Assembly (NCBI GenBank): GCA_030643245.1
Contig: DAOWME010000002.1
Span: forward strand, 1 to 41,390
Length of the DNA stretch: 41,390 nt
Reading direction: 5' to 3'
From: Deltaproteobacteria bacterium
Lineage (GTDB): Bacteria > Desulfobacterota > UBA8473
Below the pieces are notes generated by a model. It was not told the origin of the DNA. It did no database searches and saw nothing but the letters and a program-made list of their open reading frames with translations. This document shows, in pieces, positions 1 through 41,390 of this stretch (within the stretch, counting starts at the first letter, position 1; every line of letters starts with the position of its first letter). The position numbers and the translations under genes were made by a program.

Positions 1-169
1 GAAATAACTTCCCCATTTGTGCATCTCATCTTCAGGCCATCTTTGCCCGATCTTCAAACACAAAATCCTCAAAATAGTTCGACTATTCCTGCGGTTTTGC
101 GTTTTCGGATCGAACAAATCTAACCTAAATCTGAGCGCCAACTTGAGGAAGTTATTTCGTCCCCGTCCC
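1..169 (+). mobile_element. Family-1 ~180-bp palindromic MITE-like element, copy A (left end clipped by window start)
   Basis: Collinear with the full copies at 16084-16262 and 34866-35045 (reverse complement). Begins inside the terminal repeat (gaaataacttcc). Right end is ggaagttatttcgtccccgtccc, followed by TAA at 170-172. Confidence 0.9.
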
Positions 170-468
170 TAAGCATCGCACCGAGGTGCGCTTTCCCCGC
201 CCTGCGCCGCTCTTGTCCGGCGTCCGAGGCAGATATGCGACGCTCCTTCCTGTCTTCCGATAAGTAGTGTATCTTAGGCTGGGTGTCCATCTTCAACTTT
301 ATAATATGCTTGACAGCGGGTTTTCGTCTAGTTTACTCTCCAGACTCCTATGTGCTTCCGCGCCTTGGATTGACCAACGGCGGCCTGTACCTTCCATCTG
401 TTCTTGCCTGTATGTCCTCAAGTAGATTCTACAACTCCGCTACCTAGTGTGCATCCAGAAATGAGATA

Positions 469-538
469 TTTTTCGACCTGTTCTGTTGAGTAGGTTTACC
501 TCTTAACGGAATCTTGCTTAACTGCACAGGTGAAAAAA
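469..538. repeat. Family-3 short palindromic intergenic element (~70 bp)
   Basis: Imperfect inverted arms tttttcgacctgttctgtt / aactgcacaggtgaaaaaa. Internal aggtttacc...cttaac core is shared with 2596-2723 and 11955-12000. Confidence 0.6.
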
Positions 539-540
539 CC

Positions 541-569
541 TTGACAACTTCCAGTGCATGTGCTAATTT
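541..569 (+). promoter_or_regulatory. Candidate sigma70-type promoter for the Trp-rich protein / redox cluster
   Basis: TTGACA (541-546), 17-nt spacer, TAATTT (564-569), about 75 nt upstream of the ATG at 644. Confidence 0.4.
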
Positions 570-643
570 TGCTTTTTTTGAATGATGGCTCATTCATTTT
601 ATTGTCTGGCATAAGAGGTCAGAGGCATTTTGAGGTGCAAGTG

Positions 644-1903
644 ATGAGTGAAACACAGGGTTGGGACTGGGAAACCAAAGAGAAGTTGGTTGCAGATTTG
701 AATAAGTGGAGGAAGGATTTCCCGGTCGTATGGGAATGCATAGTCAGTAACGATGGTGAGAAGATCTCAGCGCCGGTCCGCACGGAAGATGATGAGTTCA
801 CCGTCTGCGTGAACGGTGAAACCTGGGAAAACACCTTTGAGAAATTATGGTCACTGAAATATGGTCCTGATGATCGGTTAATATGTCTCGTGATGAATGA
901 TGATGAATGGACTGTTGCTGTTGACAACGAAATGTGGGAGGAAACTTTCGAATATGTTTGGGGACTGCAGTTCACCCCTGATGGAAAAAGCATTGCGGTA
1001 AATATACACGGCGAAAACGGATATGGGATCTCCTTGAACGGCAAGACCTGGGAAAATGGGTTCGTTGATGCGAGAGATTTTGCTCTTAGCCCTGATGGTA
1101 AGAATACAGCCGCGGGTATCCAGACCAAAAGCCTAGCGGAAGGAGACATCTTTGGATTCGCCGAAGGCATATGGACTGTGGCTGTAAACGGGGAGCCATG
1201 GAAGAGAAATTTTTTGAATGTGTGGGGCATTGCTTTCAGCGCGGATAGCAGGCAGGTGGCGGCAGAGGTGAGAGTCGGCGAATATGAATTTACCATAGCA
1301 GTAAACGGGAATACATGGAACCAGACATTCAAATCTGTGTGGGAACCGATTTTCTACCCACATGGTGTTGACGTATTGGCTCCTGTCCAGACCGATGGTG
1401 GCTGGACCCTGGCAAAGAACGGGCAGATAATATGGGACAAGAAGTTTGTCCAGACATGGCATCAGACCTTCAGCCCGGATGGACAGAAGATTGCCGCAGT
1501 GGTGACTCCGGAATTCGGCAAGTGGACAATTGCAGTCGATGGCTCGCCGTGGTACAAAAAATTTGGAGATGCGATCCTGCCACCGGTTTTCAGCCCCGAC
1601 GGCAGGAAGGTGGCGGCAATAGCCAAGGAGAATAACCGGTGGACAATTGTGACGGATGCGGTTCCTTGGGACGAGGACTTCGATATGATATGGGACCCTG
1701 TTTTCAGTCCGATCGGCGATAAGGTGGTTGCCAAGGCTGAAAAAGACGGGAAGTTCTTCATTGTCGTAGATGGCAAAGTTGGGAAACGTGGATTTGAAGC
1801 CCTCTGGAACCCGATATTTAGTCCTGATGGAAGGAAACTTCTTGTCAGGGCAATAGAGGATGGGAAATATTACCGCCGGATAATGACGTTGGAAGAAGTT
1901 TAG
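644..1903 (+). CDS. Tryptophan-rich repeat protein (PD40/beta-propeller-like ~40-aa repeats; possibly TmcD-like), no signal peptide
   Basis: ATG at 644 is preceded by GAGGTG (632-637). There are 9-10 repeats of the pattern FSPDG.k.A....W.iaVnG..W...F..vW. I count 24 Trp in 419 aa. The ORF-track start at 554 has no RBS. Confidence 0.75.
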   Translation: MSETQGWDWETKEKLVADLNKWRKDFPVVWECIVSNDGEKISAPVRTEDDEFTVCVNGETWENTFEKLWSLKYGPDDRLICLVMNDDEWTVAVDNEMWEETFEYVWGLQFTPDGKSIAVNIHGENGYGISLNGKTWENGFVDARDFALSPDGKNTAAGIQTKSLAEGDIFGFAEGIWTVAVNGEPWKRNFLNVWGIAFSADSRQVAAEVRVGEYEFTIAVNGNTWNQTFKSVWEPIFYPHGVDVLAPVQTDGGWTLAKNGQIIWDKKFVQTWHQTFSPDGQKIAAVVTPEFGKWTIAVDGSPWYKKFGDAILPPVFSPDGRKVAAIAKENNRWTIVTDAVPWDEDFDMIWDPVFSPIGDKVVAKAEKDGKFFIVVDGKVGKRGFEALWNPIFSPDGRKLLVRAIEDGKYYRRIMTLEEV

Positions 1904-1943
1904 AGGTGCATGAATATCCATGAAAAATGGGGAGTGAAAAGAG

Positions 1944-2591
1944 ATGTACGAATTGGTAAGCGGACCATTGGTGTGGATATCGTTCATAGTCTTCATTGGG
2001 GGTAGTCTTTACCAGTTGGGTTCCATGTTAAAACTGGCAAAGAAGGATAAGGTAATATACCCATATATGAGTTTGAAGTACGGTCTGCGGTCGATCATTC
2101 ACTGGATCATTCCCTTTGCCAGCACGAATATGAGAAAACGGCCGGTGATGACTATAATGACTTTCACTTTTCACATATGTCTGGTGCTAACGCCCATATT
2201 GCTTCTCTCTCACAACATTCTTTGGTATCAGTCCTGGAAAATCAGCTGGTGGACATTGCCCGAAGCAACAACTGACATAATGACCGTAATCGTTATTGCC
2301 GCTTCAATTTTCTTCCTCATGAGACGGTTGGTGCTGTCTGAGGTGAGGTTCGTCACCTTTCCTTCGGATTATCTGTTGCTGGCAATTGCAGCGGCGCCAT
2401 TTCTAACCGGTTTGGTGGCTTACCACCAGTGGCTCCCCTATAAGACGATGTTGATTCTCCATATCTTATCCGGCGAAATAATGTTGATCGCTATCCCTTT
2501 TACCAGACTGAGCCATATGTTCTACTTCTTCTTTACCAGGGCGTATATGGGTTCTGAATTTGGCGCGGTTCGTAACTCCAAGGATTGGTAG
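1944..2591 (+). CDS. hmcE: NarI-like membrane cytochrome b subunit (HmcE/TmcC/DsrM-like)
   Basis: 215 aa, about 5 hydrophobic helices with conserved His (IIHWIIPF, FTFHICL, LILHILSG). Sits directly upstream of an HdrD-like CCG protein, as in Hmc/Tmc/Dsr modules. Confidence 0.7.
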   Translation: MYELVSGPLVWISFIVFIGGSLYQLGSMLKLAKKDKVIYPYMSLKYGLRSIIHWIIPFASTNMRKRPVMTIMTFTFHICLVLTPILLLSHNILWYQSWKISWWTLPEATTDIMTVIVIAASIFFLMRRLVLSEVRFVTFPSDYLLLAIAAAPFLTGLVAYHQWLPYKTMLILHILSGEIMLIAIPFTRLSHMFYFFFTRAYMGSEFGAVRNSKDW

Positions 2592-2595
2592 CGGC

Positions 2596-2723
2596 AAAAG
2601 TTTTCGACCTGTGCGGTTGGTCAGGTTTACCGCTTGCCGGCGCTTAACGCAATCCTGTTAACTGAATCATAGGAGACACTTCAAGACACTAGGTTTGTGT
2701 AACTGCACAGTCGAAAGTTTTTT
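2596..2723. repeat. Family-3 palindromic element (~128 bp, expanded copy) in the hmcE-hmcF spacer
   Basis: Arms aaaagttttcgacctgtgcggtt / aactgcacagtcgaaagtttttt. Internal caggtttaccgcttg...cttaacgcaatcctgttaactg matches 469-538. Carries an extra ~36 nt with a duplicated taactg. Confidence 0.6.
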
Positions 2724-2736
2724 AGGAGGAATGTTC

Positions 2737-4068
2737 ATGGCTGAACCTGCGAGATCTATAGTTGTTGATCCGGGACTGGACGAGACTATAAAAAAACTCA
2801 CGCCCGAACGGATAGAAAGCACGATAAAAAAAGTTCTCACTAAAGAAGCCGCTGCCCGGCTGAAGGTTTACATGCAAACCTGCGTCCATTGCGGCTTGTG
2901 TGCCGAAGCTTGTCATTTCTATCTCTCTCATGACAAAGATCCGCGGTTTTCGCCCGTGGGAAAGGTCAAACAGACTCTCTGGGAGATAGTGAGGAAAAAG
3001 GGCAAGGTAGACGGAGAATTCATAAAAAACTGTTCGAGGATAGCCCATACAGAATGCAACGTCTGCAGACGCTGCAGCATGTATTGTCCTTTCGGCATTG
3101 ATATGGCATACCTTCTCCTTCTGGTACGTCGCATATGCGCGCAATTGGGGGTTGTTCCCCAGTACCTGCAGGACACGGTCAACAGCCACGCAGTGACACT
3201 CAATCAGATGTGGGTGAAACAGGATGAATGGATCGACACCCTTCAATGGCAGGAGGAAGATGCCCAAGATGAAGTAAAGAACGCGCGCATACCCCTTGAC
3301 GTAGAGGGCGCCGAGATCATGTATTCGGTTATAGGGCCGGAGCCGAAATTCCTTGCCCAGCTCTTGGGCAACATCTCGATGATCATGACCGTGGCCGGCA
3401 TGGACTGGACTATGCCTTCCTTTGACGGATGGGATAATAGCAATATGGCCATGTACTCAGGTGATTTTGAGACTATGGCGAGGGTTGAACGGAAGCATTA
3501 TGAGGCGGCATTCAAACTGAAGGCAAAGAAGATCGTAATGGGTGAATGTGGCCATGCATTTCGTGGGGCTGTCTATGATGGGTCCAAGTGGCTCTCATGG
3601 AAGCAATCACCAGTGCCGGTGATCCATGCCATCCAATTCTATTATGAACTCATCAGGGATGGGAAGATAAAGATAGGCAAGAAATTCGAAAAACCCATCA
3701 CGGTTCAGGATCCCTGTAATGTTGTAAGGGGCAGGGGCTTGGGGGAGATGCTTCGTTATATTATGAATGCAGTGTGTGAGGATTTCAGGGACGTTTCTCC
3801 CCGATTTGAGCATAATTATTGCTGCGCTGCAGGCGGAGGGGTAATTAACTGCGGCCCACCCTGGAAAAAGAGCCGTGTGGAGGGTAACAGGGTTAAGGCG
3901 GAACAATTTAAAGCTACGGGAGCGGAGGTAGTTGTTACCCCTTGTCATAACTGCCACAGCGGCATTGAAGATATAGTTGACTATTACAATCTCGGGATGC
4001 ACGTCAAGTTCTTTAGTGAGATACTTGTGGAGGTTATGGAGATTCCCGAGGACATGAAAGCCGAATAA
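2737..4068 (+). CDS. hmcF: HdrD/DsrK-like cytoplasmic Fe-S protein (2x[4Fe-4S] plus two CCG domains), HmcF/TmcB-like
   Basis: Motifs CVHCGLCAEAC and CNVCRRCSMYCP, then CCG-type motifs QDPCNVVRGRG...NYCCAAGGG and TPCHNCHSG. AGGAGG at 2724-2729 favours the ATG at 2737 over 2731 or 2695. Confidence 0.85.
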   Translation: MAEPARSIVVDPGLDETIKKLTPERIESTIKKVLTKEAAARLKVYMQTCVHCGLCAEACHFYLSHDKDPRFSPVGKVKQTLWEIVRKKGKVDGEFIKNCSRIAHTECNVCRRCSMYCPFGIDMAYLLLLVRRICAQLGVVPQYLQDTVNSHAVTLNQMWVKQDEWIDTLQWQEEDAQDEVKNARIPLDVEGAEIMYSVIGPEPKFLAQLLGNISMIMTVAGMDWTMPSFDGWDNSNMAMYSGDFETMARVERKHYEAAFKLKAKKIVMGECGHAFRGAVYDGSKWLSWKQSPVPVIHAIQFYYELIRDGKIKIGKKFEKPITVQDPCNVVRGRGLGEMLRYIMNAVCEDFRDVSPRFEHNYCCAAGGGVINCGPPWKKSRVEGNRVKAEQFKATGAEVVVTPCHNCHSGIEDIVDYYNLGMHVKFFSEILVEVMEIPEDMKAE

Positions 4069-4086
4069 GACAAGAAGGAAGGGGAA

Positions 4087-5748
4087 ATGAATAGAAAACT
4101 TGTTACTTCTATCGTTGCAATAGGGATATGTACATGTTTTTTCTTCTTGTTCGGAGGGACAACGAATATTCGGTCTGAGGAAAATAGTGCTGAGAGCCTT
4201 GCGGAACGTCCGATCTTTATTGCAGACACGGATATATTTCGGGAACTGGAGCGGCCTCCGGTGGAATTTTATCATGGTAAACACGCACTGGCTCTTGAAA
4301 AAGAAGGCTGTGGTGTGTGTCATCCTCAAGACAAGAAGGGTAAATTTACTTTCACATACCCCAAGTTGCGGGATGATATGGCTGAGCAGAGGCTCATGAA
4401 TTTATATCACGACACTTGTGTGGGCTGCCATAGGGAAAGATCAAAAAAGGGCAAGGCGTCCGGTTTTGTTACCTGCGGCGAATGCCACGTTGTGAGGGAA
4501 GTATGTGAAGAGCCAAGTTACGTGCCGGTTACACTTGACACCTATTGTCCCCTGGAAGATGTTTATCACAGAGACTGCATAGCATGCCACAAGGAGGGTG
4601 AACATGTCAAAAAAGCCGCCGGGCCTCTGAACTGGAAAGATTTCTATGTAAAGCAAAAAGCATGGAAGGAAACGGACTGGCCTAATATGCGGTTCGACTA
4701 CTATTTGCACCATAAACACGAAGAAGCCCTGGAAAAGAGATGCGAACTCTGTCATCATATGTCCGACGAAAAGTCTTCCTGCCGGGACTGCCACCGGGAA
4801 AAAGAGGAGGACGGAACGGGTTCTTTCCGAGATGTGGCTCACCTGGGTTGTATAACTTGCCATATGGAACGAAAGAAAGAAGGCCGGAACACAGGCCCTT
4901 TCACTTGCGGAGGATGCCATGCTGAAGGTAAAGAGCGCCCATTAATGGAGATAGCGGATATCCTTCCACCCGATGGGGGGCAACCAGGGGAAGTCCTGAT
5001 CAGCATCGAAGGTGCGAGGATGAAACCGGTTCCCTTTGATCACAAGGCGCATGAGATGCAGACCGTTTCATGCAGCGTTTGCCACCATGAAAAACTTGTT
5101 GCCTGCAAAGAATGCCATACGGAGAAAGGCAGCACAGAAGGTGGTGACGTCAATCTGGCAAGGGCATACCATGAGGTGCCGTCCCAACGGAGTTGTGTGG
5201 GTTGCCACGAGTCCCGGAAATCGGAGCCTTCCTGTGCAGGGTGTCACAAATCGATAGAGGGAGGTCTCAATGAGGCATCTTGTCTCGTTTGCCACAGCGG
5301 GGCTTCGAATGGAGGCACGGATGTAGGGAATATCGGAATGATTGGCGCTCCTGATGATATCCTGCCTGAAAAACTGCCTGAGGAGATAACCATAAGCATA
5401 TTGGAGAGGGACTATATGCCGGCAAATTTTCCTCATCGTGCCATAATTGATAGACTGACGGACATTTCCAACGATAGCGAGTTAGCCAGATATTTTCATA
5501 CGAAGCAAGCGACAATCTGCTCGGGGTGCCATCATTACAGCCCGGTGCAGGAGAAGAAACAAGTGCCCCTTTGCAGCGCTTGTCACAGTGTCCGTAAGGA
5601 ACCAGGGGGATCGAACATACCTAGCCTCCTTGGCGCCTATCACCGCCAATGTTTGGGTTGTCACAAGGAGATGGGAATCGAGCCCACAGGTTGCACCGGA
5701 TGTCATGCTGAGAAAGCTACGGCACAAGCTGAAACGGTTAAAAAATAG
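4087..5748 (+). CDS. hmcA: High-molecular-weight multihaem cytochrome c (HmcA-like), 17 CxxCH motifs, Sec signal peptide
   Basis: 553 aa. N-terminal hydrophobic signal (LVTSIVAIGICTCFFFLFGG). I count 17 CxxCH motifs, from CGVCH to CTGCH. RBS is GGAAGGGG. Confidence 0.85.
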   Translation: MNRKLVTSIVAIGICTCFFFLFGGTTNIRSEENSAESLAERPIFIADTDIFRELERPPVEFYHGKHALALEKEGCGVCHPQDKKGKFTFTYPKLRDDMAEQRLMNLYHDTCVGCHRERSKKGKASGFVTCGECHVVREVCEEPSYVPVTLDTYCPLEDVYHRDCIACHKEGEHVKKAAGPLNWKDFYVKQKAWKETDWPNMRFDYYLHHKHEEALEKRCELCHHMSDEKSSCRDCHREKEEDGTGSFRDVAHLGCITCHMERKKEGRNTGPFTCGGCHAEGKERPLMEIADILPPDGGQPGEVLISIEGARMKPVPFDHKAHEMQTVSCSVCHHEKLVACKECHTEKGSTEGGDVNLARAYHEVPSQRSCVGCHESRKSEPSCAGCHKSIEGGLNEASCLVCHSGASNGGTDVGNIGMIGAPDDILPEKLPEEITISILERDYMPANFPHRAIIDRLTDISNDSELARYFHTKQATICSGCHHYSPVQEKKQVPLCSACHSVRKEPGGSNIPSLLGAYHRQCLGCHKEMGIEPTGCTGCHAEKATAQAETVKK

Positions 5749-5786
5749 TCTTTTATCTCTTTGAAGACCGAGGAACGTAATTAATT

Positions 5787-6716
5787 ATGGGAATCGACCG
5801 ACGAGATTTCTTGAAACGATTAGCAGGGATCGGAGGGGTGGCGTTACTTGGCAAGGGCGCAGAGGCTTATGCGGGTCAGCCCCTTGGGGGTTTTCCCGAT
5901 CACCTTGGCGTCCTCGTTGACACCACCCTATGTGTTGGATGCAGGAGTTGCGAAAAGGCCTGTAATGAGATAAATCAGGATCTGCCCCGGAGACCCCAAG
6001 AGTCGTTTCAGGATATGTCTGTATTTGAGGGACGAAGAAGGATGTCCGCCGGCTCTTACACGGTGGTCAACCGTTATCCTGACCCAAAGGATTCGGAGAG
6101 ACCATTCTACTCAAAATTCCAGTGTATGCATTGCCTCGATCCTGGATGTGTGTCCGCCTGCATTGTCGGTGCCCTGACCAAGGACCCGAGTGGGGCAGTG
6201 AGGTATGATGCCTGGAAATGTATTGGATGTCGATACTGTATGGCAGCCTGTCCCTTCCAGGTACCTGCCTATGAATACCATAACGCACTCACACCTCAGG
6301 TGAGGAAGTGCACCTTCTGTTTCGAAGCGAGGACATCAAAAGGAGAGATGCCTGCTTGTGTTGAGGCTTGTCCGATGGAGGTCATGACCTTCGGCAAGAG
6401 AAGAGAGTTGATCACGATTGCCAAATCGCGGATTAAAAAATACCCTGATCGATATGTTCGCCATATTTACGGTGAACATGAGGTGGGGGGGACCGGCTGG
6501 CTTTATCTTTCCGGCCTTCCATTTGAAGATATCGATTTTCCGAAACTTGGAAATACATCGGTTCCGAGTTATACTGAGCCTATACAACACGCGATCTTCA
6601 AACACTGGATTCCCCCACTGACTTGGTTTGGTGTGCTGGGTTTACTGATGTGGTTTATGAAGCCGGTAGAAAATAAAACTGAACCACGCTCCGACGAGGA
6701 AGGACCCGAGAAATGA
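5787..6716 (+). CDS. hmcB: Tat-exported 4x[4Fe-4S] ferredoxin subunit (HmcB/HybA/DsrO-like) with C-terminal TM anchor
   Basis: Twin-arginine motif RRDFLKRLAG. Cluster motifs CVGCRSCEKAC, CMHCLDPGCVSAC, CIGCRYCMAACP and CTFC...CVEACP. Hydrophobic C-terminal helix. Confidence 0.85.
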   Translation: MGIDRRDFLKRLAGIGGVALLGKGAEAYAGQPLGGFPDHLGVLVDTTLCVGCRSCEKACNEINQDLPRRPQESFQDMSVFEGRRRMSAGSYTVVNRYPDPKDSERPFYSKFQCMHCLDPGCVSACIVGALTKDPSGAVRYDAWKCIGCRYCMAACPFQVPAYEYHNALTPQVRKCTFCFEARTSKGEMPACVEACPMEVMTFGKRRELITIAKSRIKKYPDRYVRHIYGEHEVGGTGWLYLSGLPFEDIDFPKLGNTSVPSYTEPIQHAIFKHWIPPLTWFGVLGLLMWFMKPVENKTEPRSDEEGPEK

Positions 6717-7924
6717 GTTCCCATGAACATGCTGCCCCCCTTGATAAACGGTTTTTTACAACCGGAGTGAAAATTCTTATCGCTCTCATGATTACCGGTT
6801 TGGGGTTTGGTCTGTACCGAATGATATTTGGTTTGGGGTCGGTTACAAATTTGACTGATCAGTATCCGTGGGGACTCTGGATTGGTGTAGACGTGGCAAG
6901 CGGAGTGGCCCTGGCAGCCGGGGGGTTTACAAGCGCTTTCTTGGCTCATATTTTTCATAGGGAGCACTATCACGCCATCGTCAGACCGGCCCTTCTAACT
7001 GCGATGTTGGGGTATACCTTTGTCGGTATTGGGTTAATGTTTGATCTTGGCAGGTGGTATAATATATGGCATCCAGCGCTTCCCATGATGTGGCAGGGGA
7101 ATTCGGTTTTATTCGAAGTCGGTATGTGCGTAATGGTTTACGTATCCGTATTGTATTTCGAATTTATACCTATTGTGACGGAGCGTTTCATGGGCAGAGT
7201 AAACCTGCCGGGGATTCTCTCTCTTTTGAATGAACCCATCGATGCAACTCTCAGGGTCATAGACACTGTCTCCGGCAAAATCATGTTTCTTTTCGTAATA
7301 GCCGGCGTGGTTCTATCCTGCCTTCATCAATCGTCTTTAGGGACATTGATGGTAATTGCTCCTTACAAGATGCATCCGCTATACTGGTCTCTTCTCTCTC
7401 CTCTGTTTTTTCTTTTTTCCGCCATTGCTGTGGGATATCCCATGGTGATATTTGAATCGATTATCGCATCCAAGTCGTTCGGAAGGGAACCTGAAATGCA
7501 CATCTTGACCCCTCTTGCCAAGTTTACCCCTTACCTGTTGGGTGTTTATATTGCTTTAAAGATCGGTGATATGATTTATAGGGGCAGCTATGTCTATCTC
7601 TTAGAAGGGTCAATCCAGTCTTGGATGTTCTGGTTTGAATTCGGTCTCTTGACAGTGGTACCTTTTCTTATGTTTCTCTCGTCGCGAGTCCGTCAGTCTG
7701 CCGGGTGGTTGTTTACGGCCGCCATCATGTATGTTGTCGGAGTACTCGTGAATCGCGCTACAGTCTTTTTTGTTGCATACCAGCCCCCCTTTGCAGAAAA
7801 GGCCTATTTTCCAGCTATCGGTGAATTCGCACTGACTATTGGTCTTGTCTCGACACTCATGCTTGTCTATCGTGCCATTGTCACCATATTCCCGGTTCTT
7901 CCCGCCCCTGAAGAGGAGTGTTAA
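6713..7924 (+). CDS. hmcC: NrfD/PsrC-family integral membrane quinone-interacting subunit (HmcC-like)
   Basis: 403 aa and highly hydrophobic (about 10 helices). ATGA start/stop overlap with the upstream ferredoxin gene. Position is typical of NrfD-like partners. Confidence 0.8.
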   Translation: MSSHEHAAPLDKRFFTTGVKILIALMITGLGFGLYRMIFGLGSVTNLTDQYPWGLWIGVDVASGVALAAGGFTSAFLAHIFHREHYHAIVRPALLTAMLGYTFVGIGLMFDLGRWYNIWHPALPMMWQGNSVLFEVGMCVMVYVSVLYFEFIPIVTERFMGRVNLPGILSLLNEPIDATLRVIDTVSGKIMFLFVIAGVVLSCLHQSSLGTLMVIAPYKMHPLYWSLLSPLFFLFSAIAVGYPMVIFESIIASKSFGREPEMHILTPLAKFTPYLLGVYIALKIGDMIYRGSYVYLLEGSIQSWMFWFEFGLLTVVPFLMFLSSRVRQSAGWLFTAAIMYVVGVLVNRATVFFVAYQPPFAEKAYFPAIGEFALTIGLVSTLMLVYRAIVTIFPVLPAPEEEC

Positions 7925-7981
7925 TACACCTCTTTATGAAACAATTGATTATGATCCTCGGTAGTTTCCCTTACTGACTAA

Positions 7982-8081
7982 GGAACGGGGACGAAATAAC
8001 TTCCCCATTTGTACATCTCATCTTCAGGCCATCTTTGACCGATCTTCAAACACAAAATCCTCGAAATAGGTAAGACTATTC
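7982..8081 (+). mobile_element. Family-1 MITE-like element, copy B (left half only; truncated)
   Basis: ggaacggggacgaaataacttcc...taagactattc is collinear with copies C and F for 100 nt, and homology stops at 8081. Preceded by TAA (7979-7981). Followed by ggcatcctt, which resembles a Family-2 terminus. Confidence 0.85.
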
Positions 8082-8161
8082 GGCATCCTTGTTAGGTTTC
8101 AGAGGTTCTCTTGGGACCTGACCTGTGTGAACCGTTACAACTTCATTCCTGCGGAGCATCT

Positions 8162-9937
8162 ATGGGTAGCAAAATCAGAGTATTGTCCGAAAGCCTGGCC
8201 AATAAAATCGCTGCCGGCGAGGTGGTAGAGAGGCCTGCATCTGTTGTTAAGGAGCTGGTAGAGAACGCTATCGATTCAGGCGCTACGGAGATCACTATCG
8301 ACATCAATGCCGGAGGGCGAAGGTCCATCACAGTAATGGATGACGGGGAGGGTATGGAAAAAGACGGCGCCTTGCTTGCCCTTGAAAGGCATTCAACAAG
8401 CAAGATATCCGCGAGCGAAGACCTGTTCAGAATCAGTACACTGGGGTTCAGAGGAGAGGCTTTGCCGAGTATTGCGGCGGTTTCAAATGTGCGAATTACA
8501 ACGAAACCTTCCCGTTCTCTAGCAGGAACGCAAATATATTCTGCTGGCGGAAAGATAAAGGATGTGCGTGAGGCAGGTTGCCCCACAGGAACTGTTGTTG
8601 AAGTCAACAACCTGTTTTACAATACACCGGCGAGGCTGAAGTTTTTGAAGAGAGACACAACTGAATTTGGACACATCGCTGATGTTGTCACCGAAGTTGC
8701 CCTGGCAAACCATGGCATCCATTTCAAACTCATTCACAACGGTAAGGCGATTATCGACACACCAGCTGCCAAGAATCTTCTCAACAGGGTTGCGGAGGTG
8801 TTGGGCAGGGATACTTGTGAGAACCTTTATGAGGTTTCCTTAACGGAAAAATCCGTAGATATCAGGGGGTTCATGTCACAACCAGACTACACGCGCTCAA
8901 CGAGTAGGGCTCTTCATACCTATGTGAATGGCCGGGGTGTCAGGGATAGAGTGATCAACCATGCTATAATGGAGGCATACGGAACCCTCATAATGAAGAA
9001 ACGTTATCCGGTAGTAATACTCCTTATCGATATGCCGGTTCACTGGGTTGATGTCAACGTCCATCCCACGAAGAGAGAGGTGAGGTTTAAGGAACAACGG
9101 AAGATACATGACCTTATTGTTGAAGCAGTATGCACAACCGTGAAAAAGTCCCCTTGGGTCAGGGGGGTGTTGATTCCCCTTGAGCAGATGACCCTGACAG
9201 ATACGAAGGCCGAACCCCACCGTCATAGGGCATCGGAAACTCTTGCTGGGTATTCTGTCTCCGGGAAGGATGAAAACTTTCTTGCCGGGACCGCTGTTCC
9301 TGAAGAAAGCGCCCATCAGTCCATCCAGATGAAACTTGGCAACGAGGAGCCGCTCTTCTTCTCTTCCTTGACCCCCATTGGTCAGATTAAAGACACATAT
9401 TTGCTCTGTTCATGTGATGAAGGGTTGATACTCATTGATCAACACGCTGCCCACGAGAGAGTCATTTTAGAGATGCTGAAAAAGGGACGCGAAAGCGCTA
9501 CGATTGCTTCCCAGGGGTTGCTGATACCTCAACGTATCGAACTGAGACACGGGGAAGCGAGGTTTCTGGAAGGATACCTCAGTAAGCTTCTGGAAGTAGG
9601 TTTCGAAATAGAGCCTTTTGGCGGGGATACCTTTATTGTTAAATCGGTCCCCCTTGCCTTTGTCGACAAAGACTGCCGGAGGCTTATCCTCGACATTGTC
9701 GATGAGCTCTATTCTTATGGTAAGTCATTAAAATTAGAGGAATCTGTAGAAAAAGTCCTTATCTTGATGGCTTGCCATGGCGCGATTAAGGCAAATCAAG
9801 ACCTGAGCCGGGAAGAGATTGATACCCTCTTGCAACAACTGGATAACGTAGGGTCTCCAACCAACTGCCCCCATGGGAGGCCGATCCTGAGAAAGATAAC
9901 ATATAAAGAGATAGACAGGATGTTTAAGAGGGGCTAA
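8162..9937 (+). CDS. mutL: DNA mismatch repair protein MutL
   Basis: N-terminal GHKL ATPase motifs (IAAGEVVERPASVVKELVENAIDSGA, DDGEGM, GFRGEAL) and C-terminal dimerisation/endonuclease region (DQHAAHER). ATG at 8162 has GGAG 5 nt upstream. Confidence 0.93.
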   Translation: MGSKIRVLSESLANKIAAGEVVERPASVVKELVENAIDSGATEITIDINAGGRRSITVMDDGEGMEKDGALLALERHSTSKISASEDLFRISTLGFRGEALPSIAAVSNVRITTKPSRSLAGTQIYSAGGKIKDVREAGCPTGTVVEVNNLFYNTPARLKFLKRDTTEFGHIADVVTEVALANHGIHFKLIHNGKAIIDTPAAKNLLNRVAEVLGRDTCENLYEVSLTEKSVDIRGFMSQPDYTRSTSRALHTYVNGRGVRDRVINHAIMEAYGTLIMKKRYPVVILLIDMPVHWVDVNVHPTKREVRFKEQRKIHDLIVEAVCTTVKKSPWVRGVLIPLEQMTLTDTKAEPHRHRASETLAGYSVSGKDENFLAGTAVPEESAHQSIQMKLGNEEPLFFSSLTPIGQIKDTYLLCSCDEGLILIDQHAAHERVILEMLKKGRESATIASQGLLIPQRIELRHGEARFLEGYLSKLLEVGFEIEPFGGDTFIVKSVPLAFVDKDCRRLILDIVDELYSYGKSLKLEESVEKVLILMACHGAIKANQDLSREEIDTLLQQLDNVGSPTNCPHGRPILRKITYKEIDRMFKRG

Positions 9938-10394
9938 GTGGCGAAGTAGAAGAAAATAGGGAAATGGCAAGGGAAACAGCTTCTCTTGGATTCTTGGCCT
10001 GTACAATCTCTTCGGTTAAATCCCAGGTGTTCAGACCAACAACAGGCTTTTTTAGCTTGAGGGCGATGGCTATCTCGGATAATGTTCCATAGCCTCCCGT
10101 AACCGCGATTAAGGCATCAGAGGAGTGGACAACAAGGACATTCCTGGCGTGTCCCAGGCCTGTGACGATGGAGACATCGATATATGGGTTTGCATCAACC
10201 GGGTTGACACCCGGTAATATTCCTACGGTTAATCCTCCTTCAAGCTTAGCGCCCCTTGCAGCGGCATTCATGATACCCCCCAGCCCGCCGCAGATCAGAG
10301 TTGCCTTAGCCTTGGCGATCTCTCTTCCCACCTCTTCCGCTATTCTTTCAACAGACGGAGAGCAGCAGCCCGCTCCTATAACTCCGATTTGCAT
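9924..10394 (-). CDS. TIGR00725-family / LOG-like Rossmann protein
   Basis: MQIGVIGAG...LICGGLGGIMNAAARGA...GGYGTLSE pattern. AGGAGG 6 nt upstream of the ATG. The 3' end overlaps the mutL 3' end by 14 nt (convergent). Confidence 0.75.
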   Translation of the reverse strand: MQIGVIGAGCCSPSVERIAEEVGREIAKAKATLICGGLGGIMNAAARGAKLEGGLTVGILPGVNPVDANPYIDVSIVTGLGHARNVLVVHSSDALIAVTGGYGTLSEIAIALKLKKPVVGLNTWDLTEEIVQAKNPREAVSLAISLFSSTSPLSPS

Positions 10395-10483
10395 GGATAC
10401 CTCCTTTTAAAAAAGGCAGAGAGTCAGAAGTAATAAACAAGAAAAAGAGCTAGCGTTAAAGCCTATGGATAGAAGCAGAAAGG

Positions 10484-11065
10484 TCAAAAGAAGTACTTAA
10501 CGGCAACGAAACCAAGGAGCACGAGGGCCGCGAATACTGTAGCCAGGATATTGAAGTACATATCGATAAATGATCTAATGGCCGGCCCAAATGTGTAAAT
10601 TAACCCCCCGACAATAAAGAACCTCGCTGACCTGCTCAAAATGGAAGCTATCACAAAGACAGAGAACCTGATCCTGCAGGCTCCTGCGGCAATGGTAAAG
10701 ACCTTATAGGGTATGGGTGTGAACCCTGCAATGGCAACAGCCCATGCATCGTATCTATTGTAGAGCTGTTGAATATAGTCGTATTTGTCATTGACCCCGT
10801 AAAACTCGATTATAGGTTTTCCTATGAATTCCATAAACTGAAGCCCTATGAAGTACCCGAACACGCCACCCAGGATCGATCCTCCAGAACAAACCAAGGC
10901 GTATTTAAAGGAGTTCTTAGGTATGGATATGGCCAGGGCAATCAGTAGGACATCTGGTGGGATAGGGAAGAAGGAGGATTCAGCAAAGGCTAATATGAAG
11001 AGCGCCCAGGTCCCGTAGGGGGTTTCCGCCCAGTGGAGAACCCAATCGTACATTTTTTTTAGCAT
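10484..11065 (-). CDS. DedA/YqaA-family (SNARE-associated) inner-membrane protein
   Basis: 193 aa, 4-5 TM helices, with the motif AFAESSFFPIPPDVLL typical of the YqaA/DedA family. Confidence 0.75.
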   Translation of the reverse strand: MLKKMYDWVLHWAETPYGTWALFILAFAESSFFPIPPDVLLIALAISIPKNSFKYALVCSGGSILGGVFGYFIGLQFMEFIGKPIIEFYGVNDKYDYIQQLYNRYDAWAVAIAGFTPIPYKVFTIAAGACRIRFSVFVIASILSRSARFFIVGGLIYTFGPAIRSFIDMYFNILATVFAALVLLGFVAVKYFF

Positions 11066-11129
11066 AATGGGTCTCGGGATTTTTAGAACCTGTTAAATTA
11101 ACGGACTGCTTAAAGGCAGGACGCCTGGG

Positions 11130-11870
11130 CTACAAGCCCCATTTGGACAATTCCTTCATGAAAGAGTAATCTGTCGGGTCCAGATGGAGTGGGGTTATTG
11201 AGACATGATTCTGAGCAACAGCCTCGGAATCGGAGTCTTCCATCTCATAGAAACTGAAGTTGTTGCTTCCAAACCAGTAATATTTCTCCCCTCTGGGGTC
11301 CACTTTTTCAACAATCGAACCAGCATGTCTCCTCTTGCCCTGCCTCGTGATTTTGTAAGGGATTTTCCCATCGGTTTCATTATTTGGGACATTTACATTG
11401 AGAAATGTCCCTTGAGGAAGTTCGTTCTTAAGGATGTGCTTTGCCAATCTCAGCGCAAAACCTGCCGCAGCGTGGAAATTGAAGTCCCTGTCTGCTACTA
11501 TGGAGATCGCGAAAGATGGTATATTAAGCATAGCGCCCTCTCGGGCGGCTGCGACAGTGCCTGAATAAACCATATCATCTGCGAGGTTCCCGCCCTTATT
11601 GATTCCTGACACAATCAGATCGGGTTTTGTCCTCAAGATGCCGTTCACCCCGAGATTGACGCAGTCCGTTGGGGTACCGTCTACACGGTACGATTGATGA
11701 GCGGTCTCTTTTACACGCAAGGGTCTGTGCAGGGTCAGAGAATGACTGGCAGCACTCATTTCTCTGTCAGGGGCCACAATCCACACGTCCGCTATTGGTT
11801 GCAGGACTTTGGCCAAGGCTAAAAGACCTGGAGAATGGATTCCATCATCATTTGTTACCATGATCTTCAA
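11130..11870 (-). CDS. surE: 5'/3'-nucleotidase SurE
   Basis: N-terminal MKIMVTNDDGIHSPGL and SGINKGGN motifs. TTG start at 11870 with AGGAG 6 nt upstream (alternative ATG at 11861). Confidence 0.9.
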   Translation of the reverse strand: MKIMVTNDDGIHSPGLLALAKVLQPIADVWIVAPDREMSAASHSLTLHRPLRVKETAHQSYRVDGTPTDCVNLGVNGILRTKPDLIVSGINKGGNLADDMVYSGTVAAAREGAMLNIPSFAISIVADRDFNFHAAAGFALRLAKHILKNELPQGTFLNVNVPNNETDGKIPYKITRQGKRRHAGSIVEKVDPRGEKYYWFGSNNFSFYEMEDSDSEAVAQNHVSITPLHLDPTDYSFMKELSKWGL

Positions 11871-11954
11871 TTTCGTCTCCTAGGTAGTTCTTACTGGAAT
11901 ATTCAAAGGACAGACTGACAGGAACAACACTGTGAACAGTGTATAGCCAAAATC

Positions 11955-12000
11955 CAGTTGAAAGTCAAGTGGTAAACCTGATCAGCTGCACAGGTAGCAA
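11955..12000 (-). repeat. Family-3 element fragment
   Basis: The reverse complement, cctgtgcagctgatcaggtttaccacttgac, closely matches 2609-2640 (cctgtgcggttggtcaggtttaccgcttgcc). The second arm is not recognisable. Confidence 0.5.
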
Positions 12001-12069
12001 TATTGCATCATGTATTCGGCACCCGGAAATCGGTTGACATTTCCGGTTGCTTGGGTGGGTTCTCCATAA

Positions 12070-12093
12070 GGGACGTTATTTCGGCCACGTCCC
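12070..12093 (+). mobile_element. Family-1 remnant (copy D): 6 nt of left end fused to 18 nt of right terminal repeat
   Basis: gggacg|ttatttcggccacgtccc is flanked by a direct TAA on both sides (12067-12069 and 12094-12096). The right-arm variant is the exact complement of the left arm of copy F. Confidence 0.7.
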
Positions 12094-12197
12094 TAAGCAT
12101 AACAAGTATCAGGAGACAAACTCCCTGCAATGACACAAAATAGACTGTAAACAAAAGGTTAGCCATAATTAGAATTGCTGCTATGAAAATTTAGTGC

Positions 12198-12226
12198 TTG
12201 ATTTTCATGTTTATTTGTTTTATACT
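12198..12226 (+). promoter_or_regulatory. Candidate sigma70 promoter upstream of rpsU
   Basis: TTGATT (12198-12203), 17-nt spacer, TATACT (12221-12226). Confidence 0.5.
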
Positions 12227-12272
12227 CATTGATTGTGAATTCAAGCTAGTGTAGCTTTGTTCTTTTTCTGTT

Positions 12273-12318
12273 GCCCTCGGGAGGTTTTGGGGATCCCGAC
12301 GGCTTTTTATTTTTATTC
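12273..12318 (+). terminator. Intrinsic-terminator-like hairpin plus T-tract inside the rpsU leader
   Basis: gccctcggga (12273-12282) pairs with tcccgacggc (12294-12303) for 9 bp with 1 mismatch and an 11-nt loop. It is followed by tttttatttttatt. Confidence 0.45.
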
Positions 12319-12403
12319 AGTATCATGGTAGCAGTCAGGCGAAATACTACTGTCATACAGTAGAGGTATTGAGGGTCGGTCTTGTTATGGAAAGGAAAGT
12401 TAA

Positions 12404-12595
12404 ATGTCCATCAGTATAGAGGTTAGGGGCGACATTGAAAAGGCTATTAAGTTGCTCAAGAAGAGGATGCAACTAGAGGGTATCCAGAGGGAACTCAAGC
12501 ATAGACGATTCTATGAAAAACCGAGTGTTAAAAAGAAACGGAAGAGGCTTGAGGCTGCCCGAAGGAGAAGGAAAGCGAAACGTCGGTCTTTTTAG
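12404..12595 (+). CDS. rpsU: 30S ribosomal protein S21
   Basis: 63 aa and very basic. KAIKLLKKRMQLEGIQRELKHRRFYEKPSVKKKRK is the typical S21 signature. Confidence 0.93.
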   Translation: MSISIEVRGDIEKAIKLLKKRMQLEGIQRELKHRRFYEKPSVKKKRKRLEAARRRRKAKRRSF

Positions 12596-12699
12596 AAAGA
12601 GACCGGGGGCAAGCTGTAACTTGAGGCTCCCCGTGGGCTTATGGATTGGTAATTTGGCCTATGGAGTAGTTTAGAACGACAGAAGAGGAGTTCGGTACT

Positions 12700-13710
12700 C
12701 TATAGAAAATGATCAAAGCCTTTTTTCTTGACCGTATATCTCTGACCACTATCTCTTAAGACTTCGACTCCATTGTCTTTTTCCACAATCTCTCCAATAT
12801 GGGTAACCTTCGTTTGAAATTCCGTCTTTATTCTTTCAAGATCACCCACATTAACCTTATCTACGGTAAATAAGAGTTCATAATCTTCTCCCCCACTCAG
12901 GGGCAGATCTGTAGGATTCTCGGTAAATTCTTTGGAATATTTCTGAAAGGCTTCAGAAAGCGGCACCTTTTCTAACCAGATTCTTGCCCCAACCATACTC
13001 TCTCTACAGATGTGTTCAAGGTCTGAGATAAGGCCATCACTGATATCAATCATGGCCGAAGCTACCCTGTTTTCTGCAATCAATCTGCCTTCAGTTACCC
13101 TTGGTACAGGGCTATTGTGCCTTTCCGTTAGGTATCTGAACCTCTTTTCAACCCTGGACAGATTGGTTCTACTCTTGAGTAATTTGAGCCCCAAAGCAGA
13201 ATCCCCGAGATATCCTGTGACGAATATCTGATCACCGACATTTGCACGATCACGATATATAGCATGGGAAGGAAGGGCTTCCCCCAATACTGTAATGCTG
13301 ATAACAAGCCTCTCCGGTGAAAGAGAGGTGTCACCACCAACAGCATACGTCTGGAATGATTGAGCGGCCTCTGATAGACCACTCACGAATTGATCGACAA
13401 ATTTTACCGATATCCTGGAGGGAATACCCAGGGAGAGCAAGAAGAATCTCGGTTCCCCTCCCATGGCAGCGATGTCACTGACATTGACTGCCAGGGATTT
13501 TTTACCTAAGTCATGGGCAGAGATAAACCCTAGATCGAAATGAACATCTTCGATAAGCGTATCGGTTGTGGAGAGCAGTAATTTCCCTGTCTGAATCCGA
13601 GTGACACAGGCATCATCGCCTATACCTTTTACGATGTCTCGATGAGAGTAGGAAAGTTTACTCTTTATTCTTTCTATTAGCCTGAATTCCCCCAGCTCTC
13701 TTAGTTGCAA
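12700..13710 (-). CDS. thiL: Thiamine-monophosphate kinase ThiL
   Basis: N-terminal GEFRLIERI...GIGDDACV, and AIR-synthase-like fold motifs ([13 protein letters not shown]). TTG start at 13710 with AAGGGGA 7 nt upstream. Overlaps the lon 3' end by 53 nt. Confidence 0.85.
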
Positions 13711-16060
13711 CGGATTTTCCCCTTAGAAGCGTAACGTCTAGTACGTCATCCATATTCTTGGCAAAGACAAAATTGATCTTCTTCTTTACAAAGTTGGGGA
13801 TATCATCCAGGTCTTTTTTGTTTCTCTCAGGTATGAGTACTGTCTTGATTTTTGCCCTCAAGGCCGCCAGAGCCTTTTCTTTCAACCCTCCAACAGGAAG
13901 CACCCTTCCTCTCAGGGTTATCTCACCGGTCATAGCCACATCTTTATTTACAGGAATTTTGGTAAGGGCTGAGATCAAAGCAGTAGCCATGGTTACTCCT
14001 GCCGACGGTCCGTCCTTTGGAATAGCCCCTGCCGGGATATGGATATGGGTGTCCTGTTTCTCATAAAAGTCTGCGTTTAACTTCAGGTCTTTTGCCCTTG
14101 AACGGGCGTAACTGAGAGCAGCCTGTGCAGATTCTTTCATGACATCCCCCAGTTGCCCGGTGAGGGTCAAATTTCCTTTGCCTTTCATGGTGGATGCCTC
14201 TATATGCAGGATTTCTCCCCCTGCCTGTGTCCAGGCGAGGCCGGTTGCAACCCCTGCCTGGCTGACCTCTTGCTCCTCTTCAGGCAGGTGTTTGGGTGTG
14301 CCGAGATATTTGTGGACATTACCCTTGTTCACTTTGAAGACGCCCTTCTCCCCTTCTGCGATCTTTCGAGCAACCTTCCTGCATATGGAGGCAATCTCCC
14401 GCTCAAGGTTCCTAAGCCCCGCTTCATGGGTATAGTGTGAGATCGTTTGCAAAATTGCTTTATCAGATATTATCATGTCCTTTTCTGTAATTCCGTTCTC
14501 TTCCAGCTGTCGAGGAAGTAAAAATTTCCTGGCTATCTTTAGTTTTTCTTCTTCTGTATATCCTGAGAGGGTAATGACCTCCATGCGGTCTTTGAGAGCA
14601 GGGATTATTGGGTCTACAAGGTTTGCGGTGGTTATGAACATAACGTTTGAGAGATCGAAGGGTACGTTGAGATAGTGGTCGCTAAAGGCAGAGTTCTGCT
14701 CAGGGTCCAAGACTTCCAATAGGGCGGCAGATGGGTCTCCCCGGAAATCAGCCCCCACCTTATCTATCTCATCCATCATGAATACGGGGTTATTTGACCC
14801 TGCTTGTTTGATGCCCTGTATTATTCGTCCTGGAAGCGCCCCCACATAAGTCCTTCTGTGTCCTCTAATCTCAGCCTCGTCTCTAACCCCTCCAAGAGAT
14901 ATCCGGGTGAATTTCCGGCCCAAAGCCCTGGCAATGGATTTCCCTAACGACGTCTTTCCCACGCCTGGTGGACCAACAAAGCAAAGGATAGGACCTCTCT
15001 TCTTCTTGCTAAGCTTGCGCACGCCCAGGTACTCCAGTATCCTTTCCTTGACCTTTTCCAGATCATAATGGTCCTCGTCCAATACCTCTTTGGCTGCCTT
15101 TATGTCAAGGTTGTCTTTGGTGCTTATACTCCATGGAAGCTCTATTAACGAGTCAAGATAGGTTCTCACAATGGAGGCCTCTGCCGCATCGGGATGCATC
15201 TGTTGGAGCCTATCCAATTGTTTGTTAGCTTCTTTATTCACCTCTTTAGGCATCTTTGCCTTTTTGATTTTCTTCCTGAACTCGTTTATCTCTTTTGTCC
15301 TTTCATCCACATCACCCAGTTCATTTTTAATCGCCCGAAGTTGTTCCCTCAAGAAGTACTCCCGTTGTGTCTTGGTCATTTCTTCCTTAGCCTGGGATTG
15401 TATCTTTGCCTGCATTGTTGAGAGTTCTACTTCTTTGCCCAAGAGTTCATTGACCTTTATAAGGCGATCAATCGGGTCGAACGTCTCTAAGATCTCTTGG
15501 GCTTCCTCTATCTTCAACCTGAGGTTTGAGACGACGAGATCTGCCAGTCTTCCAGGGTCTTCAATGCTATTAAGGACCATTAGAACATCTGAGGATAGTA
15601 TGCCTCTCAATGAAAGCACCTTCTCGCTTTGTTCCTTAATGCTTCGCATCATAGCTTCTGCTTCCATGGGCAACGCAGTTAGGGAAGGTTCTTCAATCGT
15701 ATCGATGTTTGCTATGTAGTAAGGCTTTTGCTGGACAAAATTTTTTATACGTCCCCTGACCAGGCCCTGAACCAGAATCTTGATCCTCCCGTCAGGCAGT
15801 TTTAATGTCCGCATGATCATTGCCACTGTTCCCACTTTATAGATGTCCTGAGGAATGGGATCTTCTATGGTTGGGTCCTTCTGGGTGGTCAGGAATATCA
15901 AGCGGTTTTTTGAAAAGGCCTTATCCACAGCATTGATGGACGCCTCTCTACCAACAAACAACGGCAGAATCATGTATGAAAATATGACCACATCCCTTAC
16001 CGGTAACAATGGTAGCGTATCCGGAATCTCAATGTCTTCTCTTTTGATATCATAGTCCAT
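13658..16060 (-). CDS. lon: ATP-dependent Lon protease (LonA)
   Basis: LON N-domain ([23 protein letters not shown]), Walker A (GPPGVGKTS) and protease Ser site (PKDGPSAGV). The true ATG at 16060 has GGAG upstream. The ORF-track extension to 16156 runs into the repeat. Confidence 0.95.
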
Positions 16061-16083
16061 AATTATCTCCAGTTGATGCTTCA

Positions 16084-16262
16084 GGGCGAGGCCGAAATAA
16101 CTTCCCCATTTGTACATCTCATCTTCAGGCCATCTTTGACCGATCTTCAAACACAAAATCCTCGAAATAAGTAAGACTATTCCTGTGGTTTTGTATTTTC
16201 AGATCGAACAAATCTGACCTAAATCTGAGCGCCAACTTGAGGAAGTTATTTCGGCCTCGCCC
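16084..16262 (+). mobile_element. Family-1 MITE-like element, copy C (complete, 179 bp)
   Basis: Perfect 22-bp terminal inverted repeat gggcgaggccgaaataacttcc / ggaagttatttcggcctcgccc. The interior pairs as an imperfect rod. Lies 23 nt upstream of the lon start codon, between divergent lon and relA. Confidence 0.92.
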
Positions 16263-16420
16263 CTAATACATGCAGAATGAATACATTATGACAAATTGTA
16301 GTTCATAAGAAGTATACGAATAGGCTCCCCCGACAAGGTCTTAAAGCCATAATTCAAATGAGTTTTAAAATTTCTGTGCAAGGGGGATGAGAATAACTGA
16401 GCACAAAAGATTACACTCCA

Positions 16421-18577
16421 ATGATAAGATTGAACGATATTATAGATAAGATAAACATGTACAATCCGGACGCAGACATGGGGTTGATTCAAAAGGCATA
16501 TGTGTTTTCAGCCAAGATTCATCAAGGCCAGGTTCGTCTTTCCGGTGAACCTTATCTTGTCCATCCGTTGGAAGTGGCGGGTATCCTTGCTGATCTAAAG
16601 TTGGACGTCGGGACTATTGCCACAGGGTTGTTACATGATACTGTTGAAGATACTTATACAACCATAGAAGAAATCGATAAAGAGTTTGGTAAAGAGATCA
16701 ATTTTTTGGTTGATGGGGTTACGAAGATAAGTAAGATCAAATTCGAGTCCCGAGAGGAACAACAGGCTGAGAATTTCCGAAAGATGTTGATAGCTATGGC
16801 CAAGGACATAAGAGTAATACTTATTAAATTGGCTGATAGACTCCATAACATGAGAACGCTGGAGTATCATTCTACGAAAAGACAAAAGGAAATTGCGCAG
16901 GAAACCCTGGATATTTATGCGCCGCTGGCAAACAGGTTGGGCATAGGTTGGGTTAAGGATGAGCTTGAGGACCTTTCATTCCGGTTTCTGGATACGGAAG
17001 TATATTATGACCTGGCTAAGAAGGTAGCCAAAGAGAGGGAAGAGCGGAATGCCTATACAAATGAAGTGAAGTCGATTATTTCAAAGAAATTGGCAGAGCA
17101 CAATTTGAATGCCAGGGTGAAAGGGAGACCGAAGCACCTCTACAGCATTTACGAAAAGATGAAGAACCAGAATATAGATTTTAGTCAAGTCTATGACCTC
17201 ACTGCATTCAGGATCATCCTTGACGATGTAAGGGCGTGCTACGAAACTCTAGGTATGATCCATGCTCTGTGGACACCTGTTCCCGGTCGATTCAAGGACT
17301 ATATAGCCATGCCTAAGGCCAACATGTACCAATCTTTGCATACTATAGTTATCGGGCCTCGTGGGGAACGGGTCGAGATCCAAATACGCACGGAGGAGAT
17401 GCACCGGATTGCTGAAGAGGGGATAGCTGCCCATTGGAAGTATAAGGAAGGAAAGGATGTTGCAGAAAAGACTGACAGAGGATTTGCCTGGCTGAGACAG
17501 CTTTTGGAATGGCAACAGGATATGAAAGACCCCCGAGAGTTTTTAGATTCAGTCAGGGTCGATCTTTTTCCGGAAGAGGTATATGTGTTTACCCCGAAAG
17601 GGGAAGTAAAGGAGTTTCCTCGAGGTGCTACCCCGGTGGATTTTGCGTATGGTATCCATACCGATGTAGGGCATAAGTGTACAGGAGCCAAGGTAAACGG
17701 TAAGATGGTTCCTTTAAAATATCAATTGAGAAACGGGGATACAGTGAGGATACTGACCTCGTCCAATCAACATCCGAGTGTTGATTGGCTAAACATTGTT
17801 AAAACATCGAGGGCCAAAGCAAAGATTCGTCAGTGGGTTAAGAGTAACGAACGTCAGCGCAGCATCTTATTAGGATCAGACACATGTGAAAGGGAATTCA
17901 AGAAATACAAACTCAACTTCTCAAAACTTGCAAAGTCGGGTGAATTGAAGAAGGTGGCAGGGGAATTTAGCCTGGTTGATGTAGACGATTTGCTTGCAGG
18001 GGTTGGGTATGGAAAGGTCTCTGTTAACCAGATCATAAATAAACTGGTACCTCAAGAGAACGTGGCCAGGGGTTCTACAGCGAAGTCAATACAGGAAAAG
18101 GTTACTAAGAAGACAGAACATAAGGAGAGAAGTGGTGTTAAGGTGCGAGGTATTGATAATATAATGGTCCGCTATGGGAAATGTTGCAACCCGTTGCCCG
18201 GTGATCATATAGTTGGATATATTACGCGAGGCAGGGGGGTTACTGTCCATGCTTCTGACTGTCACTCTATCCTTCAAGATACATCTGAAAGGATGATAGA
18301 TGTAGAGTGGGATTTAGACGATATATCAACGCATCTCGTAACAATTAAGGTTGTCTGTGACAATAAGAAGGGACTGCTTGCTGCCATGAGTTCATCTATC
18401 GCATCATCGGAGGCAAATATCACAAACGCTCATGTGAAAACTGCCCAAGACGGAACAGCAGTTAATATCTTTGAGATCGAGGTAAGTGATCTGAAACACC
18501 TTCAAAACATAATGGATTCCCTGAAAACTATTAAAGGAGTCATCAAGGTGGAAAGACTGAAGCAAAGCAGCACCTAG
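16421..18577 (+). CDS. relA: Bifunctional (p)ppGpp synthetase/hydrolase (RelA/SpoT homologue, Rel)
   Basis: HD hydrolase domain (HPLEVA...LLHDTVEDT), synthetase domain (YRSLH-like QSLHTIV), and TGS plus C-terminal ACT region. 718 aa. Confidence 0.93.
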
Positions 18578-18762
18578 ATTTTATTGACGACTCCGGATCT
18601 TATGCAACGGGTGCATACATTAATCCTCTTAACTGATCCGTTCTTTATTGTCCTGACCTTTTGAATATTCGGATACCATCTTCTTTTTGTCTTATTATTT
18701 GCATGACTTACATTATTGCCAAACAACGGACCTTTCCCGCATATTTCACAAACTCTCGCCAT
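18574..18762 (-). CDS. rpmB: 50S ribosomal protein L28
   Basis: [29 protein letters not shown] is the classic L28 N-terminus. Confidence 0.93.
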
Positions 18763-18773
18763 TCCGGACCTCG

Positions 18774-19244
18774 CTAGTCAATAAAAATATTGTACTCTGA
18801 ATTTACCCTGATCCCGTTACGGATCAGGAGTGCCGTCAGGACTCCTACCCCTTCCCTCAGGCCCAGGCCACAATCTTCGTATATATAATTAACACCACAC
18901 GAGGGGCTCTTATCTTTTAGGATTGCAGCTTCAGCCCCCACCAGCCTCACAATACGCAATACTTCTCCGGCACCTCTTGTGAACTGTGTGGTTACGTCAT
19001 TACCCCCCGTGTCAACAACCCTTGCTTGAGAGTTGAACACGTCAAAACCATCTCCCCCCTCAATTATAGCACCTTTTCTAGGTGTGGGAAGCCCTCCCAG
19101 CTGCTCAGGGCATAGTGGTATAATCGTATACTTACGCACTAGATCGAGAAGCCTGGGGCTACTCTTGTTCGACCCATCGTACCGACAGTTAACCCCCAGC
19201 AAACAAGCGCTGGCAATAATCATCCCTCCACCATAGGCCTTCAA
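18774..19244 (-). CDS. DUF523-family protein (TudS/2-thiouracil desulfurase-like)
   Basis: [13 protein letters not shown] plus downstream Cys ([15 protein letters not shown]), typical of DUF523. The start is uncertain (TTG at 19244 or ATG at 19223). Confidence 0.7.
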
Positions 19245-19246
19245 TG

Positions 19247-20290
19247 TCAGAGGATTTTGATGGATTTCTGCCCTTTCTTTCTTTGAGTTATCTCTCCGAT
19301 AATGCAGGCTTTCTGTTCCAACCCTCTCAGTCTTATAAGCACGTCCTCAACCTCAGGAGGGGACACCACCACCACCATCCCTATGCCGTTATTAAAGGTT
19401 TTAAACATTTCGTATTCTTCAACATTCCCCTTTTCCTTGATAAACCTGAAAATAGGAGGAACATCCCATGAATCTTTGTAAACCATCGCTTGACAGCCTT
19501 TTGGCAATATGCGTGGTATGTTTTCCATCAGCCCTCCCCCCGTAATGTGGGATATCCCATGGATCTTAAAATCCCTTATTAAGGTAAGGATAGCCTTTGC
19601 ATATATCTTGGTGGGTTTAAGTAATTCCTCCCCAATCGGTTTTTCAAACTCTTCCACTCGGGCGGTAACGTCCAGGTCAAGGTTATCAAACAGGACCTTT
19701 CTAACCAGAGAGTATCCGTTACTGTGTAAGCCACTGGAAGTGATACCGATGAGTTTGTCTCCCTTTGTTATGGTGGAACCGTCGATAATGTTATCATTGT
19801 CCACCACGCCTACCGCAAAACCGACCAAATCATATTCATCATCACTGTAGAAAGATGGCATTTCAGCAGTTTCTCCTCCGATCAAGGAACAACTAGCCTC
19901 CTTACATCCATCTACAATCCCCTGGATGATTTGCTCTGCCTTGTCGAGCACCAATTTGCTTGTAGATATGTAATCAAGGAAAAAAAGTGGTTCAGCGCCA
20001 AGGGTCACAACATCATTTACACACATGGCCACCAAATCAATCCCAACAGTATCATGTTTATCCATCATGAACGCGATCTTCAGTTTTGTCCCCACTCCAT
20101 CGGTGGTAGATACGAGGACCGGTCTCTTGTATTTGGCCATATTTAAGGAAAAGAGACCACCAAAGCCCCCAATATCTGTTATAACTTCAGGTCTAAATGA
20201 GGTTTTGACTAAAGGTCTTATTCTTTTTACTAACTTGTTGCCGATGTCCACATCTACACCGGCGCTCTTGTAGGTTATTTTTTCAGCCAA
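19247..20290 (-). CDS. purM: Phosphoribosylformylglycinamidine cyclo-ligase (AIR synthetase) PurM
   Basis: YKSAGVDVD, GGFGGLF and DGVGTKL motifs. TTG start preceded by GGAGTGGAG. Confidence 0.93.
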   Translation of the reverse strand: MAEKITYKSAGVDVDIGNKLVKRIRPLVKTSFRPEVITDIGGFGGLFSLNMAKYKRPVLVSTTDGVGTKLKIAFMMDKHDTVGIDLVAMCVNDVVTLGAEPLFFLDYISTSKLVLDKAEQIIQGIVDGCKEASCSLIGGETAEMPSFYSDDEYDLVGFAVGVVDNDNIIDGSTITKGDKLIGITSSGLHSNGYSLVRKVLFDNLDLDVTARVEEFEKPIGEELLKPTKIYAKAILTLIRDFKIHGISHITGGGLMENIPRILPKGCQAMVYKDSWDVPPIFRFIKEKGNVEEYEMFKTFNNGIGMVVVVSPPEVEDVLIRLRGLEQKACIIGEITQRKKGQKSIKIL

Positions 20291-20529
20291 TCTCCACTCC
20301 TTGCCGGATTTCCAGGAAATTTTCTACGGGGTGTTTGAGAAAAGTAATAGACACCTGTGAGTGCGAAAATAAAACAAGCCCGAACCGGGCTTTTGACTTG
20401 TTACTTCGACCGAATTTTAGCCTGTAGCCATTGAGATGTCAAACCTTTTTTCTTGTCAACCTAAAAATATTCTGGTAACAATAGTTGATATTTGTGTGTC
20501 CAAGAAGTCGAAACGATCAGGAGTTTCTT

Positions 20530-22959
20530 GTGAGAGGACTGGGAGATATCATCGCGGCATTGTATAAGCCTATGAATTATGTTTCCAGGGACTCTTTTGC
20601 CAACCTTGGTGTGGTTAAGGGTTTGGAGGCCAATGTTGCGAGTTTGACCAAAGAGGCCCTCTTGCTGCTCCTGGGTCCTGACAAGTCACGCCTGATCCGG
20701 GAATTGGCAAGATACTTTTTGGATTTTGACTCTCTGGATCTCGTTTCAAAAAAGGTCAGGGTCCTAGACTCGTTGAGAGTGCTTGAACAAATAGAGGACC
20801 ATAGCTTTTCCCCTGGACCTCCGGAAAGAGAAGTCTCAGCGCTTGAATTCTCGGAGAAGGCAAAAGAGCTCTCCAGACCGATCCAATCTGTGAAGGGTGT
20901 TGGCCCCAAATTGGCAAGCCTCTTAAAGAAAAAGGGGATTGAGACTATTGAAGACGCCCTATACTTTGTGCCGAGAAAGTACGAAGACAGGAGGAATATA
21001 AGACCCATATCTAAGCTGGAGGTGGAAAAGACCGAGACAATCCTTGGGGAGATAGCATCCCTGGGGGTCTTCCCCTACAAAAAGAACCGGAAGGGCATCT
21101 TTGAGATGGTTGTGGGAGATGGAAGCGGCGCTATCACCGCCAAGTGGTTCGTCTACGATTATCGTTACATGAGGGGAAGGTTTAAGAAAGGTCAGCGGGT
21201 TATCTTGTCCGGGGAAATTAAGTCCTATCGTTTCCAAAAAGAGGTCCACCATCCTGACATTGAGATTGTCAAGGATGTGGATGACTCCCGCAATTTCAGT
21301 CGAATAGTCCCCGTCTACTCTGAAACTGAAGGGTTATATCAAAAGACGATGAGAAGGATAATGAAGGAGACTGTTGATGGTTATTCGGATCTCCTAATGA
21401 ACGCTATCCCGGCTTACACACGCAACAAACGGAACCTGATGGGGCTTGCTGATGCCGCAAAGAGGGTGCATCTCCCGGAACCCGAGGATGACTTCTCAGC
21501 CCTTCTGTCCGGTAGATCCCCAGCTCACAGAACTCTCATCTTCGATGAGTTCTTCTTCCTACAGTTGGGGTTGGCCCTGAAAAAGAGGGGGATTACAATG
21601 GAGGAGGGGATCGCTTTTAAGATCACCGGGGAGCGGAAAGATCAACTGATAAGCTACCTGCCGTTCACCCTGACTGGGGCTCAACGAAGGGTGATAACAG
21701 AGATTGAAGCGGACATGAGATCTCCCTATCCTATGAACAGGCTTATTCAGGGAGATGTTGGGAGCGGAAAGACCATTGTGGCATTGATTTCAGCCTTAAC
21801 AGCGGTGGAGAATGGTTACCAGGTCAGCATCATGGCCCCCACCGAGATTTTGGCTGAACAACATTTCTCGAGTATTCGCCATCTCACGAACAGACTTGGT
21901 GGGGAAACAGCCCTCATTACCAGCAGCATTAAGGGGGCGAAGAGGAAAGAGGTACTTACTGCCATTGAAGAAGGCGACACGGATATCGTTGTCGGTACTC
22001 ATGCTATTATCGAGGAATCTGTTGCGTTTCGTAAGTTGGGTCTTGGAATTATTGATGAGCAGCACAGATTTGGCGTGATACAAAGGGCTGCACTTAGACG
22101 AAAGGGCTACAATCCGGACATTCTAGTTATGACTGCGACGCCAATCCCCAGAACCTTGGCCATGACTGTGTATGGAGACCTTGATGTCTCGGTGCTCGAT
22201 GAACTACCTCCACTGAGAAGACCGGTGGCTACAAAGCTGTACCATGAGAGCGATAGAAAGAGGGTTTACGATATCGTTCGGAGCGAGATTAGAAAAGGCA
22301 GACAGGTATATATGGTTTATCCTCTGGTAGAGGAGTCCGAAAAACTGGATCTGAAAGACGCGACGCAGATGGCAGAGCACATGCAGAAAGAGGTCTTCCC
22401 CAAGTTTGTGGTTGGCTTGATTCACGGGAGGATGAACCATGAAGAGAAAGAGGATATTATGGCGGCCTTCAGGGACCGGAGGATAGATATACTGGTTTGC
22501 ACGACCGTTATTGAGGTGGGGATAGATATACCGAACGCATCGGTTATGGTTATAGAACATGCCGAAAGGTTTGGGCTATCTCAACTACACCAGTTGAGGG
22601 GAAGAGTCGGTAGGGGGGAAGACGAATCGAGGTGTTTTCTTATCGCTCAATACAGTAAGTCCGACGATGCCAGGCGGCGGCTCAAGATAATGGAGAATAC
22701 CACAGATGGGTTCAGGATATCAGAAGAAGACCTGGCCATCAGGGGCCCAGGTGATTTCCTCGGCACACGCCAATCCGGACTGCCGGAGTTCAGGGTGGCA
22801 AATATCGCCAGAGATATGAAGATACTCCAGGAGGCAAGGGAAGAGGCCTTTGACCTGGTAAAAAGGGATCCGGACCTGACCGATCCATCCCACAGATACC
22901 TGAAAGATGTCCTGAGAGAGAGATGGAAGGGAAGGCTTGAGCTGGCAACTGTGGGATAA
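20530..22959 (+). CDS. recG: ATP-dependent DNA helicase RecG
   Basis: Wedge/OB region, then helicase motifs (GDVGSGKT, DEQHRFGV, TATPIPRT, QLHQLRGRVGRG). GTG at 20530 has AGGAG 6 nt upstream; the ORF opens at 20485. Confidence 0.9.
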   Translation: MRGLGDIIAALYKPMNYVSRDSFANLGVVKGLEANVASLTKEALLLLLGPDKSRLIRELARYFLDFDSLDLVSKKVRVLDSLRVLEQIEDHSFSPGPPEREVSALEFSEKAKELSRPIQSVKGVGPKLASLLKKKGIETIEDALYFVPRKYEDRRNIRPISKLEVEKTETILGEIASLGVFPYKKNRKGIFEMVVGDGSGAITAKWFVYDYRYMRGRFKKGQRVILSGEIKSYRFQKEVHHPDIEIVKDVDDSRNFSRIVPVYSETEGLYQKTMRRIMKETVDGYSDLLMNAIPAYTRNKRNLMGLADAAKRVHLPEPEDDFSALLSGRSPAHRTLIFDEFFFLQLGLALKKRGITMEEGIAFKITGERKDQLISYLPFTLTGAQRRVITEIEADMRSPYPMNRLIQGDVGSGKTIVALISALTAVENGYQVSIMAPTEILAEQHFSSIRHLTNRLGGETALITSSIKGAKRKEVLTAIEEGDTDIVVGTHAIIEESVAFRKLGLGIIDEQHRFGVIQRAALRRKGYNPDILVMTATPIPRTLAMTVYGDLDVSVLDELPPLRRPVATKLYHESDRKRVYDIVRSEIRKGRQVYMVYPLVEESEKLDLKDATQMAEHMQKEVFPKFVVGLIHGRMNHEEKEDIMAAFRDRRIDILVCTTVIEVGIDIPNASVMVIEHAERFGLSQLHQLRGRVGRGEDESRCFLIAQYSKSDDARRRLKIMENTTDGFRISEEDLAIRGPGDFLGTRQSGLPEFRVANIARDMKILQEAREEAFDLVKRDPDLTDPSHRYLKDVLRERWKGRLELATVG

Positions 22960-23005
22960 AACATAAGAATTGCTGATATTTGGTTACCTTAGGAGGTAAT
23001 GGTAC

Positions 23006-25285
23006 ATGAGTGAGAAAAATATAGAGAGGATTGCCGGGGAACTCGGCCTTTTGCCACGTCAGGTTGAGGCTACAGCATCTTTATTGAAAGACGGCGCTAC
23101 CGTTCCGTTCATTGCCCGTTACAGAAAAGAGGTGACCGGGTCCCTGGATGAGGTGATCATTACCGGTATTCGCGACAGGCTGAGGCAGTTGGCGGACTTG
23201 GACACACGCAGGGAATCCATCCTCAAGTCCCTGGATGAGAGTAACAACCTTACAGATGAACTGGAAAAAAAGATTGAGGCTGCGGCGACCATGGCGATCC
23301 TTGAGGACCTTTACCTCCCCTTCAAACCAAAACGGCGCACCAGGGCGATTGTTGCCAGGGAAAAAGGGTTGGAACCCTTGGCAAAGATGCTCTTTGAACA
23401 AGGCCATATGGATACCCATTTAGAGGCGGCGGCTTTTGTAGATCACGAAAAGGGAGTGGAGACACAGGAAGATGCTCTGGCCGGCACCAGGGATATCATC
23501 GCTGAATGGGTTAACGAGGATCATGAGGCTCGCATGAGAATGAGGGCGCTCTTTGCAAAAAAAGGCGTTTTCCGGTCAAAGGTCATCCCGGGTATGGAAA
23601 AAGAGGGAAATAAGTACAGGGATTATTTTGACTGGGAGGAACCCGTTGCCTCGGCGCCCTCCCACAGAACCCTGGCTATGCGTCGAGGTGAAAAAGAGGG
23701 GGTCCTGACCCTGAACGTGTTGCCTCCCGAAGGAGAGGCCCTATCTTTGTTAGAGTCATTATTTGTAAACGGCGAATCCGAGGCCTCGTCAGAGGTGAAA
23801 GAGGCCGTACAAGACAGCTACAAGAGATTGCTTTCCCATGCCATGGAAACGGAGATAAGAGCGGAGACAAAGAAACGGGCCGACAACGAAGCCATAAGGA
23901 TCTTTGCGGACAACATCAGGGAACTCTTGCTCGCCGCTCCCCTGGGTCAGAAGAACGTCTTGGCCATAGATCCCGGTTTCAGGACGGGCTGTAAAGTCGT
24001 ATGCCTTGACCGGCAGGGCAAACTGCTTGACACGGATACCGTATATCCCCTGACATCTGATAAACGTAGATCCGAAGCTGCTGAAAAGATCGAGGCCTTG
24101 TGCAAACGTTACCACGTGGAGGCCATTGCTATAGGAAACGGCACAGGTGGAAGGGAAACAGAGAGATTCACAAGGGACCTTTACCTTGGGCAGGATATCG
24201 AGATCGTGGTGGTCAATGAGAGCGGCGCTTCTATTTACTCAGCATCTGAAGCAGCACGGGAAGAGTTTCCGGATCAGGATGTGACTGTCAGAGGTTCAGT
24301 ATCCATTGGAAGACGTCTCATGGACCCGCTGGCGGAGTTGGTAAAGATAGAACCCAAATCCATCGGTGTGGGCCAATATCAGCACGATGTGGACCAGGGG
24401 GCCTTGAAGGGCAGACTCGACGAGGTGGTTACCAGTTGCGTCAATGCAGTGGGCGTGGAAGTAAATACGGCCAGCAAGGAATTGCTCACCTATGTTTCGG
24501 GTTTGGGACCCCAACTTGCGAGAAATATTGTGGTTTACAGGGATGAACACGGCCCCTTTCTCTCCAGAGAATCACTCAAGAATGTGTCACGCCTGGGCAA
24601 GAAGGCGTTTGAACAGGCGGCAGGGTTTTTGCGCATCCTCGATAGAGAAAACCCTCTAGACGCAAGCGCGGTACATCCTGAGAGCTACCCGGTTGTGGAT
24701 GCCATGGTCCGGGATCTAGGGTGTAAAGTTAGTGACCTTATGGAGGACGAGAAACTTCGGAAAGGGATTGATATAGAGAGGTACATTACGGACAGAGTTG
24801 GACTTCCTACATTGAAGGATATACTCGATGAATTGGCCAGGCCGGGCCGGGATCCTCGTAAAGAGTTTGAGGCCTATGCTTTTGCCGAGGATGTGGAGAA
24901 GATGGAGGACCTCGAACCGGGGATGAGGCTTCCGGGCGTGGTTACCAATGTTACTGCCTTTGGGGCGTTTGTGGATATAGGCGTTCATCAGGATGGTCTT
25001 GTCCATGTAAGCCAACTGAGCGATCATTTTGTGAAAGACCCCGGCCAAGTGGTCAAGGTCCATGACAGAATAAGAGTGACTGTCTTGGATGTGGATCTTG
25101 AAAGAAAGAGGATTTCCCTGTCAATGAAGAGCAATCCGGACATGACCGGTTCCCGTTCAGTACAGGAAACAAAGAACTCCCCGACCAAGAAAACCAGAGG
25201 GAATAGCAAGAAGAAGGACACCGGGAAGAAAAGGGATACGGAATTTTTCAACAATCCGTTTGCAGACGCGTTTAAGCGCTCTTAG
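23006..25285 (+). CDS. tex: Tex-family RNA-binding transcription accessory protein
   Basis: N-terminal Tex domain (TVPFIARYRKEVTG), YqgF-like region (AIDPGFRTGCK), HhH region, and C-terminal S1 domain (GVVTNVTAFGAFVDIGVHQDGLVH). Confidence 0.9.
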   Translation: MSEKNIERIAGELGLLPRQVEATASLLKDGATVPFIARYRKEVTGSLDEVIITGIRDRLRQLADLDTRRESILKSLDESNNLTDELEKKIEAAATMAILEDLYLPFKPKRRTRAIVAREKGLEPLAKMLFEQGHMDTHLEAAAFVDHEKGVETQEDALAGTRDIIAEWVNEDHEARMRMRALFAKKGVFRSKVIPGMEKEGNKYRDYFDWEEPVASAPSHRTLAMRRGEKEGVLTLNVLPPEGEALSLLESLFVNGESEASSEVKEAVQDSYKRLLSHAMETEIRAETKKRADNEAIRIFADNIRELLLAAPLGQKNVLAIDPGFRTGCKVVCLDRQGKLLDTDTVYPLTSDKRRSEAAEKIEALCKRYHVEAIAIGNGTGGRETERFTRDLYLGQDIEIVVVNESGASIYSASEAAREEFPDQDVTVRGSVSIGRRLMDPLAELVKIEPKSIGVGQYQHDVDQGALKGRLDEVVTSCVNAVGVEVNTASKELLTYVSGLGPQLARNIVVYRDEHGPFLSRESLKNVSRLGKKAFEQAAGFLRILDRENPLDASAVHPESYPVVDAMVRDLGCKVSDLMEDEKLRKGIDIERYITDRVGLPTLKDILDELARPGRDPRKEFEAYAFAEDVEKMEDLEPGMRLPGVVTNVTAFGAFVDIGVHQDGLVHVSQLSDHFVKDPGQVVKVHDRIRVTVLDVDLERKRISLSMKSNPDMTGSRSVQETKNSPTKKTRGNSKKKDTGKKRDTEFFNNPFADAFKRS

Positions 25286-25298
25286 GGCAGAAGTTCGG

Positions 25299-27653
25299 AT
25301 GGACATTCACTTGGACAAGTACGAGGTATTAAAGGATAGGTTTGGTTTTTCCCACTTTCGTCCCCTCCAGGCGGAGGTAATCGATGCGGTGCTTAAGGGA
25401 GAAGACTGTGTGGTGGTGATGCCCACAGGGATGGGCAAATCCCTCTGCTATCAGCTCCCTTCCCTGATCCTGGACGGAATCGTCCTCGTGGTATCTCCCT
25501 TGATTGCGTTGATGAAGGACCAGGTAGACAGTTTGACGGGAAAAGGGATACCTTCCACCTTTATCAACAGCTCCATCGATAGTCTGGAGCAGAGAAAGAG
25601 ACTGGAGCAGTTGAGCAGGAAGGAGTATCACCTGATCTACGTGGCCCCGGAGAGGTTCAGAAGTTCCGTCTTCTTACGGTATCTGGAAAGGGTGGGGGTC
25701 TCACTCCTGGCCGTGGATGAAGCCCACTGCATCTCCCAGTGGGGACATGACTTCAGACCTGATTATATGCGACTCTCCTGGGTCAGGAAGGTTCTCAATA
25801 ATCCGCCGACCATTGCCCTGACCGCCACCGCTACTGAAGAAGTAAGGGATGACATTAAAGAGCAACTGGACCTTTTAAACCCCCGATCCTTTACGGGAGG
25901 CTTTGACAGGGGAAACCTCTTCTATTCTGTTCTCAATACCCCCACGGATACAGACAAGTACAAGGCCATTATCAAACTCATTACTAAGGACAATCTTCCG
26001 GCAATAATCTACTGCGGCACGAGAAATCAGACCGATGAGACAGCACAATTCATGAGAGAAAGTCTTCATATCAGAGCGGCAAGTTACCATGCTGGTCTCG
26101 ATGATACAGTGAGAAAAGAAATCCAGGACAGGTTTATGGAGGGGTCCATCAATGTGATAACCGCCACCAATGCCTTCGGAATGGGAGTTGATAAAGAAGA
26201 CATCAGGACGATTATCCACTATAACATCACAAGGACTATGGAGGCATACTATCAAGAGGTGGGAAGGGCCGGCAGGGATGGTTTGCCCTCTCAATGTGTC
26301 CTGCTGTTCACTCCTGCAGACCGATATCTCCAGGAATACTTCATCAGGGGGGATAACCCGGACCCTGAAGTTATTGAAGAGGTTTATCGATTGCTCAGGG
26401 CGAAAGACGGAGACATAAGATATCTTTCGTACCATGAAGTCAGCAGTTCCGCATCCATGAAGATAAGCCAAATGGCCTACTATTCGTCCCTCAAGATATT
26501 GGAGCGGTTTGGCTGCATCGAGAGACGCTCTCCTTCGGAAAATATCTCCACCATCGTTCTGAGGATGAAACCCAAAGAGGCCTTGAACAGGATAACCGAA
26601 AAGGCTGAGAAGAGGAGGAGAATATTGGAGATCCTCCTTGGGGATTACGGGGTAAAAGTCCTTGATAAGTCTGAGATAAGCCTGGAGGGACTCTGTTTTC
26701 GTTCCCAACTGGAGATGGAACAGGTGAAGCGGGCACTTAATGGCCTCAAAGGATCGCAAGTCCTTGATTTCATTCCGCCATCTCGTGGAAGGGGGGTCCG
26801 GATCCTGGACATGGGGAGAAAAGATACCGGGGTTGATTACGCTACGCTTTTGAGAAAGAAGAGACGCGAGGAAAAAAAACTAGACAAGATGATGGCATAT
26901 GCCATCGGCAGATCCTGCCGACGCAAGTTTATTCTGGCCTATTTTGGAGATGCTTACCCTAAAAAAAATTGCCAAGCATGCGATTGTTGTGTTGGAGGGG
27001 GCATAAAACCTGCAAAGAGGGCCCTTACAGACCATGAGTTTATCGTTATCCAAAAAATTCTTAGCTGCCTCGCCCGGATGAAAGAGGGGTATAGCATGGA
27101 AATGGTCTTAAAGGTCTTGCGGGGTTCCCGGTCCCTGCAGGTCAAGTCGTTTGGTTTTGACCGCTTGAGCACCTACGGTATCCTGAAGGGATTCAACAAG
27201 GCGATGCTCAGAAAGATTATTGAGGAGCTTGTAGCAGAAGGGTGCATCGAAAATAAAGAGACAAACAGAGTTATCAAGGGATACCCAAGAAGGTTCCAGG
27301 TTTTCAACATTACTGAATTTGGATGGGAGATCATGCAGGAAAAAGTGAGGGATATCAGGATCGATTTCCCCGAAGACATCACCGGCGCTGGAGAAAAAAA
27401 GGAAGCAGACCTATATGATGAGGATCTCTTCGAGGTCCTTAGATCCCTGAGGAATGGGATCGCGGAAGATAAAGGGGTGGCTCCCTTTATGATCCTTTCC
27501 AACAGAGTATTGAAAAGGATGGCCTCAGCCTGTCCTTCCGACAAAGGTGAATTCCTGGCTATCAGGGGATTGGGAGAAAAAACCTATGAGGCGTATGGGT
27601 TGCCTTTTGTCGAGCGCATAAGGGATTACCTGGACAAGCATGAGTTTCGGTAG
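25299..27653 (+). CDS. recQ: ATP-dependent DNA helicase RecQ (with RQC and HRDC-like C-terminus)
   Basis: FRPLQAEVI, MPTGMGKSLCYQLP, DEAHCISQWGHDFRPDY, ATNAFGMGVDK and Zn-binding Cys cluster CRRK...CQACDCC. The ATG at 25299 follows the tex stop. Confidence 0.92.
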   Translation: MDIHLDKYEVLKDRFGFSHFRPLQAEVIDAVLKGEDCVVVMPTGMGKSLCYQLPSLILDGIVLVVSPLIALMKDQVDSLTGKGIPSTFINSSIDSLEQRKRLEQLSRKEYHLIYVAPERFRSSVFLRYLERVGVSLLAVDEAHCISQWGHDFRPDYMRLSWVRKVLNNPPTIALTATATEEVRDDIKEQLDLLNPRSFTGGFDRGNLFYSVLNTPTDTDKYKAIIKLITKDNLPAIIYCGTRNQTDETAQFMRESLHIRAASYHAGLDDTVRKEIQDRFMEGSINVITATNAFGMGVDKEDIRTIIHYNITRTMEAYYQEVGRAGRDGLPSQCVLLFTPADRYLQEYFIRGDNPDPEVIEEVYRLLRAKDGDIRYLSYHEVSSSASMKISQMAYYSSLKILERFGCIERRSPSENISTIVLRMKPKEALNRITEKAEKRRRILEILLGDYGVKVLDKSEISLEGLCFRSQLEMEQVKRALNGLKGSQVLDFIPPSRGRGVRILDMGRKDTGVDYATLLRKKRREEKKLDKMMAYAIGRSCRRKFILAYFGDAYPKKNCQACDCCVGGGIKPAKRALTDHEFIVIQKILSCLARMKEGYSMEMVLKVLRGSRSLQVKSFGFDRLSTYGILKGFNKAMLRKIIEELVAEGCIENKETNRVIKGYPRRFQVFNITEFGWEIMQEKVRDIRIDFPEDITGAGEKKEADLYDEDLFEVLRSLRNGIAEDKGVAPFMILSNRVLKRMASACPSDKGEFLAIRGLGEKTYEAYGLPFVERIRDYLDKHEFR

Positions 27654-27854
27654 TGTCCCTTTTGGCATCTTTCATTCAACTTCAAAAGTTCTTCCTCCTG
27701 GTATTTCTATATCCAGAGGAAGGGAGAAAACTCACTCTTACAGCCTTCAAACCGCTATCTGGGGTTCATGAAAAAAAAACAATGCTCTGTTCGAAAAAAT
27801 CAGACCACAGAACCCTCCAAAAACATTTATCTCAACTGTAAAGGGACACTACCG
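27647..27854. repeat. 208-bp element bounded by a perfect 15-bp inverted repeat (Family 4, single copy here)
   Basis: cggtagtgtcccttt (27647-27661) pairs with aaagggacactaccg (27840-27854). The left arm contains the recQ TAG stop (27651-27653). The interior has a cttcctcctgg...ccagaggaag hairpin and a Family-2-like terminus, ggcatctttcatt, at 27663. Confidence 0.6.
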
Positions 27855-28066
27855 GACAACTGATAGCGCAATAAATTTCTCGTTGCCCGGCTAGGTCTTC
27901 CACAGGCGCATCCTATGATTTTAATCATTCTTTGACGAACGCCCTTGACAAACCTGCATCAAAATAGGATAGTGCCGATCAGATAGAGATGGGGAAACGG
28001 TTTTACGATAAGGGACCACCTGCAAGTGAGGGAAATGGAATGATAGGGAGTTCAGATAAGAAGTGA

Positions 28067-29071
<1,005 letters not shown>

Positions 29072-29073
29072 AC

Positions 29074-30387
29074 TCATTCTGCCAGGTTTTGCTTCCATGC
29101 GTCCAAATCAGTGAGGGCTCTTTCCGTCATCCTTTTTCGTCTAACTTCCCTCCTTGCTTTAACCCCGAGAGGTGGGAAGAGTCCGAAGTTGATATTCATG
29201 GGTTGGAAGTGTCGATCATCGGTCGCAGTGATATGACCGACCAGCGCGCCCATAGCTGTAGTCAGGGGAGGCGGGATTAGTGGAAGCCCATGAATGAGCC
29301 TACTCGCATTGATACCTGCCAACAATCCCATGGCCGCAGACTCCACATAACCCTCCACACCGGTGATCTGCCCTGCGAAGAGTATGGACGGCCGCTTCTT
29401 CAGTTGTAGCGATCGACTCAGTAATCGTCGAGAATTGATGAATGTATTGCGGTGGAGGCTGCCCAACCGGGCAAATACCGCATCTTCCAACCCTGGGATC
29501 ATACGAAATACCCTTTTCTGCTCGTTCCACTTGAGCCTTGTCTGAAACCCCACTATATTATAAAGCGTTCCATAACGGTTGTCCTGCCTCAGCTGGACTA
29601 CTGCATAGGGTCGCCTGCCGGTACTTGGGTCTGTCAGACCTACCGGCTTCATGGGTCCAAAGAGGAGAGTGTCTCTTCCCCTCTCTGCCATATCCTCTAT
29701 AGGCATACAGCCTTCAAACGGAACGGTGTCCTCAAAATTCCTCGTAATTACTTTCTCCGCCGCCATCAGGGCATCAAGAAAGCAATAATACTCCCCTTCC
29801 GTCATAGGACAGTTTATATAGTCGTCTCCGCCCTTTCCATATCTGGAACCCTTGAAAGCGATATCGAAGTTGATGGAATCGACCTCAAGGATTGGTGCGA
29901 TGGCGTCATAGAAATAGAGGTAATTCTCACCGGTATGCTTCTTAATTTCATCTTCGAACGCCTGGGAAGTGAGGGGCCCTGTGGCCACAATTGTCCGAGT
30001 ATCGCTTGGGATATTGCTAACCTCCTCGCGGACAATCGTAACGCGATCAATCCCTTCCAGCGTACGGGTGGTAAGCCGCGAAAAACCCTCTCGGTCTACA
30101 GCCAGGGCGCTTCCAGCCGGCACTCTGGTTTTGTCGGCAGCCGTGATGATGAGGGAATCCATTCTCCTCATCTCTTCTTTAAGGAGTCCTACAGCGTTCT
30201 CTACAGAGTTAGATCGCAGTGAATTACTGCATACAAGCTCGGCGAGATCACTGGAGACGTGTGCAGGAGAAAACCTTTCTGGTTTCATCTCATAGAGTAT
30301 TACGTCAACATCTCTCTTTGTCGCCTGCCATGCAGCCTCACAACCCGCCAACCCGCCACCTATTACTATCAATTTGTCTGTGCTCAT
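29074..30387 (-). CDS. trmFO: Methylenetetrahydrofolate--tRNA-(uracil54-C5)-methyltransferase TrmFO
   Basis: [24 protein letters not shown] motif and [14 protein letters not shown], with Gid/TrmFO-like length. ATG at 30387 (the ORF opens at GTG 30405). The stop lies 2 nt from the mdh stop. Confidence 0.9.
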
Positions 30388-30435
30388 ATAGCCCACATTC
30401 CCCACCCTATGAAACTAAGATCATGTATTTATTCA

Positions 30436-30743
30436 GGCATCCTTCATACATCGGTTTACACTTTTTAAATTATGGCTGCTTCAACGGTAGTTAAATTTTA
30501 ACCCGTGCAGAACTCGCATCTAAGTGAGCATAAAGAAAGAACAGTCTAAAGCTACTAAATTTAACCTATAGGTTTTGGAACTACAATCATTCAAAAAACA
30601 TGGCTTTCCCCCTGTTCTTTCTTAACGCTCACTAAAATGCTCAAACAGCTGCACGAATAAAATTTAACCACCGTTGAATCTGTGCCGAGACCGTTTTTTT
30701 ATTCGAAAGTGTAAACTACTTTATAGCTTTTATGAAGGATGAC
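30436..30743 (-). mobile_element. Family-2 MITE-like element (composite copy carrying a nested insertion)
   Basis: The ends ggcatccttcatacatcggtttacactttttaaattatggctgc ... ctgtgccgagaccgttttttta..aagtgtaaactactttatagcttttatgaaggatgac equal the 41107-41219 element in reverse orientation. The copy is interrupted at 30480-30678. Confidence 0.8.
30480..30678. mobile_element. Family-5 palindromic element nested inside the Family-2 copy
   Basis: Absent from the otherwise collinear 41107-41219 copy. Termini are ttcaacggtagttaaatttta / taaaatttaaccaccgttgaa. Arms of about 55 nt are imperfectly complementary (..gtgcag..taagtgagc..aagaaagaacag / ctgttctttctt..gctcacta..ctgcac..). Confidence 0.75.
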
Positions 30744-30834
30744 AAAAAAGGTTGCAAAAAAATATTTTTAATTATAATTTTATTTATTCGTTCCTCCCTC
30801 GCCGCAAACCATTCACTGGCATATTGGAAGGCCC

Positions 30835-33303
30835 ATGATGCACAGACCGTTAATTCCCCTGCTGATCTCTTACTTGACAGGGCTTCTGGTGGGTAATTAT
30901 TTTCATCTTCCCACAGGACCCACCCTGATAGTCACAGCAGCCCTTCTTTTCGTCCTGTTGTTTACAATCCTGTTGGAACGCAAACATGCAAGCGCTGTAT
31001 TCCTCCCTGCCATCTTCATCCTTATAGGGTGTCTCTTCATTAACCCGTATATCCATCCTCAGCTACCCAACAACCATGTGTCGAACTTTTTAAAAAATGA
31101 CTACCTGAACGTTCAAGGAACCCTGTACAACCCGCCAAAATTGCTGGAAGACAGGTCGAGGCTCTATGTAAAGGCCGAAAGGATTTACGTTAATGGCGGC
31201 TACACGGAAGTCACAGGAAGGATCTTGCTCACAATAGGAGAAACTGGAACACACCTGAAATACGGAGACAGGGTAAGGTTCATTTGCAGGTTGCGTCGTC
31301 CGAGGAACTTCCATAACCCGGGAAGTTTTGACTATTCAAGGTACCTGGCCCGTCAGGGGATACTCGTGACCGGTTATGTTAAGAGCAATAAGGATATCGC
31401 CAGAATGGGTGAGGGGTACGGCAACTCTTTTCGGAAGATAATAGAGGATTTGAGGGAAGAGATAAGGGCTTTTATTGATGGAAGGCCGGAACTGAGAAAC
31501 AGGCACCTCGTCAAGGCCCTTCTTCTGGGTGAAAAGGGAGAAGTTTCGCAGAGGACAAAGGAGAATTTCACTTCCGCCGGTGTAGCCCATATCCTTGCCA
31601 TATCAGGTCTCCATATCGGTTTTATTGCCCTAATCGCTTTCATTTGTGCCAGGGGGGCACTGAGGTTATCTCAAAGGTTGATGCTGGCGCTGGACATCAA
31701 TAAAGTCGCGGCTATCCTTACCATATGCCCTGTGCTCTTTTACGCATTCATAGCTGGTTTTGGAACTTCAACATTTCGAGCCACCATCATGATTATAACC
31801 TTTCTACTGGCTATCATAATTGATAGGCAGAGAGATTTGTACAACACCATGGCCCTGGCAGCCTTTATCATCACGCTAATTTCACCACCCTCTATCTTCC
31901 ATGTATCATTTCAATTGTCCTTTGTCTCAGTGCTGGCGATAGTCTATTTGGTCCCCAGGTTCGTGCATTATCTGTCATTGATCCCCGGCCTACCTGCTAA
32001 TCCCGTTCCTCCGGCGGCCAAGAATATCGGCAAATACATCGGCCTTCTAGCCCTCGTATCCATGGCTGCCACCCTGGGAACGGGTCCTATTGTTGCGTAT
32101 AATTTTAACAGGGTTGCCCTCCTCGGGTTCCTTTCAAATATAGTGATAGTCCCTGTAGTTGGTTTCATCGTCGTACCCCTGAGCCTGTTGGTTGGTCTGA
32201 CAATCTTTATTTCGCCTCCTCTGGCATCGTTACTCCTTGGCTTGGATTCCATCGTTATTGACTATGTCGTCTATGCAGTTGGGTCATTTTCGCGTCTTCC
32301 CGGTATCTCTTTTTGGATTACTACTCCCACAATACTGGAGATAATATTATTCTACATCTTTCTTATATTCCTCTTTAATATAGGGAAGCTAAAATGGACC
32401 GGATATGTTGCTGTAACTCTCCTGGCGCTGATCGCATCAGACTACTCCTATTGGTACTATGTCAAAAATTTAAACAAGACCCTTCGTGTGACATTTCTGG
32501 ACGTAGGCCAGGGAGACTCCGCCGTCATTGAATTCCCAAAGGGCAAGAGGATGGTTATAGATGGCGGGGGTTTTTACAACGACAGTTTTGATACAGGCAG
32601 GAATATTCTTGCGCCTTTCCTTTGGAAGGAGAAGATAAAAAGAGTTGATTACCTGGTTTTAAGCCACCCCCATCCCGATCATCTCAATGGACTTCGCTTT
32701 ATTGCCGGGAACTTCGGGGTAAAGGAAATTTGGACCAACGGGCAGGGTACAAACCAGAAACCCTATCATGAACTTATGGAGATAATAGAGCAAAAGGGAC
32801 TGAAAGAGACAGAAATGAACATCCTGACCCCACCCGGAAATATCAACGGGGTGAGGGTGGATGTCTTTAGCCCTCCGAACCAAATGTTAGGGCATCAGAA
32901 GATCGGTTTCCACTCATCCCTCAACAATAACTCACTTGTAGTGAAGTTAACGTTCAAGGAAGTGAGGTTTCTCTTCACAGGAGACATAGAAAAGGAGACA
33001 GAGACAAGGCTAATTGAACTGGGAGAACTGTTGGAGAGCACCGTTATAAAGGTCCCCCACCACGGAAGTCTCACATCCAGCACAAAGGGGTTCTTGAATT
33101 TGGTTCGCCCCTCTCATGCAGTCTTCAGCGCGGGTTACAAGAACAGGTTCAAACTTCCCAGAAAAAAGGTTATTGATAGATACAGGGATCTGGGCTGCGA
33201 AACATACCGAACCGATAGAGATGGGGCGGTTACCATGGTAACGGACGGGGAGTCATTCTCTGTCAAGAAGTTTCGGACCGGTCAGCTGGAAGAATTACAT
33301 TGA
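30835..33303 (+). CDS. comEC: DNA internalisation competence protein ComEC/Rec2
   Basis: N-terminal and central polytopic competence domain (AGVAHILAISGLHIG) and C-terminal metallo-beta-lactamase domain (VGQGDS..., LSHPHPDH, VPHHGS). Confidence 0.9.
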   Translation: MMHRPLIPLLISYLTGLLVGNYFHLPTGPTLIVTAALLFVLLFTILLERKHASAVFLPAIFILIGCLFINPYIHPQLPNNHVSNFLKNDYLNVQGTLYNPPKLLEDRSRLYVKAERIYVNGGYTEVTGRILLTIGETGTHLKYGDRVRFICRLRRPRNFHNPGSFDYSRYLARQGILVTGYVKSNKDIARMGEGYGNSFRKIIEDLREEIRAFIDGRPELRNRHLVKALLLGEKGEVSQRTKENFTSAGVAHILAISGLHIGFIALIAFICARGALRLSQRLMLALDINKVAAILTICPVLFYAFIAGFGTSTFRATIMIITFLLAIIIDRQRDLYNTMALAAFIITLISPPSIFHVSFQLSFVSVLAIVYLVPRFVHYLSLIPGLPANPVPPAAKNIGKYIGLLALVSMAATLGTGPIVAYNFNRVALLGFLSNIVIVPVVGFIVVPLSLLVGLTIFISPPLASLLLGLDSIVIDYVVYAVGSFSRLPGISFWITTPTILEIILFYIFLIFLFNIGKLKWTGYVAVTLLALIASDYSYWYYVKNLNKTLRVTFLDVGQGDSAVIEFPKGKRMVIDGGGFYNDSFDTGRNILAPFLWKEKIKRVDYLVLSHPHPDHLNGLRFIAGNFGVKEIWTNGQGTNQKPYHELMEIIEQKGLKETEMNILTPPGNINGVRVDVFSPPNQMLGHQKIGFHSSLNNNSLVVKLTFKEVRFLFTGDIEKETETRLIELGELLESTVIKVPHHGSLTSSTKGFLNLVRPSHAVFSAGYKNRFKLPRKKVIDRYRDLGCETYRTDRDGAVTMVTDGESFSVKKFRTGQLEELH

Positions 33304-33415
33304 TCTTGGCAGACTTTTCGGCTAGAATACTATGAAATATTAGATGCTAGGCCACCACGGACTAGGAGGCTGTCTTACGATGCAACGGATCTTGGCTTGA
33401 AAGGCATGGATAACA

Positions 33416-34615
33416 ATGAATATAACCGATGACCACATAACCACACCTGACAGTATGCTTCCCAAAAGTGTCCACCATCTTATGGTTGACGGGAAAGATA
33501 TCTACCTCGTCGGCACCGCCCATGTGTCAAAAAAAAGCGTTGAAGATGTGCGCGACACAATCAAGAAGGTGAAGCCGGACGTCGTATGCGTAGAGTTGTG
33601 CGCAGCGCGATACAAGGCTATTGTTGAACGGGATGTCTGGAAGCAGATGGATATCTTTAAGACAATCAGAGAAAAGAAAGCCCTTTTCCTCCTGGCACAG
33701 CTCATAATGACATCATTCTATAGGAAACTCGGGGACCAGCTTGGTGTCCAACCAGGCGCAGAAATGTTAGAAGGCATAAAGCAAGCTGAAAAAAACAAAT
33801 CTGAACTCGTTCTGGCGGACCGCGACATCGAAATCACGTTGAAACGTGTATGGGGATACCTCAACCTCTATAATAAACTGAAGATGATTGTACAACTCGT
33901 AGTTGCCGTCTTCAGTACGGAAAAAATAGATACCCCATTGATAGAGCAAATGAAAAATCACGATCAGCTTGAGACAATACTGGAGTCCTTCGCCAAATCG
34001 TTACCTGAAGTTAAGAAACGCCTCATCGATGAACGAGATATCTTTCTCGCCCGAAAAATCAGAAACGCCCCAGGGAAAAACATTGTAGCCGTTATCGGGG
34101 CTGGACACGTCCCCGGGATTCAAGATCATCTTCATGACAACGCGCCTATAGAACACCTGCTGGAGATTCCCCCAAAATCCATGGCACCATCCATTATTAA
34201 ATGGACAATACCAACATTGATTATTGCACTCCTCGTCCTCGGTTTTCTAAAGGGCGGCGTGGAGCATTCCGTACACTCTATCTACATATGGATACTGGTG
34301 AATGGTATCCTCTCCTCGGTTGGGGCATCGCTTGCCCTAGCCCATCCCCTCACCATAATAGCATCGTTCATAGCAGCGCCCATTACCAGTCTAAACCCCA
34401 TGATTGCCGCCGGCTTGATAGCCGGACTCGTTCAAGCAGGGGTGAAGAAGCCCACGGTTGCCGACCTTGAAGACCTTCCAAATGCCGTGTCCACAGTAAG
34501 GGGATTCTGGATGAACCCCATGAGCAGGATCCTGCTCGTAGTAGTCATGGTCAACCTGGGAAGTTCACTGGGCACATTTATTTCAGGAGGCTGGATCGCG
34601 GCTCGGGTGTTCTGA
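33416..34615 (+). CDS. TraB/PrgY/GumN-family protein with C-terminal membrane domain
   Basis: IYLVGTAHVSKKSVEDV...VCVELC and ERDIFLARKI...IGAGHVPGI motifs, followed by hydrophobic C-terminal helices. Confidence 0.8.
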   Translation: MNITDDHITTPDSMLPKSVHHLMVDGKDIYLVGTAHVSKKSVEDVRDTIKKVKPDVVCVELCAARYKAIVERDVWKQMDIFKTIREKKALFLLAQLIMTSFYRKLGDQLGVQPGAEMLEGIKQAEKNKSELVLADRDIEITLKRVWGYLNLYNKLKMIVQLVVAVFSTEKIDTPLIEQMKNHDQLETILESFAKSLPEVKKRLIDERDIFLARKIRNAPGKNIVAVIGAGHVPGIQDHLHDNAPIEHLLEIPPKSMAPSIIKWTIPTLIIALLVLGFLKGGVEHSVHSIYIWILVNGILSSVGASLALAHPLTIIASFIAAPITSLNPMIAAGLIAGLVQAGVKKPTVADLEDLPNAVSTVRGFWMNPMSRILLVVVMVNLGSSLGTFISGGWIAARVF

Positions 34616-34628
34616 GGAACGAAAATAT

Positions 34629-34817
34629 GGCATCCTCCATATATATAAAAAAGTAGTTTACACTTTACTTGTATCGCTCCAGGTTTCAGGCCTTGTATTT
34701 CTCTTTACTGACACCTGACACCGAAAAGCCATGTGAGGGGCAATTTTCATCAGCCCAGAACTTTGTCTATTGGCGCCCGCATCCCTGAAAAGTCTAAACC
34801 GATAAATGAAAGATGCC
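34629..34817 (+). mobile_element. Family-2 MITE-like element, variant copy (189 bp, divergent interior)
   Basis: The left end ggcatcctccatat..aaaaagtagtttacacttt and right end aaaagtctaaaccgataaatgaaagatgcc match both ends of 41107-41219. The interior is unrelated. Confidence 0.65.
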
Positions 34818-34865
34818 CTTTTTTTCTTTAATTGTCTCGATCATTTATGGTAAATTGTCAGATTA

Positions 34866-35045
34866 GGGACGGGGACGAAATAACTTCCTCAAGTTGGCGC
34901 TCAGATTTAGGTTAGATTTGTTCGATCTGAAAACGCAAAACCGGAGGAATAGTCGAACTATTTTGAGGATTTTGTGTTTGAAGATCGGGCAAAGATGGCC
35001 TGAAGATGAGATGCACAAATGGGGAAGTTATTTCGTCCCCGTCCC
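34866..35045 (-). mobile_element. Family-1 MITE-like element, copy E (complete, 180 bp, inverted orientation)
   Basis: Perfect 23-bp terminal inverted repeat gggacggggacgaaataacttcc / ggaagttatttcgtccccgtccc. Flanked by a direct TTA at 34863-34865 and 35046-35048. Differs from copy A by only a few substitutions (2 noted in the compared segment). Confidence 0.92.
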
Positions 35046-35171
35046 TTAATTGTTTTACCCTATAATACATCTTCACAATCTCCGAACAACGGAGCATCGC
35101 AAGCAATCACTCTTGTCATCTTTCTGCTTGCGGACTCATGGCGATCAGATGCAGCGCCTGGAGGAGACCGC

Positions 35172-36230
35172 TTGGCTGGGACATTGAAACAGCCGAAAAC
35201 AATCTTGGTTCGGTGCCCAAACTGGGTTGGCGATTTGGTTATGGCAACACCGGTTTTTGACTGTCTCAAGAAAAATTTTCCCGAGGCTCGACTCATCGGC
35301 CTAATGAGGAAACGTTTGAGTCAGGTTTTGAAAGATAGCCCATGGTTTGACCAAATCATCGAGGTCAATGACAAGACATCGAGAGGATTCATCCATACAA
35401 TACGGTTGATCCGTAGTTTCACTCCTGATATGGGAATTCTTCTGCCCAACTCCATCCGTTCGACTTTGGAAATGTGGCTCGGAGGAGCAAGAAACATATA
35501 CGGGTATCGAAGAGGGGGGAGAACACCCTTTTTGACCGGTGGTCCACGACCCATTCGCGAGGGATGGAAGATTATCCCCTCACCTATGGTAGCGTATTAC
35601 TCGAAAATTTGTCTTTCAATGGGGCTTGAACTTCCAGAAGAAATGAAGCCGCTGCTTTTCTTTTCAGAGTCGGTCCATAATAAATGTGACCGTTTGCTGA
35701 AAAAGTACGGGATCAACTCCGGCGACTTGGTTATTGGTTTAAACCCGGGAGCACGGTTCGGTTCTTCAAAGTGCTGGCCGCCAAGACATTTCGCCGCCCT
35801 TGCAGAACTCTTTGAAGAGACCTTCCATTGCAAGCTACTCTTACTTGTGGGACCCGGTGAAGACGCCTTGGCGGAGGCTATTGTGGAACAGACTCACGCA
35901 CATATTACAAATACGGCGCCTGATAAGGTCGATTTAGAGCTATTAAAACCCCTGGTTCAACGTTGTCAGCTTCTGGTAACGAACGACACGGGACCACGGC
36001 ATTATGCCGTGGCATTTGACGTCCCGGTCGTGGTGATCATGGGTCCCACAGATCCGCGCTACACAGCATCAAACCTCGAGAAGACCTCTGTGTTGCGTCA
36101 CGACCTGGATTGCTCACCATGTCACAAAAAAGTGTGCCCCCGTGACCATGTTTGCATGAGAGAGATAACACCGGCCATGGTTTTAGAGGCCGGGAAACGA
36201 TTAATGGTTGACAGGATAACCAGGGTATGA
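35172..36230 (+). CDS. Glycosyltransferase family 9 (ADP-heptose:LPS heptosyltransferase-like)
   Basis: KTILVRCPNWVGDLVMATPVF, NPGARFGSSKCWP and LLVTNDTGPRHYAVAF motifs. A TTG at 35172 with GGAGGA 6 nt upstream is the most plausible start. The ORF-track ATG at 35019 lies inside the repeat. Confidence 0.8.
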   Translation: MAGTLKQPKTILVRCPNWVGDLVMATPVFDCLKKNFPEARLIGLMRKRLSQVLKDSPWFDQIIEVNDKTSRGFIHTIRLIRSFTPDMGILLPNSIRSTLEMWLGGARNIYGYRRGGRTPFLTGGPRPIREGWKIIPSPMVAYYSKICLSMGLELPEEMKPLLFFSESVHNKCDRLLKKYGINSGDLVIGLNPGARFGSSKCWPPRHFAALAELFEETFHCKLLLLVGPGEDALAEAIVEQTHAHITNTAPDKVDLELLKPLVQRCQLLVTNDTGPRHYAVAFDVPVVVIMGPTDPRYTASNLEKTSVLRHDLDCSPCHKKVCPRDHVCMREITPAMVLEAGKRLMVDRITRV

Positions 36231-37720
36231 AGCCATCCCATTATCGAGAACAATGGACCACTTTGACCAAACAGGAACCAAACATTGAAAGTGTAAGTCA
36301 ACTGGCGCGGCAGGTGGCGTTTTCATTCATGGATCATCACTTTCATCGAGGCTGCTACGAGGAAGCGTATATCGATTTACTCTGTGAAATGGCAACATCC
36401 TCAGAGAGTCTCGAAGTAAACCGGTTTGTGGCAGCGGCCTTGTTCGGCATTATCGTGGAGGGGTTGTGTGATGATTTTGAGGAGATGCAAACACAGACTT
36501 ATAACCGGGTCATGAGTCAGGTGATTTCATTCTGTCGCAGCCTTCCTGCAGGCAAGGACCTCGATCACCGATTGGATGCTTTTGGAGTTCACTCTTCCGG
36601 AGAATTCCTGCAGCGTATAGACAGGATCAGAACGGACCACAAAGTTCTCCCGCTTCCTGAGCATATTTCCAAAATATTACTGCTCTCGAGGGTCACCATA
36701 GGCGCGGATGTGGCCATTACCAGTGTGGTTGTCCAGCGTTTAAGCAAGCGCTTCCCTGATGCAGAGATAGTGATCCTGGGCAGCAAGAAACTCGAAGAAA
36801 TCTATGGGGGCAATCCACGGATAAGGATCATGGAGGTATTGTACAACCGGCGTGGCGGTTTGATTGAGCGTCTGTCCAACTGGCATGATGTATTGGACAT
36901 TATTGACCGGGAAATCAACCACTCTTCACAGGAAAAGTTCATCCTTGTTGACCCTGACTCACGCCTTTCACAGCTCGGCACCCTCCCCCTTGTGCCATCC
37001 AGTCGTTACTTTTTTTTCGACAGCCGATCTGCGGAATCGTTTGATCATATGCTGTCTATTGCGGAGTTGACGAACCGGTGGCTGGATACTATCCTGGAAA
37101 CAACCGAGTTTTACTACCCTGCTTTGTGGGCCCCTCAGCATTACCTAGAAAAGGCAGCATCTTTTTGCAGGGAACTCCGAGAAGGGGGCTCCCGGAATGT
37201 CTTCATTGTAAACCTTGGTGTTGGTGGAAATTACCGTAAACGGGTGGAGGGAGATTTTGAGAAAGAATTGCTTCTATGCCTTCTCAAGGAACCCCGATCC
37301 ATGATCCTTCTGGACAGAGGGTTCGGCGAGGAAGAAATGGCACGGACAAAAGCACTGTTGGACTCTGTGTCAGACCATGGGTATCCGGTTGTCGATGCTT
37401 CTTTTGACGCTCTGAAAGTGTGGGATATCATAAGCGGTGTTGTTGGCATTCACTGTAGTATTGGGGAGATTGCCGCGTTGATTGCAAATGGTGATGAATT
37501 TATCGGGTATGACTCTGCCTGCCAGCATATAGCCGCTGCCCTTGGTGTGCCAACATTGACGGTTTTCGCAGGATCAAATAACATGCGGTTCGTCCGTCGC
37601 TGGAGCGCCTGCGGGAAGAACAAGCATACCATCGTTCACGTGGACACACTATCGACCCATGGTTATGTGAACAGCAATGATCTCGTGAAACGCGTTATGG
37701 ATGCGCGGATGAACAGTTAA
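36227..37720 (+). CDS. GT9-like glycosyltransferase with ~150-aa N-terminal extension of unknown function
   Basis: Central ILLLSRVTIGADVAITSVVVQRLSKRFPDAEIVILGS and C-terminal GYDSACQHIAAALGVPTLTVFAG resemble heptosyltransferase motifs. ATGA overlap with the upstream GT9 gene. Confidence 0.6.
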   Translation: MKPSHYREQWTTLTKQEPNIESVSQLARQVAFSFMDHHFHRGCYEEAYIDLLCEMATSSESLEVNRFVAAALFGIIVEGLCDDFEEMQTQTYNRVMSQVISFCRSLPAGKDLDHRLDAFGVHSSGEFLQRIDRIRTDHKVLPLPEHISKILLLSRVTIGADVAITSVVVQRLSKRFPDAEIVILGSKKLEEIYGGNPRIRIMEVLYNRRGGLIERLSNWHDVLDIIDREINHSSQEKFILVDPDSRLSQLGTLPLVPSSRYFFFDSRSAESFDHMLSIAELTNRWLDTILETTEFYYPALWAPQHYLEKAASFCRELREGGSRNVFIVNLGVGGNYRKRVEGDFEKELLLCLLKEPRSMILLDRGFGEEEMARTKALLDSVSDHGYPVVDASFDALKVWDIISGVVGIHCSIGEIAALIANGDEFIGYDSACQHIAAALGVPTLTVFAGSNNMRFVRRWSACGKNKHTIVHVDTLSTHGYVNSNDLVKRVMDARMNS

Positions 37721-37729
37721 GAGTTAAGA

Positions 37730-38098
37730 ATGAAGAATGATAAATCAATTATTGCCGAACGAAGTGTTGCGTATTCACTACGTATTATCAAGGTGTATCG
37801 TGAATTGGAAAAGGACGGTGTGGGCCAAATCCTGGGAAAACAACTCTTACGTTCGGGAACCTCTGTTGGAGCGAATATACATGAAGCACAAGGCGCCCAG
37901 AGCAAGGCCGATTTCATCTCAAAGATTTCCATCGCTTACAAAGAGGCGCGTGAATCTGCCTATTGGCTTCGTCTGCTCCAGGAAGCAGAACTGATCCCCC
38001 CTAGACGTTTAAGAGATCTATCTGACGAGACTGAACAACTGATCAAGATTCTATCTTCAATCATAGTGACATCAAAGAAAGGCAAGAGAAACTCATGA
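37730..38098 (+). CDS. Four-helix-bundle protein (TIGR02436; '23S rRNA intervening-sequence protein' / Avd-like family)
   Basis: 122 aa. LGKQLLRSGTSVGANIHEAQGAQSKADFISKISIAYKEARESAYWLRLL is the family signature. Confidence 0.88.
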   Translation: MKNDKSIIAERSVAYSLRIIKVYRELEKDGVGQILGKQLLRSGTSVGANIHEAQGAQSKADFISKISIAYKEARESAYWLRLLQEAELIPPRRLRDLSDETEQLIKILSSIIVTSKKGKRNS

Positions 38099-38136
38099 TT
38101 CTTAACTCTTCACTCTTAACTCTTCACTCTTAACTA
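38099..38136 (+). repeat. 14-bp tandem repeat (ctcttaactcttca x ~2.7) forming the right arm of the inverted repeat around the four-helix-bundle gene
   Basis: ttcttaactcttca|ctcttaactcttca|ctcttaacta. 38098-38110 is the perfect complement of 37719-37731. Confidence 0.85.
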
Positions 38137-39654
38137 ATGAAAGTACTCTTCATTTACCCTAACGTGGGATCACAGGTAGGCTTCAATTACGGCATCTCCC
38201 ACATGTCTTCTGTGCTCAAGCACGGAGGGCATGAGGTGGAATGCTGGCAAATCTGCGAATCCCTTGACCCACTGCCTACCTGTGAAGAGTTCGCTGCGCG
38301 TTTGCAGGAGATTGAGCCTGACCTCGTCGGATTTTCTGTTGTCACAAATCAATGGCCCTATGCCAAAAGGCTGGCCTCATGGGCTAGAGAAACAGTTTCA
38401 GCACCGTTGATTATCGGTGGAATACATGCTACCGCAGCAACTCGACAGATCCTGGACACAGGGCTCTTTGACTATGTTTTCAGAGGGGAATGCGACGAGG
38501 CGATCCTGGAATTTGCGGATATGTTGTCCAGAGGTGAAGACGTTGCCTGTATACGCAACGTGGCCCTGGTCCGTGACAAGAAGGTCATAATCAACCCTGT
38601 TCGTCCTTTTCCGGTAATCAGAGATTTACCAGTTAAAGAATATCAGATCTTCGATTTCCAACGGGTCATCAATGCCAAAGACGGATGGGTCGGACTTATC
38701 GCTTCTAGGGGATGTCCTTTTTCCTGCACATATTGTTTGAATCACCAGATCAAAAACCAGTACAAAATTGACCTGAACTGCAGTCTTGGAGAGCTGAATT
38801 TTATTCGCCATCTTGATGTCGGTCAGGTAATAGGCGAAATCGAATTTCTCCTCAACACTTACAAGAACATCAAAACATTTATATTTGATGATGACCTCTT
38901 CACCTTTAGTAAAGAATATGTGAGGGAATTCTGTAAAGCATACAAGAAAGTCTGTAGTATTCCCTTTGTAGTGAACGCTCATTTTCATTATTTTGATGAA
39001 GATAGGGCGCGGTATCTTGCGGCAGCTAACTGCAAGATAGTGAAATTCGGGATAGAAAGCGGTAACGAACGCATACGCAAGGAGGTTCTGAACCGTCGTA
39101 TGAGCAATCAATTGATGATGGACAAGGTCGAGATTGCGGAACGGCAGGGATTGCACGCGTCCGTCTTTATTATGATCGGACTTCCCTACGAAACCATGGA
39201 TGACGTCATAGACACGGTCCGTTTAACCGCGCAGGCAAGACCCGGCCGGTTCAGATGGACAAAGTTCTTCCCCTATCCCGGAACCAAAGCAGCCGAACTC
39301 AGTGTGCAGGGTGGATATGTGGATTTTGACAAGATGGAGAACCTCATGAACTTCACGGATGAATCCTGCCTTGACTTCGGTACTCAACATAACCTTTTTC
39401 TCGAAAAAGTGGGTCAACTCTTCCCGTGGTTCGTCAATGCGTATTCCGGCCTGTCTGTTGCCCCATTCTATGAGAGAAAGATGAAAGAGGTTCTGGCAAT
39501 GGATCGCTATGAATGGGGGAAAATATCCCCCGGCCTTCTTGATGAAGACAAGAGGATATCGAGAAATTTTGTTGACCGGAGGAAGAGTCACTACGCATTT
39601 AAATACAATACTTTCACAGGTGTTATTTCCGACTACTTTACAGCTGAGGGCTAA
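38137..39654 (+). CDS. B12-binding-domain radical SAM enzyme (class B rSAM, substrate unknown)
   Basis: N-terminal B12-binding-like domain (KVLFIYPN...VGFSVVT), radical SAM cluster motif SRGCPFSCTYC, 505 aa. Confidence 0.85.
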   Translation: MKVLFIYPNVGSQVGFNYGISHMSSVLKHGGHEVECWQICESLDPLPTCEEFAARLQEIEPDLVGFSVVTNQWPYAKRLASWARETVSAPLIIGGIHATAATRQILDTGLFDYVFRGECDEAILEFADMLSRGEDVACIRNVALVRDKKVIINPVRPFPVIRDLPVKEYQIFDFQRVINAKDGWVGLIASRGCPFSCTYCLNHQIKNQYKIDLNCSLGELNFIRHLDVGQVIGEIEFLLNTYKNIKTFIFDDDLFTFSKEYVREFCKAYKKVCSIPFVVNAHFHYFDEDRARYLAAANCKIVKFGIESGNERIRKEVLNRRMSNQLMMDKVEIAERQGLHASVFIMIGLPYETMDDVIDTVRLTAQARPGRFRWTKFFPYPGTKAAELSVQGGYVDFDKMENLMNFTDESCLDFGTQHNLFLEKVGQLFPWFVNAYSGLSVAPFYERKMKEVLAMDRYEWGKISPGLLDEDKRISRNFVDRRKSHYAFKYNTFTGVISDYFTAEG

Positions 39655-39744
39655 AGACCATACCCGGTCCACGCTGATTAGATGAAGGTATCGAAGGTTG
39701 ATCCTTCCGGGTTGATCAGGAATCATACTGTTTGGAATATTGAG

Positions 39745-41043
39745 ATGGGGTCAAAAGCAAGAATTGTGTTTCTGGCTGTGGTATTAGCGATCTACATAAG
39801 CTCCGGAGTGCAGGTCATCCATAAGGCCAAGGCGAATCGAACGGCATTCTTACGCTGGAGCCATTACACGGAAATGCTCGGTCGTGGAGAGATGATCTAT
39901 AATCTCGAAGGAGCGCAATATCCCAACTTGCCCATGATGGCGCTTATTTTGACCCCCTTCCATGCGATGGGGAACCTAGTGGGGTCGTTCTGCTGGTTAA
40001 CATTTAAGTATTTACTACTGTTGGCCATCGTTTGGACGGCGATAAAAGTCTCCCGGAACAGTGGCCCGCCCTGGCCCGACTGGGCGCTCGTAGTGCTATT
40101 GCTGTTAAGCGTAAGGGTGTTTGTAAGTGACCTAACCCATGGAAACGTGAACTTGATCATTGGAGCGCTCATTGCCGGAGCGCTTTTCTGTTCTTATCAA
40201 ACCAGAGATTTCCTGGCAGGTTTGGCAATTGGCCTTGCAATTGTACTCAAGGTAACACCGCTGCTTTTTCTACTTTATTTCATCTATAAACGACGGTGGT
40301 TAAGCGTGTCCGGATTAGTAGTCGGTGTTGTGCTGTTTTTATGGGTTGTGCCAGGGTTTGTATTGGGGTTTGAATTCAACATGCAATTGATAACAGCATG
40401 GTACAAGCAAATGATTCATCCCTTCTTAAGCGGTCAACCAGTGGGCTACCTTCAGACAGCCCACATAAATCAATCGTTCACCGGCTTATTTTATCGTCTA
40501 TTGTCGGATACAGTGGCTATGGAAGCAAATGCCGGCAGAGGTTACGGCGAGTTGCGGATTAATTTATTATCATTGGATCAACAGACGGTGTCTCTAATAG
40601 TGAGGCTGGCCTCAATATCTGTGTTGGCTTGCCTGGTTGCATTTTGCCGCACGCCTCGGGAGGATCGCAGGCACCTGGGTAACGTAGGAGAATTTGCCCT
40701 TGTGTTTTTAGCCATGTTGTTTCTTTCAGAGCGGTCGTGGAAGCATCACTACGTCTTGCTCATACTTGCGCATGGCTTCCTGCTCTATTTTCTGTTAGTC
40801 ATGAGACCAAGAGGATGGCGTAAATGGCTGCCGTTGTCTTCTCTGACTGTAGCTGTCTTCTGTCATTCTCTTGTGAGTGACTCGACATTGGGGCATTACT
40901 GGAGCAATGTTGCGGAGGCTTATGGGGTATTTCTTTTTGGTGGTATTTCGTTGTTCGTCGGCTGCTCCGCCGCTTTAACTGCGTTGAGGTTGAGCAGATG
41001 GCCAAGTCATACCGGCATTACAGAAATTTCAGACGCGCATTAA
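39745..41043 (+). CDS. Polytopic membrane glycosyltransferase (GT87/DUF2029-like)
   Basis: About 11 hydrophobic helices. YPNLPMMALILTPF loop motif and GNVNLIIGALI..LKVTPLLFLLY, typical of DUF2029/GT-C enzymes. Start is ATG 39745 or ATG 39682. Confidence 0.65.
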   Translation: MGSKARIVFLAVVLAIYISSGVQVIHKAKANRTAFLRWSHYTEMLGRGEMIYNLEGAQYPNLPMMALILTPFHAMGNLVGSFCWLTFKYLLLLAIVWTAIKVSRNSGPPWPDWALVVLLLLSVRVFVSDLTHGNVNLIIGALIAGALFCSYQTRDFLAGLAIGLAIVLKVTPLLFLLYFIYKRRWLSVSGLVVGVVLFLWVVPGFVLGFEFNMQLITAWYKQMIHPFLSGQPVGYLQTAHINQSFTGLFYRLLSDTVAMEANAGRGYGELRINLLSLDQQTVSLIVRLASISVLACLVAFCRTPREDRRHLGNVGEFALVFLAMLFLSERSWKHHYVLLILAHGFLLYFLLVMRPRGWRKWLPLSSLTVAVFCHSLVSDSTLGHYWSNVAEAYGVFLFGGISLFVGCSAALTALRLSRWPSHTGITEISDAH

Positions 41044-41106
41044 TTTTCCAACCCATCCTGTTTGGTTGGAAATCTAGGAGGTATCGACAATATTACAAGA
41101 AATTTG

Positions 41107-41219
41107 GGCATCCTTCATAAAAGCTTCAAAGTAGTTTACACTTTCTAATAAAAAAACGGTCTCGGCACAGATTCAGCAGCCATAATTTAAAAAGTGTAAA
41201 CCAATGTATGAAGGATGCC
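41107..41219 (+). mobile_element. Family-2 MITE-like element, compact copy (113 bp) with 8-bp target-site duplication
   Basis: Termini ggcatccttcata...gtttacacttt / aaagtgtaaac...tatgaaggatgcc. A perfect direct repeat gaaatttg lies at 41099-41106 and 41220-41227. Confidence 0.85.
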
Positions 41220-41242
41220 GAAATTTGCTTAAAAAATACCAA

Positions 41243-41390
41243 GGGACGTGGCCGAAATAACTTCCCCATTTGTACATCTCATCTTCAGGCCATCTTTGAC
41301 CGATCTTCAAACACAAAATCCTCGAAATAGGTAAGACTATTCCTGTGGTTTTGTATTTTCAGATCGAACAAATCTAACCTAAATCTGAGC
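41243..41390 (+). mobile_element. Family-1 MITE-like element, copy F (right end clipped by window end)
   Basis: gggacgtggccgaaataacttcc..., collinear with copy C to the last base of the window. Confidence 0.9.

Follow-up and report, generated by a model that had tools for sequence, protein, structure and literature searches.

The stretch of DNA analysed here, which we call the window, is 41,390 nt long and contains a repeat of 179-180 bp (in its complete copies) that has no coding capacity. The genes near the repeat copies include a cluster for NrfD, 4Fe-4S and multihaem-cytochrome proteins, together with mutL, surE, lon, relA/spoT, recG, tex, recQ, mdh, comEC and heptosyltransferase genes. 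The Pfam domains of the cytochrome cluster suggest that the source organism is a sulfate reducer. An earlier note on this DNA had placed the repeat at six loci, and a repeat search and an nhmmer profile search each returned the same six. These are listed below as MITE copies, a name justified in the following sections. The strand given is that on which the copy lies in the orientation of copy E, which was taken as the reference ("E orientation").

1 to 169, minus strand: MITE copy A, subfamily A/E; clipped at the window start, which removes the outer 10 nt from one terminal repeat; flanked by TAA at 170-172; better-folding strand on the window minus strand (nhmmer E = 1.6e-48 on that strand)
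7982 to 8081, minus strand: MITE copy B, truncated to a terminal repeat, an arm and the apical hairpin; TAA at 7979-7981; an NrfD-like gene on one side and mutL on the other
12070 to 12093, strand unassigned: remnant reading TAA / GGGACG + TTATTTCGGCCACGTCCC / TAA; both tips present, interior gone
16084 to 16262, minus strand: MITE copy C, complete, subfamily B/C/F; 22-bp perfect terminal stem; degenerate flanks TCA and CTA
34866 to 35045, plus strand: MITE copy E, complete and inverted relative to the other copies, subfamily A/E; TTA at 34863-34865 and 35046-35048
41243 to 41390, minus strand: MITE copy F, clipped at the window end, subfamily B/C/F

All window copies are intergenic, as had been claimed, with Pfam-supported genes on both sides. 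The only ORFs that overlap them are those whose called starts extend from adjoining genes. Pairwise comparisons support the division into two subfamilies, A/E and B/C/F: A and E show 99% complementarity over 172 nt, and C matches F with 97% identity. The perfect 22-bp terminal stem described for copy C was confirmed. The remnant keeps both copies of the TAA duplication (12067-12069 and 12094-12096), and positions 12067-12096 as a whole look like the footprint of a deletion or excision. We found no transposase in the window, in agreement with the earlier note.

The window also holds a second, unrelated MITE-like palindromic family ("Family 2") at 41099-41228, 30431-30747 and 34621-34666, the arms of which carry GGCATCCTTCATA...AAAGTGTAAAC. 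Besides a half copy, it has a long version of about 317 bp and a short one of about 130 bp, for which the RNA fold is -39 kcal/mol (z = -5.9).

Element plan, target site and insertion

The plan of the element is TWA / GG + 9 variable nt + GAAATAACTTCC ... GGAAGTTATTTC + 9 nt + CC / TWA. The terminal inverted repeats are 23-31 bp long; over 22-26 bp they are perfect or near-perfect in the window's copies C and E, as they are in 78 full copies from elsewhere. Each begins with GG, continues with about 9 nt that vary by lineage, and ends with the conserved core (C)GAAATAACTTCC(CC). The interior, about 130 nt long, is non-coding and forms an imperfect palindrome.

We then compared the sequences that flank the element. 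Identical trinucleotides were found on both sides in 62 of the 78 full copies of the window's family, and these were TAA in 36 copies, TTA in 24 and ATA in 2. Among the copies flanked by TWA, the direct arrangement was seen 60 times and the palindromic arrangement 8 times (p = 6e-11). Furthermore, five comparisons of filled with empty sites showed precise insertion, in which the added sequence consisted of the element and one copy of TAA or TTA. For example, the locus L063 reads ...ACATGTAA / element / TAAGCTTTTAC..., whereas L042, L058 and L056 carry the uninterrupted sequence ...ACATGTAAGCTTTTAC.... Such comparisons were provided by MITE copies nested in other repeat families of the same genomes (L015:132-311, L053:896-1076 and L063:5628-5807). 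Because of the direct flanking duplications and the comparisons of filled with empty sites, we regard the mobility of the element and its 3-bp target-site duplication as settled.

Abundance and host range

Genomes (one per species) were scanned with the pattern GAAATAACTTCC-N(120-150)-GGAAGTTATTTC, which gave at least 88 stretches, and a scan of metagenomes gave at least 120. In the loci fetched from these scans (1.45 Mb) the MITE profile matched 305 times. The further genomic copies that the earlier note had expected thus exist.

Most of the genome-scan matches listed came from metagenome-assembled genomes of Desulfobacterales, and one such genome, from Lake Grevelingen, gave dozens of contigs. 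The other listed matches were from Gemmatimonadota, Gammaproteobacteria (including Methylococcales), Myxococcota, Planctomycetota, Acidobacteriota, Chlamydiales and Betaproteobacteria. The pattern built on GAAATAACTTCC finds matches in so many phyla because the core of the terminal repeat is conserved. The hosts of the MITE itself are Desulfobacterota, Gammaproteobacteria, Gemmatimonadota and Myxococcota. In Planctomycetes, Acidobacteria and others, the same ends enclose unrelated interiors, which again form whole-length hairpins (-83 to -175 kcal/mol).

Several matches were set aside. The match in L046 (Moraniibacteriota) is a chance match to the pattern, and that in L009 is probably another. 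Two contigs binned as archaeal, L013 (Methanococcoides bin) and L077 (Methanolliviera bin), carry MITE copies near-identical to Desulfobacterales subfamilies, that of L077 being the window's own subfamily. These two are probably bacterial contigs placed in the wrong bins, and archaea would then not be hosts.

A search of viral contigs gave no match to the element, and a literature search for its 12-mers returned irrelevant matches only. MITEs reported from Thiomargarita were considered as the same element and rejected, since the elements of that paper differ. In keeping with the earlier note, the repeat matches no Rfam family. There were no matches at the gathering thresholds, and permissive filters returned only hairpins of plant miRNA precursors, far below threshold (39.5 vs 117 bits).

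Full-length elements with the same ends

The scan of metagenomes was made with the 23-nt terminal repeat, and it also gave an autonomous partner of the MITE. One contig, L108, was found to contain two inverted terminal repeats 1.6 kb apart. They delimit an element of 1,623 bp (L108:1253-2875) that has the same terminal repeats as the MITE, with ends TTA/GGAACGGGGACGAAATAACTTCCCCAACT...AGTTGGGGAAGTTATTTCGTCCACGTTCC/TTA. Its single ORF encodes 418 aa and matches NF033519, the ISAzo13 family transposase, with 472 bits against a cut-off of 200; the match to PF07592 scores 353 bits. This transposase has at least 5,902 homologues at E ≤ 1e-60, mainly on contigs of 1.3-2.8 kb, and such small contigs are as expected from repeats collapsed in assembly. 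Further full-length copies with the same ends were found in L225 (a Desulfobacteraceae genome, TTA/TTA) and L226 (flanks TAA and TTA), and the ends are also the same in L222.

The ends of annotated ISAzo13 elements on plasmids were compared in the same manner. The element of Thiothrix fructosivorans reads TTA/GGAACTGTCCCGAAATAACTTCCC, has a perfect 25-nt repeat, and carries the core GAAATAACTTCCC, which is identical to that of the MITE. The end of an ISAzo13 element of Methylomonas reads TTA/GGATCTGGTAAAAAATAACTTCCC, that of ISNsp4 of Nostoc TTA/GGCATCATGTAAAAATAACTTGAAC, and that of an ISAzo13 element of Streptomyces TAA/GGGCTTGCCGGGAAACAAG. The ends from Methylomonas, Nostoc (ISNsp4), Calothrix and Streptomyces share one layout, in which GG is followed by a variable stretch and an AAA(T/C)AA core. 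Duplications of 3 bp have been described for the ISAzo13 family and for its eukaryotic relative Zator (PMC10045372; PMC5718144).

From the same ends, the 3-bp TWA duplication and the existence of a partner that encodes a transposase, we conclude with high confidence that the repeats of the window are non-coding MITEs of about 180 bp with ISAzo13-family ends. The earlier note had not recognised the sequence as a described repeat and had named a match to a known IS end as what would refute its claim; the ISAzo13-family ends are such a match.

We suppose that an ISAzo13-family transposase encoded elsewhere in the genome would move the MITE copies in trans, and that it would bind the conserved core of the terminal repeats and cut at the GG termini. 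Against such mobilisation in the source genome stands the result that the window, and the 1.45 Mb of loci from both scans, contained no transposase except that of L108 and a remnant of 27 aa. The remnant (L068:2354-2434, 85% identity to the ISAzo13 transposase) lies in the MITE-rich Desulfobacteraceae genome from Grevelingen and is the sole trace of a transposase among the loci fetched from that genome. Between the interior of the MITE and the subterminal regions of the ISs we detected no homology past about 30 nt, which gives no way to link the polarity of the fold, described below, with the direction in which the transposase gene runs.

Several other candidates for the partner were rejected. 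Among the first 88 loci (the first 650 kb), no pair of terminal repeats 250-4000 bp apart enclosed a transposase. The segment L073:3515-4398 contains rplM between two decayed copies, and L136:4611-7027 contains unrelated small ORFs. Proteins that recurred between loci were ordinary paralogues. A blastn search of plasmids with the whole element gave only a solo terminal repeat in Desulfosarcina sp. BuS5, and the transposases of the BuS5 plasmid are of the IS4, IS3 and Tn3 types. On this plasmid (NZ_CP087953.1, L089:4001-4905) a DUF1638 gene is bounded by a left terminal repeat and by a right end that has degenerated; TAA adjoins each of them, and the whole spans about 890 bp. This is either a derivative that carries cargo or a pair of decayed copies flanking a host gene.

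Fold, covariation and strand polarity of the interior

The earlier note had read the whole unit as one long imperfect hairpin, and the folding of copy C bears this out. Its plus strand folds at -71.8 kcal/mol (z = -8.7 against shuffled sequences) and its minus strand at -102.4 kcal/mol (z = -14.4). The internal loops of 11x11 and 12x11 nt reported for this copy hold only for the plus strand and Watson-Crick pairs; on the minus strand, most of them are closed by G:U pairs.

In order to clarify whether the rod is conserved, we examined 12 lineage representatives of the window's family. In a rod of 64 pairs, 95.3% of cells were paired. Changes on both sides of a pair were found at 38 of the 64 pairs, a value reached by none of 500 shuffles, and slid registers gave 7-13. 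The rod is retained both in the GC-rich copy of Gemmatimonadota and in the AT-rich copy of Methylococcales. These results show that the rod-like interior has been conserved through compensatory change across at least four phyla.

The two strands of the element are not equivalent, a point that the earlier note had missed. One orientation folds better in all 78 copies, with a mean of -106.5 vs -79.9 kcal/mol. For copy E the RNA fold is -110.4 kcal/mol, and that of its complement is -77.9. In the window the better-folding strand is the plus strand for copy E and the minus strand for copies A, B, C and F. When the left arm was aligned to the reverse complement of the right arm, which requires no structure model, arm-to-arm transitions that give G:U on the better-folding strand numbered 587 and those that give A:C there 74. 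The MITE families of Planctomycetes and Acidobacteria that have the same ends showed no polarity; thus, polarity is not a general requirement of the family.

The rod and its covariation might instead have arisen at the level of DNA, by concerted evolution. That is, one IS end would have folded back, the arms would have been homogenised by hairpin-templated repair or template switching, and the excess of G:U would be a frozen accident of the founder. Copying from arm to arm can indeed produce compensatory changes in a DNA palindrome without selection. All independent MITE families that have these terminal repeats are palindromes over their whole length, which suggests that they arose by a shared mechanism. 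Moreover, end-palindromised copies exist, in which one arm has had its tip replaced by an exact reverse-complementary version of the opposite arm (L040:2514-2670, L072:3651-3807, L031:6533-6690 and L068:5372-5528); these could have come from arm-to-arm copying, from recombination of inverted copies, or from chimeric assembly. However, homogenisation should remove G:T mismatches, yet most lineages have G:U at seven pairs of the rod. Where a pair is usually Watson-Crick, lineage-specific wobble also occurs, G:U being found in 41 cells and A:C in 9, in lineages whose sequences have otherwise diverged and whose GC content has been adjusted. Neutral conversion, furthermore, does not predict the dependence on variant frequency given in the next section, and it leaves the polarity unexplained. 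We therefore consider concerted evolution an unlikely account of the rod, though one with some claim to attention.

Variant frequency, gene orientation and the role of the fold

We next asked whether the fold serves the spread of the element or its host. Among 151 copies of the main clade, G:U and A:C variants of Watson-Crick pairs were counted according to the number of copies that carry them. Variants present in at most 2 copies comprised 17 G:U and 35 A:C; those in 3-9 copies, 23 and 14; and those in at least 10 copies, 7 and 1, together with 5 compensatory changes. These are counts of variant types in metagenome-assembled copies, among which assembly chimeras may be included. The difference between the rare variants and the rest was significant (Fisher p = 0.001). 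That is, variants that preserve the structure are enriched among spreading variants and not among private mutations.

The orientation of the element relative to genes was examined with 189 full copies and with gene calls from which ORFs running into the element had been left out. Between co-directional genes, 38 copies were in the sense orientation and 30 in the antisense orientation (p = 0.40). A sense bias of 24 to 9, obtained with crude ORF calls, was gone in this larger and cleaner set.

Since spreading variants keep the fold, private mutations do not, and orientation to genes is random, we take the fold to help the spread of the element and not the host. It seems, as far as we can infer, that the fold matters on one strand, and for amplification and not for residence. 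The fold would help the element to spread through a single-stranded step, which might involve RNA of the element or one DNA strand that folds during transposition. In the latter case the folded strand may draw the two ends of the element together.

A stricter version of this reading is that one specific strand of the MITE, as RNA or single-stranded DNA, must fold for efficient movement by the ISAzo13-family DDE transposase, the fold acting perhaps by joining the ends or by being recognised as a structure. Such a requirement would explain the compensatory hairpin found across phyla, the tolerance of G:U but not A:C, and the preservation of pairing only in spreading variants. We put it forward tentatively and think it rather improbable in this strict form. 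If it were true, it would be a novelty among DDE transposons with target-site duplications, namely a strand-specific step that depends on structure.

Another explanation is that the rod is a regulatory RNA at the level of the host, as in ERIC or Correia elements. According to this explanation, transposition accounts only for the arrival of copies, which would then be transcribed together with adjoining genes, fold as a long hairpin and be kept for their effect on mRNA stability, on processing by RNase III or RNase E, or on translation. The hairpin is very stable, and the strand asymmetry is much larger with RNA parameters (32 kcal/mol) than with DNA parameters (9.5 kcal/mol). Some G:U pairs are conserved across lineages. 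In addition, copy C ends 23 nt upstream of the start codon of lon (ATG at 16060, minus strand, with GGAG at 16070-16067) in the sense orientation, its better-folding strand being the sense strand of lon. The first, crude orientation count also agreed with such a role.

Several results argue against the regulatory explanation, however. The orientation bias was lost once the copies were more numerous and the gene calls cleaner. Private mutations erode the pairing, indicating that inserted copies decay and are not maintained. No promoter-like or terminator-like sites were predicted in or around copy E. The better-folding strand lies on the window minus strand in four of the five oriented copies regardless of gene direction, and among those four only copy C shares its strand with the adjacent gene, lon. 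We therefore judge a regulatory role of the rod to be decidedly unlikely, and we think that the window copies are mostly passengers. Even so, copy C may shape the 5' leader of lon, since the promoter or leader of lon must, to judge from the position of this copy, lie in or beyond it.

Effects on gene calls and assemblies

An ATG inside copy E, at 35019, is the called start of the downstream heptosyltransferase (GT9) gene. A second, independent assembly gives this call again (L090, gene 23..1234). The start is probably wrong; otherwise, the protein would have an N-terminal extension derived from the MITE.

A different parentage of the element would be an IS5-type or PIF/Harbinger-type MITE, a REP/REPIN mobilised by a RAYT, or a palindrome derived from IS200/IS605. 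PIF/Harbinger elements and some IS5 subgroups typically make a 3-bp TWA duplication as well, and the initial 18 nt of the terminal repeat give a weak alignment, with 15 matches, to a verified IS5 end. This alignment is not significant, being matched by 238 of 5000 shuffles. REPINs and IS200/IS605 derivatives make no target-site duplication, whereas the elements described here do, and their partner encodes a DDE transposase. Given that an ISAzo13-family element with identical terminal repeats exists, we regard all of these origins as very improbable.

Short-read contigs of the same organism (L090, corresponding to about window 34997-41295, and L091-L094; ENA LASO19-1 samples, Logan ERR3365594) terminate inside MITE copies. 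The repeat thus fragments short-read assemblies. Although contigs end in this way, it is scarcely credible that the copies themselves are assembly artefacts or chimeras, since hundreds of independent contigs, drawn from many assemblies and samples, carry the element with differing flanks and duplications, and since empty sites exist.

Discussion

The element described here is small and non-coding, has terminal inverted repeats and a target-site duplication, occurs in many dispersed copies, and has ends in common with autonomous ISs. In these properties it is a typical MITE. In kind, it is an ordinary bacterial repeat, namely a MITE family of a known IS family. What is unusual for such a MITE is its high abundance, its presence in several phyla, the rod that is kept across these phyla, and the strand-polar fold that tracks its spread.

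In the literature searched we found no description of MITEs of the ISAzo13 family, and the sole text that names both is a general survey of ISs. Our findings thus concern a previously unannotated and extremely abundant repeat of marine-sediment Desulfobacterales and other phyla, which is now tied to the little-studied ISAzo13 family. The repeat is also of practical importance, because it breaks short-read assemblies and misleads gene callers, as shown by the start inside copy E. The signature TWA / GG-N9-GAAATAACTTCC can be used to find further members of the family. Furthermore, the strand-polar, covarying interior raises the question of whether secondary structure contributes to the amplification of MITEs.

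The closest known systems are the ISs of the ISAzo13 family themselves (NF033519, PF07592), such as ISNsp4, ISNpu10, ISRop2 and ISScl2. They have the same end architecture and the same 3-bp TWA duplication as the MITE, and in one clade of them the end sequence, GG + about 9 nt + GAAATAACTTCC, is also the same. In contrast to these ISs, the elements of the window are about 180 bp long, have no transposase, and contain an unrelated palindromic interior. They also far outnumber the full-length ISs, since the 1.45 Mb of fetched loci gave 305 MITE matches but a single intact IS.

The earlier note had likened the repeat to ERIC and Correia elements more than to a MITE with terminal repeats alone. 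As to architecture the likeness holds, because Correia (CREE) and ERIC elements are also imperfect palindromes over their whole length, are intergenic, and form long RNA hairpins. As to the class it does not, since the terminal repeats, the TWA duplication and the empty sites make the element a MITE; ERIC and Correia elements are MITEs themselves. They have a TA duplication and unrelated terminal repeats and are, to our knowledge, confined to Neisseria, or to Enterobacteriaceae and Vibrio. The MITE of the window differs from them in its 3-bp TWA duplication, in its partner of the ISAzo13 family, and in having hosts in multiple phyla.

A further similar element is the Nezha MITE of Anabaena and Nostoc (Zhou et al. 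2008). According to the passages on Nezha in PMC3184786, it is 130-170 bp long, has terminal repeats in common with ISNpu3 and flanking direct repeats, is predicted to form a very stable RNA hairpin, and is known from both empty and filled sites. As far as that description goes, Nezha resembles the MITE of the window in size class, IS-derived ends, direct repeats and hairpin, and differs from it in interior sequence and in the phylum of its host. On plasmid pNFSY07 of Nostoc flagelliforme (L227:353-450) we observed a MITE, about 100 bp long, whose ends are of the ISNsp4 type (ISAzo13 family) and which has a TTA/TTA duplication; it may be related to the Nezha elements. Outside bacteria, the Zator DNA transposons of eukaryotes have a transposase related to that of ISAzo13, and they share with the family of this MITE a duplication of 3 bp (PMC10045372; PMC5718144).

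What the first reader, a model, noticed from the sequence alone, without database searches (positions are those of the whole stretch)
34866..35045. Compensatory co-variation of the Family-1 terminal stem between copies
The outer 11 nt of the terminal repeat vary at three positions between copies:
- gggAcgGggAc in copy E (and in the right arm of copy A)
- gggGcgAggCc in copy C
- gggAcgTggCc in the left arm of copy F

In both complete copies the opposite arm carries the exact complementary changes: gtccccgtccc in E and ggcctcgccc in C. All three differences between C and E are compensated, so each copy keeps a perfect 22-23-bp stem.

The right arm of remnant D (ggccacgtccc) is the exact complement of the left arm of F.

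Independent drift of the two ends would not give this pattern. Two explanations fit:
- selection on a DNA or RNA hairpin;
- a mobilisation or repair mechanism that copies one end from the other, such as a snap-back or hairpin intermediate.
Basis: seen in the sequence. Interest (0 to 1): 0.65.

Follow-up and report, generated by a model that had tools for sequence, protein, structure and literature searches.

The report
Hairpin MITE with co-varying ends
The finding lies in one copy of a very abundant 180-base non-coding mobile element (a MITE) of a marine-seep sulfate-reducing bacterium; its two ends do change together over evolutionary time, as is known for such elements, but most copies elsewhere have mismatched ends, so the perfect stems in this window are the exception.

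Summary
Copy E (34866-35045) has a perfect 23-bp terminal inverted repeat. Copy C has a 22-bp one with three complementary differences. The arms of D and F match.

I collected 70 complete copies from public metagenomes and MAGs. All behave as a MITE with a 3-bp TTA/TAA target duplication, and an uninterrupted paralogous site shows the insertion. Perfect stems are rare: the outer 11 nt are fully complementary in 12 of 70 copies, and position 7 is a G·T wobble in about 40%.

The ends are still not drifting independently. Position 10 is concordant in 44 of 52 core copies. Across subfamilies, 12 of 23 terminal pairs and 14 interior pairs changed on both sides.

The whole element is an 85-bp hairpin whose non-Watson-Crick oppositions are all G·U or tandem G·A on one strand. 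Five of these G·U pairs persist down to 72% identity. That argues against copying one arm from the other, and for a constraint on a folded single strand in the lineages that keep transposing.

This is a new family of a known kind. Compensatory change in bacterial MITE hairpins has been reported before (bcr1).

The parts
34866..35045 (+). Copy E: complete 180-nt MITE, taken as the reference (+) orientation of the family
   Evidence: (I16). + strand RNA fold -110.4 kcal/mol, z -16.
34863..34865 (.). Left target-site duplication of E (TTA)
   Evidence: The same 3-mer follows the element.
35046..35048 (.). Right target-site duplication of E (TTA)
   Evidence: Identical flanking 3-mers in 55 of 70 complete copies (TTA 28, TAA 23).
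34866..34888 (+). E left terminal inverted repeat: variable outer 11 nt GGGACGGGGAC plus conserved inner 12 nt GAAATAACTTCC
   Evidence: Variability is 13.5% in the outer part and 2.1% in the inner part.
35023..35045 (+). E right terminal inverted repeat, exact complement of the left arm
1..169 (-). Copy A: 99% identical to E, opposite orientation, cut by the window start. E-type arm at 147-169, then TAA.
   Evidence: (I1).
7982..8080 (-). Copy B: half copy (right half of the element) with arm GGAACGGGGAC, preceded by TAA
   Evidence: (D2, D4).
12071..12093 (+). Remnant D: solo right arm GGACGTTATTTCGGCCACGTCCC followed by TAA
   Evidence: (D5, I23).
16084..16263 (-). Copy C: complete copy of the GGGGCGAGGCC arm type with a 22-bp perfect stem. 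One arm lacks a G and its flank is TCA instead of TAA.
   Evidence: (I20). + strand fold -101.9 against -71.8 for the - strand.
41243..41390 (-). Copy F: arm GGGACGTGGCC, cut by the window end
   Evidence: (D1, D4).

Best explanation
The element is a non-autonomous cut-and-paste transposon (a MITE). It is about 180 bp long with 23-bp terminal inverted repeats. It inserts at TTA/TAA and duplicates those 3 bp, which is the signature of IS5 / PIF-Harbinger-type DDE transposases. It has reached very high copy number in uncultured marine-seep sulfate reducers.

Its whole length is an imperfect palindrome. One strand (the + strand of copy E) folds into an 85-bp hairpin.

The complementary differences between copies arise because only lineages that keep transposing leave many descendants. 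Those lineages are constrained in two ways:
- both ends must stay matched for one transposase;
- the + strand hairpin, as RNA or as single-stranded DNA, must stay paired.

A change in one arm is therefore followed in successful lineages by the matching change in the other arm, often through a G·U/G·T intermediate. Once a copy is inserted it is no longer under this constraint and its arms decay or carry inherited wobbles. That is why most copies are imperfect.

Shown here: MITE anatomy, target duplication, insertion, covariation, strand asymmetry.

Inferred: the transposase family, that the constraint acts on proliferation, and whether the folded strand is RNA or DNA.
For: **MITE anatomy**
- Identical flanking 3-mers in 55 of 70 copies (TTA 28, TAA 23).
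- A copy in L037 interrupts another repeat whose intact paralogue, L009:611-765, has a single TAA at that point.
- Of the 86 copies examined, one lay inside a called ORF, and 32 at locus edges and 9 far from any called ORF could not be placed.
- No coding capacity, and no Rfam family.

**Hairpin**
- E + strand folds at -110.4 kcal/mol (z -16); the - strand at -77.9.
- The fold has 77 pairs, including 10 G·U. The symmetric internal loops are mainly G·A/A·G, three of them tandem, and there is no A·C opposition.
- Subfamilies down to 72% identity show the same fold. Seven of the eight representatives folded are 20-39 kcal/mol more stable on the + strand, and one decayed copy (L025) by about 10.

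**Covariation**
- RNAalifold finds 65 pairs, 26 with changes on both sides.
- 97.0% of cells are paired, against 92.9% in shuffles.
- No shuffle in 500 reached the observed value on any of the five measures. Slid controls gave 10-17 pairs.
- Double changes occur in the interior helices too (14 pairs), beyond what a transposase footprint on the termini would require.

**Old, strand-specific pairing**
- G·U at E pairs 34/147, 43/137, 47/133, 57/123 and 82/98 is kept in the majority of sequences of every subfamily.
- Rare one-sided transitions give G·U 58 times against A·C 23 times (p = 1e-4).
- Observed substitutions cost 9.3 kcal/mol, against 15.4 +/- 0.7 for the same substitutions placed at random.

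**Arm linkage**
- Left position 10 against right position 10 gives p = 7e-8, with no linkage to interior polymorphisms.

**Precedent**
- MITEs fold into long RNA stem-loops, and compensatory changes are reported for bcr1 (PMC3184786).
Against: - No autonomous partner or transposase was found in 569 kb of loci or in the window. The transposase family is inferred from the target duplication alone.
- The outer arms are the least well paired and most variable part of the element: 13.5% against 1.9% for the interior. Arm mismatch per pair is 0.14, against 0.05 expected from interior divergence, and there is no correlation with copy age. This is odd if pairing there were strongly selected.
- Within the core family, the terminal covariation is essentially one event between two haplotypes.
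- Counts of copies are not independent events. The parsimony count on a poorly resolved tree probably overstates recurrence.
- Copy orientation shows no bias relative to flanking genes (13 co, 22 anti). No stranded RNA data exist, so a role for RNA is unproven.
- The energy test is confounded, because substitutions are concentrated at the helix end where they cost little.
Confidence: 0.55

Rival explanations
1. Subfamily descent plus transposase recognition only. The ends co-vary because each subfamily's two ends must bind the same transposase variant, and copies inherit their master's ends. The full-length hairpin is a by-product of how the MITE arose and is not selected.
For: - Matched TIRs are a general property of TIR transposons (established knowledge).
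- In the core family two arm haplotypes explain most of the covariation. An unpaired combination, left position 10 with right position 7, is also linked (p = 2e-4).
- The first 23 bp are pure Watson-Crick in the consensus, while the interior has a G·U about every 8 bp. This is as expected if the termini are read as double-stranded DNA.
- Most inserted copies have mismatched arms.
Against: - 14 interior pairs, far from the termini, also changed on both sides.
- All mismatches are of the kind tolerated on one strand only: 10 G·U and 7 G·A, with no A·C. The asymmetry is present in all eight subfamily representatives folded, smallest in one decayed copy (L025).
- Rare variants favour G·U over A·C, 58 to 23.
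- A by-product palindrome should decay symmetrically on the two strands.
Confidence: 0.25
2. Arm-to-arm copying. One arm is re-synthesised from the other, by snap-back priming, by template switching in a quasi-palindrome during replication or repair, or by mismatch correction in a hairpin. A change in one arm is thereby transferred to the other.
For: - In two diverged subfamilies a run of adjacent pairs in the central stem changed together and became perfectly Watson-Crick, removing a tandem G·A. Examples: CUGAGUAUUCAAAAU/AUUUUGAAUACUCAG, and 24-27 contiguous pairs. This is what a template-switch event would give.
- Arms are linked to each other but not to the interior sites between them.
- Template-switch correction of quasi-palindromes is an established bacterial mutational mechanism (own knowledge).
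Against: - Copying would erase non-Watson-Crick oppositions, yet five G·U pairs and two tandem G·A sites are kept across subfamilies that differ at a quarter of their positions.
- Position 7 stays G opposite T in about 40% of copies.
- The outer arms are mismatched more often, not less, than the interior divergence predicts.
Confidence: 0.12
3. Host-level function of each copy. The hairpin acts in host transcripts, for example as a 3' stabiliser, terminator or RNase III site, and is kept by selection on the host.
For: - Copies are intergenic.
- Related copies appear in metatranscriptome contigs.
- Such roles are described for ERIC and Correia elements (own knowledge; review PMC3184786).
Against: - No co-orientation with flanking genes: 13 co against 22 anti in tandem gene contexts.
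- No terminator-like or promoter-like site in or beside E.
- Individual copies carry unrepaired arm mismatches.
- Copy number is far beyond any plausible regulatory need.
Confidence: 0.05

Closest known systems
bcr1 repeat of the Bacillus cereus group (MITE-like, about 155 bp)
   Same: A small, dispersed, non-autonomous element flanked by a short direct repeat. It folds into a long stem, and compensatory base changes that keep the RNA-level structure have been reported, with stability lost in many copies (review PMC3184786).
   Different: bcr1 has a 5-bp duplication, a different sequence and a Firmicute host. Here the duplication is 3-bp TTA/TAA, and the copy density is much higher (about one per 3-10 kb in the DNA sampled).
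Chunjie MITE of Geobacter uraniireducens Rf4
   Same: A deltaproteobacterial MITE of 178-235 bp with 21-bp TIRs. Its predicted RNA hairpins have about -98 to -130 kcal/mol (PMC3184786), the same size and stability class.
   Different: Chunjie has a 9-bp duplication and is A+T-rich. There is no sequence relation.
Tourist-type MITEs (e.g. mPing) and their PIF/Harbinger transposases; bacterial IS5 family
   Same: A 3-bp TTA/TAA target duplication (PIF/Harbinger: PMC2213677 abstract) and TIRs that start with GG. The IS5 relationship and the TIR starts are from my own knowledge.
   Different: Those MITEs are eukaryotic. No IS5-family partner was found here, so only the target-site signature links them.
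ERIC / Correia / Nezha bacterial MITEs
   Same: Intergenic, TIR-bounded, hairpin-forming, and amplified to many copies (PMC3184786).
   Different: Different duplications (TA for Correia, from my own knowledge), sequences and hosts.
REP / IS200-IS605-derived palindromic elements
   Same: Strand-specific hairpins with G·T pairs that act as single-stranded DNA.
   Different: Those elements have no target duplication and no long matched TIRs, and they insert next to a fixed tetranucleotide on one side only. This element has a matched TTA/TAA on both sides.

Membership tests
MITE (non-autonomous TIR transposon) | Short length and no transposase gene | tested here: met
   179-183 bp in most copies. 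Only short spurious ORFs. No Pfam transposase nearby.
MITE (non-autonomous TIR transposon) | Terminal inverted repeats | tested here: met
   23-bp TIR, perfect in E, with the conserved inner 12 nt GAAATAACTTCC on both ends of nearly all copies.
MITE (non-autonomous TIR transposon) | Target-site duplication flanking each copy | tested here: met
   Identical 3-mers on both sides in 55 of 70 copies (TTA 28, TAA 23).
MITE (non-autonomous TIR transposon) | Many dispersed copies, with filled and empty sites | tested here: met
   118 unique hits in 569 kb. 1,394 Logan contigs in one run. Paralogous empty site L009:611-765 with a single TAA against the filled L037:2386-2565. No orthologous empty site was available.
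MITE (non-autonomous TIR transposon) | An autonomous element with the same TIRs | tested here: inconclusive
   Arm scans of all loci found no long element with these ends. The 487-bp one in L002 is a nested insertion. Two scans of viral contigs were empty.
Mobilised by an IS5 / PIF-Harbinger-type DDE transposase | 3-bp TTA/TAA (TWA) target duplication | tested here: met
   The PIF/Harbinger 3-bp duplication is from PMC2213677.
Mobilised by an IS5 / PIF-Harbinger-type DDE transposase | A cognate DDE transposase whose element carries the same ends | tested here: inconclusive
IS630 / Tc1-mariner (Stowaway-type) MITE | 2-bp TA duplication | tested here: not met
   The flanks are TTA...TTA or TAA...TAA. 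A TA directly abutting both ends is not possible with these flanks.
IS200/IS605-derived palindromic elements / REP | No target duplication; insertion 3' of a fixed short target on one side; subterminal hairpins rather than long TIRs | tested here: not met
   Matched 3-bp duplication on both sides and 23-bp TIRs.
Any curated RNA family (Rfam 15) | Score at or above the family's gathering threshold | tested here: not met
   No hit at gathering thresholds in the window. The only E-value hit was a plant miRNA precursor model at 38 bits against a threshold of 211, a generic long-hairpin match.

The most novel reading that the evidence does not exclude
The family is more than a passive MITE: it may be a mobile gene for a strand-specific structured nucleic acid. 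The evidence is an 85-bp helix with conserved G·U pairs and tandem sheared G·A sites on one strand only, maintained across subfamilies. The folded form could be an RNA made from the + strand that the element needs to proliferate. Alternatively it could be a single-stranded DNA hairpin used as a transposition intermediate by an element that still makes a target duplication. The second option would be an unusual mix of the DDE and single-strand modes of transposition.
Probability: 0.2. Interest if true: 0.6.

Novelty: new member of a known kind. Interest (0 to 1): 0.35.

Why it matters
- **Assembly.** The element breaks assemblies. The window and three independent public contigs all end inside copies. 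It also sits in a contig binned into an archaeal MAG that carries Gram-negative bacterial genes.
- **Abundance.** It is common enough to matter for genome reconstruction of seep sulfate reducers and alkane degraders.
- **Evolution.** The family offers a large natural data set for asking how the two ends of a transposon evolve in concert: hundreds to thousands of copies, several arm haplotypes within one genome, and a strand-specific stem. The strand-specific G·U and G·A pattern makes the question 'is a single-stranded form involved?' directly testable.
- **The original claim.** Perfect, compensated stems in each copy do not generalise. The phenomenon that remains has precedent.

Tried and rejected
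- **Chance.** Rejected, given the repeat statistics and fold z-scores.
- **Known RNA family.** None found.
- **Chimeric assembly as the cause of mismatched arms.** Rejected as the main cause. Where both flanks are TTA or TAA they agree 51 times to 4, so at most about 15% of copies could be chimeric. The mismatches persist among the 51 copies with a matched duplication.
- **Post-insertion age as the cause of arm mismatches.** There is no correlation with interior divergence.
- **Search for the autonomous partner.**
  - Arm scans, multi-copy ORF clustering and Pfam found nothing. The multi-copy proteins are acyl-CoA dehydrogenases and methylmalonyl-CoA mutases.
  - The 487-bp element in L002 is a Family-1 copy with a second palindromic repeat nested inside it.
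  - Viral-contig scans were empty.
- **Orthologous empty sites.** The other assemblies of this locus end inside the element.
- **Arm-variant frequencies from Logan contigs.** The tool does not list variants close to contig ends, so nothing usable came back for the arms.
- **Stranded RNA evidence.** Only unstranded metatranscriptome contigs were available. They hold related copies at under 95% identity.
- **Counting independent compensatory events by parsimony.** The interior tree is too poorly resolved within the core family, so the count of 15 switches at position 10 should not be trusted.

Full report
**1. What is in the window**

The finding's coordinates hold one complete copy (E, 34866-35045) of a 180-nt repeat.
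- Its ends form a perfect 23-bp inverted repeat, GGGACGGGGACGAAATAACTTCC ... GGAAGTTATTTCGTCCCCGTCCC. The same TTA lies on each side.
- Five further copies or remnants are in the window:
  - A (1-169, cut by the window start);
  - B (7982 to about 8080, a half copy);
  - D (12071-12093, a solo arm);
  - C (16084-16263, complete);
  - F (41243-41390, cut by the window end).
E and C differ at arm positions 4, 7 and 10 on both sides in a complementary way, and D's arm is the complement of F's.
- Only E and C are complete, so the statement that each copy keeps a perfect stem rested on two cases.

The window is otherwise an ordinary chromosomal stretch of a Gram-negative sulfate reducer. It encodes an Hmc-like multihaem cytochrome complex, MutL, SurE, Lon, RelA/SpoT, RecG, Tex, RecQ, Mdh, ComEC and heptosyltransferases. 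There is no transposase.

**2. Collecting copies**

- An interior 22-mer found the element in a cold-seep 'Deltaproteobacteria' MAG. It also found it in a contig binned as the archaeon Ca. Methanolliviera. That contig encodes AmpG, HlyD and TolC homologues, so it is bacterial and probably mis-binned.
- A two-anchor interior pattern that leaves the arms free returned 62 metagenome loci.
- nhmmer over the window plus 66 loci (569 kb) gave 241 hits. These reduced to 118 unique copies, 70 of them complete with flanks.
- In public runs from marine sediments and cold seeps the element is extremely abundant. In run X1, 1,394 Logan contigs lay on it. Summed word depth reached about 5e5, against 29 in the unique flank.
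- The window and three independent public contigs of the same locus all end inside copies.

**3. It is a MITE with a TTA/TAA duplication**

- The 3-mers on the two sides are identical in 55 of 70 copies (TTA 28, TAA 23).
- One copy (L037:2386-2565) interrupts another repeat. The intact paralogue of that repeat (L009:611-765, 93.5% identical over 155 nt) has a single TAA at the junction, which shows insertion with duplication.
- Of the 86 copies examined, one lay inside a called ORF. Another 32 at locus edges and 9 far from any called ORF could not be placed.
- A 3-bp TTA/TAA duplication is the mark of PIF/Harbinger elements (PMC2213677) and, from my own knowledge, of parts of the bacterial IS5 family.
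- No autonomous partner was found, so this assignment is inferred.

**4. Testing the claim on 70 copies**

- The outer 11 nt of the two arms are fully complementary in 12 of 70 copies.
- Among the 51 copies with a matched TTA/TAA duplication, 11 are perfect over the outer 11 nt and 4 over the full 23 bp. If G·T is allowed on the + strand, 31 of 51 are fully paired over the outer 11 nt.
- Assembly chimeras cannot explain this. Where both flanks are TTA or TAA they agree 51 times to 4.
- In the core family of 52 copies:
  - position 10 is concordant in 44 (AA 23, CC 21; Fisher p = 7e-8);
  - position 4 is concordant in 48 (AA 44, GG 4);
  - position 7 is G on the left and A-equivalent on the right in 21 copies, a G·T (G·U) wobble, with GG 25, AA 4 and TT 1.
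- The core family therefore has mainly two arm haplotypes, G7 A10 / G7 A10 and G7 C10 / A7 C10. They differ by one compensated pair and one uncompensated wobble.
- Hybrids of the two haplotypes exist (L061, L053, L050, L011, L036).

**5. The ends nevertheless evolve in concert, and so does the rest of the stem**

- More distant subfamilies carry the same differences on both arms: GGAACGTGGAC, GGAACGAGGTTT, GGGACTGGAAAT, GGGATGAGGCC and GGGGCGAGGCC.
- On an alignment of 68 copies, RNAalifold predicts 65 pairs. Of these, 26 have changes on both sides: 12 of 23 in the terminal helix and 14 in the interior helices.
- The pair-count tool gives 97.0% of cells paired, against 92.9 +/- 0.2 in shuffles.
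- It gives 26 pairs with double changes, against 13.1 +/- 2.1 in shuffles (0 of 500 reach it). Controls with slid partners give 10-17.
- The pair-count measure is the one the tool reports as robust to relatedness.
- The arms are linked to each other but to none of the interior polymorphisms.

**6. The whole element is a one-strand hairpin**

- E's + strand folds as RNA at -110.4 kcal/mol (z -16). The - strand gives -77.9, and DNA parameters give -52.9.
- The + fold has 77 pairs, including 10 G·U.
- Its symmetric internal loops are mainly G·A/A·G, three of them tandem, and there is no A·C opposition. On the other strand these become A·C and pyrimidine-pyrimidine mismatches.
- Subfamilies down to 72% identity show the same architecture. 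Seven of the eight representatives folded are 20-39 kcal/mol more stable on the + strand, and one decayed copy (L025) by about 10.
- G·U at five places is kept in the majority of sequences of every subfamily, while many Watson-Crick pairs swapped.
- Rare one-sided transitions give G·U 58 times and A·C 23 times (p = 1e-4; copies are not independent).
- Observed substitutions destabilise the + fold less than the same substitutions placed at random: 9.3 against 15.4 +/- 0.7 kcal/mol. This test is confounded because substitutions cluster at the helix end.

**7. What this says about mechanism**

- Independent rebirth of each subfamily as a perfect fold-back, or frequent arm-to-arm copying, would erase or randomise the non-Watson-Crick sites. 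Their conservation argues for descent from an already imperfect hairpin, with pairing kept on one strand.
- The interior double changes go beyond a transposase footprint on the termini.
- Inserted copies show no sign of being maintained:
  - the arms are mismatched more than interior divergence predicts (0.14 per pair against 0.05);
  - arm mismatch has no relation to copy age;
  - orientation relative to neighbouring genes is unbiased (13 co, 22 anti).
- The constraint therefore most likely acts on the ability to keep transposing.
- Template switching may contribute locally. In two subfamilies a run of central pairs changed together into perfect Watson-Crick pairing.
- RNA against single-stranded DNA cannot be decided here. 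Only unstranded metatranscriptome contigs with related copies were available.

**8. Unexplained**

- Arm positions 4-12 are about seven times more variable than the inner arm or the interior: 13.5% against 2.1% and 1.9%.
- The outer 12 nt are a tandem GGGACG GGGACG. Variable positions 4 and 10 are the same place in the two units.

**9. Comparison and verdict**

- A review of bacterial repeats states that MITEs typically fold into long RNA stem-loops. It also reports that compensatory changes maintain the structure of bcr1, and that Chunjie in Geobacter has the same size and stability class (PMC3184786).
- I found no description of this family in Rfam or in the four full-text paper searches.
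- It is a new member of a known kind.
Concerted change of the ends is real at the family level. Perfect compensated stems are not the rule.

Noticed in passing
window 30431-30747, 34621-34666, 41099-41236; L002:1388-1874: A second palindromic repeat family (GGCATCCTTCATA ... AAAGTAGTTTACACTTT) lies next to Family-1 copies E and F. In L002 it is nested inside a Family-1 copy, giving a 487-bp composite flanked by TTA.
   Followed up: partly
window 30436 (L067:1189): ENA scaffold L067 is 99.9% identical to window 30436-34913 but has a different left neighbour (NadA instead of the GidA-family gene). The break lies at the edge of the second repeat family. This is either a strain rearrangement or a chimeric assembly at a repeat.
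   Followed up: partly
window 1 and 41390; L067-L069 ends (window 34677-34916): The window starts and ends inside Family-1 copies. Of three independent public contigs of the same locus, two end about 50 nt into copy E and one about 190 nt upstream of it, beside the Family-2 fragment at 34621-34666. The repeats limit assembly in this lineage.
   Followed up: yes
window 35019-36230: An ATG inside E's right arm opens a frame that runs uninterrupted into the downstream GT9 heptosyltransferase gene. The insertion could add an N-terminal extension or mislead gene callers.
   Followed up: no
window 37712-37747 and 38096-38131: 36-nt inverted repeats (81% complementary) bracket a small ORF (37730-38098) of the 23S rRNA-intervening-sequence protein family, between two glycosyltransferase/radical-SAM genes.
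   Followed up: no
window 7982 and 12093: The arms of half-copy B and remnant D face each other across 4,112 bp that include mutL, and both have a TAA flank. A flank match by chance has about 50% probability, and both arms are of the right-arm type, so this is probably coincidence.
   Followed up: partly
L001/L002 (CABGHG010000014.1): A contig binned into the archaeal MAG 'Ca. Methanolliviera sp. GoM_oil' carries three copies of the element. It also carries AmpG-, HlyD- and TolC-family genes, which are typical of Gram-negative bacteria. It is likely mis-binned.
   Followed up: partly
loci L005-L066 (e.g. L061:3227-3229, L034:3814-3816): In 6 of 70 copies the duplicated TAA is the stop codon of an ORF of at least 100 codons, so the insertion keeps the gene's stop intact.
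   Followed up: partly
L042:3919-11147 and other loci: The loci carrying the element are rich in paralogous acyl-CoA dehydrogenases (five in tandem in L042) and methylmalonyl-CoA mutases. This suggests an alkane- or fatty-acid-degrading host.
   Followed up: no
runs X1, X2 on window 34856-35055: Some Logan contigs join the end of one copy to the start of another ('goes back 183-190'), so head-to-tail adjacent copies exist. Others skip 54-136 nt of the interior, which indicates internally deleted variants.
   Followed up: no
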